From NCBI GenBank assembly GCA_907165135.1, contig OU015567.1, positions 6,324,001-6,388,000 on the forward strand: DNA of 64,000 nt. Direction: 5' to 3'. Position 1 is the stretch's first letter. Each line of letters starts with the position of its first letter. This stretch comes from Oikopleura dioica. Taxonomy: Eukaryota; Animalia; Chordata. Position numbers and translations under genes: made by a program. Below are positions 1 to 64,000 of the stretch, in pieces. The notes under the pieces were generated by a model. It worked only from the letters and a program-made list of their open reading frames with translations, was not told the origin of the DNA and made no database searches.

Positions 1-2092
1 GATGGTATCATGGGATTTGGGGACAAGGGTGAGGTTTGTTGAGGTGATGCTGAAGTGGACTTGTACTCACCTGGACGGACTTGAGATGGGAGCGCCAAAA
101 GCGCCTTCTGGTCAGCAGCGCGGCGCGAATGGCATTCGTGAACAGATCTTCAATGCCGTCGCCAGTGACGACCGAAGTTTCGTAGTACGGTAAAGACAGC
201 TAAAAAAGCAACTTGTTAAAACTCAAAACTTTTCAAAGAAAGAAAAACCAGGAAGGTGTCTCTTTCAACAAGCGGAAGAGCGAAATTGTAATGCGGTGTT
301 GAAATAAGGTCAGGGCGAATTGAAGCTTTGAACTCAAATAGGGCTTTTCCCGCCTATTCGAGCACTTATTTCTGGAATTTTCTAGTATCTAAACTGTACT
401 TAGCCGTCCGTCTGGCGGGCCTAACGGAAGCAAAGTCCCAGCTCTTATCAAAACTATCTCGAAGCTATCGAAGCTCAAGAGTGACTGTAACTACCATCAT
501 TCGAAAATTAAAAGCTCCCGGTCGCCCTTGACGACACCCATCACTATCGAATAATACTGGCATAATGCGAAATTCCGCGGGAAGCAAAGTCGCTGCCGCG
601 TTAATTAAATATTTTCGAAAATCTTTCAAATATTTTGAAAATTAAGTTCCCTTCAAAAAAAAAAGTCTGAATTGATTTACCTCGGTAGCAACGGCGCGTC
701 CTTGCCAGGGGTACAAAAGATCATCCTGATAAACCTATCAATCACGTGTTAAATTGTCAGAAAATGGATTCAACCTTGGTGGCAAGCTGACCGCAGCGCG
801 CGTTGAACTCTTCCAAATTGCAGTGGCGGAGGTCGGCTTTGCACCCAACGACGAAATGAGGCACAGATTTACGATGCTGCCGAGCTTCGTGGATCCAGAA
901 ATTCTAGTAAGCCGCTCTTCATAGGATTCTATACATGTTCCGGTCGCCCGGAAGTTCAAATGGATCAATTTACAGTGAAAAAGGGCAATTTTCCTGAACA
1001 CTCGCCTCCGGGCAAGTGACATTTGCCCTTTTTGGCTGTTCAATAAATCTCTCTTTCGTGGCAAATAGAAAGCCACAGGGCACGCAAATCCGCTACTGTA
1101 CAAAAACAACAAAGCTTTACGCTCGGAAGTAACACTACAAAAATGACAGTACGAAAATAATTTTTTCTAAAGCGGCGCCTTGATGTTGCGCAGCGAGTTC
1201 TCTGACGCAATGGAAAAGCACAAAAGAACAACATCCGCGTGCCCAAACGCTAAAACAAATTAATTGATCACACGCGCTGCTTCCCCTTGTGAAAATAATC
1301 CGCAGCGACTCCGCCGAGTTAGAAAATAAACGCTTGACAGGTTAAGACTTTCACAAGACGTTATCGCTGATTCGGGGGAGCGCCTTACCGAATCTGCGGT
1401 CGCGATCATGGGCGCCAAATGTATCCCAAAGTCGGTGGCTGTTCCAGAGTTCACAAACTTTCACCTTGAAATCAACAAAGAGAACAGTAGGCCCGAGGTC
1501 AGCTAACAATGGACAATCGCAATCGAGCTTGTTTTAGTGAACTCTGTCCTTACAAGAACATTATCAACCTTCGTATATGAATTGAAGAGCACAGCGGAAT
1601 CTTGTCGATACTAAAACAAATGATATTCAAAAATGAAAGCTCGCTACCATTTATTGTGTAATAAAATACATGATAAGCTGGACTTGGCCGACCTCTGCCG
1701 CTGAGCAAATATTTTCAAACATTCAGCAGGCAGTTCAAAAAAGTGCGAAGGTCTCGAGGATTTACCTGATCGATTGCCCAGACTGATGAAGCATGAGCAG
1801 GAGTGCGAATTTTATCCAGCGAGTAGGTCTTTCGATACGCTCTGGAACAGATCAGCCGTGTTTTTCCAACATTGACATCGCCCACGACGACAATCTTAAA
1901 GAAAACCTCAATTCTTTTTTAAAGATTCGGAAAATGATCGATGAATCAAAAATAACAAGATCGCGAAAAATTGAATCTATCTAAATATTTTTCGTGTAAT
2001 TTGAAAGTTTGCGATTGGCGATACTGTATCTCAAGCTCGCAGATAAGAAACCCCTGGCAAATAATTTCGTTTACTTTGAAATCAAGATCCAT
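1..2092 (-). CDS. RHOBTB: Rho-related BTB domain GTPase, N-terminal GTPase domain; multi-exon, runs off the window start
   Basis: Manually spliced exons give MDLDFK|[20 protein letters not shown]...VWAIDQ|...[15 protein letters not shown]|[24 protein letters not shown]|NFWIHE...VVGCKADLR...|[15 protein letters not shown]|[10 protein letters not shown]...[24 protein letters not shown]. These match the RhoBTB1/2 motifs VWAIDQ, LWDTFG, YYETSV and AIRAAL. Confidence 0.93.
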
Positions 2093-2426
2093 TTCTACTA
2101 GCTTCTCTCGTCTTTAAAATTTTAACTTGGCATAAATAATATATTATTTAAATGCGTTTAATTGTGATTGTTTGAATGGACTCACGAAGACAGGAAACTT
2201 TGTCTTGTCCCAGAAAAATAAGGAGCTTGAGAAGAAGCGCCGAGGGGGAGGTTTCTACCGTATTATGCCGGTAGGAATTCCACAATGCATTCCAGAATAC
2301 AAGAGTCTCTCTCAGAAGAGTCCTCGCTTACGTAAAAAAAGAGTAATTATTGTATACAAGAGCGGTACTTTTGTTTAATTTTCTTACAAAGTTGAGTCGC
2401 TAAATCGACCTAGTTTTGGCTTTACT

Positions 2427-2511
2427 TGACCTCAGATGACCCCTAATAACCTCAGGTGACCCCTAATGACTTAAGATGACCCCGAATGACCTCGAAAATT
2501 CTAATTGACCT
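2427..2511. repeat. Degenerate ~20-bp tandem repeat of TGACC(T/C) units at 10-bp spacing
   Basis: TGACCTcagaTGACCCctaaTAACCTcaggTGACCCctaaTGACTTaagaTGACCCcgaaTGACCT read directly. Confidence 0.8.
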
Positions 2512-3710
2512 CAACTAAACTGGACCCAGGAAAAAATCAATTTGAATACCTTTAAATCTGTGACAGGTTTCTTCTTGCTCCTCGCTTTAATTTTAAAAAT
2601 CTCGGGCAGCAGCTGCCTCGGCAAGCCCATTTCTAAGTGATCCTCTAGCATCATAATATCTCCCCCTTGCATTCATAATATCTCCAGTCGTAAAATCTGC
2701 TCTTTTAGCGCTCTATTTACAGCAGTATTTTGTGCTGCATAATTACCGCCCGTCAAATATATTCTGCATTTATACTTGCTCCCCGGCGAAATTAAAAAAA
2801 AAAGCTCCGTTGAGTGAACGTCTAATAAATTTTAGTCTACGCAAGTCTTGAGCATTTTGATGTTTTTCAAACTCAGAAGAACGCAACAACTTTCACATTT
2901 TTCGCGTGAGCATCCCCAGGGCAGGTGTAAGCGCTTTGGAATTTTAAGTTTTATGATGCGATGGTTTAAGATTACCAGTCGTTTATTAACGTCACATCTT
3001 TCTACAGACCGGGATAATTATTCTTTATAATTCGGGATCCCTATTTTAGCGGATTTTCTAAGGGAGAATCGACCTCTTCCTTCGCGAATTTTCAAAAACG
3101 AAAAGCACATTTTGATAATTATTCGATCATTTTCACAAAATAATACATCAAATTCAAAATTTTCCCTCTAGAAAAAAAAATCGATAGATTGACTGTTACA
3201 TACCTTGAGAGGTTCTAGCCCGTATTCGTCATGGTCGTGCATTCTCGATTTACATTGTCTGAACGTAGCAGCTGTTGTAACTTACAAGTCAGTGTTTTTG
3301 GAGATATTTTGACGGGTTCCTTATTCAGCCTTTTTTTTATTCTAGCGCGTGAATATTTCAGAAAGGAGCTACTTTTATTCGCATTCCTGCTTTGCCTTCT
3401 CTGTGCTTTATTTTTGTTAAATTTTAACAAAACGCAAAAGTTATCAATATTGGTCATGTGATTGCGCCTTGACGTCAGTAACGTGTGCCCAAATGCGTGA
3501 GTTCGGGCACATTCTTATTGCAGAAGGTGCTCGACTTTCGTTTGCATTCCACCGAGCCCCTTACGCAAGAGTGACTTTGAAGTTGGAGAGGAATTTCCTT
3601 GACATATGGAATTTCGCGTTTTGCGGGTATTCCGTCTCGGGTTCAGTCTCGGGTCATAAAAATTCGCGAATGAACTCAAAAGTAACTACAACATGAAAAT
3701 TCGTTCAGAA

Positions 3711-3854
3711 ACCTGTGTAAAAAAACCTGACTCAGGGTTTGGAAGAGATTCGATGAAAAGACGCTAGAATTTAATAATTGATTGAGATAAAAATCTATGG
3801 ACGCAGCTTTTCATTAAAGCGCTTCCAAATCCTGAGTCAGGTTTTTACACAGGT
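3711..3854. mobile_element. MITE family A (truncated termini)
   Basis: ACCTGTGTAAAAAAACCTGACTCAGGGTTTGGAAG ... CTTCCAAATCCTGAGTCAGGTTTTTACACAGGT inverted repeat; the same termini recur elsewhere in the window. Confidence 0.85.
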
Positions 3855-5342
3855 CATGAGCTCAAAGTAACTTCAGATGGAAACACTTACTTTGTAAAAT
3901 TAACATCCCTCATTTGCGATTTTTCTCTCCTTTTCTCAATCTCTTTTTTCAAAAAAATGTCAACTCAAAAAAGATGAAATCTCATTTAGGCGTCTTGTCC
4001 CACCTTGACCTTTCAAAACGAAAATGAAATCAAGGAAGAGATCTCCCGGCCGCCCTCAAAAAGTGAAATAAAAGAGACAAATTAAAAGACGGGGGAGAAT
4101 TAAAACTGACACCGTCAGTTATTTCTATCTCGATTTGAAAATGGAGAATTAAAAAAGAGGGGGCCCCGGCTATTATATATTCGATAGCAGATTACTCGGT
4201 GACTTCTCATCTCTGCCACGATCAATGTCTTATCCATTCAATCGCATCGAAGTGGACGCACAAAAGAGGGGAGAGAGGGTGGAGCCTTAATAGCGCTACT
4301 GTATCCTGACGCTTACGGTGTCACAGGTTGACATAATGAGATCAAATCGAATGAATATTTAATCTTCTTTCAAGTAAGACATTCTCATCGAAAGCGCTTT
4401 ATAAGACGACAAGAGTTACTTTAGGTTATAGGAGGTGACTTTAGCTTCCTTCATACTGAAATTCACCGCCTGTATAACCATATTTGGCACAGTCAGGCGC
4501 AAAATTCCAACTGTATCAAAGGCGTATTTGACTACTTTCTCACCGATAATCACTCGAGAATTAAGGGTCTACCAACCGTTTAAACGCGGCCTCTTCGTCT
4601 CTGAGAAACATCTTATCATTAAAAAATCAGAATGAACCGATGAAATTCAAATATTATTATTCCAAAAACACGAATTTAGGATAGGGATCACGTGAGTTTC
4701 CAGACAAAGTTAATTATTGAACCGACAGAGAATATAAACTGTTTTTCACGTATGTGCCTGCGTATCTACGCAATTTTTAACTACATCAATTATCCCATAA
4801 AAATGCTACCTGGTGTTGAATGATTGCATATTCTGAACATGCATGTTCTTCTCTGATACGAGTATTTGAAGATGCAAGGAGAAGCCAACTCATCTGCATA
4901 TAGATGTACATTTTACGATAAATTATTCATCCGGGGTCATCCCATTATGTGTCTCTTTGACATGTTCTTTTGCCTTTTTCCGTAAAGTTCAATTCTCCTT
5001 CAAAAATATAGACAGAAGTTTTTATGGAATATTTTTTACTTGGAAGAATGAGAAAGATTCTAAAGGATTGTACCAAGGCAGATTTTAAGAAGACAATAAG
5101 ACAAATACAGTCAGCAGCTTATACAGGCGGCCTGAAACGGCAATTCATCTGGCTTTCAGTTTGTTGAGGTGTTGGTGAAGAATTTTGGTTTTGTTGAGAA
5201 ATTCAGTATGAATCGGGAATTAGCGTAATCCTTCAGACAAGAGCAAGACTTCACACAAAATCTCGAAGACGCGGTTTTTCGTCCTTCCGGCCAAGATGAG
5301 CAATTAAGAATGAGATGAGATTTGAGTGATTTGCTAGTCTGC

Positions 5343-7097
5343 TCATGTTCTGCTTCGCTCGAGAGTCTTCCTGATGGTTTGGCGGAAAAGATTCAGGTTG
5401 TACATCATAATCCCTTGAAAAGAAAAAAAATCACCCAGGACTCAATGAAGCTCTGAATACCTCTTTGATCTAGCGCATCTTCTCGGACAACGCAAACGAG
5501 TGCCAAATTGCTCGTAATACCATACAGACACAGGACAATTTCCTCCTTCATCGTCACCCAGCTCTCATGATTCTCATCAAAGGCCGGTATGATCAGGGTG
5601 GCTATTTTGGACAAAATTTTGGGGTCTGGCCATCCAATTTCCATCCAATAAATTTTAAGTCCGAACTATCCATCCAAAATCCAATCCAATCCAAATTTTC
5701 CCAATTCCCCAATTATCCCCAATTCCAATTGGATTTCCAATTTTTTAAAGGCTTCTTTTACTTTGAAAAGAAGGGAAACAGTAATTTTTTATCCGAAAGG
5801 AGGATCGACAGAGTCAAAAAGATGATATTTTATCCGAATTTGTTCATTTTTATCATGAAAATAACCCTTCTTTGCATAGTTTAGAGATATGTTTCTTCTT
5901 GGATCCAATTCCCCCAATTTCTCCCAATTGCCCAATTTTCCCCAACAAAATCCGGTACCCGGGCCATCCAAATTCCATCCAAACCTTATTGGATTGGATC
6001 CAATCCAATTCCAACAAACCCCCAAATCCAAAATAGCCACCCTGGGTATGATATCGTCGTCAGAATCGCCAATCTCAGACAATCTTGAATATTTGAATTA
6101 ATACAGAGACTGGATTGAGAATTGAAAGCTTGAATATTTCATTGGAATCAAGGAAGACTCACCTAGCTCCTTCGTAGACGTTTGAAATTCCGTCGACCAT
6201 TTCGATCATCCCGGAGCAAATTTCATAAATGCTTAGCTGCGTGTTCTCGGCGGGCGAGCTATCCGTTGCGATGAATAATTTCGTCCTCACGTCCATTAGA
6301 TACGCTTTCGCTACATTGGCGTTACTGAAAAAACGCAGATTAATTACAGGCGACAGCTAAATCGACATCACTGCCATACTTGATCATGAGATTGAGCCAC
6401 TTTTCGAGCTGTGCTTGTTCGGGAATTCGTTTCTGGATCACCTTGGACATTGCGTCGAAGATTGTTTGGTCCATCGCCGAGGTCGTCGAGATTTGGATTC
6501 CAATTTGGTCGTTGATGTTTTCTGAAGAGTTTTGTTCAAAGAATTTTGCCCGGCAAGACACTTACCGATGTAATTTAGGGTGTCATCGTGAATTGCGTTG
6601 AGTTCTTCTTCGTTCAAACCGTCTGATTTGTGCATGAAAATGTCAAAGGTCAAGTTTTTATTGTAGTTTTTCAACAGCTCCGCGGACTTGTACAAATCTG
6701 TCAAAGCGTTTTGGTAGCTTTGGCCATCTTGAAAAAGGAGGTAAACGAGGGTAAAGCATGGTTTGTTTCTACCTTGGGAATCGATGACATATATAACTGC
6801 CAATTTTGCCGAGTTGTCGCCAATATCGAGGCCGTTTTCAGAAGCGGGCAAGTGCCACGTGTCTTGTGGCACCTCGGAAAGGTCTTTCATGCCCGGAAAG
6901 TCGACGATTTTCATTTTGGCAAAGGCGTTCATTTGCGTGTCCACCCTGACTTCGATCGTCTGCTCTACGTAAATAATCTGCGTCGGCTGGAGTCCGTCGA
7001 AAATTCGCTCTTTGATGGTTGTTTTGCCAGCAAGACGAGGGCCCAGGAACAGGAGGATGATCTCCTCGAGTTCTTCTTGGCTGTTCTTCTCCTCCAT
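5343..7097 (-). CDS. RRAGC: Rag GTPase RagC/D (Gtr2-like), multi-exon; one exon interrupted by a hAT-type element
   Basis: LFLGPRLAGKTT P-loop, IVDFPG, VIYVIDSQ, FDIFMHKSDGL, TIFDAMSKVIQKRIP, AYLMDVRTKLFIATDSSP, LALVCVVRE, YNLNLFRQTI. Collinear with RagC/D; C versus D not resolved. Confidence 0.92.
5594..6044. mobile_element. Non-autonomous hAT-like element (451 bp) inserted in a RagC/D coding exon
   Basis: Perfect 18-bp TIR CAGGGTGGCTATTTTGGA; 8-bp TSD GGTATGAT at 5586-5593 and 6045-6052; internal CCAATT/CCATCCAA repeats. Confidence 0.92.
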
Positions 7098-7292
7098 GAT
7101 TTCTGAAGAACAAAAAGTGATTCACAGATTGTTTTTTATTAATATTGCAGCTCGTGTGTACAAAACTATATTTCTGTGTAATACAAATTCATCAAATATG
7201 GAAATGTTCAAGTCTGGGTAGTGATGTGAAAATTGTGAGAAGAGGAGATCTGTGAGAGAAAGATACAGGTAGATTTTCTGCTGGTTTTGTTT

Positions 7293-7749
7293 TTACAAGA
7301 CATTATCGCTCTGGCGACGGGCTTTGGCAATAGTGCGCTCGGTGGTTGGTGGAAGCTCTGATCGGCGAACTGATCGAACTTTTTCTTCGATTCGTCGGAC
7401 GAGCTTGTTGCACTCAGTTTTTGGCTATTTTTAACATATTACTTTGCTTTGGCAAGTAGGTGTTTTTACCTCCTCCGTCGATTCATGCGTTCTATCTTCT
7501 CCTGATTCTTTTCGTCTCCATATGGCGATTTAGGAACAGTGTCTTTGAGCATTTTGCAGATGGCTTCAGGATGGACATCTGCCTGTTTGTAAAATTAAAA
7601 AAAATATGCCAAAGAAGAGCTACCTCGAGAAACTGAAGAATATTCCCGAAAAGCGTCGGGTCAATATTGACATCGGCATGTCTTGTCAGCTGGTAGAGCT
7701 GTTTCTGATCTTCTGACATGGATGTATAGCTCTTTGGAATCTTTTCCAT
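7293..7749 (-). CDS. MZT2: MOZART2/MZT2-like gamma-tubulin complex protein (3' exon uncertain)
   Basis: MSEDQKQLYQLTRHADVNIDPTLFGNILQFLE|ADVHPEAICKMLKD resembles the MZT2 core (ELYELAQ..IDPDVFKILVDLL..V.P.AVFQMLK). A GT-AG intron joins the two segments. Confidence 0.65.
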
Positions 7750-7992
7750 GGTTGCTCTAAAGATTTCCAATTTTGAGACTATCCGTTTGAGTTTTATTTA
7801 CAAATATTTTATTGCTGATTCTTCTGACTGAGCTCATGATTGAGAAAAACGAGGGAAAGAAAACGGCCTGTTAAATATTTTTCAGTTTTTTGATAAATTT
7901 TATTTGTGATAAGTTGGGCTTAACTGTTTCTCTATCACGACGAGCTCCATCAAAAGATAAATGTGTACAGATTTCGCGAGTTCAAAGAGAAT

Positions 7993-11030
<3,038 letters not shown>

Positions 11031-12227
11031 TTTTCTCGATGCTGGAAATTTTGCATCTTCGATTGCGATTTCTGCTTTCTTGGTTTTTTATCTTCTCCTT
11101 CTAGGTTACTATGAATTATTATTTTCTAATAGTGGCTTTAGCAAGGGAGCTCCTACGCGCGTATATTTCTACATATGACTATCGATATTCGGTTATATAA
11201 AACACCTACTCCTTAGCTTAATTCTAAGCTACTCAATATAAAATTGAGAGTATCAGACTTTTCTCTTTCGAACAAAAATAATGACAGCTAAAACTTATTG
11301 CCATTTTATCTCAAAAAGAATTGGATATCGTTCTCAATAAAATAATGCCATAGATAAATTGCCTTATAGAATAATTTACTTATAAAAATAACTACATGAT
11401 AATGGGTACTGCTTACCAGACGGTACCTTGACTGAAGTATTAATTTTCTCCGCTTGAATGAAAAAACTAATGAAAATGAAAATAGAAAGTACTGGTTGAA
11501 GCTCGTTTTCTGAAGGAAAAAGAAGAAAATTGAGGTCATGACGAGAAGTTATGTAACCGACGGTTACGTAACTCATTCGTTTTTAGACTTCTAGTAGAGG
11601 ATACAAGCCTCCCAGGCATTTTCTATACTGATGTTTTTGTAGAGTCTCTTGATGAGATAGAGCTAAGTATGGCGTCCTAGATTTAACGGGCAAATGACGG
11701 GTAATTACGGAGCTCGAATAGGTATGCTCTTCCTCTAAAGGGTCCCCTTTAACGGATTTTCTAGCCCCAAGCTTGCTTGGAATAGCATATCAGGGAATCC
11801 GTCAAATGGGGATCCTCTGTTATGGAACAGGAAGCCCGTTAAAATAAAGACTTCCCAAAAGTATTTGTCCGTTAGATCGTGAACCCCCAATAATCTTTAA
11901 AGAAAAACCTTTTCTTTGTGAATAATCTCGACTCTCGTATTTTCCTTTTAAAATTGAAAAAAGTGTTTTGAACTTTCAAAATCCGCGGCGGGAGAGAGAC
12001 AGTCCTTACATAATGAACTCTTAGATAATCGTTATATAATTAGTCTAGTTCAGAATAATTCGAATCGGTTGCATAATCTTCTCATTACATAAAAAACCAG
12101 TCCTTGAGGAAAATCTCATTCTATTCACAGCATTTTTCTTATTCTTTCCTCCTTCTCCATTTTTCAATCTGAACGATCTGAGGAAAGAAAATCAGCTTTT
12201 TGGAAAAATAAAATATTTCTTTCAGAT

Positions 12228-14749
12228 TTAGTAGTTCGCTTTCGCGAGCTTTTTGTTGTGGTAGTAAGGGTTTTTGAAATTGACCAGCAATTTGTAGAGT
12301 TCGAGGAAGCTTGTGTCACGGTGCTCCAGGGGCGTTTTTACAACGGCAGTTGTTGGAATGTCTGGAACCTTTTTTCGTGGTTTTCAAATGAGGGCAATAA
12401 GAATTTCCCGTGTACGTTAGGGTGGGGTCCATTATCCTCTCACCTTGGAGTCTCCCGGACAGCCCCCCCCTACTTAGCAATGGTGGGGGTCAGTCGGGGG
12501 TGGAGCCCATTCACAGGCGAGGGAACCCCCTCCTACAAAACAATTATCCCCACCCATCTCATTTTATACCTCATTTAGTTCTCAGGGAAAACGAGTTTCT
12601 ATTTTAAAACCCCGTTCCGAAACTACATCTTCAATATCGTCATCTGGATCCATTCTGAACGTGAATCGCTTCGATAACGAGTAGACCAGATCCCTAATTT
12701 CCATTAATTACAAATTCCAATTTTTAATGAATTAAGTACGTGAGCGTCTCCTTGCTTTTGTTGTTTTCAATGTAGAATCCGTCTTCGTAAGACCAGAAGA
12801 CGATGATGTGGTCGAAAATGACTTTCGTTCCTTCTATTGCTTGAATGTAAGTGATTGCAAAGGGCTTTTCGGTAAAGTCCATGTCGGCTCGTTGTCGGAC
12901 GCAAAAAGGGATGAAAAGGGTTGGTCGTCAAACTTCGAAAATTTCTACAGAGGAGTCTTCTGATAGCGAATATTTCAATCTGACCTATCAAGAATCTGAT
13001 TGGCTGAATTTTTATTTCAAAAAGCCGCTTGCAAATAGCTACTCTTTTAAATGAATATTCAGCCAATCAGAGACTTGATAGGTCAGATTATATTTTTCGC
13101 TATCAAAGGAATCTTCTGTAGAAAATTTTCGATTTTCGAAAATTGAGAGAGAAAGTGATTCATCCCTAGACGCAAAAGAATCCCGGTTTTCTCGTCGGCT
13201 CGCTGCGTAAAATCGCCTCTGCTTCCTGCCGATTGACGTGCCACATCCAACTGTGAGCAACTTCAGTCGACTGGTTTTTCAGATACTGTCCTTTGATCAG
13301 AATAGCAAGCAGATTGACCATTCCGAGGAGACGAGCGTACAGTCGCATTTCCCGCTTCCACTTGAGCTCGTTTTGAATGTAACTTTCGTAGAGGCGATTC
13401 AAGCCGCGGAAGTGTCCTTTTTCAGCGGCTTTCTTCGGAAAATATGAAATTTAGGGGGCTGCGGCTCTTCCAAAAGTCGACGGCAAAGTCCATACTAAAC
13501 GAATTTCAAAAATAAGGCTCTCAAATAGATTCTACCTTGTTCGTATTTTCTTCCGCCTTTCTGTGATCATTTTTCAGCGCCGCTCCGACTTTTCCCGGCG
13601 TCAAATATGCCTCGAACTTGTAATGCTTTCTCGCTTCTTCGAGAAGTCCTTTCAGATCATCGTGGCTTTTCTTCAAATCCGAAATCGAGAACTTTCCTTC
13701 TTCGCACATCGGCGAGCAGAAGAATCTCCTGCAGTCGTGGAAGATCGTTTTGTAAGTAATTTCGTTTCTGCTCGATTTTCGCATGCAGAGTATGGAGTCG
13801 GCAACCTGTGTAGAAACCTGAGTCAGAGTACTGAAAGGCTGTTTATGAATGCTCTTTCAGGACACTGAGTCATGTTTCTACACAGGTTACCGAGCCCAAT
13901 TCAAAGCATGAACGCGTTGCCATTTGATTTCGGACGCAGATTGATTCTTCTCGTGTAGGAATAATTCTTGATCCAGGCATAGTGCCGATCCGTTACGAAT
14001 TTCAAGCAGTACCCCTCGAAAACGCTAGAAATCGTCCCCCAGAAGCATCCTTGGCGAACTGTGTCTAGCGTGATGCTTTCATTCGAACTGCTTCCTTCCA
14101 TGTCATCTGAAAATGGAGGATTTGGACATTTAAAAAATATAATGAATCTGATTGACAATCAACTTAGATCACAGAAGAGGTAAAAGAGAAAAAATTCTAG
14201 AGAGCAGCAACAGCTGATTTTCTTCTTTTCACGGAGGTTTGAGAAAGTTATTCGAAGGAGCGACGTTTGGGCGATAAGGGCCGATCAAGCAGGGCGCTAG
14301 AATTCGCTCCAAATTGACCCAGCGATGGACTTTCTGGAAGAGTTCTGTTCCGTCTTCTCCGGCTGAGCGCATCAGTTCGTCCCCGCCGCCCGGGTGGAAA
14401 TCCATGTAAGGAGAACAGTTGTACGCTTTTCCCGCAAATGCGATCCAGCAATCTTCCCTTCGTTGAACAAAAAAATAGTTACAGTAACACTCATCTAAAA
14501 AAACCTTGTTTTATGCAATGCTAGCTCATCTTGAGTAACTGGCCTTCTCGGAGAAATTCCAGAGACGTTCTGTCCTTTCCTCACAATCGTCATCCAATTC
14601 GACAGTCCAAAACCTGGTTTTAACGGCACTAGAATATTTTTAGAAAAGAATAGGGTTGATTCTTTACCTTTGACTTGATTTGGCGAAATTTCCGAATGAC
14701 GAATGACTGTATTTTTCTCTGAACTTCCAGAACTTCCTTCTTCTGACAT
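12228..14749 (-). CDS. SH2-domain protein, multi-exon; SH2 exon interrupted by a hAT MITE (possibly disrupted allele)
   Basis: WMWHVNRQEAEAILRSEPTRKPGFFCV/RQRADMDFTEKPFAITY...DHIIVF resembles SH2 alphaA-betaB (FLVRES-like). The frame is continuous only after removing 12906-13168 plus one TSD copy. Confidence 0.65.
12906..13168. mobile_element. hAT MITE (263 bp) with Ac/Ds-like TAGGGATGAA terminus
   Basis: Termini AAGGGATGAA and TTCATCCCTA; 8-bp TSD GACGCAAA at 12898-12905 and 13169-13176; long internal inverted repeat at about 12936-13131. Confidence 0.9.
13792..13899. mobile_element. MITE family A, short copy, intronic
   Basis: GGAGTCGGCAACCTGTGTAGAAACCTGAGTCAG ... CTGAGTCATGTTTCTACACAGGTTACCGAGCCC. 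Confidence 0.85.
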
Positions 14750-14859
14750 TTTCTCTCTTTTTTTCGTGAAGAAATTCCCGCTGGAAGAATTTGAAGAAAA
14801 AACAGAGGGAATGACTCATCTTCGTGGGAAAAAAGCGTCGAGAAAGGAAAGAAAAAGTG

Positions 14860-14932
14860 AGCCTAATGCGGGGCTCGAACCCGCGACCGTTGGATTAAGA
14901 GTCCAACGCTCTACCGACTGAGCTAACCAGGC
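14860..14932 (-). tRNA. tRNA-Lys(CTT)
   Basis: GCCTGGTTAGCTCAGTCGGTAGAGCGTTGGACTCTTAATCCAACGGTCGCGGGTTCGAGCCCCGCATTAGGCT folds as a cloverleaf with anticodon CTT, A and B boxes, and a downstream TTTTT Pol III terminator. Confidence 0.96.
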
Positions 14933-15450
14933 CCGATGGTAGCCCGTAAATGTACAATTATTAAGTGCACTTTTTGAATCCAGCGCTAGAATTTTCGAAA
15001 AACTCAAATTATAAGATGTGTACTGTAAAGTTTACGCTGTCTAATAGACAATAATAATAACATTCATAATCGAAGATGAAACGAACCAACCACCGAAGAC
15101 ATTTATTGCTTCATAAAAAGCCCGGACTTCAAAGAAGAAAATATAAATCTTCTTCAAAGGAGTCTTGTCCTCAGACTGAACCAAAACGTATCTACTGATT
15201 CCACTGATCCAATGATGTCCCATATCGATAAGACGCGCGCGCCCGATAGCAATCTGTCCTGCCTCAGTACCAGGAAATTGCAACCTTACTGAAAGACACT
15301 TACCAACCAGCTGCGGCACACTTCCTTGATTGCTCCTTCCCGGAACGCAGCCTTCAGGAACAGCGCCACAGGAGGACTGAGTTTATAAGCTGACCGTATT
15401 TCCAATTTTCAAATCATATCAAAACAAAACAAGAAACACAAAACAAAAAA

Positions 15451-16317
15451 ATGAACACAATCAAGAACCTCAAATCCCGAAAGCAGCCAAATTTCTTCGA
15501 GAGATTCCAAATCACCTCCCTCCTGATGCAGTCAGCAAACGGCACCCTCTACAACGGAATCGAAATTGACCTTCTTACCAGAGAGAGAGTCCGCGACGTC
15601 GTGGTCAAGTTCTTCCCAAAATCGTCCGTCCGAACCTACGCCGGTGTCAAAGGCATTCGCTGCCCTTCAGAAATCTACTTCCACCTCAAAGCCTTTTCCC
15701 TTGCCCGTCCCTTCATCGTCGAACCGCTCGACTGGATTGAACGAAAAGACGACTTCGCGATCGCCATGGAAAAGCCTCCAGGAACGATTGACCTATTCGA
15801 CTTCTGCAACAAGTACGGCGTCCAGAGCGAGAAAAACGCGAGAATCATTTGGACACAAATCGTCATCGCCTGCTACAACATGCATCTCGGCGGAGTGATG
15901 CATTCAGACATCAAGGACGAAAACGTGCTAATCAACCCGGACACCCTTCAAATCAAAATCATCGACTTCGGCTGCGCGAAAAAGGTCCAAGATCGCTACG
16001 AAAAACCATCCGGAACAGCCGCCTACTGGCCGCCAGAACTCAAGAGCCACGGAAGCTTCAAGCCTGGGCCAGTGACTGTTTGGTCGCTCGGGTCGATTTT
16101 GTACCTGCTTCTCGCTGGCGAATGGAAGTATTCGGAAGAGAATGGATTCATGCGCAACTTTTTGAAAGAACAGCGATTGAGCGAAGACGCACAGCAGCTG
16201 ATCAACCGCGTTCTTTGCATCCACGAGTACTCGAGAATATCGCTTCAGGATGTGATCCAGTCTGCTTGGGTTCAACATATCCCGCATTCGCCGAAGAAAA
16301 GAAACTCCTCTGTTTGA
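15451..16317 (+). CDS. PIM-family-like Ser/Thr kinase, intronless
   Basis: 288-aa ORF with VVKFF, HSDIKDENVLIN (PIM signature DIKDEN), IKIIDFGC, GTAAYWPPE, VWSLGSILY. Confidence 0.88.
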   Translation: MNTIKNLKSRKQPNFFERFQITSLLMQSANGTLYNGIEIDLLTRERVRDVVVKFFPKSSVRTYAGVKGIRCPSEIYFHLKAFSLARPFIVEPLDWIERKDDFAIAMEKPPGTIDLFDFCNKYGVQSEKNARIIWTQIVIACYNMHLGGVMHSDIKDENVLINPDTLQIKIIDFGCAKKVQDRYEKPSGTAAYWPPELKSHGSFKPGPVTVWSLGSILYLLLAGEWKYSEENGFMRNFLKEQRLSEDAQQLINRVLCIHEYSRISLQDVIQSAWVQHIPHSPKKRNSSV

Positions 16318-16436
16318 TTTCTCCTCTAAAATTCGATTTTTGTAAATTTTATTTATCTTTTTTTTCCTTCATTCTTGCTGTCTTTTTTTGCTTCAAAAAC
16401 AATAAAAATTTCTCTATCAATTTATTTCAACTATCC

Positions 16437-19004
16437 TCAATTTTTATTTGCAGCTTTGTTGGACTTTCAGATTTCGTGGCTTTCCTGAACTGTTGTGGCT
16501 TGACTTTGCTCTGGGATCGATTTAACGGCGGCTTCTTCCGGCGCCACTTTATTTTTTGCCGGAACGGCGCAGTACTTTTATTCGGTTTTTGTTGAGGCAT
16601 TGATTTATTTGAGCTAGACCGGTTGTTTGCGCGGTTGAAAGCGGTTCAAATTAAACATGACAAGATAAAAACCACAACGTGGCATAATGTGGCAAAGCAA
16701 AAGGCAGAATATCAGCGCTACGAGGCCAAGGGTCAGCCAGAAAATGTACCAACCAGTCTTTTTAGGGTCGAGAATCTAGATTTCATAAAAGATCTCGATT
16801 GCGATCGAATTAAGACCCTTTCCCATCGTCCAACAGAGCCAGTTTTGATGTCGACATGCTCTTCCGAAACTGAGTCATCCATTCCACTCCCTTCCGAAGA
16901 TCCCTCAGTACTTCCTTCCGTCTCATTTTTCTCGTCATAATCAGTAACGTTAACAAACGTAATATCTATGAATCGATTAATTTCAAGTTAAATTTGGTCT
17001 TTCACTTGCCGAAATAATCGCCAAAGAACGGCAAATCCGATGAAAAATCAACGTCCAAAGTCGCCACGGTCAGTTTCGAAGGTTTGTCGTTTTGGGCATC
17101 GATTAGAGCATCATCTTCTGATCTAAAAACATCAATTTGCATGATGTGCTGGGCGGAGCCAAGAGAACACAGATATTCTCCATCCAATGTTCGATCGACT
17201 AGTGCTGGCTGAAATCGTCCGTTTTCCCCGACTTGTTCTCCAGTGAACGAGGTAATTGTTGCTTCGTCCGAATCACCACCAACGAAGAAACACTGAAAGA
17301 CTTTTGATTGAGAGGATCGATGATTGAGAGAGTACTTGTTGTAATTCAAAAAGCGCTAATCCGAAGCGGAAAGGACAAAAAAAACAACATACCCTTGCTT
17401 CATGGGGCGAATTAGCTTCAAAGTCAAAAGTGTATCGCTCAAGAACTGCCACTGGCTCATCGCAAGATTCTTTCTCTTCTCCTTCTCAACTTTGGTTCTC
17501 AAGAATCTATCAGGTTATCGAAAATCAAGGGAGACAATGAATTGTGCCACCTTGCGCTGCTCTGCGCCGGCCGAAACGTGGCGACGCTGGGCGGTGCAGG
17601 GCGGCACAATTCAGTCCCCCCCCCCAAAATTAACGCCGAAGAATGAGAACCAATTTGACCTTGGCAGAGTTCATCCGAAACCCAGTCGTTGTAGCAGGAG
17701 CAGCGTAAATCTCCACTTCCAGCGACCTCGGGTGCAAAGTTCAAATCCAAATAGCGCAAGGAGGTCCCGCTTATATCTTAAAATATCTTTCTTTTTTCCG
17801 AAATCCTCAGTTTCCAGAAACCCACCTAGCTTTACGACTTCTGGACATTCCTTGAAAGCACCACTGGCGAGAAAAACCAGATATTTTGAGTCCTCAAAAC
17901 TCACTCTTCAATTCATATAAGAATAAATTCGCTGAAGAAGCTTACTCTTTCAAGTTTGGCAAATTAAGAAAACCGCCACAATCGACATAATTGATCTTGG
18001 AGTCTTCGAACTTGATGGCTTCAAGGCTGCTCATATCGCGAATAGCGCCCGTTCTCAGAGCTTGAAAAGGGTTTGCGCGGAAGACCAGTTCTTTCAGGTT
18101 TTGAAGACCGGAGAGGAAGGTTGAAGGCACTTCGGTAAAGTTGGTTCCATCCAAGATAAGGATTTCGGTACGGTCGTCGATTCCGCTTGCGTTTAGATAT
18201 CTTAATGAGTTTTTGGGATTATGGTTCTTCGCTGTTTCTATTGCCATATTTTACCTCAAGGTAGGATCATTACAGTTCGTGACTGTCAAATCGCACTCAC
18301 AGCCAACAGGACATTTGACCTTCTCTCCTTTTATCTGCCCAAAAAGAGCGAAGATTAACCAACCAATCTTCATATTCGCCCCTTTCTCTTTCTCTCTCTC
18401 TTTAGCGTTCTTCCTCTCTTTGAGTCTTCAGGTCCAATTCTCGCGATATTGCTCACAGTACTACTAGTAGTATTAGTACTTAGCTTCCTCGTCTCAAGAT
18501 TTTTGGCGATTTGCACTTTAGTCGTTGGAAAGACCCTCGCATCGCCCAAAACTGAACTTGGCGAGGAGGATTCGCACCAAATTCAAATGCATCCGTCAGA
18601 ATTTTTATTTCCTAAGCTGCCCATCAATCTTGGCTCCTGATCAATATTTTCAACATAAACCTAGACAACTTGTCTTTTCGTAAACAAAACTCATTTTTTT
18701 TTGTTTTTCATTTCTCTTAGTGGATATCTTTATTAATAACTAAATTAGTCTACAGAAAAAAGTAAAAAATTTCTACAGATTGAACTGGGTTTCAAAGTGC
18801 GGTTGTTTCTTTCTTCGTAAATGGCGATGTGTCGATAGCATGGTGACTAGTAAAACTAGAGCTGCCAGAGCAACAAAGGCAGAGTAGGAGGCAAATTGGG
18901 ACGGAGCCGAGATGGATAGATTGCTGAAGCTTCGATGCTAAAGGATTTGATTTAATATTGAGCGCATTTCTTGATGAAAATATGGTTCTCTTCCTTGATT
19001 TCAT
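16437..19004 (-). CDS. Type I membrane LRR-Ig protein (LRRNT-LRRs-LRRCT-Ig-acidic stalk-TM-basic tail); start uncertain
   Basis: CPVGCECDLTVTNC (LRRNT); LILDGTNFTEVPSTFLSGLQNLKELVFRANPF (LRR); DLRCSCYNDWV (LRRCT); LDGEYLC (Ig-like); WYIFWLTLGLVALIFCLLLC (TM, about 16690-16770); basic terminal exon ending at 16437. Confidence 0.72.
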
Positions 19005-20023
19005 TTAGTATTTACCTGACAGAAGCTCCCAGTAAACTCATCAAGGCATCTGCAAATCTGCAGTCCATCAACAATCTGCGCAAATCCTCCATTTAGGCAG
19101 TGAAGTTGTCTTGGCATGATTATTCTCAATTTAGCTTCGTAGAAGTGATGAAGGATACTCGGGAGCCAGCGGTTTTTATAGCGGGCGCGAGTCTACGATA
19201 GTAAAGCTACGTAATTTGCTACGTAAACGTAGCGTTAGAAAGCTTCATTATTCTCTGAATACTCCGGAAGAAAAAATTCATGACCCCATTGTTGGAATAA
19301 TTTTATAGATTTGACGTTGCGGTGGACGTAGCGGTACTTTACAGATGAATGAAACAAAGTTCTTGAATTATTGAAAAGCTTCTCGGTATTACTACTCAGC
19401 CGCATCCTTCTTGCTCATCGTCAAAATATGGAAACCGCAGTCGCCAAGGGCATCAAAGAAGATATTCATGTTCCAGGTCGCTTGAATTGAAGAATAGACG
19501 ATTATCTGTTATCCAAAAACAAAGAAGTGCTTTCTAGTCAGTGTCATGAACTATAGTCAAAGATCCTTCTCGAACAGCATTTTTTCAACAACAAAAAGGA
19601 CAATTATGAAGAGAATCTGCTCGATACAGCCTTTCTCATGGCCGGAAAATCATCGACTTTTTTCCCGATCGAAAAATGCTAGAACGATTTCCAAGTTCAT
19701 GGCTGAAAAATATCGGTCGTAATCTTCGGGCAAAAAGCAGAAGAAACTTCTCATGTTAAAATGAGTAAAATACCATACGTCAACGGAGATTCTCTCGGTT
19801 GACGTTTAGGATGATGTTTTGACATGAAGAGGCCAGAATCTCAAAATTTCCGGCAATAAACCTGACAAACAAGAGCATTTGCCGAACAAGAATCTTAGTC
19901 TTGCGAAATTTTGAACTTGAGAATGAAAAAAAATGACCATCAGCTTTGAAGCAACAAATTAAACAATGTAGAATTCGTTGATTCTTCACACTGAGTCAAA
20001 GTCGACCAAATTATTCAAAAAAG

Positions 20024-20719
20024 ATGGATTCGGGAGTTTTTTCCACAGAAACAGAAGCGTACTTGGAGAAAGTCCCGGAGACTACTTCAGAGAAAATCGG
20101 TCATTTTCTTCACTCAAGTACTTGCCACGTCTGAAACATTTTTCTTTGCCTTTCTGTTGATACTGTTATTTTTAAGTTGATTGTTATCGTCCTGGTTTTG
20201 GTGGACTGCGCATTTGTCCTGACGGAGCTGATTTTCGATGGGAAGCTGGATACGTATGATGAGTACTGCAACCCTACTCCTTCTTGTTCCGAACAGTCGC
20301 ACAAACTTCACCACTGGGAGCACGTGACTCACGCTATCCACATTTGCAGCATACTCGTCCTTTCCATTTTCATGGCCGAAGTCGTCCTCAAAATCGTCTT
20401 CACGCGCGCTCATTTCTTCAGCCACAAAATTGAAATGATCGACGGGGTCGTCGTTTTGCTCTCTTGGATACTCGATCTGATCATGCTCAACCCAAGTAAC
20501 AGAAAGAACCAAAAAATCAGCTTTAGAACAACTTTAGATCTTGTTGGAAAATGGGCGGAATTCATCATCGTTTTTCGATTCATACGGCTCATCAACGGAA
20601 TGATTCTTTCTGCGAAACAAGCAACGGACAAACGAGTTCATGAACAGAAACGAAAAGTACAGCAGCTGGAGAAAGAAGTTGAAGATCTGAAAAAACAGTT
20701 AAAAACCATTGAACAATAA
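20024..20719 (+). CDS. HVCN1: Voltage-gated proton channel Hv1/VSOP-like (voltage-sensor domain plus coiled coil)
   Basis: S1 IVLVLVDCAFVLTEL (selectivity Asp); S2 LSIFMAEVVLK; FFSHKIEMIDGVVVLLSWILD; S4 ending RLINGMILS; C-terminal coiled coil. Two short GT-AG introns. Confidence 0.88.
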
Positions 20720-20743
20720 AATGACATAAATTCTACACAATTT

Positions 20744-20909
20744 TTAAGGGGATGGGGTCTGGAACCGACAAAAAACTTTCGACAAATTTTGCGTGGGCGG
20801 CTATTCGGCTGGTGATTGGCCGGTTTGCGAAATCCAGGCTTCTGATTGGTTGAAAATTTCCACGCAAATTTTGTCGAAATTTTTTTGTCGGTTCCAGACA
20901 CCTCCCCTT
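20744..20909. mobile_element. MITE family B
   Basis: AAGGGGATGGGGTCTGGAACCGACAAAAAA / TTTTTTGTCGGTTCCAGACACCTCCCCTT inverted repeat; interior homologous to 55964-56196. Confidence 0.8.
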
Positions 20910-21045
20910 TTCAAGTTCAAAATTGGTTGTTGGCCAAGAATCTCAGATTAAAATAAACAAACAGTATCATCTTTGATTGACCATCAACCTGGTCAGAGTA
21001 GAATCTGCTGAATGTGGAACAAAGCTTGAGAAGCTTCAGAAAGTC

Positions 21046-22873
21046 ATGAGGATTTTTCCTTTTGTGTTTATTTTTCTTGCGACAGTGGTGATTTCCGGGA
21101 AGAAAGAGAAAGCCCTTCGTCGTCGGAGAAGAACTCCCCAGTTGATTTACGCCGGTGCCAAGTCGGTGCTGGAAGTCGTCGGCACAATTATTGGAATCGT
21201 TGTAGGCATTCAAGAGAACGCAGAGCCTTTCGATGACTGCCCAGATGATACGATAAAAGATGAGCTCGAATTGATCGAAATCACAATGCGCGGATTTCAC
21301 GAGCGAATTCAAGCCTACCAAACGAACTCACAAGAGTTTCATTGCAAACCGTTTGTGCGAACTGTGAATAAGATGAAGAAAATGATCGTCCATGTAAGTT
21401 CTGAAATGAATGAATCTGTGGCTGATCGAATTTCAGAAAACAAAAGGTCTCGAGCATTTTTGCGACTATCGTTGGTACTGGAAAAAGCAAGGGTTATTCA
21501 GATCGAATACATTTGAAAGGTACTAAGCCAAAAAATCATAACATCACATTACTGTAATGCACTGAATAAAGGATGGGCGCTGACGGGAATTCAGTATGCA
21601 CATATCTTTCCAAACCCGGCAGCGAATGTCAAAGGAAAAGCTCAAGAAGAATGTAGTTGGGATAATTTCGACTTTTTGAGCTTCGAAAAGATGGTTCAAG
21701 CAATACTGTAAAGTTGAAAGACCATGTCAACCAAGCTGCAAAAACTGCCGACAGAAACTCGAGTACGCTGACCGTCTGATCAGCTACGCAAGCACGCAGC
21801 TGCTGACTTGCCACATTCCCTTGGAAAACGTAGTGCAAAAAGCTTTGCCTACCAGAACTCTTTCTCTCTCGCTCTCGCCGACAACAAGGCCGACGAAAGG
21901 AGAGGAATTTCCTCCGACTCGACCAACGACTACTACAACTACAGTCTTTTCACCGAAGGATTCCTGGACGCGAACTCTTGGCACAGTCACTGTCTTTGCT
22001 GATTCATCGGATAGTATGACGAGAAGCGACGATAAAATTCGACAAGTTAACGACGTCATTGGACAATGGTCAGGGATTTCACTTCAACAGGGGATTGGGG
22101 AAGTCTTAGTCACGAAATTCAGCTCCCGTCTACATCTCTTCTCACGAGCGAAAATGAAGAGCAACGGGAAGCTGTCTTTCTACGATTTTACTTTGTCCTC
22201 TTTGCAAAGAACTGGATCTTGGGATGCTCCAGCGGTTGAAATAGAAAAATCGAGCCTGAAAGATGCGACTACAGATTGTTTAAACAGCAACTTGCATCCG
22301 AATGATCAGAAACTTGGATGGAATCAGCAAGAATACGACGCTTACACCCGAAAAAGTTTGTCAGATGAGGAAGGTAAAAGGAACGGCTTGATGAATTTGA
22401 AAATTTTGGGCTATTGCGATATTTCTAAGCCGAAACATAGCTATTTCTTCCACTGCCTTTGGGATCTATATCACTACTTTGAACACGCTGATTTCGACCG
22501 CTACGCGCGAGGAACAATCGTTGTCCTAACAGACGGAGAGAAATTCGATGACTTTCCAACCACGTGGTATAATCAAGACAGCAAACTTTGGGAGCGCCGC
22601 ATGAGACATTTCAACAATCACAGAAGATCGCGTAGCAGAAGATCGCTTTCCCCAATGAAAGGAGAACCAGTTTGCGAGCTCTTTGGAAAACTCAGTCGAT
22701 ATGTCAAAAAGATCATTTGGATTCTCGTCGTTGAGAAAGACCAGTTTGTCCAGAAAACGAAGTCCGAATTCATGATCAAGCGACTGATGAATTTTCACAT
22801 CAGCAGAGATTGCAGAAACTACGACACGATCGACATTGAATTTCAGATAAACGATTTCAATGATTTTAGCTAA
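21046..22873 (+). CDS. Secreted protein with C-terminal vWA (MIDAS) domain, multi-exon
   Basis: Signal peptide MRIFPFVFIFLATVVISG, then RRRRR, a Thr-rich linker, VFADSSDSM (DxSxS) and IVVLTDG. Confidence 0.7.
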
Positions 22874-22958
22874 AAATGCTCCAACCCTGACAAATAAAAT
22901 AAACACAAAAATGCATAAATGGCAGTTTAAATGTATTTTTCTCTTATAAAAGTTTGGT

Positions 22959-25900
22959 TCAGTAGAAAATCTCAAGCTGAACTCTTCCCAACAAAGCTGT
23001 CGATTTTCCCGACAAAGCAGCCAAAACGAAGACTTTGACAATTTCGCAGAGCAAAATCGTCGCCAGGGCAAAAATGCAGCTGATGATTTTCTTTTCCTGA
23101 TCCTCGTTGTTGGCACTTTCCAGCGCGAAAATCAGAAACATTGCGCCGCAAGTGACGAGGAAAAGAACAAAGTCAATGGCATGATTGACCACTGCAGGAA
23201 AAGACGTTTGGTGCTCTTTTATCAGATTTCGCGCCTTTGGTCTGAGCTTGTATTTTTTCGAGGTCTTTTTGGAGTACTTGTCGGCGACTTCAGCGGCTAA
23301 ATCGGCGAATCCGCTTCGCGATCGAGGGAAGGGAGCGCGTTTGAAGGGCGAATCATCCATGTAAGAGTCCGTTTCTTCAAAAGAAACAGGCTGAAAAAGG
23401 CTAAACCGAGCGAATCCGAAAAATAGAAAAGATATCAATTTTAAATAGCCCTTTCCTGATCTTCAAGCATCATGAGTTTGGCAGCGCCGCAGAGATTCTG
23501 CATCACTCGATTTTGCAAGTCATTGATTCGATCTTGGAAACTCATCAAGGAAGGCCCACTTGAAGTGTCAGTTCCCTGCGTTGCCTGCTCGATTAGACTC
23601 TTCAACTGATGAATTTCTGGTCGAGAAGTGACCGCAGAGGTCTCTGTCTGTATTGTGACAGTATTTCCAGTGACGAAATCGCGGCGGAGTTCTTCTTCGA
23701 CCTTTTTGAAGTTCAAAATCTGCTAGAAAAAGAAATGAAATTCGTAATTTGAACTTTTCCTTTGCAGCAGCTCGGGAGAACTTGCGAAGTTCAACACCGA
23801 CGGTGTCAAGCAATTTGAGAGTACGTTCAAATCTGATCTTCAACTCGCGGATAATTAGCTGATTCGAAGGGCAATTGCGGTAGCGCTCGAGGCAAGAGCC
23901 GAAAATTAGCTCGCGCACGATGTCAGCATGTGTACAGTCGTTGAGATCCAGGCGATTGAAGACTCTGAACCACCATTTTCCGACCAAGTCGCCTTTCGAA
24001 ACAGCTTCGTAGATTTCTTCCAACGAGTCGGCGATCAGCTCAAAAACGTTGAAAACCTCTGCGCTTTGGAGATCAATGGCGGTAAATCCTCCGAGTTCCT
24101 TTGGAACATACGATTTTTCGCCTTCAATAGACGGGTCTAGTCCAAGAAAGCTTTCGCGGATCTGGTCAAGCGACTGGAATAAGTTTCGCAAGTTCATGAT
24201 GTTGTCCAAAACATCGTCTTCTCCAGAACTGAGGAACAGTTTCGCCGCGTCTTTTCCAACTGTTCGAATCGCAGCGTAATCGACGGCCAAGTGGTCTTCA
24301 AAGTTTTGAGAAAGAGCCGCGCAAGCAGTCTTGAAAAACGCCAAAGTCGAGAAGATTTTTGGATTGATGTGGCTTGCCAGTCGCTCGCTATCCTCAGTGA
24401 GGGTGAAGATCGACTTTTTCTTTCGAGGGCTGAAAGCGGATGGCTTCAGCAAATCTTCACACAAGCTGTTGTTGCTCATCAAGGAGAAATTGGAAGTTGC
24501 TGGCTTGGGGAGGATGACTTTCTCGACTTCCTCCATCATATCGCGAACGGTAGTGACGCCGGAGAGAGTATTCACGCCGACGTTTTCGTATTCCTCGGAC
24601 TCGGAATCGTCATGAGTTCCTCCAAGAGGATTAATGCCAGCGGACACTTTTGGGGCTTTGCGCTTTGTGGGCTTTGATGCGATCTTTTGAAGGTTTTCAA
24701 GAGAAGCTCTGAAATTGCTGATGCTTCCGAAAACGTCGGTCAAGCTCTCAGCAGTGTCCACAATCCTCTTCGCGACTTTTTCGATGTCTTTATCAAGACC
24801 TCTGTGAAGAATGGTAATCGAGCTCTGAGCGAAAACACTGGCCGTATCTGCTTCGTAATTGAATGACTGGTGGAGACCTCTTCCTCCTTCAGATCGGAGA
24901 AGCTGCAGATCCGTCAGAATTTCGTTCCAAGGGCTTTTTTTCGATGTAAGATTGACAAAGTTTCGCAGGCAATTAGCTCCCTCTTCATTCTTACAAGCAG
25001 CGATGAACAAATTTTCGTTGAAATTCGTATCGTCCAAGAAAGCTATCAAGTCCTTGAACAACCCTCTGTTCGTTCCCCTCGACGCCATCGTTTTCAAAAT
25101 ATCGATGAAAATCAAGGAGTCCGATTCAATGAGCTCCAGGAAGAACTCGGCGTATTTTGGGTTGTTTGCGAAGGCTTCTGGATTTTCAGGAGCGCCAAAT
25201 CGCAACTCGAATTCTTTATTTACGGAAATGATGGCGCTCAGCATTCTCCTCGCATCTGGTTCGAGAGACGCTTTGATCAGCTGTTGGGAGACATCGCCGC
25301 GGGCAGACATTGCTTCAGTAAGAGCAAGGCCAAATTGAGGCCAGAGGATCGAGTCGTTCACGATCTCAAAAAAGGTTCTGATCAAATTTTCTCCATCTTC
25401 CTCGTCTCTTACAGACGAGAGCAGGATTACGTAGTCACTGTAGTTGCAGTTGACAAGGGCATCGCGGAACTTGTCTTTGTGACTTTCGGTAATGTACTTG
25501 ACAAACCACTTTGTGAATGTCGGATTCGCCAATAGCTCGTCGTACTTTTCATATCTCGGAATTTCGTGACCACCCACTAGCTCAGCCACGGCAAAGCCAA
25601 GAAGACGCGGCATGGGTTTCGCAAGCAAGTCGGTAATTTCTTCCTCGATGGCGATCATTTCCTCGTCGACGAGAGCATTGTCGATTTCGAGCTCATCAAC
25701 ATTGGCGCTGATGTCGATCATGATCTTTGGACCCTTGGACTGATCCTTCAGAAGAATCTGGTCGGACTGAAGATTTCGCGCGAACTGCTCAGTTGTAAAT
25801 TCGTATTCTTCGAATTTTTCGTCGCTCTTGTTCGGCGCCCAAATTGTTATTGGTGTTTTTCCTTGTTGATTTTTTTATGACTTATAATTTTAAAACCTTA

Positions 25901-28900
25901 CCTTGTGTGTTTCCACTTTGGTCGAGAATGTGCAAAGTATTCTTAGCTTCGCCATCATCCCCTGTTCTTTGACCTCCAGTGCGATCTGAAAAGGTCAAAT
26001 AGTGAAAATAGACGAGAATCCAGATGCAAAGCAGACCTAATGAGGCGCAAATTTATTAATTAGCGCCGTATAACCGCTAATTTTCAATCAACTCATGGCC
26101 CCAATTAGCCGCCTAATAATCTGTCCAAATTAGTTACTTAGGCACACGCCGAGAGGTTTAATGACCCGAAAGAAGGTGCCAAACAGCGCCGTCGCCAGAG
26201 GCGCTAGTCAAAGCTAATATTTAGATCTGTGAAAATTTAAATTGTTCAGAAAAAATTTTGGGCAATGAAAAATATGGAGGCGGAGAAAAAGAGGAAGATT
26301 TCATTCGGCATCGATGATATTTTATCAGAGTAAGTTCGAATTCCTTGTTTTTTAATCGAAGTTTTAGTAAATTTGGGGACTCGCCGGCGCCTCCGAAAAA
26401 GGCCAAATCTGAGGTGCCAAAGAAGAAGGACGGCTTTTTATGGCCTGCTTGGGTTTACTGCACTCGCTACTCAGATCGCCCTCCCGCCGGACCAAGAACC
26501 CGAAGAGTTCGCAAAAAACGCGCAGAAAAACGCCCTAGAACCGCGTTTACCAGCGACCAACTTGAAATTCTTCAAGAAGAATTCGACAAGCACCAATATT
26601 TGACCGAGGAGCGAAGGGTACTGCTCGCTAAGAATCTCAAACTTTCCGTCTCGCAGATAAAAGTTTGGTTTCAAAATAAACGCGCGAAGATTAAAAAAGT
26701 ATCTGGCGTGAGAAATAACCTGGCTACTCAGCTTATGGCTCAGGAAAGGTCAAAAAATCGAGACGCATCTTTTGGGTGTAGGGCGCCCAGGTTCACAATT
26801 GTGAACCCGGTTCACAAAATTTTTAAAAGTATGAAATCAGGGGTCTGTATGCGCTCCGCGCCTGATTTCATAGAGAAACTCATTTTTGACGTTATGAGCT
26901 TTCTTTACAACCGCGCCTTCAGTCAATTTGAGTCACTTTTTTGACCGAAATTGTGAACCAGGTTCACAAAATTGTGAACCGGGTTCACAAAATTGTGAAC
27001 CAACCGATTGTGAACCTGGGCGCCCGCCACCCCATCTTTTTCCTTTTTCATAATTTAAAAAATAATTTTTTAAAATGATTTTTTTCCTGACCTAAATAAG
27101 GGCCTCTACAACCATGTTCCTGAAAACTCAATCTCGCTCCCTGTATCTACCGAAGAAAACGCTCACTGTAAATGAAGCACTGTAAATATTGTGATAAATG
27201 AGTGAATAAATGTTTTATTAATAAATGTTAAAAGGTACGAAACTCATGAAGCAGAAGATTCTTTTGAAAAAGGAACTTCTTCTTTACCTTTGCGATGATC
27301 GACGACGGTTTGGAAATCGCTCTGCTTCTGGAGGTCGTTCAAAATGTTGAATTTCACGAGTGTCAGCGCATGTTCTTAGAATTTTCTAAGAGAAAGGAAA
27401 ATTGTTGTTGTTTTTACCTTGTGGTGCAGCGTCGAGCCATTCATTTAGCCGGTGAGGCAGATGAAGAAGTTGAGAAGCAGCTCTAACAGCTTTGACTTCA
27501 TTTGGGTAGAGATCGTGCCAGCCATGGCCTTTATTAAGAATTCTGATCTTGACGTCGCTTTGTAAATTGCGCCACCACGTGGGAGTTGTGTTGTGAATAA
27601 CGACGATTTGCTTCTGATGCTCTATTTCTCCGTCGTCGCTTAAAAAAACTTACGATCCTTGGAAAACAAAGCTATTTCTTACCGAATAGTAACGTCGTAT
27701 TTGACGAGCAAGTCAATAATCCTTGCGTTGATAGAGCCGATTCCCCACTTTTCGATCTTTTCAGGAGGGCATCGCTCGTGAATCAGCTCTTTTCGGACTT
27801 CAACGGGAAGATTTCGCCACCATTGAGGGCTGTTGATTTTGTTGAACGGTGGTAAATCGTGGTTATGATTATCATATTGTGCTATCAATTCGTTCGATCG
27901 CTTGAGTTGATCATCTTCTTCCCCAGCTCGAAGTTCTTCCACTCGTTTTTGGACCAAATGTCGAAGTCCCTTGAAATCGTAAAAGCTCGCTCGAAGTGGC
28001 TCTGGCATCGCTACCAACTTATGCCAAGAGTCCCAGTGCACTGCCAAATGCTTCAAAATTTCCAATCTCGTCGCGGAAAGAATCTGCAAAGAAAGACCAT
28101 TGTTTAGGACCCATTCAGCCAAATCTCCTGGCATCATTGCTAGGGATGCCCTACAAAAAATCAACTTTTCTCCCTTTCATTGTAGAGGATTGATATTTAG
28201 GTTACATATAAAACATGACTTCTGAAAAAGATAGAGGTTTGAAAAAATACAGTACCTCGAGTCTGAGTACTGTAATCACGTGTTAAAGTCAGTAAAAAAG
28301 CCAAAATCGTCCCTGCAATATATTTTTTCTTGGTTTCCACATATATTGTGTAGAATTGAATGCTGATTCCAATGGAGCAAAAATTTTTCGGGAATCGATA
28401 ATTGTAAGTACAAAAAAGTACTTTTTCATTGTAACAAGGGGGTCTGAGGTTCGAATCCTGATGAAAACATTCTTTTTTTCTTCCTTTTTTTCATGCACAT
28501 TTGAAGTTTTATTGTAAATATAGTAAATAAAAGACATATTACACCTTAAATATTATCATCAATTTAAAAATTTTTTAGAAAATCATCAAAAATTTTGAGA
28601 AATAATTTTCGTTTTCTAATTTTCGACATTTCGTGTTTAAAAAAAGTCTGAAAGATATTTTCCCTGCGGCACCACGGTCGCGTTATGTCAGGTTCACGTG
28701 CGCCTTGCTTTAAATTTCCATGTAAGACCGTTTAACTTCACTCTGAGGAAGTCTCACTATCATGAAAAAAATATTTTTATTCTTTTTGACTGCTGTGAAG
28801 GCGTATCGTTTCTGGTTAGAATTGTAATTGCACGTCTTGCGTTAAGTTGGGTGTCGCCCGAGAGGGATGGCGCCCCAACTACAACCACGAGCAGAGACGA

Positions 28901-31900
28901 TACGCCTGGTCCAAAATGAGTTCCCTAGTAGTTCGGTTTGGCTGACATCTAGCAGATTCTTCAATGATGGACAAAAGTCATTGTCTCGGCTAATAAAACG
29001 CCAAAAGAAGCCGAAATTTTCATGGTCGGTAAAAACCGGTAGTTGTTCACTTCCTGGGGCACACATAGGAGCGTAAATCTATTCGATCAATTTATTCAAT
29101 TTTTTCTAAATAAAATTATTGAAAATCAAAATAAATCATTCCTGAAGTTGAAGTTTTCCCACTTGCTCTCCATCTTTCCGTCTGCTAAAATGCTGAATGC
29201 CGTTTTCCGTTGGCATTGTCGCTCGAATGGACATAGCTGATCTGCATTTTTCAATTCCCCATGTTTCGCTTTTTTCTTCTCCATAGTGGAACGTTCTCAA
29301 GAATTTTCTTATACCAACAAGGGTATCTTCGAAATTTTCGTCTTCATCTCTCTTTGGAAAATGGTGCGTTTTAACTGGATCCAAAGGGGTCACTTCAATT
29401 GGTTTCCGCCGCTTGCAGGATTCAAAAGCAGGAAAAAATGCAAATAAAAAAAACATTTTTGTCATCATTATTCGTAAGAATGAATTTTTCCTCTGTCGTT
29501 GGCTCTATAAGAAGCAGTGCGCACGTGAACCTGACATCACAAATGCCCCCTGGGGGCTTGTCTTTTCAGAAGTTGACGATCATGAACATGCAATGCCGGG
29601 AGAAAACGTGTTTTTTTTTAGAAAATTCCCTCAAAATGTCAACATTTTTTTTTGTCTTTCAGAGTTATTTTGGATTTAAAGACAAGTATTACTGTAAAAG
29701 AGACCATTGTTTAAATATTCAATCGATATTTGTTGTTTTCTTCGCAAAAAAAAGTAAAAAAAAAAATATGTTTTCGTCAGGATTTGAACCCCAGACCCCC
29801 TGGTTACAATAAAAAAGTACTTTTCTGTACCTTCTAGTACCGATTCCCAAAAACTTTTTTCATGAATGGAATCAGAATCAAATTCTACATAATATATGTG
29901 AAAATCATGAAAAAAAAAATTGAGGAAGTGCTTTATTCTATCATTTAGGGCGCTTTGGCATCTGATTGGCTGAAAAAAAAAATTTTTTTTTGGGCCCAAA
30001 ATTTTTCTCTTGATCGAAAACCTATGGTCCCCGGAAATAATTCCGATCGGATGTAAACTGTAGAAGTTGATTTTTTTGTAGGGCATCCCTAATCATTGCC
30101 CACCAGTCTGGAAGTCGCGATCGGACGGAAATGAGACCATGCTCGTCGAAGGAAATCAAGACTCCGTAATTTCTAATCAACTGCAATAAAGCGCCTTCCA
30201 AATCAGTGAGCTTGTTCTTGAGCAATTTTTCCGAAGTGACTCCCGATTCGTTCAGTGCATCTTTGAGGCCAAAAGGAAGCCGTTGGTACCAATCTGGTTC
30301 CTTCTCGGAAACTTTGATCAAACCATCTTCGGTCTCTTCAATGATGTCACCATACTGAGCAGCAAAAAGGAACAGATATTCTGGCATTCTGGCGGGTCTT
30401 CGCAGCGCTAAAGTTTCAGCGCCCCATCCAACAGATTTGAACTTTTCGCGAACTTGGAATCGCAAATCGCTCCACCAAGTCGGATCCTTTCGGTAAACCG
30501 TGATTTCTTTGAATCGCTTTGAATTCTCAATGACGATGCCTGTTTCTTCCAAAGCGGCAATCAGTCCTTCCGTTGCCAATTCTGGCCACTGGCGGCGCAT
30601 TTTGTCAACGCTCCAGTTTTCTCGGTTCAGAAGATATTTGGCGCGAAGGGGAAGTGTTTGAAGAGGAGAGTTGTGGTAAAGAACTCCAATCTGTAGATCT
30701 TCCAGAGTTTCTTGATCGTCGACGGATAGATCAGGGTGAGTTTCTACTTTCTTCTCGACGGTGGTTGGGACAGAAAGAACTCCAGCGGATCTTGCGAAAG
30801 GGCGATCAGACCCGGTTCCTTCTTCCGCTTGAGCAAAATTCCTCCGGCTCGTATCATGACCAAAGTCTCTTGTTTGATTCTTCGCTGGAGAAGTTCCCAT
30901 ATCAGCCTTCGCTGGCCAGAGCGTCGCCTGTGAAACTGCAGAGACAGACTGATTCTTAGTCGAAGATTTTGAAGCTGCTTCGAAATTCCGGCCAATTTCG
31001 GGCTTTGAAGGGACTTTCGTTGGCATCGGAATCTCTGGCGTTATTCCATCACTTTGAGATTGGGATGACTGAGGAGTGCCGTTGTCTTGAATTTGTCGTA
31101 TTTCCTGAGACGCACTGTAAGAGTACTCATCGTAAACTGGTTGCTGAGCGGCTTGAACTTGGACTGGTACAGCCTCTTCTTCCAAATAATACTCTTCCTC
31201 GTCGATCAGTTGGTTTTGAGCTGGTGGAGGCGCAGGATTAGCCTGAACTTGTCTTATTTCCTGAGACAAATTGAGACTGTATGAGTATTCATAGTTTACT
31301 GGCTTCTTGGCAGCTGGCACCTGGACTGGTACAATTTCTTCTTCTGAATAATACTCTTCTTCGTTCACTAACTTTGGAGCTGCGGAAACGGGTGGTGAAT
31401 CTTGTATGCTCGTGATCGGTTGCTGTTGACTAAAAGTTGGGTCGGGAGACGTTGCTGAATACGAGTAAAACGAGTCGATATCGGTTTCTGGCCGAGCGCT
31501 AGTGCCGGGTTTCAGATCTTCCGGAAGTGTTGCATCTGTGTTAGCATAAGTCTCTACATCGACCAATGATGTTGGCTCATCAGGACCAGCGCCGGTAGTC
31601 AAGGTTGCGGTTTTAGCCATCACTGACGCAGAAGCGGTTTCCTCGACGGACAAGTTTGCAGCTGAAGTACCAGTGGTGCTGAGTTCTTGAGCGTGATGAG
31701 AAGTCGAGTTGTCAACCGTTGTTGGAGTAATGGATTCAGTTCCGACCGCAAGTGATGCTGTTTTGGGTACACTTGTGATGCCGAAACTATGTTTAATTTG
31801 ACCATCGGGTTGACTTGACTCAGCTGAAACTGTTTTCGTTGGCGAACGAGTAAGGAAGTTTGTGATTCTTCGCCCGATGGAAGTGGGTTCTGAACGCGGC

Positions 31901-34900
31901 TGGGATTGAGGCTGATTAAGAAAGTTAGGAGAATCGTTGTCGATTTCTTCCATTACGGTGGACTTGGAAACAACTCTTCGTCGAAGAAGAGTGACGCTCG
32001 TTGCAGTTCCGGCTTCTTTCATTTCTACCGGATCTTCGACGTTTCGAAGGATTCCCTCTTTTGGAATGTTGATAGCTTCGCTACTTGGTACATAAGATGT
32101 GAGACTGTGGCTCGGAGTCACGTCGTTGCTGGATAAATTGAAGGACAGAGAGCTAGTCGGCATTTTCTCCCAGAAATCAGTGGATGATTCGTTTTGCGTA
32201 AAAGCATGGAAAGCTGTTGATTGGACTTCGTCTCTGATATCGCTCGAGACTGAAATGTACTCATCCTCGGAAGACGGAACGAATTCTTTTTGATTCAAGA
32301 AGGTTGTTGGTGTATGATGCGGGGCGTTCTTCACTTGGAAGCTTTCCTCTGCGTCGTAGTATTCACTCGCGATGGTGCTGTTAGAATTAGTAACTACAGC
32401 TTCAGGGGGACTTTTGTCAAGAATATCTGTGAGGCTTCTTTTGGCAAATTCAACCAAGTCTTCACTCTTCTTTCGCTCGGTCGCCTTTTGGATCGCGGTT
32501 ATCTCTCCAATATCGCGCAAGCCTTCTTGGAGCTCATTTTCAGAGTGACCAAGTACATGAACCGTAGCTTCGTATTCTTCAACGTCATAGTAAGCGTCTT
32601 CAACCTTCAGAGTTCTTGTTTTGTCGAGCGTTTCGATGTTTGTAATGGAACTGATTTTCTTTTCGAGCTCGGGTCTGGAGTCAGCTTCGACTTGAAGAGT
32701 AGCTTGGTACTCGTAATATTCTTCTGGCTCTGGCTCTTTGACCGTAGGTAAGGGAAGAGCCTTGACATAATCAGGATTTGCCATGCTGTTGAAAGCGCGA
32801 ACAGCTTGCGATTTTCGTTTGTGACTGACTTCCGCGGAAACAACGTATTCTTCGTCGTAAGAATAGCCTTTCTCAGCTTCACCTGGAATAACAGGCTTTG
32901 GTAAAGTATCATCTACTCTTTTTAAATCATTGATGGAGCTCAATTTCGAAAGATTTCTAAAAGCAGATTCTCTTGATCGGCCAGTCGCTTCAACAGCCGC
33001 CACATAATCGGAGCCAACTTTTTTCAAAGCACTTTCAGACTTCTCTTGAAGGGGTTCTTCCTCTTCTTCATACTCGTATTCATCATACGGTATTGTGGCA
33101 ACAACATGTCGAGCTTCAGCCTCGATTTCTTCCATCGGATACTCGATGATTTCGGATTCTTGAGGCGAAAAAGATACCCGGGAAGCTGTTTTTCCAAGAG
33201 AATCGGACGATGGCGACTTCAAAATTGACTTTGGAGTGTGATAGTAGTCCCCTACTGGAGCTGTCTTTGCCACAATGATTTCTTCTCCAGTTTGATTTAA
33301 AGATTTAACAGAATAAACGGAGGCAACACCTCCGATATCCTTCAAGACCGCATCTTGCGAGCCAGCGTTCATCCTGACTGTAGCTTCGTAGTATTCTTCG
33401 CCTCCATCCGCTGATTTGAGATATTGCAAAGAAGTGATACTCTCAACAGTCGTGAGCTTTTCGATAGCTTGAGCAGCGTTTTCAGCTTTCACAGAAAGAA
33501 GAGCTTCGTATTCGTGATATTCTCCCATCAGCTGATCATCTGCTTGAGCAAAAGGAGCCGCCTCAGGCTCTTCATCTTCGTATTCATACTCGATCTCTTG
33601 CTCTTGCTTTTGCTGTGTTATTGCGAGTGAAGAGAAATCCTTTTCTGTTTCGATAATTTTGATTTTTTCCGGCTCTACATTACGGTCTTCATATTCGATA
33701 GTTGGCTCATGTTGCCCTTGATCTCCCTGAAAAACAGGTTCTTCTTCGTAATCGTATTCGATTTCGCCAGCAACGTCTGGTGCAGTTTCGATAGTTTCTG
33801 GAATCAGCGCTTTGGAAGCCTTGGAAGATGCCTTGGAGTTCTTTCTGGAAAGTTTCGAATAGATTCTTGAAAACACGCTGGATTTTTTCTTCATTGGTGA
33901 ATTTTGAACGCCAGTTAGGGTTTGTTGAGAGCCCGTTTCCATAATATCTCTGGCTAACTCATTGTTGGCGAGGTACTCTTCCATCTGGTTGGCTTCAAAA
34001 GTAGGGACGCGTTCGACAGCGCTCGTGTCCAAAATGGAGTCCTCGTGAATGATTTCCAATTCGCTTGGCTCTGGTGAGTTCGCTCGTGGGCCTGGCAAAG
34101 GCTCGTATTGCTCGTAGTCATATTCTTGCTCTGGTGCGGTTTGTTGGACAACTGGTTTCTGAGCAGAAGGCTGCACCGGCGCTTGAAAAGCTTGAATTGG
34201 TTCTTGTTCTTCATACTCGTATTCTTCTTCTACTACCGCTTGGACATTCGTTTGAACAGGCTGAGGCACAGGCGCTTGAATGGATTGAGTTATTTCTTCG
34301 TCATATTCGTACTCTTCTTCTGCTGCGGTTGGTTGAACAGTCGGTTGAGGAAGCGGTTGTGGATGCGTTTGAGTAGGGGGTTGCTGGGCGGGTTCGTATT
34401 CGTAATCTTCGTACTCGACGACAGGTTGAGGCGGCGGATTCGCAGATGGATTCGGTTGATCAAGGTCGCCTTTGGCTTTCTTACTGGTTTCCTTTCGTGA
34501 ACATGTTGAACCAGCAGATGGGATGGGACAATAAGGCGCCATTGATAGTTTTTGCGAAAGCTTCTCTTCAAATGATTCCGTGGTAGCATTTGGCTCGTTT
34601 ATCGCGTTGATGAAAAGTAAAAGATTCATAGTTGTGAGAAGAACACACAGAATGTTGAAAATCTTCTCTTCTTCGTAGAAGTGGTAAAGGACGGCAGCTT
34701 CAAGAATCACCCCGAGTAAAAACAAGCCATACGCGAAGTCGAAGTTGTTCAGATCATCATCACGGGTTGATTGGCGGATCGAAAGGACTCCTGCTGATGG
34801 AACTGGGCCGTCGAGTTTTTCTTCGTCTGTATCGATTATTTTCAAGCTTCCGGGAACAGATCGCCTGTTGATGGCTTCGAAGAAATACGCGAGCAAGCAA

Positions 34901-35821
34901 ACAGCAATTCCAGCTAAGATTGAAGTCAGCTGATAATTTTCTGAATAAGACGCTAGAACAGCAAGACACAGGCCGGTTGCGATCATGAAGTTAGCGGAAA
35001 TCCATCGAGAACGAAATCGGTAGTATCCATTCATTCCAGCTTTGCCAAGTGTCAAATAGTTGCTCCAGTAAGTCCAAAATGTTCCGTTGAAGGCTTGATC
35101 ATCTGTCTGTGCGAAGTTTATTGTTCCTTTGACGGGTTTATTTTTCATCGAAATCTTCAAGATACAATTCAATACAAGTAACCCCTTCCTATCAAGTGAT
35201 CATCAGACTCCGACTCTTCCAAGAAATTTTCCCAATGAAACTCCTCCTTCTTCGGCGAAAAGTAAATCTCAGCGTTTGTTCTTGATCCAAGTTGAGTGAC
35301 CATTATCGACTTGATTTCGACATTGATTCTTGAGCTGGAAATAACACGAAGCACAACGTCCTGGATGTTGAAAGATGGTCGTTCCTTGGAAGCAAGGACG
35401 AAGTGGAAGCTCTTGGTGCTTCTTCTCACTTCGTCGGGGTTGATAGTTCTTGGCTTAGAATAAACATGCTTTTTAGTTTCGTCGATGATGGCGCCAATTG
35501 ACACTAATATTGTTAAAAAATAAATTTCAACAAAACATGTTATTATTTACTTGTTATCGGATTGCAAAGAGCGTCGATCCCCCTCATGAAAACCACGCAG
35601 CGAAAATGCTGGACACAATTCACATCAATGTCTAATTTCGGTGCGTTTCTAAGTCTCCGCCAAGCAATGAACAACCAAAGCCCACTTTTTTCGGTTTCAA
35701 AAATCATACCTTTTAGTTTAGTCTTCCTTGTTTTTTTCTGTGACTGAAACCGGTGCCTGAGGAGTGGAAAAGCGCATGCTACATAGAAAACTAAATCTGT
35801 TGAAAAGACAGAGTCCTTCAT
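22959..35821 (-). CDS. Giant (~3000 aa) uncharacterised acidic membrane protein; multi-exon; 5' end uncertain
   Basis: 1716-aa and 717-aa ORFs plus small exons join in frame (phase-1 introns checked at 27287/25986 and nearby). N- and C-terminal hydrophobic helices, EYEYEEE repeats and repeated WW/WY-xx-L(P) motifs. Confidence 0.72.
26265..27175 (+). CDS. en: Engrailed homeobox protein, 3 exons, nested antisense in an intron of the giant gene
   Basis: eh1 FGIDDIL; eh2 [14 protein letters not shown]; homeodomain EKRPRTAF...[13 protein letters not shown]; eh5 LMAQ|GLYNH restored by a GA-AG intron at 26744-27100. Confidence 0.96.
26774..27032. mobile_element. MITE with 8-bp TSD in engrailed intron 2
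   Basis: TIR GGGTG(TA/GC)GGGCGCCCAGGTTCACAA; TSD CATCTTTT at 26766-26773 and 27033-27040; subterminal TTGTGAACC/GGTTCACAA repeats. Confidence 0.88.
28762..29076 (+). CDS. Putative small secreted peptide inside the hAT element; needs one short intron
   Basis: [15 protein letters not shown] signal-like start; in-frame stops within 28814-28846 removable as a short intron; stop followed by AATAAA at 29109 and 29130. Confidence 0.4.
29136..29468 (-). CDS. Putative 110-aa secreted protein inside the hAT element
   Basis: [18 protein letters not shown] signal-like start, basic clusters KRRK, KR and RRK, and a minus-strand AATAAA at 29091-29096. Confidence 0.55.
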   Translation of the reverse strand: MMTKMFFLFAFFPAFESCKRRKPIEVTPLDPVKTHHFPKRDEDENFEDTLVGIRKFLRTFHYGEEKSETWGIEKCRSAMSIRATMPTENGIQHFSRRKDGEQVGKLQLQE

Positions 35822-36074
35822 CTCTGAGCGACTGAACTATGCAAATGGAAAATCGTGGCAACAATGAGGAGTTCTAGAACTGAACGAGAAATTCTCGGAA
35901 TTAGACTGACTGAATAAAATTTCAATTTCTGTCCCCAACAATCAATGACAATTAATGATCTTGATTTAAATTTTCGGATTGAATAAATAGATGACAAGGA
36001 TACAGATGAGTCATTTTATTACAGAGTTAAGGTAGTGTTTATACAGGAAAATGCAATTTGTTTATCCTTTTTGT

Positions 36075-38270
36075 TTATTGATCAGACTTCAAGCTCGGAC
36101 TTGTGGAATTGCAAACTGAGTCCGGTTTTTCCACCGTCGTTCTGACTTGAGGATCCGGCGTCGACAGCGCCTCAGTCGGCAGCTGCAGCGGCGTCACTTT
36201 ACCGAGAAGATCTTCCGTGGCCGTTTCCTGAGTTTGAGAATTGGAACTGTTTACGTTTTCACCGGTGAGAGAGCCAGGCTCACTTCCCTCCTCTTTTCCG
36301 CTCTTTTTATTACGCGAGTAAGGGCAGAAGCGGCGCTCGCCACGGGGAGGTAGCTCTTCGCCACGTTCTGCGGCCTAAATATGAACGTAATAAAAAACCA
36401 CAACCCAGAACTTGAAGAATAAATAAAAATAGATGATAAGATGGAAAAGAAGAAGCGTCAAGAATTATTCAGAAAAGAATAATTTCTATAGAAGAGCCCC
36501 AAAATAGCGTCTGAAGAGTTCGACCAATCAGAGCGCTTCATGTGGCTAGAATCTTCACGGTACTATTTTGAGCCTTGACTGTACAAAAGATGCTGTTTTT
36601 CCTACCTGATGCCGGAGTGATTTTAAATGCTGGACCAGCTGAGCTTCTGAGTTCAAAATGACATCGCATATTTTGCACTTGTACTGTCCCTAAATTCAAT
36701 GATAACCGCATTGAATGATAACTAGAAAGCAAACCACGCGTTTTATCGTTGGATCTTCAGAAGGCTTAGGCAGGAGCCCGAGTGAGACGAGCTTGTGCTT
36801 GGTGGATCCGAGGTGTTGAGTGAGCTGTTGCTGCGAGTTGACGGATAACTCGCAGACGGGGCAGTACAAATCTTTTGACTCCTCGATTTTCTCAATGCAT
36901 TCAGGCAGTGGATCGGGCAGGGTCACATTCTCGGATGCTTTAGGCCTCAGTTTGTTGCCTAAAATAGTTTTACTCGCTGTTCTCTTCCTTGATTTCAACG
37001 AAGACAGGTCTAAAATGAAAATTTCACTCAAGTATTTTCATTTTAACTGTCTGTATCATGAATAAAGAGAGTGTTTCTTAGATTTGTAAAGTGCTTACTT
37101 CGCTGTGGGTAAGCCGTCTGCGGGACAAGATGCGATGTTCCGGAGGAGGAGAGCTGCTATAAACAGTAAATCATTTATAAACAACAAATAATTTATAAAT
37201 TATAAATCAAAAGAGAAATTTTAAATTGGCGTATCTTTGGGCAGTCCAAAGTCAGCAAAAGAATAAAAAACGAATTTCAAACGGGAGAAATTCAAATTTG
37301 ACTAAATCATTAAATTAATCAGAACTCACCATTAATCCAGAAGCAGGACTTTGAACCATCGTTGCTAAAAAACACGAATTAATACACAAATTTAGCATTA
37401 AATACAACAACTGCCAATCATCACTGAATGTCAACACCGCAAAAGAATCGACAACAGTTGGTTTGATATTTCAGCACTTTGGCAAGCAAAAAAATCGAGC
37501 AAAAGAAAGAGAAGGGGCAAAGGAAATGCGTGTGCTGGGTTCGCGCCCTGTCACTCACACAAAATAGCGCATTAAAAGATCAGGCATCAGGATGTGAGTC
37601 GTAAATCACTGCGATGATTTGTGGATTATTCTCCTCAACTGTACTCAACTGTAACTCCCAAAATTTGGAGGCTCAATTTTTCGCATTAGTTTTAATGGGA
37701 TGGCTCCAGTGTTGATTCAATATACTGTATTGATTGTAAGTAGCTACTGTATTGCCAATCAAAGCAATACTGAGCTGGCTTACTGTCGTTTGACAGTAGT
37801 TGGTCGGAACAGATTAACCAGTAGCGGGAATCCGCAAGCCATAAATTACAGAATCGAAATGGGTAGCGTCAAATCCTGACGGCTAATTAATTTACAATCA
37901 CGCAAAGAAGATTAACTTTCGACCACATAAGATAATGAATTTGAACAATCTGGCTCGTCAGATTGACTGTGGCGGTTTTTCTCTTTCAGCTGGCCGGATT
38001 ATTCAAAAGCGACTTCCAGGGAGAGCGATTTTCAAACTACTTACGTTGTAAAAACGGGAACTGCATGGAATACCCCGCCATTTGAGGGAGCAAAATTTGT
38101 TGTTGCATTTGCAGCGCGGCTTGGTTCATCATGTTGGCCTGGTTCGCCATTCCTTGCATTTGAGGCATGATGATGTAGCTGCCCATATATTGGCTGACAG
38201 CAGCCTGGTTGGTCACTCCTTGCATGTTAATGCCGTCTCCAGTTGTATGATGCGTGCTGGGTCGGATCAT
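36075..38270 (-). CDS. Matrin-type C2H2 zinc-finger RNA-binding protein, ZNF385/ZMAT-like
   Basis: YCPVCELSVNSQQQLTQHLGSTKH and YKCKICDVILNSEAQLVQHLKSLRH; Q/M-rich first exon ending at a GT donor. Confidence 0.82.
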
Positions 38271-39559
38271 CTAAACATTATACGATTAGTATACGAAAAT
38301 GCATTAGTGACGCTCGCTCAAAAAAGAGAGGTGTTGTTCCTGCACCTTCGCTTGTTTCGGCTGATCGAGGTCAGAAGATGAGGGGGTCACAAGTTCTACT
38401 TCACCCACTTTTCTCTTGCCCATATTTTTGAATATAAAAAAAAAGTAATTAAATAAATTCGGGTTGTGCTCGCGCGCCTGAATCCTCAGTGTGCCCAACG
38501 GCGTAGCCCAAGGCGGCACCCGAGATTAACCATTCGTCGCCCCAGGGCATCTTTCCCCTCGCTCAAGGCACTAGACGTGTTATCGCGGAGAAACCGCTAA
38601 TCACAACACAGGCGACCGCGAAAGTGCAAAACGCGCGGTTAGAAACGAGCTCGATCAAAACCACGACAATTCTTTCGATTGGGCTCAAGTTGATCCCCCG
38701 AGGTCAAATCTACCCGTGCGCGCGGCGATTATGGGCGAAGAAGGGGCATACGAGGCGAGATTTATGCTCTTGCTCCCACTTGGTGATAGGAAAATTCATC
38801 AAGAGAATGAATATACAAGCAGTAAAAGCAGGTTCTTACGGATGATATCGAATAATATCGATTTCAAAAACCAGCTAATACGCATTCAATTCATTCTTAT
38901 ATATAATATATTCGATAATGCATATAAAATTCATCGTCAAAATGCCCAAAATATGTCGATATCAAAAAAATATATACACCGAGATGAATGTTAATATTAG
39001 AAAATATAGGGTAGACACTGCAGTCTTTGTTGATTGCAGAAGAAAAATAGCTCAGTTCAGATTTATTGTTTATTGTTGCGAGAACCTTATTTTCTCAACC
39101 AATTTGGTACCACTTCAAACCGCCGCTCCCACGATAAATATTTGTTATGATCGGAAGATGGCGGCAATTAGGCGAAACATACCAAGCTTTACTTTTTTTG
39201 GAAGCATAAATCATCGGATAAATTGGCCCTGTTTCGTAATAAACTGAACTACTCGTAATACTAATCGTAAAAGCGAAAATGAGAAAGGGAGATCGTAGAT
39301 CAAAAGAGAAGGTCAGTGGAGATTCGTGTGAGCGCTGGAAATGGGCGATTATCATAGTTAAACCATATCCGGTGCTGACAGGACGAGCTTTGCGGAAGGA
39401 GCTCTCAATAATTTACAGATGCAGATAAAAACGGTGGCAATGAAAGGGTTTTCTCTCGAAAAAATCATGCAAAAGAAAATCGACTGTAGCAAGGAAGTGA
39501 TCAAAAAGCTAATTCGGACGTTGAAAACATGATTTTTTGAAAGACCACCAACTCTAGAA

Positions 39560-39725
39560 TGGCTGGGGTGCGAGGCCGGGGCAACGGGACAACTGCCCCG
39601 TCCCGAGCCCCCTTTCGCCCCGCTTCGGGACCGGGACGGGGCACCAGCATGCGTTGCCCCGTTCTGTCCCGTTTTTGGCAACCGGGGCAAAACGGGACGG
39701 GACGGGGCACCGATACTCCCTACCC
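39560..39725. repeat. GC-rich cluster of CGGGAC/GCCCCG motifs in both orientations, probable MITE remnant
   Basis: Repeated CGGGAC, CCCGTCCCG and CGGGGC in an AT-rich background. Confidence 0.6.
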
Positions 39726-42700
39726 CATTTCGCACCATTCTTCGAATGGAATTCTCACTTACCGTTAGTCTGTGCCTTAAAATTTGCCCTTTTCACGGAT
39801 TCAAACTTTCAGTTTTGACCTCTTCGAAAAAAGCAATAGTAGTATTTTCTCTCTCTTTCAAGGAATTTGAATTTGAATTTGTTTTGTCTCTCTCTCTCTT
39901 CCCGAAAATCTTCCTGTCAAAACACGCGCAAAGGAAAGCCGAGGAAAAATATTTTAAGAAGGATTAGTTTACACTGCGAAGGTATTCTTTTATGTATTTA
40001 GTTGAAACATTAAAGACGAGTGCCCTCAGAGCGCCGTAAAAACGCGCTAATTTTCAGCGCCTATTAGCAACCCCCGAGAAAAGTGATCTTGACATTTAGC
40101 ATCTGCCCTGAGTTATGGCTTCTATTTGATGGGGTTTAACTTTGATTTGATGGATTATTTGATTGAGACCTTTTTTTTAATAAAAAATTTGAAGTTGAAG
40201 TTCTTCATTTTTTTATTTTATTTAAGAAAGACTTACCTTTTGAAATTCATTTCGAAAAAAAAACTTGGGCTTCTGAAAAATCTTCGTTCTATTTTCCCCT
40301 CTGCGAACTCTCTATCTCTCTCTTTCCTTGAGTATCAGATTTATCTGAGCGCCGCCGCGGTCGCCTTTTTGACGTGCGAACAAGCAATTAACGGTAATAC
40401 TTCGATTGATTTCTTTTTAAATATTTGTTATGCCCTGGCCCCAGGCGTGAGCGATCAGTTCCGGCCAAGAGCTCTGATCTTGGAGAGAAAGAAAGAGAGG
40501 GCGCAGCATGGAGTGTGTGTGCTTCTCCCATGGAGCGGGGAATTGATAATGTTTGCTAATTGCAGGCCCGCTTCCAATGGTGCTGACCCCATCGGAAATA
40601 CATCACGCCCTTGATTGATTTACCTTTGTTCCTCAATTCTTACGGTAGTTACTATTATTGGAAACGATTCTGTGGATAAAAAAGCCTCAAAGATTTAACA
40701 TAGTGATCTCCTTAAAATTCTCTCAATTATTTAAGGGTGTCAAAACGATAAATTAAGGAAAACACTCTACTATTGGTAAATAGCTGGATTCTTGATGCCG
40801 ACCTTGCTTTTTTTGAATCAGCATTATACGAGAAAAACCAGCGCTTTTTCTGGCAGAGGAAATGACCTACTCATAATTACACTTTTATTACCATTTTGGC
40901 TCGTGATCTGACTATTCACAACTCTTTTTAAAAGCCGTAAAGATCATAAGACTTCTTTTCAAATAAACGGCGAGTAAAAACTTGGGCTTCAAGTCGGACA
41001 GAATAATACAGTATCATCTCGACAATAAAGCAAATAATGGCAAAGGTCGCTTCTCATTTCTGGAAAGGTTGAAAAGCCACTGGCGGCTCTTTTATTTCGG
41101 CAATTTGCTTTGCCGAAAATTGACCCGCGAAAATTGAACTTTTCAAGCTTTTCTTTTGCTAATTAGTCTGTGATTGAATAATTGGCAATTGAAAATTCAA
41201 TATTGCCCGATTTTGAAATCAACAAGGAAAAAAGAATTGCTGTACTTTAGAACGAAGAAATACTGAATAATTAATCGCAGATTCATCGGATTACAGTAAT
41301 GAACAGTAATGCGGATCAGAAATCAATGAACCTGTCACGCTAAAATCTTTTTTTCGAATTCAACCTGCGTTGACGGCGTATTGACTTGCCAACTCGCTAT
41401 TTTTTCTATATTTGACTAAAAGGGATTTTGGGCTGAAGCACCAAAACCGCATTTAATAAAATATTGAAGTCGAAATTGATGCTATATTCTCGCGAAATCT
41501 ACGACTGTAATCGTCCATACAGAATTTGAGGCAAGAATTTGACAGAAGATTGTTGATGAAACTTAAAAAATAGGGCCCAAGTTTTTTCTTCTTAGAGTTA
41601 ATTTAACGATCGTCAATTTTCCATCTTGAAATTTTGGGTCTAAGATTGTCGATAATTCTTTAGAAATGAGGCCAAAGTTTGTATATTTAGGGCAAAATCT
41701 GAAGATCAACAATCTTTGGCTCAGTTTCTGAAGTTTTATGAACAATTTTGGACAATTTTTTGGTCATTTTGATGTCTAGTGAAAAAACTAATTCTAGGAT
41801 ATGTTTTCTTCAACTAGAAAATGATTCTAGTTTTTTTAACGAAAGACGGAAGTTGAATATTCTTGACAAAATTGTGGCGAATCGATTATTTCTCCCTTTC
41901 GCTAAAAAAAACGACGTGCAAAGTGGATTTTCCAAAATAAACAAAGAGGATGAAAGGTCTCGGTCAAAACAACGTCGCTGTTTTCACCCGATTAGTGAAA
42001 GGCTTCTAGTGTTGCTTTTGCCAGGAGACGCTCAGGGCGCATTATTTTGACAAGCGTTTCTCTCAGGGGCGGGTTTATTCAAGCCCGAGTCCTTGAGAAC
42101 TGTCTGAGTAACTCACTACACTAGGATAATCCGCTCAGACGAGAATAATAATAATAATGATGCCTTGATCCTATCTCGACCGTATCGGATAAAAGATAAA
42201 CATGCAAATAGACGATTATCTTGAAGAAATCAGACATTTTCGGAACGCTTCAAAGAATTTCAAATTTCAGCTTTTCTGCAATGTAGCTTTTGCAGCGTTT
42301 TTTTTTTTGCCGAGAATTCTAGCAAAGAGAAAATTCTTCAAGCAGAATTGAAGAGTTGGAGCGCGAGTTGAGAAAAATTCCAAGCTGGAAAGATTGATCT
42401 GGTCAAATTCTTTGATTGAATTCTAGCAGAAGAAAAATGTCCTCCGCAATGTGAATTGGCAAATTCAAGAGCTAATTCTCGATTCAATTCAAAGTCTTTC
42501 AAATCCGCTTGTCCCATAATAACGCTGCTCCATTCAACCACCGGTTGTTTTGCTTTTCAACAATAAATTAACTGTACAACAAGTGTTATGACAAATTAAG
42601 CAACTAAAAACGGCTAGGAATAAGGCCGCGTACTAGCAATGATATTCAATAATCCAAATCCGCCTTGGTTCATAATTTGACGCAAAAGCTCTTTTCATTC

Positions 42701-43162
42701 CGCAAAATTGAACCTAATCCAAGGCGCCTTAGACGGAGGCTATTTCCTCCTTGCCCCCGTGACAAGCGTTAAATCTCCGATTTACCTGCTTGTTTCTTCT
42801 GTTTCTGCAAGCAACGGGCTTCTATTTCCAGCGCGCTTCGTTTCGCCTCTCTCTTCCCTTCTCCTCTCTTTCTTTCTCGATCTGTTGTGTTGTATATTTG
42901 TTATTTTATCGGAATAAGAATATTGCTTTCTATCTTTATGACAATATATTTCGACGTGGATTTCGCGCCAGCAAGCTAAATGCTCGAGATGCTCGAGAGA
43001 CCAAACGCGGCGAAAAAAAGGTCGCCGCTTTTGCGCCACCAATCACCGTCACTCCACCGCAGCCATGCTCCTCCACCGCCAGGAATTCAACAGGCCTAAT
43101 TTGTCCGACAAAGCAGTTTTTCAAATTTCATGCATCAAAATAACAAGCTAGAGTCTACTAGA

Positions 43163-43403
43163 CTGCGGAAACTTGGGTAGAAAGCCTGAGTCAGGATCTG
43201 GAAGAACTGAAATGAAAAGCCGCGTAGCGGCTTTTTCAAAAACGAAGCCGCAAAGCGGCTTCGCTAATATTAGCATTTAAATCTATCAAAAATTGTAGCG
43301 TAGCCGCTCCGCGGCTTCGTTTTTGAAAAAGCCGCTGCGCGGCTTTTCATTTCTGTTCTTCCAGACCCTGACTCAGGCTTTCTACACAGGTTCCCGAGCC
43401 CAG
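43163..43403. mobile_element. MITE family A, long copy
   Basis: GTAGAAAGCCTGAGTCAGGATCTGGAAGAACTGAAATGAAAAGCCGCGTAGCGGC ... with its inverse, ending CTACACAGGTTCCCGAGCCCAG. Confidence 0.88.
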
Positions 43404-44644
43404 ATTTACGAGCTCCAAAGACATGCAATTAAAATAAATAATTGAAAGCCACTTGTCTTAGCCCACTATATTTAACATAAAAATGCACCTGCGCTCAGAC
43501 TCTTCTGACCGAGTCGCTGACGCAACCAGAAACATCAATGACGGCAAAATAATCTGGGGAGCCAAAAATAGCGAAAATAAATCCAATACGCGGCGGTGCC
43601 AAAAAAAGGTTTTGCATTTCATCGCGTCGCCTTCAACTTGCGCAGTTGTTTCATGAAGAAGCCAAGAAGCGCGTAAACAATTTATCGAAATTTGCATCAC
43701 TGGATGCGGCCAGTTTTAGTTGTTCGTTGAAATACTCAAACTTCAATTAACTTAAGGTCTTCAACTAAAAAAGTAGCACCCTTTGAAACGGATTTAAAAC
43801 TAATTTTTAATAAAAATTAAGGGTTTCCCTCAACTAAAAACCCAAAAATAGCTTGCTTCTAGCAACGTGACCGGCCTGTATACCCTTAAATTGTTGATCA
43901 TAAGGGGAACGGTTCTAGTCAAGGGTTGTATCTAGAAGTTCCAATTGAAATTAAGGGTGTATCTAAGATAGTTGCGGAGAAAAACTTGCTCCTAGGAGCC
44001 CCATTTCTGGTGGGGGGGGTCCTTAAAACCAAGTCTTTATTCCGCCTGACGAAGCTATTCTTTTACAGTGAATCGGCATGAAATCGTTAACATGTGCATC
44101 GAGGAGCAACAACATCATTTTACATATGATTGATTTTTGATTTTTTTGCTAAAAAGGGTTCATCCGAGATAATACATCCAACATGTCAATCGTCGTTGAT
44201 TTTTTGAGTCTTTGATGAATAAAAGAGAGGCCTTTCTTTTCTTGACTCTTATGCGCCATCTGGACATTTTTATTTTTTGAATAAATCGATTCATTCGAGA
44301 TCAAGCGTAATCCCACTCTGCTGCACAAATGGCAAAGAGCTTGAAATATATGCATCATTTAACAGTAAATAGTTGATTGTCTCAAGATAATTCGATTACA
44401 AACTATTTGAATTAGAGTCTAAGGGGTTTATTCTTGGGGATATTCTAAAAAGAACAGGTTTCTAGTTGGCACAATTTTTCGAATGAGTTAAAAGCGGTCT
44501 TCCCGACCGACCGGATAAATAGTAGTCTTACGGGCTGTTATTTTGAAAGTGGTTAGGTTTAGTAGTTACCGGTTTTTGTGGTTGGTCCGGTGAAGGCTAG
44601 ATTCTCTTTGTCAAATAGATCGTCATACAGAGTTGCAAATTTCG

Positions 44645-45052
44645 CGAGCTAGTTGAGCTACAGCTCAGCTCAGCTCAGCAATTTTTAGATGAGGGTCAGC
44701 TCAGCTCAATTTTTCTGAAGAAAGCCAGCTCAGCTCAGCTTATTGTTTCTTCGAAAAGAGCTAGCTCAGCTCACCTAGCTCAGTTTGACAAATCGTGAGC
44801 TCAGCTTAGCTCAAAAATTTTCAGAGAAGCCCAGGCTCAGCTCCGCTCATTGTTTCTTCGAAAAGAGCTAGCTCAGCTCAGTTAACTCAGTTTGAAAAAT
44901 CATGAGCTCAGCTCAGCTCAAAAATTTTTAGAGCCCAAACTCAGCTCAGCTCATCTCAATTAAAAAAAACCAGCTCAGCTCAGTGGTTTTTTTTAAAAGA
45001 GGCCAGCTCAGCTCAATTTGGACCTCAGCTCAGCTAGCTCAGCTCAGTAAAA
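44645..45052. repeat. (CAGCT)n array with a ~120-bp higher-order duplication
   Basis: Dense AGCTCAGCTC runs; ATTGTTTCTTCGAAAAGAGCTAGCTCAGCTCA occurs twice, about 120 bp apart. Confidence 0.85.
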
Positions 45053-45519
45053 ATTTTCAAAAATTTGCAATTCTGTCGTCATATACAATAAAAAAAAGAA
45101 GAAGGAGAAGATTGATAAAGATGGTTAGATTCTTGTTGAAATTTTCGACGATACAGGAGGATAAAGTCTGTATCGTGAAGAAATCATCAGCTCCAGACGA
45201 TAGAAGTATCCATAGAAACGGAACTGGTGGAAATTATCTGGATACAAGTCAACTTTCTAAATTTAATCAGTCGGAGCTTCATTGTGGCACTTTTGGTGTC
45301 CGGAACACGGGCGATGTTTGAGCTGCCGTGTTTTGTATCAATTATTGGACTTCGATTCTTTCTGGCTATTATATTCAAATTTGATAAAGTGAACGTACGT
45401 ACTATTACTTCCAGACGCGGAATCGAGAGCACTGGGTTTTTTAGATCCTCAATAAGTATTACGGAAAAAGTACAAATCGATAAAATTGGTTTATATTCGA
45501 ACGAACTTTACTTTTTTAC

Positions 45520-46726
45520 CCAGACCAGAGAATACAGAATGGAAGGTAAGATCAAGTCGAAAATCAGCCAACTAAAAGAGGGGAAAATTTAAGCAATCAG
45601 CAAGATTCTCCAAGTCACAGCCGTAGAAGGCGTCCAACCAGTTTTCACCTTTCAAAAGATTGATGGCCAGACACACATGATGATCAAGTGGCCAAAAGCT
45701 CCCCCTCCACCGCCAATTATCAACCCTCTTTTCATCCATGCTCTGAGAGCCCAAGCTCAAGCAAATCAACACCAACTCGTTTCGCAACTTTCTTCCCAGC
45801 GAAATCTTCTCTCCCAAAATCTCGGTACTCAAATGGCTCTTTTAAAAGCTCAGGGTGCACAAATTCCGCCGCAAAGAAAACCACCAAGGTATGAAAAAAA
45901 TTTCTCTTTCGGAAAATGAAACAAAGCCTTTTTTCAGTGAAATCGAAAAGGAAAAGGAACGATTTGGATTTTTCAGCCAGCACTTGGAAGAGATCTACAA
46001 GAAGTATGATATCAACAAGGAGTGCATCCAGGGCGGGTCAGAAGAGGAACTCCTTCATCCTCCGCTAAAACATCTTGGCTATCGGACAGAGAGCCAAATT
46101 CATCTGATGCGCAGAATGAGATACATTTCCAACAAATTGTCACTCACTACCGTAAGTAGCACCACCTCAAAATTTGGGCAGAACCAAAAAAAGGAAGTGA
46201 TTTTCTGGATCAGGATTTTGATTTGCCGGTAGGCCGAATACAGCAATCTTATTGGTTATTTACGTAATTGGTAATTCACCAATAAGATTGCTGTATTTGG
46301 CCTACCGGCCAATCAAAACCCAGATCCAGAAAATCACTTCCATTTTTAGGTTCTTCCCAAAATTTGGGGTCTAAGAAAAGGTGCTTCGAGTAAAATGCTT
46401 TTAAGGATACGTACCCCGATTACGAATCAGCAGTAAGTCTCATCCTCGACAGCTTCGCAATCACGAAAGACAAAGTCGACGAAGAAAGCTATCGCCGAAA
46501 AATGAACTTTTTACTTCGGTAGGGAAATTTTCTTTATTTGGCATTTGTATAACTTACAATAAGAAAACGGATAAACAATCGGCGCTGGTTTCTGAAGAAA
46601 AAACTCAACGACGAGAATTCTAATGAAGAAGACAGAGCATCGAAGCGGATGAAAACGGAAGTAGACATTAATAGTCATTCCAGCGAGTCCAAAGCCACGA
46701 ACGACTCTTTTGACTCTCCTGAATAA
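45520..46726 (+). CDS. Uncharacterised protein, Pro/Gln-rich middle; multi-exon; start not resolved
   Basis: Exon-like open frames ISKILQVTAVEGVQPVFTFQKIDGQTHMMIKWPKAPPPP..., EIEKEKERFGFF... and ...KRMKTEV...DSPE* separated by GT-AG introns. Confidence 0.55.
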
Positions 46727-46769
46727 AAATGATAGATAGAAAACAGTGTGGAAAAGGAAAGTTATGGCT

Positions 46770-47425
46770 GAGATTTTAGGAGGGTGCGCGCTTTTGTCGC
46801 TTTGACAAAGTCTTCCATGGGAATTCCGATTTCAGATTCCTTTTTGAGGCTCTTCCAGATCTCGTTTGCTTTGTCGTTTGCTGCTTCCTGGCATACTTTT
46901 CCGCCGGTCAGTGCCACCATCGCCTAAAAAATGACCGTCGAATAAGCGCTAGAGTTTTGATTTTACCTTGATGAGGTCGATGAGCTCGCTCTTGTCGAGA
47001 ATCCCATCCCCGTTCTGGTCGAAAATCTCGCAAAGCCAGGTCAGTCGCTCGTGAAGGCTTCCTCTTGCCATGACTGACATTGTGCTAGAATTCGATAAGC
47101 AAAGAATGGAACGGGAGAGTTTTTACCTGATGAACTCGACGAAGCAAATATGCCCATCGTTGTTGATATCAGTCCTGTCGAAAAGAACCTGCGTGAAGGT
47201 AGAAATGTCGCCATTCGGAAACATGATTGAATAAATTGTCGAAAACTCGGATCTGGACAGAGCGCCAGTTGGGCAATCAACGAGGAATCCTCGATGCCAG
47301 TTGAGAATCTCTTGCTCGGTGACTGAAAATATAGGAGTTGGCAAGTAACTAGATGACTTACATTTGGTTTGAGAAAGAATGAGCTTCATCTTCTTTTCAC
47401 TGAGTTTGCTGCTCTTGTGGCCCAT
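46770..47425 (-). CDS. Neuronal calcium sensor family protein (frequenin/hippocalcin-like); 3' end approximate
   Basis: MGHKSSKL myristoylation start; WHRGFLVDCPTG; EF-hands DINNDGHICFVE and DQNGDGILDKSE. Confidence 0.88.
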
Positions 47426-47784
47426 TATTTTTCTCTTTTTCTGGTGTTGAAAGTTTTTTGTTCTGAAAAAATCCTCTCTGACCGAGCTTAAATACCGGTC
47501 ACGATTGTGATCAAGATTGTGGTACCCATGCCGCTTAAAAATGGTTCGATCGTTACGGTCTACCGACCATCGATCAGGATGTCTGCCAAAAATTTCACGC
47601 CATCTTGTTACACTTAGTCTAATACTGCTGCGCCTATTTGGTAATAAACAGTACAGTCACTCTCTAAAACCTTGTGATCACCGCAAGTATTACGCTTTCC
47701 CGTTGTTCTAGAGCTCCGTTTGTTGATTCTTTTTTTCAAATTTTGTAACTTTGAAACTTGGTGATTTTGGAACAAATGTTTCTA

Positions 47785-49262
47785 GATAAAATGTTGTTGT
47801 CAGGCCTGCGTGGTGTAAAGTGGTCAGTCTCCGGATTTATTCCGGTCCGAACGCGACTGTTAGAGAGTAAGTACAGAGATAATTGAGGAATTAAACGGTT
47901 GTTTTTTTGGAAAAACTTGAGTTTCAAAATTATTTTAGCAGGAAAAGAGGGAAGCCAGAGAAGACAACAGTCTGGTTCCTCCCCTCGTACGATCGACCAT
48001 CGAGTCTTGAGTGAAAATGTTCCCGAAAAGCTCAAGACTCAAGACCACCAGCTCTGTTCCAGACGGAATCTGAAACAGCTTCCGAAAATGGTTAGATACG
48101 TACGAGCCTCCAGGAAATGGCTGGATACTTACGAACCGCCTAAAAAAGGGGCTGGACATTTGAGATTACCTGTACAAACCCAAATAACTACTTTTTCTGC
48201 AAGAAAACCTGTGATATCATCTTTTTTTTAACAACGGTAATTTGATTTCTGTTCGTTTTAGATTGCGCTGCATGCCGAATTTGCTGATCACGGAAGCGCG
48301 CGAGCCGGAAGCGCAATCGAAGAAGTCGGAGAAAAAGGGGCCTGTCCAGGTGATGGTCGACGATCTGGCAATTCCAGTGCCTCAGTTTGGAGTTGCTAAC
48401 TCAACCCCTAAATTTTCTCAGTTGAAGGAATAGTTGAACATACCTTTCTATTAGTTCAAATTAATCAACTACTAAATCAACTTCCTAGTCAATTCGTACT
48501 ATTCAACTCCGTTAAAGGTTGAGGAGCGAAAGGGTAGCTTGTGTCTTAAGGTGAGTCCCTCCCCCCTTATTCCCTTCTTTGAACCCTTTTCTAGAGCAAT
48601 CATATGCAATATGGACCAAGAACATTGAACTACGAGTGGCACTCCGACCGAGAAGCTGAGCCAAAGGAACGGGTCCTTCCAGAGCCTTAGAGCTAATTAA
48701 ATACCTCTTTGGACCCATGATAAAGGACTACGATGTCACTGCCGTCAGCGATCGAGATCGAAACCAGCATCTGGCCACTTACAAAAACATCGGCTTCGAC
48801 AAGCCAGTCATTCCAATTTCCACGACCAAGGACGGCCTCGAGCAGCCGTTCAAGCAGAGGCGTTTCTACGAGCCTGTTTCTAAGACAACGGTAGTTCGGA
48901 GAAATGTTTCGTGATGAGAAAAAATTAAGGGAATGGTCGATTCAACTGGATACCGCCTCTTGACGAAAAACTACTTGCGAAGCGGAAGCGACTGCGTTTC
49001 GACGAATCTGGACCACAACTGCGTGCGCTGGCAAGAAGTGCAAGCTCGCCACCACAAGCTCAAGACTCAACACTACGAGACGACGAACAAGGCGGACTAC
49101 ACCGTTCCCCATCCGGAGAAAATGGAAGGCGACCGAACCATCCCCCACCCTGCGACGCCGTCAATCAACACCTTCGGCAGGAAGCTGACGGATCGTGTTG
49201 CTTGCGACGCTCACCGACGCAAGGGCTCATTCAAATGGCTTGATACTTACGAACCCAAATAA
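47785..49262 (+). CDS. Uncharacterised protein(s) with repeated KLKTQ and KWLDTYEP motifs; possibly a ciliary microtubule-inner-protein type
   Basis: Exon-like ORFs at 47899-48231, 48242-48433, 48717-48914 and 48933-49262. ETTNKADYTVP resembles axonemal microtubule-binding short motifs (inference). Confidence 0.45.
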
Positions 49263-49981
49263 CTACTTTTTTATGTCAATAAGAAATATTTATTTTTGCA
49301 CAAAAAAATATTTTACAAGAAAAAAAATTTTCAAAAGAGCGATTTTTTTTCTTGTAAAAATTGTTGATTTCTTCCTTGTTTTCATATTTTTTCCCGAGCT
49401 TTTTCATAGTTTTCTGATGCTTAAAAATAATTGATCGGTGCAAGTTTCAACTCCGTTTTACAAAATATAAAAGATGACAAAAATAATCTTGTTTTAAACA
49501 AAAATAACTTGACGGGCGGATTGAAGCTGTATTGAACAAAAACACGATAATCATTTTCGTCCTTCACATTTTGCAAATTTAGGCGGAGATTTCTCGGCGC
49601 TCGCGCGGTAAATAAACGATCGAATCGATCCTTCATGTTTTTTCCAGGCGCTAGAAAAGTGCTTACAACAGGCTTTTCCAGCGTATTAAACTGGTCTCTT
49701 GATGTTTTAGGAAAATCCACGTGTAAACAACTTGTTCAAAAAAAAACTGATAGAAAAAATGGTAGAGACTTGTAGGAAGGAAATTGTTGTCCACAAAGTG
49801 AAGCCGGATTTTGAAAACTGCTATAAATAGAATCGCGACGGAGGGAGGAAATTCTTAGAGATATCCAAAAAAACCTCAAGAGGGCGTTCACTTGAGCGAG
49901 ATAAAGAGCGAAAAATTGGGTGGGAATTTCTAATTTTCGAAAGAAACATTTATCAAAATCACGATATCTTGATGCGTTTCC

Positions 49982-50040
49982 AATAATATATAATATAATA
50001 TAATATAATATAATATAATATAATATAATATAATATAATA
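49982..50040. repeat. (TAATA)n microsatellite
   Basis: About 12 pentamer units read directly. Confidence 0.95.
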
Positions 50041-51788
50041 TGAAAACAAAGTAATATGATATTACTAATATCAGTATTATCGTGTATTTTACCAGCTTTA
50101 TCTCAACATAATGCCGCTTGTTTTTGGACTTGACCGCCTCGGTCAAGGTTATCTTCCACTCTCTGACCTCAGAAAAAAGAGGACAGGGGAAGAGTAATCC
50201 GGGATTTCTAATCCAATTCTTTGAAAACGCAAGTTCAACCACGTGATGTTACCGAAAGCCTCCCAAATCCATGCGCTTCAAAGTTTATACTATTTTTCGA
50301 ATCAACCGTAAATAACTACTAGCTGACGTGGACTAGTAATTACTTCAAGAGCGCGAATAACTGAACGGTTTCTTCGAATCGATAATTCTAAGTTGGGGAT
50401 CGACCGAGCTCAGCAGAATTTTAAGTCTCTTTTGTGACGGGGCTGAACATTCTAAACAAGCCGCGGCCCACCATTGGCATGACGCATTCCAGCGCTGGGA
50501 TTTCCGGTACAAAGTTTCGGCTTACTGTATATCTCGCTAGATAAAAGACTGGGCTTTCCCACAAGCCCACAAAGTAGATAACCGCCCAAGTGAGCCATCC
50601 AAGAGCGATATCGCGCTTCGACTAAGCTAAAATTGAGAAAATTGAACGCAAAAATGAGTGTTGCGAAAAATGCGTAAAATGGATTTGCATTAGCTGGGAA
50701 AATAGTGGTCGTTTTTCTCGTTGACCTGATGCATTCTAAGACACGAATTTAGAAAGAGAGAGAACTTTACGTAACTTTAAAAGTAAGAACCTCCTGGAAT
50801 GGTCACCTAAGTAAACACCGTGGCGATTAATTACGGAGCGAGAATCCTCAGCTTTTTGATTAAGAATTTAATTTTCAAATTCAATCTGAAATAGAACGCT
50901 TTATTACTGAAATGAACGCATATTTCTTGATCAGATTACACTCGTTTCAGATTGAATTCAGAAGCTTTGATCAATTTTTAATAAAAAAACGTGATCAAAA
51001 AGTTAATTCTTTTTAGCAATTTGTCAATCAAGCCGCAAAGAATCAGAAAAAAAAGAGAAGCCATTGTCAAGTGCTCGTCTTTAGAACTTGTTTCCGGTCT
51101 CGAACAACACGACTTTCATGCACGACTTTGAAAATCAACTAAAAAAGAGGGGAAAGTGCTCAATTCTTGAGAATCGCGCCCTTTTTTTTCGTCAACGTGT
51201 AGTTTTTAATTTCAAATACTTTGTTGAAACGAGCGTAAAAATGAAAATTCTAGCGCAAAAGTTTATGAAACGAATTTTAGTTCAATTTTTTTTTTCTAAA
51301 GTTTATAAAGTAGTTCGTCAAAAACAAACTTTGTTCATAAATTTTAGCGCTAGAATTTTCATTTTTACGCTCCCTTTCCAATTGATCTAGGTAGGTAGGT
51401 CTTATGTAAGACCTTCTTTTTACCGGTAAAATCATCGATGGCAGAGTAGACGGTGGTTTTATTTTGATCGATCAAAGTCCCCGGCTTGATGGAAAGAACT
51501 TGGTTCCGTTTTGATTTTCCCTCAAGAAGATGCAATTTTTGAACGGAATTTTTTGATCGATCAAAGCCACGGATCGGAAGCTATCTTACCGGCAGTTGGC
51601 AATTGTGAATTTGGAGGATGACGCAAGAGCAATTTTGAGCATTTGGGACTGCTATAAATATCTGTCGTCGCATCTTCATAATTCGTTTCCCCGTATTTAG
51701 TAGCCAATATCGTCTTCATTTAGTAGTACGTCGCCTTGTTTCAGCCTGATACAATAATAAACACTTTTGAAAACATTAAAAAAACGTA

Positions 51789-52038
51789 CCATGAGATTTT
51801 TTTCTAAAGGGAGATCTGAGAATCTGAGGGTCCTAAGCCCTCTGGGACTCTCAGTTGAGCCGCGCGCGCCTAGCGCGGCTAGCCAATCAGAGGACGGGCT
51901 TTTTCCGCAGTACGCCGCACTCCAAATTCTTTACTCTGAAGTGCCCAACAGGACCTCAAAGAAATTTCTAGACTTCCCCGAGAGTGAAACGGGAAAGCGA
52001 GGCCAGGGGCCTTCTCCCTCTCTAAAAAAATCTCATGG
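51789..52038. mobile_element. Tc1/mariner-type MITE (TA TSD)
   Basis: TA-CCATGAGATTTTTT ... AAAAAAATCTCATGG-TA. Confidence 0.8.
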
Positions 52039-52886
52039 TATGTCGGGCTACGTTATGAACTAGTCTGTCAAACACTTTTTACTGATTGCGAGTTTGTTAG
52101 CAACAAATGACGAGGAGCGAGGCGCAGAAAAAAAATATTGAGTGGTGCTCTACCACTACTCAAAGCGGTACTTTTTCACTTGAACTTTGAGTTTCTCCTG
52201 AATCAATAATAAACCAAGCCAAAATTATTTACTTACTCGAAGAGCAAGATTTTTCCTTCGAAATCGACTCGGTCGAAAATTGAAACAGAAATACAGTAAT
52301 AATTCAAGAGTAAGATACTGTTGAAAGTAAGGGCCCGAATTAGCGACATCAAGCGAGCGGATATCTTCTTCTTTCAGCGGTGGAAGACCCCGCCTGCTGG
52401 AAGACTTCCATTTTTTGGAAGAAATATCTTCTCACTGAATTAACTATTGTGATCACTACCATAAGACTGATAATTGATGAATTGGTAATTAAGATAATCT
52501 TCGTTGTATTTTATGATTCAACAAACCGCAGTTGGCCTTTTAATAGTAGTGTCCAAATTCAATTAGAACACATCAATTACCCGCTACTCCATGTTTTTTA
52601 GAAAATAAGAAGATCATGTTCGTAATGAAAGAACCCAGTACGTGGCAAATCTGGTTCGGGCGCGTCTTGTGTTTATTCATACAAGTAATTATCATTAAAA
52701 CTGCTCATAAGTGACTCTCGAGCCGTTGTATCCACGATTACGCGCGTTGGAGAAAATCGCATTTGACACGGGCCGGATTCGATGATTGGTACCGTGTTTC
52801 CTTGTTTGACTCACTTAACAGAGGTCACAGGCGCATTACAGGGACGCACCTATTTTTTACTAAGAAAAGGAGAGTTCAAACTTTCT

Positions 52887-53095
52887 TTGGAGTCGGCAAC
52901 CTTTGTAGAAAACCTGTGTTAGGGTTCTGAAAGAGCCCAAATGAAAAGCCGCCACGCGGCTTCGATTGAGATTGAAAAAAATAATTTTGCGAAGCCGCTT
53001 CGCGGCTTCGTTTTTAAAAAAAGCCGCTATGCGGCTTTTGATAAGAGATCGTTCACACCCTGACTCAGGTTTTTTACCCAGGTTGCCGAGCCCTG
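52887..53095. mobile_element. MITE family A
   Basis: GGAGTCGGCAACCTTTGTAGAAAACC ... GGTTTTTTACCCAGGTTGCCGAGCCCTG with internal AAAAGCCGC palindromes. Confidence 0.88.
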
Positions 53096-53340
53096 GCAAA
53101 ACGGCTTCGCCAAAAATGTCAGCTTAGGAGCTTCGTTTTTTTTCGTAATGACGATGGGTAATGACAGTGTCGGTAGCTCCACGAAGATCTAATCGAGTGT
53201 TTTTGATGATAAGAAAAAAAAGGTCGGTCCAAAATTTTAGATTGATGGTAAGTTAAGGGTGTCAACCTGTTATTGAGGACTACGCCCTTTGATTTCTGTA
53301 TACAGTATACTGTGGACATGGAAAATATACGATAAAGAAT

Positions 53341-53660
53341 TTAGAAAAAAGAGAGATTTGAGAATTTTCTCAGATTTTGATGGTGGAAATTTGTGAAAGA
53401 CTTTGGCAATGAGGAATTCTCGCGGAACATTCTTGAAGTGGCCAGATTCATGCTAAACGTGGTTCGCGACGGTGGCAGCAGATGGAATTCTGGAAGCTGG
53501 ACGCAAGTTGGTTGCTGAGGAAGCATAAATTCGATTGGCCTGAGTGGCTCGGGTAAGGGACTTCCCATTATGGTGGCGCTGACTTGACCCCCGTCGGATG
53601 AGACGACCTTCGAAAGAGAGAAGACTCTCTTGAATAAAAAGAGTCAAGTTAAACAGAGCT
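53341..53660 (-). CDS. Possible terminal coding exon of an unidentified gene
   Basis: Open frame FKRVFSLSKVVSSDGGQVSATIMGSPLPEPLRPIEFMLPQQP...FF* wedged between two MITEs; no recognisable domain. Confidence 0.3.
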
Positions 53661-53698
53661 TATTTTTTTTGTTTAGCGGCTAGCTTCGATTTTAGAAC

Positions 53699-53929
53699 TT
53701 AGGCTCGGCAGCCTAAGTCATGTTCTGAAAAGCCAAAATGAAAAGCCGCGTAGCGGCTTACATCAGCACGAAGCCGCAAAGCGGCTTCGCAACACAATCA
53801 CTCTTATCTATATAAAAATATTGGCGAAGCCGCTTTGCGGCTTCGTTTATTGAAAAAGCCGCTACGCGGCTTTTCATTTTAGCTTTTCAGAACCTCAGTC
53901 AGGCTCTCTACACAGAGTGCCGAGCCCAG
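53699..53929. mobile_element. MITE family A
   Basis: GGCTCGGCAGCCTAAGTCATG ... CTCAGTCAGGCTCTCTACACAGAGTGCCGAGCCCAG. Confidence 0.85.
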
Positions 53930-54457
53930 GATCCGGGACCCCAGGTTTCTGAGTGAGTTCATTTTATTTTGAAATTATGTTTCGGGATCGTTTATCTTGG
54001 AATAAAATTCACGTTTATCTTGCAATATGCACAGTGTTTAGCTTGCGAAAAATAATTTTTATCCTTCCTACGCGCCCGCAAACATTATTTTCACAAGGAA
54101 GTGCCTTTTACCAAAAAACTTTCTTGTCTTCAAATATAAACCGTACCTCCTGGAAATCATTTGCGATTTCTAATTTCAAATTGTTGTTTTTTATTTAATT
54201 AAAGTTATTGCGCTTTTCTATGTTTTGTTGGACTCAAGCTCACATGCCCTCAATTAATTTCCGGTTTGAACGACAAACAACTCATGTTTTCCTCGAATGA
54301 AAAAACGTTGCTGAGTTGTCAATAAGCGCTTGAAATAATCACAAAAAGCGGGATACAATAATTTATTGTCAATAAACTCAATCCTTTTACAACAAACACA
54401 AATTATTATTTCAAATCAGATTGAGCCAAATCAAATTTGAAGGGGGAAAACGTCAAC

Positions 54458-54578
54458 TTGACTCGGCAACCTGTGTAGAAAACCTGAGTCAGGGTCTGAA
54501 AAAAGCTAGAATGAAAAGCCTTATATTATCCATTCTTTTTGACCCCTGACTCAGATTTCCAACACAGATTTCTGGCCC
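54458..54578. mobile_element. MITE family A, short copy
   Basis: ACTCGGCAACCTGTGTAGAAAACCTGAGTCAGGGTC ... GACCCCTGACTCAGATTTCCAACACAGA. Confidence 0.8.
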
Positions 54579-54851
54579 AAGAACGTGATAAGTTTGATTT
54601 TTGTCTGCCAGACAGTCTTTTAGCCGTCAGAGGTGACACAAATGATAAACGAAATTTCCGCAGATCACGTGCCTTCAAATCGAGTTTCAAAAATTTTGGC
54701 GATAAGGAACGGTCGGATTTTATAATTTTCAGAAACAAAAGAATTTTAGTATTTTAGGCGCCTGTCCATTTTTATGAAATCAGATGCGCAAGATTATTAT
54801 GGAAATGCTGATTAGAAGCTTTACCGCAAAATAAATCCTTCACTTGAACTA

Positions 54852-55065
54852 CAGGCCTGGACTAATTTTGAGTCGCGATAGGCGACGTCATAGCAGCGCC
54901 TCAGCCAGCTATCAAGAATTCCTATCATCTGGCCCACAAATCAGAAGGCTCACATTTGCGCGCGTTTCAAACTTCATCCTTGGGCCGGACGATAGGAATT
55001 CTTGATAGCTGGCTGAGGCGCTGCTATGACGTCGCCTATCGCGACTCAAAATTAGTCCAGGCCTG
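54852..55065. mobile_element. Young Tc1/mariner-type foldback MITE (TA TSD)
   Basis: ~86-bp nearly perfect inverted arms starting CAGGCCTGGACTAATTTTGAGTCGCG, flanked by TA on both sides. Confidence 0.92.
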
Positions 55066-55321
55066 TAGCTCCCTTGCGAGGCAATTATCCCGTTTTGAAT
55101 GTCTTGCGTTGGGTCTTTCGCAAATCCGCGGCCAATCCTGAAAATTTATTTTAACAAAGCTCCCGTGTTCAGAAGAACAGCGCAAAAAAGAAACATTCAA
55201 ACATTTAAAAATTTAAAATTATAAATTTTGAATTGAACAAGTCCAAAAGAGCAAGAACTTAAACATCTGAGCCCAGCAAAAAAGAAAACCGCTAGAGTTA
55301 TTTCTTTACACGACATTCAAA

Positions 55322-55879
55322 GGTGATACGGCCTAATTCTTCGGCTTGAAGGCCGAATGATTGATGCTTGTAAGAACACTGATTCTTCGGCAAAAAACCG
55401 AAGAATAAATGATAGAAGATGCACTGATTCTTCGGCTAAGGTGAATTTAATCACAGATTCCTGTGCCCCTTACCACGGGGCTTCGCCCCTTAGGTCCTAA
55501 AATGCCGGGGTCTAGTCTAGGGTTACTTAGGGTTACCTTCAGTAACCCTAACTAACCCTAGCCTATCCCCCTCGGGTGAGTTTGTTCTGTCACTTTGCCC
55601 AGTGCCCCCTAACACTAGCCTCAAATTATAGAAAATACTTATTGCCAAATTGAGTTTTTTCTCTAGAAAATGTCTTTTTCTTAAGTGATGACTCATAACT
55701 TATGAGTCGTAAGTTACAATCAAAGAGTTTTGATAATGAGTTCTAGAAAATTTGCCGAAGAATCACTGTCAATACTATCATTAATCCTTCGGTTCAAGGC
55801 AATTCTAAATTTGCCGAAGAATCAGTGTTATTGAAAGCATCAATTCTTCGGTCTTGCCGAAGAATTAGCCCATACCACG
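55322..55879. mobile_element. Non-autonomous DNA element with 8-9 bp TSD, ATTCTTCGGC subterminal repeats and central TAGGGTTA/TAACCCTA motifs
   Basis: TIR GTG(A/G)TA(C/T)GG(C/G)CTAATTCTTCGGC; flanks CATTCAAA at 55314-55321 and 55880-55887. Confidence 0.85.
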
Positions 55880-55963
55880 CATTCAAAGCAGCTTTTCGCG
55901 GTGCAATTTTCCAAATCGGGCATCATTTCTATATGTCCAGAAAAAGACCTTTTCTTTAGTTTA

Positions 55964-56196
55964 CATGATGACACCCTTAATTTTGGGGTGGTGTCACGAA
56001 TCGACAAAAATCTCGCGTCGAAATTTTCAACCGATAAGAAGCCTTGATTCGGCTAACCAACCAATCAGCAGCCAAGAAGCCGCCTACGCAAAATTTGTCG
56101 AGATTATTTGTCGATTCGTGACACCATCCCAAAATTAAGGGTGTCATTATGTATTTTTGTCGGGATTTTTTGTCGGCTCCGGACACCTCCCCTTAA
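55964..56196. mobile_element. MITE related to family B, plus an adjacent family-B terminus remnant
   Basis: TA-CATGATGACACCCTTAATTTTGGG ... CCCAAAATTAAGGGTGTCATTATG-TA, followed by TTTTTTGTCGGCTCCGGACACCTCCCCTTAA. Confidence 0.78.
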
Positions 56197-57065
56197 TTTT
56201 TATGGTTGATTTTTTAGAAATCTACTTTGAATTTTGGCTTTTGGAGGAATTTGATAAGGGCCTCACTTCGATAAAAATAACAGTGTCGCTATCTAAATCC
56301 TTTCTTAAAAATCCGGTTTTATAATCTCTCTCTCTTTCTCCCTCCAGATTTAGGCTCTTACGAGACACTCTTACAGCTTTTCTCCTACATCTATAAAAAC
56401 CAAAATTAAAAAGGGGAATGAAGCGGGCGAAGATAAAAAAGACGCAGCTCTTGGTCCGACACTCGACTTTTGCGGGCGAAAAAGGAAAAAAGACCCCTCG
56501 CAACACGTTTTAAATTCGACGTTCTCCTTGTCTCTAGCTTTGAACCTGGAGCAAGGACCGGTTTTCTGAATTCTGAGAAGAAGTTAATCCTCGAAGGCAA
56601 TCGATTAAAACGGTACGTACGCGGCGACACGGTAATGTCTAATTATCCCCCGCTTACTGATCTACGAATGCTTGTTATTGAGTGATTTCTAATTTGAAGA
56701 GGGGTAACTAGCTGTCAGAATTCAATGTCACATAAGTAGCATTGCGTTTGATATGAAAAACAATGCGAAAAAGATGACATAGCAACTCATCAATTAACGG
56801 TACAATCCGATAAATAAAAATTTCTTATGTGACTCGGTTGTTGAACAAATCAGAGGACCATAATGATGGGGTAGAGATTTGCCACAGAATATGCAATTTG
56901 AGGATCTTGGGAAAACTCTTGAGCAAATACGCTTGGAAATATTTTTGAGCTGATTTAGAACGTGAAAAAATGTAACCTCACTAAACTCGTGCTTTTTGAA
57001 TAAACAAGCTTCAACTCAAGTTGTGGCTAAATTGCTCATTGAGCAGGGTTAGAACTTCAGTCCTC

Positions 57066-57187
57066 GTATCTCTGAGATGAGTCATGATGACGTCATCATT
57101 ACTGTATATAAAATGAAGCTCAGACACTGTACTTCATTTAATTAGTCATAATGATGACGTCATCATGACTCATTACAGAGATATGAC
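57066..57187. repeat. Short foldback element with TGAGTCA and TGACGTCA motifs in each arm
   Basis: TCGTATCTCTGAGATGAGTCATGATGACGTCATCATTA / TAATGATGACGTCATCATGACTCATTACAGAGATATGA. Confidence 0.8.
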
Positions 57188-57759
57188 TCATTTTTCCGAT
57201 GATATGCCAAAAAATCACCGAAAGTGAAAAAATATTCCCACCCTAGTTAGAAGCTTTTTTGACTCAAAGAAGATAGAACGCGTGAGAAACGCGCGGAACT
57301 TGTAAGGACCCGGATAATTAGCCGCTTCGAAAAAGTGTCAAGGCCGATCCTTCGATAACCTTCTATAACAACTCGGGTCCGTTCGACGCTTTCTCGTAAC
57401 TGAATTATTATTATATTCCTCCACGCCCGATGAAGTTTATTAGCACGCTGGTTGTTGAAAATTCAATTGAAACCAAAAAAGCCGTCTTTCTAGCGCTTCG
57501 TGAGCTCTCATTAAATTTATTCTCTGATGAGTCGGAAACATGAAATTTAGACAGATCATTTTTTATTGAGAAACATGCTAAATTGGACATGTAACATGTT
57601 TTTATAAGCACTCAAAATATGTAGCAGCTTTTGCGGAAACTCAAGATAAAGAAGTGTTAATGGAGTGGAGAAAGCTGTCTTTTGGAGACTTTTCAAGGGG
57701 TAACCAACTCAGTCAGTCAGCAGACACGGAATACTGCTAATTAGCAAGAAGCTGTACGG

Positions 57760-57900
57760 CTGGGCTCGGCAACCTGTGTATAAAACCTGAGTCAGGTCCA
57801 GAAAAGTCGCGAAGCATTACCATTTCAATCGTTTTTACGGCTTTTCATTTAGGCTCTTCAGAACCTGAGTCAGGTTTTATTCACAAGTAACCGAGCCCAG
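57760..57900. mobile_element. MITE family A with intact 8-bp TSD (hAT-like)
   Basis: CTGGGCTCGG...CCGAGCCCAG flanked by CTGTACGG at 57752-57759 and 57901-57908. Confidence 0.92.
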
Positions 57901-58702
57901 CTGTACGGTTTTCAATATATTGAGGGAAACTGATTGTAACACGCTTGTACTACCAAAAGGAGTATTGATACGGAGGAGGTTTTGTTTATAATAAAAACAG
58001 GGCTGTTACCGTAAATACTCGTCTAGTTCTAAGACGAAGAAATGGAGAGGAAACTCTTTCTTCCTTCGTCTTCTTGATACTTTTGAAGAAATAATTTCAT
58101 TGAAAAGAGACTTTTCAGACCCTGACTCAGGTTTTCTCCACAGATTGATGAGCCTGGTAATAAGGTATCTCTTCAAATTTTCAAAAAATAAGAGGTTTTG
58201 ACAAATTGTTAATTTACAAACTTCAGGATAGTTGATCAATAATTGGCTGTTTAGTTTGTACCTCGAGTGCATGCACTTGAGTACATCCCGATTATTATTA
58301 AAGCTGAGGTAAACACGTGATCAAAGGAAAAAAAAAAGAGAAATGATCTTGTAGGAACAAATATAATTGTTTCCATATCGAATGGGCACTTATTAAAGCA
58401 ACTGCTTTCACGTTGTATTTTGATCTGAAACGTGCGCTGTATTCATAATTCCCATCGATCTGATGTGTCCCCTGAAAGCACCAACTCGTGCAAGCTCTCT
58501 AGAAGAGCACTACCGCCCTCTCTCCAAACTGCGGCGCTCCCGCAACTTATCAGCGAGTCCCGATACCAGCCGTACTTTCTCCTCATTTTCTTAGAGCATT
58601 TGGGAGAAAAAATAAGCTCTCATAACTCGCCTTTTACAGTTCCTTTTTTCAGTTTTTTTTACTATTTTTTTGAAAGAGAAAAAATAACAAACAAAAACCG
58701 CG

Positions 58703-61422
58703 ATGAAACTTCTATCAAGTCTAGTTCTAGCAAATACAGCAAATGCCGCTTGGGAAGATAAATGGAAGACCATGATCGCCGAAAAGACCAGGACAATGTC
58801 CGATGTCGATGGTTATATCAAGTTTCAGCTTAGAGGTAAGTTTTTTTGCCGACTTTTTTAACCAAAAAAATAAGAAAAAAAAATTTTTTTTGATACTTAT
58901 CTACAAAAATTATTCCCGAAAAGCGAATTTTCTTGACCTTTAATACAGTCTGAATTACAGTATTCGTTCATAGACGGATATTTTCAAGTATTCTATATAA
59001 AACTTAGTATCTCCTGATAAGGTCTATTTACACTTCATATTACTGATAAGATAGTAGCCTAAACGCTCTTTAGTTCCATACCCACCATGTATACCTCTAT
59101 CAAAAACTAGATAAAAGGATTGTTCTTCGAACTTTCTTTACAGTCTATAACCAAAAGCCTCGATAAAAAGCTTCCCTCTTAGATTGTATTGCCGCACGAG
59201 AGTCCCTGAAAGCACAGAATCCTATTTTGAACGGGCAGTGGAAATGCAACGATCCAGCAAAGACCGGTCGGGCAGAGTGCGAAGCCGCTTGTAAAAATGA
59301 TTGGCACGATGGCGACTGGCATCGAATGAAGTTTTCGATCAAATGCAAGGATGGGTTGAAGACGAGAATGCAGTTTGACGGACCGCCATCTTGCACTCCT
59401 CGAGAACGAGGACAGCAGTGCTGGCAAGAAGAATGGGCCACGATCAAGGTAAAAGAATCAGTTTTCGTTCATTCTAACTCTTTGCTCTTTTAGATGGCAC
59501 AGACGCTCAACCGAGAGCGAATCCGAAACGCCGAGGTCGACAACACAAACTGCTGGAAAAGGGGCGTAAAAGCCTTCTGCAATATCGAATGTAAAGAGGG
59601 TTACGAACCTGGGTGGAACTTCAAACGGCCAATTAGAGCAGGGGTCAATTGTGTCAGGAAAAACTCATGGCTGAATCCTCACAGAAGAAAAATTGGAGGA
59701 AATTTGAGTAAGTCAAGAGTTCATCAAATTATGTTCAAAAAACTAGCACGTGTTTTCTAGCTTGCGTCCAGTCAAGTTATACATGCAACAAGGATCACGC
59801 CGATGAACAGTTTCCGCTCGGAAACGGAAGCTGGAACTGCTCTAGCTTCGCGTCTGGACTTCACTGCATGCCCAAGTGTAATAACGGCAACGACGGCGAT
59901 GTTCGATACCGCGTCGAATGCAGAACGACTGGAGTTAACAAGGGATGGAGCATTGTTCACGGCCAAGATCAATTCAGGAAATTGTTTTTCATTAGTTCCT
60001 CTTCTCTTTATTAATTTCTCAAATGAGCATCAAAATTTCTTTTTTTTTTTCTTCAAGTTAAAAACAGTTCCAAGCGATGATGTCTGCCAATTCGGCACCG
60101 ACAACAACAAAGAAACCTCCAACGACGATGTCGTCTTCGAACAAACCACGGACATCGTCCCAGAAGGCCTGAAAACATGCACCTCCGATTCCAACTTCCC
60201 CGCTACCCGAGGCTTCCCAGGAGGAGACGATGAAGACTACAGAATCGTCGGCGGTGTGACAGTCGAGGCTAACTCTATTCCTTGGATTGTCCTCCTCCAC
60301 GTCAGAACTTACAGTGGCTGGACCGGTCAATGCGCTGGATCGATTCTCTCCGAGCACTGGGTCGTTACTGCTGCTCATTGTTGCCGAGGCATTAGAGTAA
60401 GAAAAAGCTTCTTTTGACAGGGATCTAACAATTGTTTAGTCAATCACTGGCAAATTCGGCGAACACAACAAGTCGCAATACGACTTCGGCAACGAGTTCT
60501 CCCTCTACACCGAAGACATCTTCATCCACCCGAAATACTACGACGACACCGACGACGGAACTCGAATGAACTACGACATCTGCCTTCTCAAATTCGAACA
60601 AGACATCCTGGCCGTCGCTCCCAACAAGGACTCAGTCAAGCCCATTTGCTTGCCAAACGAAGACGTCACGCACGGCCACGCTTGCTGGGTCGCCGGCTGG
60701 GGTACGACAAAATACGGGGGTTACGCTGCATCGGAACTTCAATCCGTCGGTGTCAGTATTCTCGACCACAACTACTGCAAGGACAAATCGCACAACATCG
60801 AGCCACGAGAAGGTAAAAAGATGATACTAATACCATTCCGTTTTTTTCTCAACAACTATAATTATGTGATTAGACTAGTCATACAAGCACCTCCTTGAAA
60901 ATGTAAATTGCACCGCTAGAACTCACTTCAAGTAGAACTCTCTCAAATTCTCATCATCGTCCATTGTTACGAGCAAGCTTATATCAACGAGAAGTTAATT
61001 TATTGAATTTGTTCCACGGTCGCCAAATTCAAAAAAGTAACGTCGCTTCGTTTATCTTCACAATAACGATCCCGTTTTTCTCAAAATATTTGACCCAATA
61101 TCAGTATTCCTTCATTTCCATTCGATTTGAAATAGAACTTGACGGACTTGAGAAAACTGCCGTTTATTTGTAAAATAATTTTCTTTCAGACGACATCTGC
61201 GCCACCACTTACGACAAAGACGCCGATGGACTCACCGACGCTGGCAAAGATGCCTGCCAAGGCGACTCCGGCGGACCACTGATTTGCAACAGAGACGGCT
61301 TCGCCACAGTCGTCGGCGTCGTATCCCGCGGAAACGGCTGCGCATACGAAGGAGAGCCAGGTCTTTACACTTCAACCTTTGTGACAAAAGACTGGATTCT
61401 CGAGACTGTTCGAAACAACTGA
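58703..61422 (+). CDS. Secreted modular trypsin-like serine protease with three N-terminal Cys-rich (sushi-like) modules
   Basis: Signal [15 protein letters not shown]; activation site R-IVGG; TAAHC, YDICLL and [10 protein letters not shown] catalytic triad; Asp in the S1 pocket. Confidence 0.93.
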
Positions 61423-63311
61423 ACGCGTTTTATATACAATGATTAATACTAGCTCAACTGTGTATTTTTTTCCAAGCCCTTTTTCTTTGTGTACATAAAT
61501 TCCAAGCTGCTAAAAATTATTAAAAAATCTGAAAAATCTGTATCTAATAAAAATATTTAAAAAATTAAAATGACTCTCTCTTTCATCTTTGTATGCATAA
61601 TATTTGAGTTTTTTGGATTCGGGTGTGGCCAAAATACGCAAGAAATATGCCATTTAGATGTCTAAAAGTGGAAACACATGCAAGTACCAGTACGTAGCCT
61701 TAGTTATTCCCACTCCCGTTTTTTTCTTTTTTCTTTCTAAAGAAGTTATTGCTAATTAGTAATTACGGAACGGAAGGGGGCTCTCTCAAGGCTTCCAAAG
61801 CCCCCGATAAGCGAGTAAACCCCCTTATCAAGATGGAGAAACCCTTAGATTACAAAAAAAGAACACCATTATTGCGAGGAAAAATTGTTAACAAAAATAT
61901 ACATCAGAGCTTCGAACTTGATTCAATTTATCAAATTTCGTTCAAAAATCATCTCGAAGCTCAAGAATCTCGGAAAAGATGATTGAATTCCCAATGCAAA
62001 CACGTGTTTTTATCATAACTCGGCAAAGGCAACTCGCATTCTAAGCAAAAAGTAATTCATTTTTAATGCGCGCGGCTGGTGGTGCTGATAAGTATATAGA
62101 CTTAGTATCGCCGCTGTTGTGTAAAATTTAACTTGTATCTACCATATATTTTTGTTGCCGTTGATTTTACGCTCGTTCTTATTTTTTGTCAGCGTTTTCA
62201 ATTTTGAAAATGGTTCCTTTTTTTTCTGATTTCAGATGCTAGTGGCTAGTCGTTGACCTTCTAAAATGAGCTTGTAGTCCTGTTTAATATAAATAAAAAA
62301 TGACAAGAAAAAACTTGATAAATGACGGTTGCTCATTGATAGAACTAATGTATTGCCCTTGATCCTGTCATTGATCCCCTCTAGTTCCCTCTTCTGCTGG
62401 ACAACTTGTCAATAATAAGCACCAAAGCACCGCGAAAAGTGTCGAAAACAACGGAGGATTTGTCTTGTTAACACCGCGCCAGGGGGTTAGAATTGTTAAA
62501 TTGATAAGTCAGCCACGTTCCTGTTAAATATTTAGAGAAATATAATTTTTCTGCTTTCAGAAAGGAACAAGAAAAAGAGGCTCGCTTGGTTTTACGATAT
62601 CATATCGTTGATAAAGTAATGTCGCTGGAACTTCCTGTCCATTTTATTAGATAGAGACAAAGCTCATGCATCGGAAGTAGTCTTTTGTCTCCACTTGAAA
62701 CTTTGTTGGTTTTGAAGAACATTCCATTTGAAGAACGACAAAGCATTAATTTGCCACGTACCAGCTTTCGATTCGAGGCTTTTTCGGAACTTTGCGGAAA
62801 TGCCGGCAAACTGTCAAAGTCAAAATTGCAGGTTATGAAAGATTCCGTTCAAAGAAAGAGTTCGTGGGTGAAAAAATAGTGCTTTTTCAGCAGAATCTTT
62901 TTCCATCGCCGGCGATGACGAAAACTCCATCGCATAGATGGTTCATTCCGGAGACGGCTGTGGTGATATCGCGACCGATAGCTTGGTCATTCTGGCCATC
63001 AAATTTCATTCACATTCTTATCGCATATTATTCATAGAAACGTGCCTTGGATTCAATTTTTCAAAGGCTTGGAAGAATTTTGAAGCACGCTATCGGTGAT
63101 AAGGAGCGCCTTAGTTATCCAAAAAAGGGTCGTTCCTGGTGAGCGGCGGGAACACACGCTCTCAAGAAATCCGGGGAGGGCGCTCTCTTCTTTTTAGCGC
63201 GCGCCCATTGGTTTTCTAGACTGGCGCGTTCCCCCCGCAGTCACCCGCTGTTCGGAGCTCCCAGAGAGACAGAAAGGTTTTCTACAGCAGAAAGACGATC
63301 GGGCTCTCAAG

Positions 63312-64000
63312 ATGAAGACAGTCGAGACTTACAAAGAGATCGAAAAGCGCCTGGAACAGATCAGCAATGACGAAATGAACGATGAATCATTGCCGCATCA
63401 AAACATGCTTTTCATCACGAAACATGAAAAAGAAAAGCCTGGACGGATGAGAATCGTTCAAGATACAAGCTACTGGTTTAGGTACCCAGATGGCCTCAGA
63501 AAATTCAAGGTGAGCTTCCTTTATGTTTTCGCTTTTGCTGAGACCTTTTAGGTCGGCCCGATTCAAGACGAAAACCAGCCGGAAGACATCAAATCAGACG
63601 AGTTTCCAATCGGCCTCCAGTGCCGCGATCCAGCTTGCGCTGCTCGAGGAGTCATCTACGTCACCGATGCTGATTTGAGGGGCGAAAAGAGGACTTACAA
63701 CAAAGTTGGAAACCACTACCGCTCATCCGACTGTGACATCGACCAGACCTACCCAAAGCGATCGCTCTTCGAGTGCTACTCACGAGTCAGCATCAACGGC
63801 GACCATTCTTGCAAAGGAATCAAGATGAAAGACGGCTTGACCGATGTGGTACGAGATCATATCTTGGCGCGTGAGAAGATGCCTGATTTTCCGGAAGAGG
63901 ACGAATACGGCTACTACGTATTTACTCCGATCGAGGACAAAGTTAACAGAATGATCGATGACGAAGACTACGAAATGCGCAAATCGGAACACAAAAAGCT
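63312..64000 (+). CDS. Uncharacterised protein, partial (runs off the window end)
   Basis: MKTVETY...RKFK|VGPIQ... joined by a GT-AG intron (about 63510-63551) and open to the window end; contains CRDPAC and other Cys/His residues. Confidence 0.7.

Follow-up and report, generated by a model that had tools for sequence, protein, structure and literature searches.

A 1951-bp element with hAT-type ends

The window, by which we mean the whole 64,000-nt stretch of Oikopleura dioica DNA analysed here, contains an element of 1951 bp (28141-30091) whose ends are terminal inverted repeats (TIRs) and which is flanked by an 8-bp target-site duplication (TSD). These boundaries, proposed in the initial annotation of this DNA, were confirmed, with perfect 20-nt TIRs and the same 8 bp on both sides:

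28133-28140: left TSD copy ATCATTGC, identical to 30092-30099
28141-28168, plus strand: left TIR, first 20 nt perfect, opening with the Ac-like TAGGGATG
30064-30091, minus strand: right TIR, from the inverted-repeat comparison with the left end
30092-30099: right TSD copy ATCATTGC, identical to 28133-28140

The repeat TAGGGATGCCCTACAAAAAA is perfect over 20 nt between 28141-28160 and 30072-30091; over 28 nt, 27 positions match, the single difference being one of A-run length. Two occurrences of the TIR 14-mer were counted in the window, where 0.08 are expected. TIRs of hAT transposons begin with YARNG, and those of Ac are CAGGGATGAAA and TAGGGATGAAA; the terminal 8 nt of the present element, TAGGGATG, are those of maize Ac/Ds. 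No transposase was found, since a Pfam search of the five open reading frames (ORFs) of the element returned no match and its locus is absent from the matches to the hAT transposase domain (PF05699) in the genome, in agreement with the annotation. Without a transposase carrying the hAT dimerisation domain it is a non-autonomous member at best. The 8-bp TSD, the short TIRs starting with TAGGGATG and an empty-site junction seen in the RNA of a diverged lineage (see below) support its classification as a hAT-type, transposase-less mobile element, as had been suggested.

Interruption of a host coding exon and an empty site in a diverged lineage

A long coding exon of a large gene on the minus strand is split by the element, with both parts in one frame, which the initial annotation had overlooked. 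This exon consists of two parts:

30092-35172, minus strand: upstream part, a 1716-aa ORF that runs into the element and meets a stop at 30022
27679-28140, minus strand: downstream part, in the same frame after excision of the element and one TSD copy

The element together with one TSD copy measures 1951 + 8 = 1959 nt, or 3 x 653 nt, and the empty site reconstructed in silico gives a continuous host reading frame across the junction. A 1708-aa protein is called on the contig for the upstream part of the host gene, and the codon score of the exon downstream of the insertion is exon-like (0.17). The GC content is 0.28-0.33 in the arms of the element, compared to 0.45-0.50 in the host exon. A Pfam search of the pieces of the host protein detected no domain, an orthologue search with the host gene returned the 1708-aa protein of the window alone, and no contig encoding the host protein was found on record.

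Three reads of RNA run X8, the source of which is a diverged O. dioica lineage, begin at 30092 and extend into a variant of the left flank, so that both flanks meet precisely at a single copy of ATCATTGC. Relative to the window, these reads carry differences at 6 of 30 positions in the left flank and one at 30112, all of them synonymous. The empty site in a diverged lineage, with differences that are only synonymous, indicates that the insertion is lineage-specific and young. Over the element and the host exon, the RNA runs X11, X12 and X8 contain almost no reads, all partly aligned, and are uninformative for expression and splicing; these runs probably derive from other lineages or stages.

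Two arms with unevenly conserved blocks

Comparison of the two halves of the element uncovered homologous blocks, of which the 176-nt pair had previously been missed:

28316-28491, plus strand: left subterminal block, 176 nt, 82% identical to the right arm (z = 21)
29747-29922, minus strand: right subterminal block, 176 nt, 82% identical to the left arm
28682-28710, plus strand: left 29-nt block (z = 10), containing the 19-mer and followed by the TATA-like TTTAAAT
29512-29540, minus strand: right 29-nt block, containing the 19-mer and followed on the minus strand by the TATA-like TTATAGA
28384-28469, plus strand: left tRNA-like relic, 86 nt, a B-box-like GGTTCGAATCC followed by a T-run; found by ARAGORN at a relaxed threshold only
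29769-29854, minus strand: right tRNA-like relic, 86 nt; found by ARAGORN at a relaxed threshold only

The 29-nt blocks are complementary at 26 of 29 positions (90%). They contain the 19-mer ATGTCAGGTTCACGTGCGC with its CACGTG, which is exact at 28685-28703 (plus) and 29519-29537 (minus), has no other exact copy in the genome, and lies 58 nt before the ATG at 28762 (plus) and 50 nt before that at 29468 (minus). The mirror arrangement at about 50-60 bp that had been reported was thus reproduced. Identity between the arms is uneven, with 100% in the TIRs, 82% in the 176-nt blocks and 90% in the 29-nt blocks, while the spacers are near random. The homologous blocks are collinear and stand at matching distances from each end, which supports the descent of the arms from an inverted duplication, as judged from this comparison. 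The earlier proposal of inverted duplication followed by divergence is supported for the arms, but not for a pair of genes. The central 550-600 nt or so of the element are unique, and their GC content of 0.42-0.43 is above that of the arms, which counts against a reading without genes. No tRNA was detected in the element at the default threshold, and an Rfam scan of the element gave no match.

The reading frames inside the element

The interior had been described as a pair of convergent, co-regulated secreted-peptide genes. The frames and the spacer between them are as follows:

28762-28827, plus strand: short ORF of 21 codons and a stop, with a signal-like N-terminus
28867-29076, plus strand: orphan 69-aa ORF in the same frame as the ATG at 28762
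29077-29135: central AT-rich spacer of 59 bp with AATAAA on both strands
29136-29468 (stop included), minus strand: orphan 110-aa ORF with an F-rich N-terminus and several dibasic sites

The spacer agrees with the earlier description (about 60 bp, AT-rich, AATAAA on both strands), and the 110-aa ORF with dibasic clusters exists (KRRK, KR, RK and RRK). The second intact secreted-peptide ORF, claimed on the plus strand, does not: the frame from the ATG at 28762 has stops after codon 21 and codon 27, and reaches the 69-aa ORF only via a hypothetical intron of 33-39 nt with a poor acceptor. The 69-aa ORF has a codon score of -0.14, and neither a Pfam match, nor a paralogue in the genome, nor a homologue in the protein search was found for it.

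For the 110-aa ORF, no homologue was detected in 5.8 billion protein clusters or among 1.84 billion representatives, no Pfam match was obtained and no paralogue is present in its own genome. Weak protein matches at C4:14525377 and C1:12019183 were rejected: each contains a TGA, the long ORF spanning the match at C4:14525377 is read in another frame, and both loci carry nearly the same copy of a single unrelated ORF. The Atlas recognition score of the 110-aa ORF is 1350, below 2300, a score reached by 91% of the proteins of known families and by 9% of shuffled or reversed ones. Real coding windows have a mean codon score of 0.24, with the 5th percentile at 0.066; the 110-aa ORF reaches 0.022, and 16% of chance open frames score as high. 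Dinucleotide shuffles yield a 110-aa ORF in 5-8% of cases, and the AlphaFold model (mean pLDDT 44) has no confident fold and is uninformative.

Signal-likeness was judged by a crude rule of our own, which is passed by 7 of the 1707 ATGs in the window (0.4%), three of these seven lying in the element. The minus-strand 110-aa ORF is intact and signal-like by this rule. Both signal-like N-termini are translated A-run or T-run DNA, and from the alignment of the arms they appear to go back to a single ancestral stretch that the inverted duplication copied, and are not independent signals. Order and spacing are shared by both arms, namely the 19-mer, the TATA-like element, about 40 nt, the ATG and a hydrophobic stretch. 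This layout looks like a promoter with a signal-peptide start, which counts against a reading without genes, and the fact that it persisted where the spacers decayed hints at constraint.

Copy number and possible autonomous partners

The genome searched comprises 64,281,565 bases in 19 contigs; the Okinawan O. dioica assembly OKI2018_I69 is reported at 64.3 Mbp in 19 scaffolds (PMC8008620). In this genome the element has a single copy: the whole-element query matched itself alone, and queries with the 19-mer, the 176-nt block or a degenerate core of 33 nt likewise yielded self or chance-level matches only. In a metagenome scan, the 19-mer ATGTCAGGTTCACGTGCGC had no match, and a TIR 18-mer had seven single matches, which share no other similarity and agree with chance. 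The element is present in DNA run X3 too, with many 1-nt losses relative to the assembly, most of them at short base runs; we suspect a sequencing artefact, possibly of long-read data, and excluded X3 both as independent evidence and as a basis for re-reading the ORFs.

hAT transposase domains (PF05699) are present elsewhere in the genome, and mobilisation in trans is therefore possible. The autonomous hAT copies of the genome end in CAGGGTGTCAAATCG (CAGGGTG...), other hAT-domain loci carry CAGGGCTG ends, and no cognate autonomous element with a matching TIR was found among the hAT loci of the genome. Derivation of the element by deletion from the autonomous hAT of this genome was rejected, as blastn and tblastn gave no similarity and the TIRs differ. 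Pairs of TAGGGATGGCATACAAAA, considered as relatives of the TIR, were judged unrelated; their interiors share no similarity, and one pair flanks a gag-pol-env retroelement.

Interpretation of the locus

Taken together, we regard the locus as likely to represent a young, single-copy, non-autonomous hAT insertion in a host coding exon, with arms from an old inverted duplication and with ORFs that are chance frames. A hAT transposase supplied in trans would have excised the element from elsewhere, and it would have been pasted into the coding exon of the large minus-strand gene in Okinawan O. dioica, with duplication of its 8-bp target ATCATTGC. In each arm, the outer 700 nt or so probably stem from an inverted duplication of one end, old and unevenly decayed, and the ORFs are most likely chance frames in AT-rich DNA rich in base runs, not genes. 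The missing autonomous partner with matching TIRs is a point against this explanation.

As for the interior, the evidence does not support its two "secreted-peptide genes" as genes. That two convergent, co-regulated secreted-peptide genes (a peptide pair or a toxin and its partner) form a mobile module is highly improbable: the mirror 19-mers 50-58 nt before two signal-like ATGs and the AATAAA on both strands of the spacer agree with it, but a stop ends the plus frame after codon 21 and the unsupported short intron with its poor acceptor would be needed, no homologue or paralogue was found for either ORF, neither shows exon-like codon use, and the two N-termini, being homologous copies, do not count as independent evidence. 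It is unlikely, though somewhat less so, that the element carries a single lineage-specific cargo gene, in which the minus strand would encode a 110-aa secreted protein under its own promoter (19-mer and TATA-like box) and the plus start would be a decayed, partial inverted copy. An intact minus ORF beside a broken plus ORF, the promoter-like layout common to both arms, an N-terminus that passes a rule met by few ATGs of the window and a codon score within the top 16% of chance ORFs speak for such a gene, whereas the lack of a homologue in the genome, Pfam and two large protein searches, a codon score under the 5th percentile of real exons, the low Atlas score and pLDDT, and a hydrophobic run that is a translated T-run speak against it. 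Inward-facing promoters made up of the 19-mer, TATA-like box and ATG might also drive convergent transcription of the core, giving an orphan 110-aa secreted protein or dsRNA, which we consider quite unlikely. Very unlikely, too, is a role of the symmetric blocks as cis elements, whether subterminal binding sites for transposase or host factors, Pol III tRNA-like units, or inward promoters leading to dsRNA. The blocks conserved between arms amid near-random spacers, the B-box-like GGTTCGAATCC, acceptor-like stem and T-run in both arms, and the fact that 5 of 5 differences inside predicted pairs keep pairing are in line with such a role; against it, the comparison comprises two sequences only, the fold z-scores of the tRNA-like relics are weak (-0.9 and -1.65), neither Rfam nor the default tRNA threshold gave a match, and patchy gene conversion between the arms would produce an equal picture.

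One further alternative is compatible with a young hAT insertion and concerns its consequence for the host. The element may be spliced out as a 1953-nt GT-AG intron, leaving the host gene functional, a possible outcome that we hold to be doubtful. The candidate intron, defined in silico, has its donor GT at 30103-30102 (minus strand) in the host exon and its acceptor TTTTTTGTAG, with the AG at 28152-28151, in the left TIR. It is in frame, the acceptor is strong and pyrimidine-rich, and the downstream host frame is intact and exon-like. On the other hand, no read spanning this junction was seen in the three RNA runs, which hardly cover the host exon, the donor context CTG/GTGGGC is weak, 1.95 kb far exceeds the typical intron length of O. 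dioica, and the insertion may simply represent a disruptive allele of recent origin, possibly heterozygous. MITE-derived introns have been reported in another larvacean, Fritillaria (PMC11282704), which favours the intron.

Relation to known systems and implications

The element has in common with non-autonomous hAT elements of the Ac/Ds type (Ds-like elements and hAT MITEs) the TAGGGATG termini, the 8-bp TSD, short perfect TIRs, the absence of a transposase and the dependence on a transposase in trans. It differs from them in being single-copy, in its size of 1.95 kb, which exceeds that of a MITE, and in its arms of about 700 nt, which represent a decayed inverted duplication; no autonomous partner sharing its TIR was found, the hAT copies of the genome ending in CAGGGTG.... 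Similar to MITE-derived introns or Introners of Fritillaria borealis and Micromonas (PMC11282704), it is a TIR/TSD transposon in a coding exon with an in-frame GT-AG solution that uses a TIR as acceptor, here in silico, but it is unique instead of belonging to a multi-copy family, and far longer. Pack-type elements (Pack-MULEs and gene-fragment hAT or CACTA elements) are likewise non-autonomous with an interior that is neither transposase nor terminal sequence; the present element differs in having no detectable parental gene, as searches of the genome for a parental gene or fragment of its interior, at the DNA and the protein level, gave self-matches only. Foldback-like elements, formed when one transposon end is duplicated in inverted orientation by abortive gap repair, also have a unique centre between long, inverted and homologous subterminal regions, but classical ones have near-perfect arms, whereas the similarity here is patchy and for the most part decayed.

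A mobile two-gene secreted-effector module would, if true, be striking, but the evidence does not carry it. The uneven conservation of the arms poses a small puzzle, namely which parts of a non-autonomous hAT are under constraint. The clean empty site in another lineage makes the locus convenient for following presence or absence and splicing, and a young hAT insertion in a coding exon, within a genome as compact as that of O. dioica, offers a case for studying new introns versus disruptive alleles.

An Ac/Ds-type hAT element without a transposase

The 1951-bp element is delimited by the following ends.

28133-28140 and 30092-30099: 8-bp target-site duplication (TSD), ATCATTGC, the two copies identical
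28141-30091: element, 1951 bp, bounded by terminal inverted repeats (TIRs) and TSD

The termini form a perfect 20-nt inverted repeat, TAGGGATGCCCTACAAAAAA, which can be extended to 27/28 nt with a single difference, in the length of an A-run, and a 14-mer of the TIR is found twice in the window, where chance predicts 0.08 occurrences. Ac/Ds-type hAT elements are recognised by termini that open TAGGGATG in combination with a target duplication of 8 bp. None of the Pfam families matched any ORF of the element, and its locus was not one of those that match PF05699, the hAT dimerisation domain, across the genome, indicating that the element is non-autonomous. The hAT ends without a transposase described in the initial annotation are thus upheld. 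Structurally, the element is a Ds-type non-autonomous hAT: the length of its TSD, the form of its TIRs and the existence of an empty site (see below) all agree. It carries no transposase, and no autonomous partner sharing its TIR was found.

The genome (64,281,565 bases in 19 contigs) was searched with the whole element, the 176-nt subterminal block of its arms, the 33-nt degenerate core of this block and the CACGTG-bearing 19-mer found once per arm (28685-28703, + and 29519-29537, -). Only self-matches were returned. In a metagenome contig collection, the 19-mer had zero matches and a TIR 18-mer had seven single matches with no similarity beyond them, as expected by chance. All sampled words of the stretch (100%) were present in two public DNA read sets, possibly the source individual's own data, and the stretch is therefore not an assembly artefact. 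A Pack-type transposon was also considered and rejected, since no parental gene was found.

Other hAT elements in the genome

At least seven near-identical copies of a hAT transposase were found in the genome; they were rejected as relatives of the element, to which they show no similarity and from which they differ in their TIR (CAGGGTGTCAAATCG...). An autonomous-looking hAT of ~6 kb, with at least seven near-identical copies, lies at L042:2590-8560 (a genome extract, G000:C5:13841500-13851499), with copies on contigs C1 and C4; it has the TIR CAGGGTGTCAAATCGCGGGGGAT and repeated subterminal AAGGGATCGC motifs, and at ~6490-6950 its matches are offset in 30-nt steps, suggesting an internal tandem repeat. 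Two further elements lie in the window.

5596-6046: hAT MITE, 8-bp TSD GGTATGAT, TIR CAGGGTGGCTATTTTGG
12898-13169: second Ac-like MITE, ~270 bp, 8-bp TSD GACGCAAA, ends AAGGGATGAAAA... and TAGGGATGAATC...

The TIR of the MITE at 5596-6046 starts with CAGGGTG, as do the autonomous hAT copies of the genome. Inverted pairs of TAGGGATGGCATACAAAA, identical to the element TIR at 15/18 positions, occur at L017:501 onward (G000:C3:712546-723376), C1:147582-164379 and C1:12995781-12998164. The interiors of these loci have no similarity to the element, and the likeness of their ends to its TIR may be due to chance; the L017 pair encloses long ORFs resembling retroelement gag, pol and env genes. Another hAT family, with TIR CAGGGCTGCCGAATTCGGAGC and TSD TAGTAGAC, is present at L052:2681-3500 and 5916-7495 (G000:C3:1853000-1862999), and its occurrence twice within 5 kb with an identical TSD points to a segmental duplication that included the insertion.

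The element interrupts a host coding exon

On the minus strand, the element cuts a long coding exon into two parts.

35172 down to 30022 (-): upstream part of the host ORF, 1716 aa, entering the element's right end and stopping 24 codons in
28164 down to 27679 (-): downstream part, exiting the element's left end in the same frame as the 1716-aa ORF

The element plus one TSD copy measures 1959 nt (3 x 653), and their excision in silico gives an unbroken host reading frame. Codon use of the downstream piece is still exon-like (score 0.17), and the 1708-aa protein called on the contig ends within the element. Furthermore, three reads of the single-cell RNA run X8, with at least two distinct starts, start exactly at 30092 and run on into 30 nt that are 24/30 identical to the left flank. 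The six differences in the left flank and a seventh at 30112 are all synonymous in the host frame, indicating that the orthologous exon is expressed in a diverged lineage of O. dioica, where the site is empty and holds a single ATCATTGC. The insertion is therefore specific to the present lineage, and its perfect TIRs and TSD indicate that it is recent.

The host protein (27679-35172, -) has no Pfam domain. A motif recurs in it near the insertion site, PDWY/PDWW/PQWW/PTWW and then ..LP..L..., and repeats of acidic, E/Y-rich and P/Q-rich type lie further upstream. Its overall appearance is that of a giant protein specific to its lineage.

The element is also present in the DNA run X3, one contig of which spans the left junction. 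Compared to the assembly, X3 contigs show many 1-nt losses, mostly in short base runs (at 27790 and at ~24 other positions within 27500-30700), and the loss at 27790 falls in the host ORF, where it would introduce a stop. These losses are probably an artefact of the sequencing platform, and X3 was left out as evidence; they caution that frames depending on base runs are possibly misread.

Probable inverted duplication of the outer arms

The left half of the element was aligned with the right half in reverse complement, and identity was scored against shuffles.

Conservation between the two arms
TIR: 100%; z not scored
Spacers between TIR and block 1 and between block 1 and block 2: about half of columns; z 1.5 and 2.6
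176-nt block (28316-28491 / 29747-29922; 175 nt from the left end, 169 nt from the right end): 82%; z 21
29-nt block with the 19-mer (541 nt from the left end, 551 nt from the right end): 26/29; z 10
Spacer from the 29-nt block to the ATG: 23/51 columns; z 0.8
ATG and next 90 nt (ATG 621 nt from the left end, 623 nt from the right end): 55/103 columns; z 2.5
Next 200 nt further inward: 93/212 columns; z -0.5

The arms are homologous and collinear, with very uneven conservation, and their blocks are nearly equidistant from the ends. The inverted duplication and divergence proposed in the initial annotation therefore holds in each arm for the outermost ~700 nt and does not extend to the centre, where ~550-600 nt are unique.

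Each 176-nt block contains a tRNA-like sequence.

28384-28469 (+): 86-nt tRNA-like relic, left block
29769-29854 (-): 86-nt tRNA-like relic, right block

Both resemble a class II (Ser-type) tRNA. Each has a 7-bp acceptor-like stem and a B-box-like GGTTCGAATCC, and is directly followed by a T-run. ARAGORN reported the sequence at a relaxed threshold only, not at default, Rfam gave no match, and the fold statistics are weak; pairing is kept in 5/5 of the between-arm differences that fall within predicted pairs. We treat it as a relic rather than a gene.

The internal ORFs are probably not genes

The reading that the element is young, single-copy and non-autonomous, that it sits in a coding exon and that its internal ORFs are not genes is, in our judgement, the probable one. 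The initial annotation had correctly recognised the transposon and its inverted duplication, and had further seen in it a module of two convergent secreted-peptide genes, which we consider highly improbable. The plus-strand frame from ATG 28762 is broken by stops after codons 21 and 27. A 69-aa ORF in the same frame (28867-29076, +) can be joined to it by hypothetical introns of 33-39 nt only, one of which has a GTAA-type donor (GTAATT, 28824-28862) and an acceptor lacking a pyrimidine tract. This ORF has a codon score of -0.14, no Pfam match, no paralogue in its own genome and no homologue. In both signal-like N-termini, the translated DNA is an ATG with an A-run and a T-run behind it; such starts make up, by our crude rule, only 0.4% of the ATGs in the window. 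As they lie at homologous arm positions, the two starts count as one ancestral feature, not as independent ones.

A single orphan cargo gene, the 110-aa ORF (29136-29468, -), is unlikely, if less so than the gene pair. This ORF is intact, and an ATG-ORF of at least 110 aa arises in 5-8% of dinucleotide-preserving shuffles. It matched no Pfam family, none of 5.8 billion protein clusters in a word-indexed search, none of 1.84 billion representatives in an exhaustive phmmer scan and no paralogue in its own genome. Two weak genome matches were rejected, since they fall within two near-identical copies of an unrelated ORF, with an internal TGA each, and the one checked is out of frame. Its codon log-likelihood of 0.022 lies below real coding windows of equal length (mean 0.24, 5th percentile 0.066) and is reached by 16% of chance open frames (mean -0.06). 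Its protein-language-model recognition score is 1350, where 2300 is reached by 91% of known-family proteins and 9% of shuffled or reversed ones (the tool's figures), and its AlphaFold model has a mean pLDDT of 44. In DNA that is rich in A, its dibasic sites come as no surprise. ATG-ORFs of 124 and 136 aa in the element cross DNA rich in base runs and have codon scores below real exons. A T8 run close to the beginning of the 110-aa ORF is a place where base-run misreading could alter the frame.

Possible splicing of the element

From each of three RNA runs (one single-cell and two oligo-dT), 4-8 reads aligned, all of them only in part. The runs are uninformative on ORF transcription and on splicing in the Okinawan source lineage; the host exon is also uncovered in them, except for the three X8 junction reads. 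A canonical in-frame GT-AG intron of 1953 nt is feasible in silico, from GT 30103 to AG 28151, and its candidate acceptor, TTTTTTGTAG, sits within the TIR. MITE-derived introns are reported in the larvacean Fritillaria borealis (PMC11282704), and the exonic insertion described here is reminiscent of them. Splicing of the element by its host, which would fit alongside a young, non-autonomous insertion in a coding exon, is a tentative possibility.
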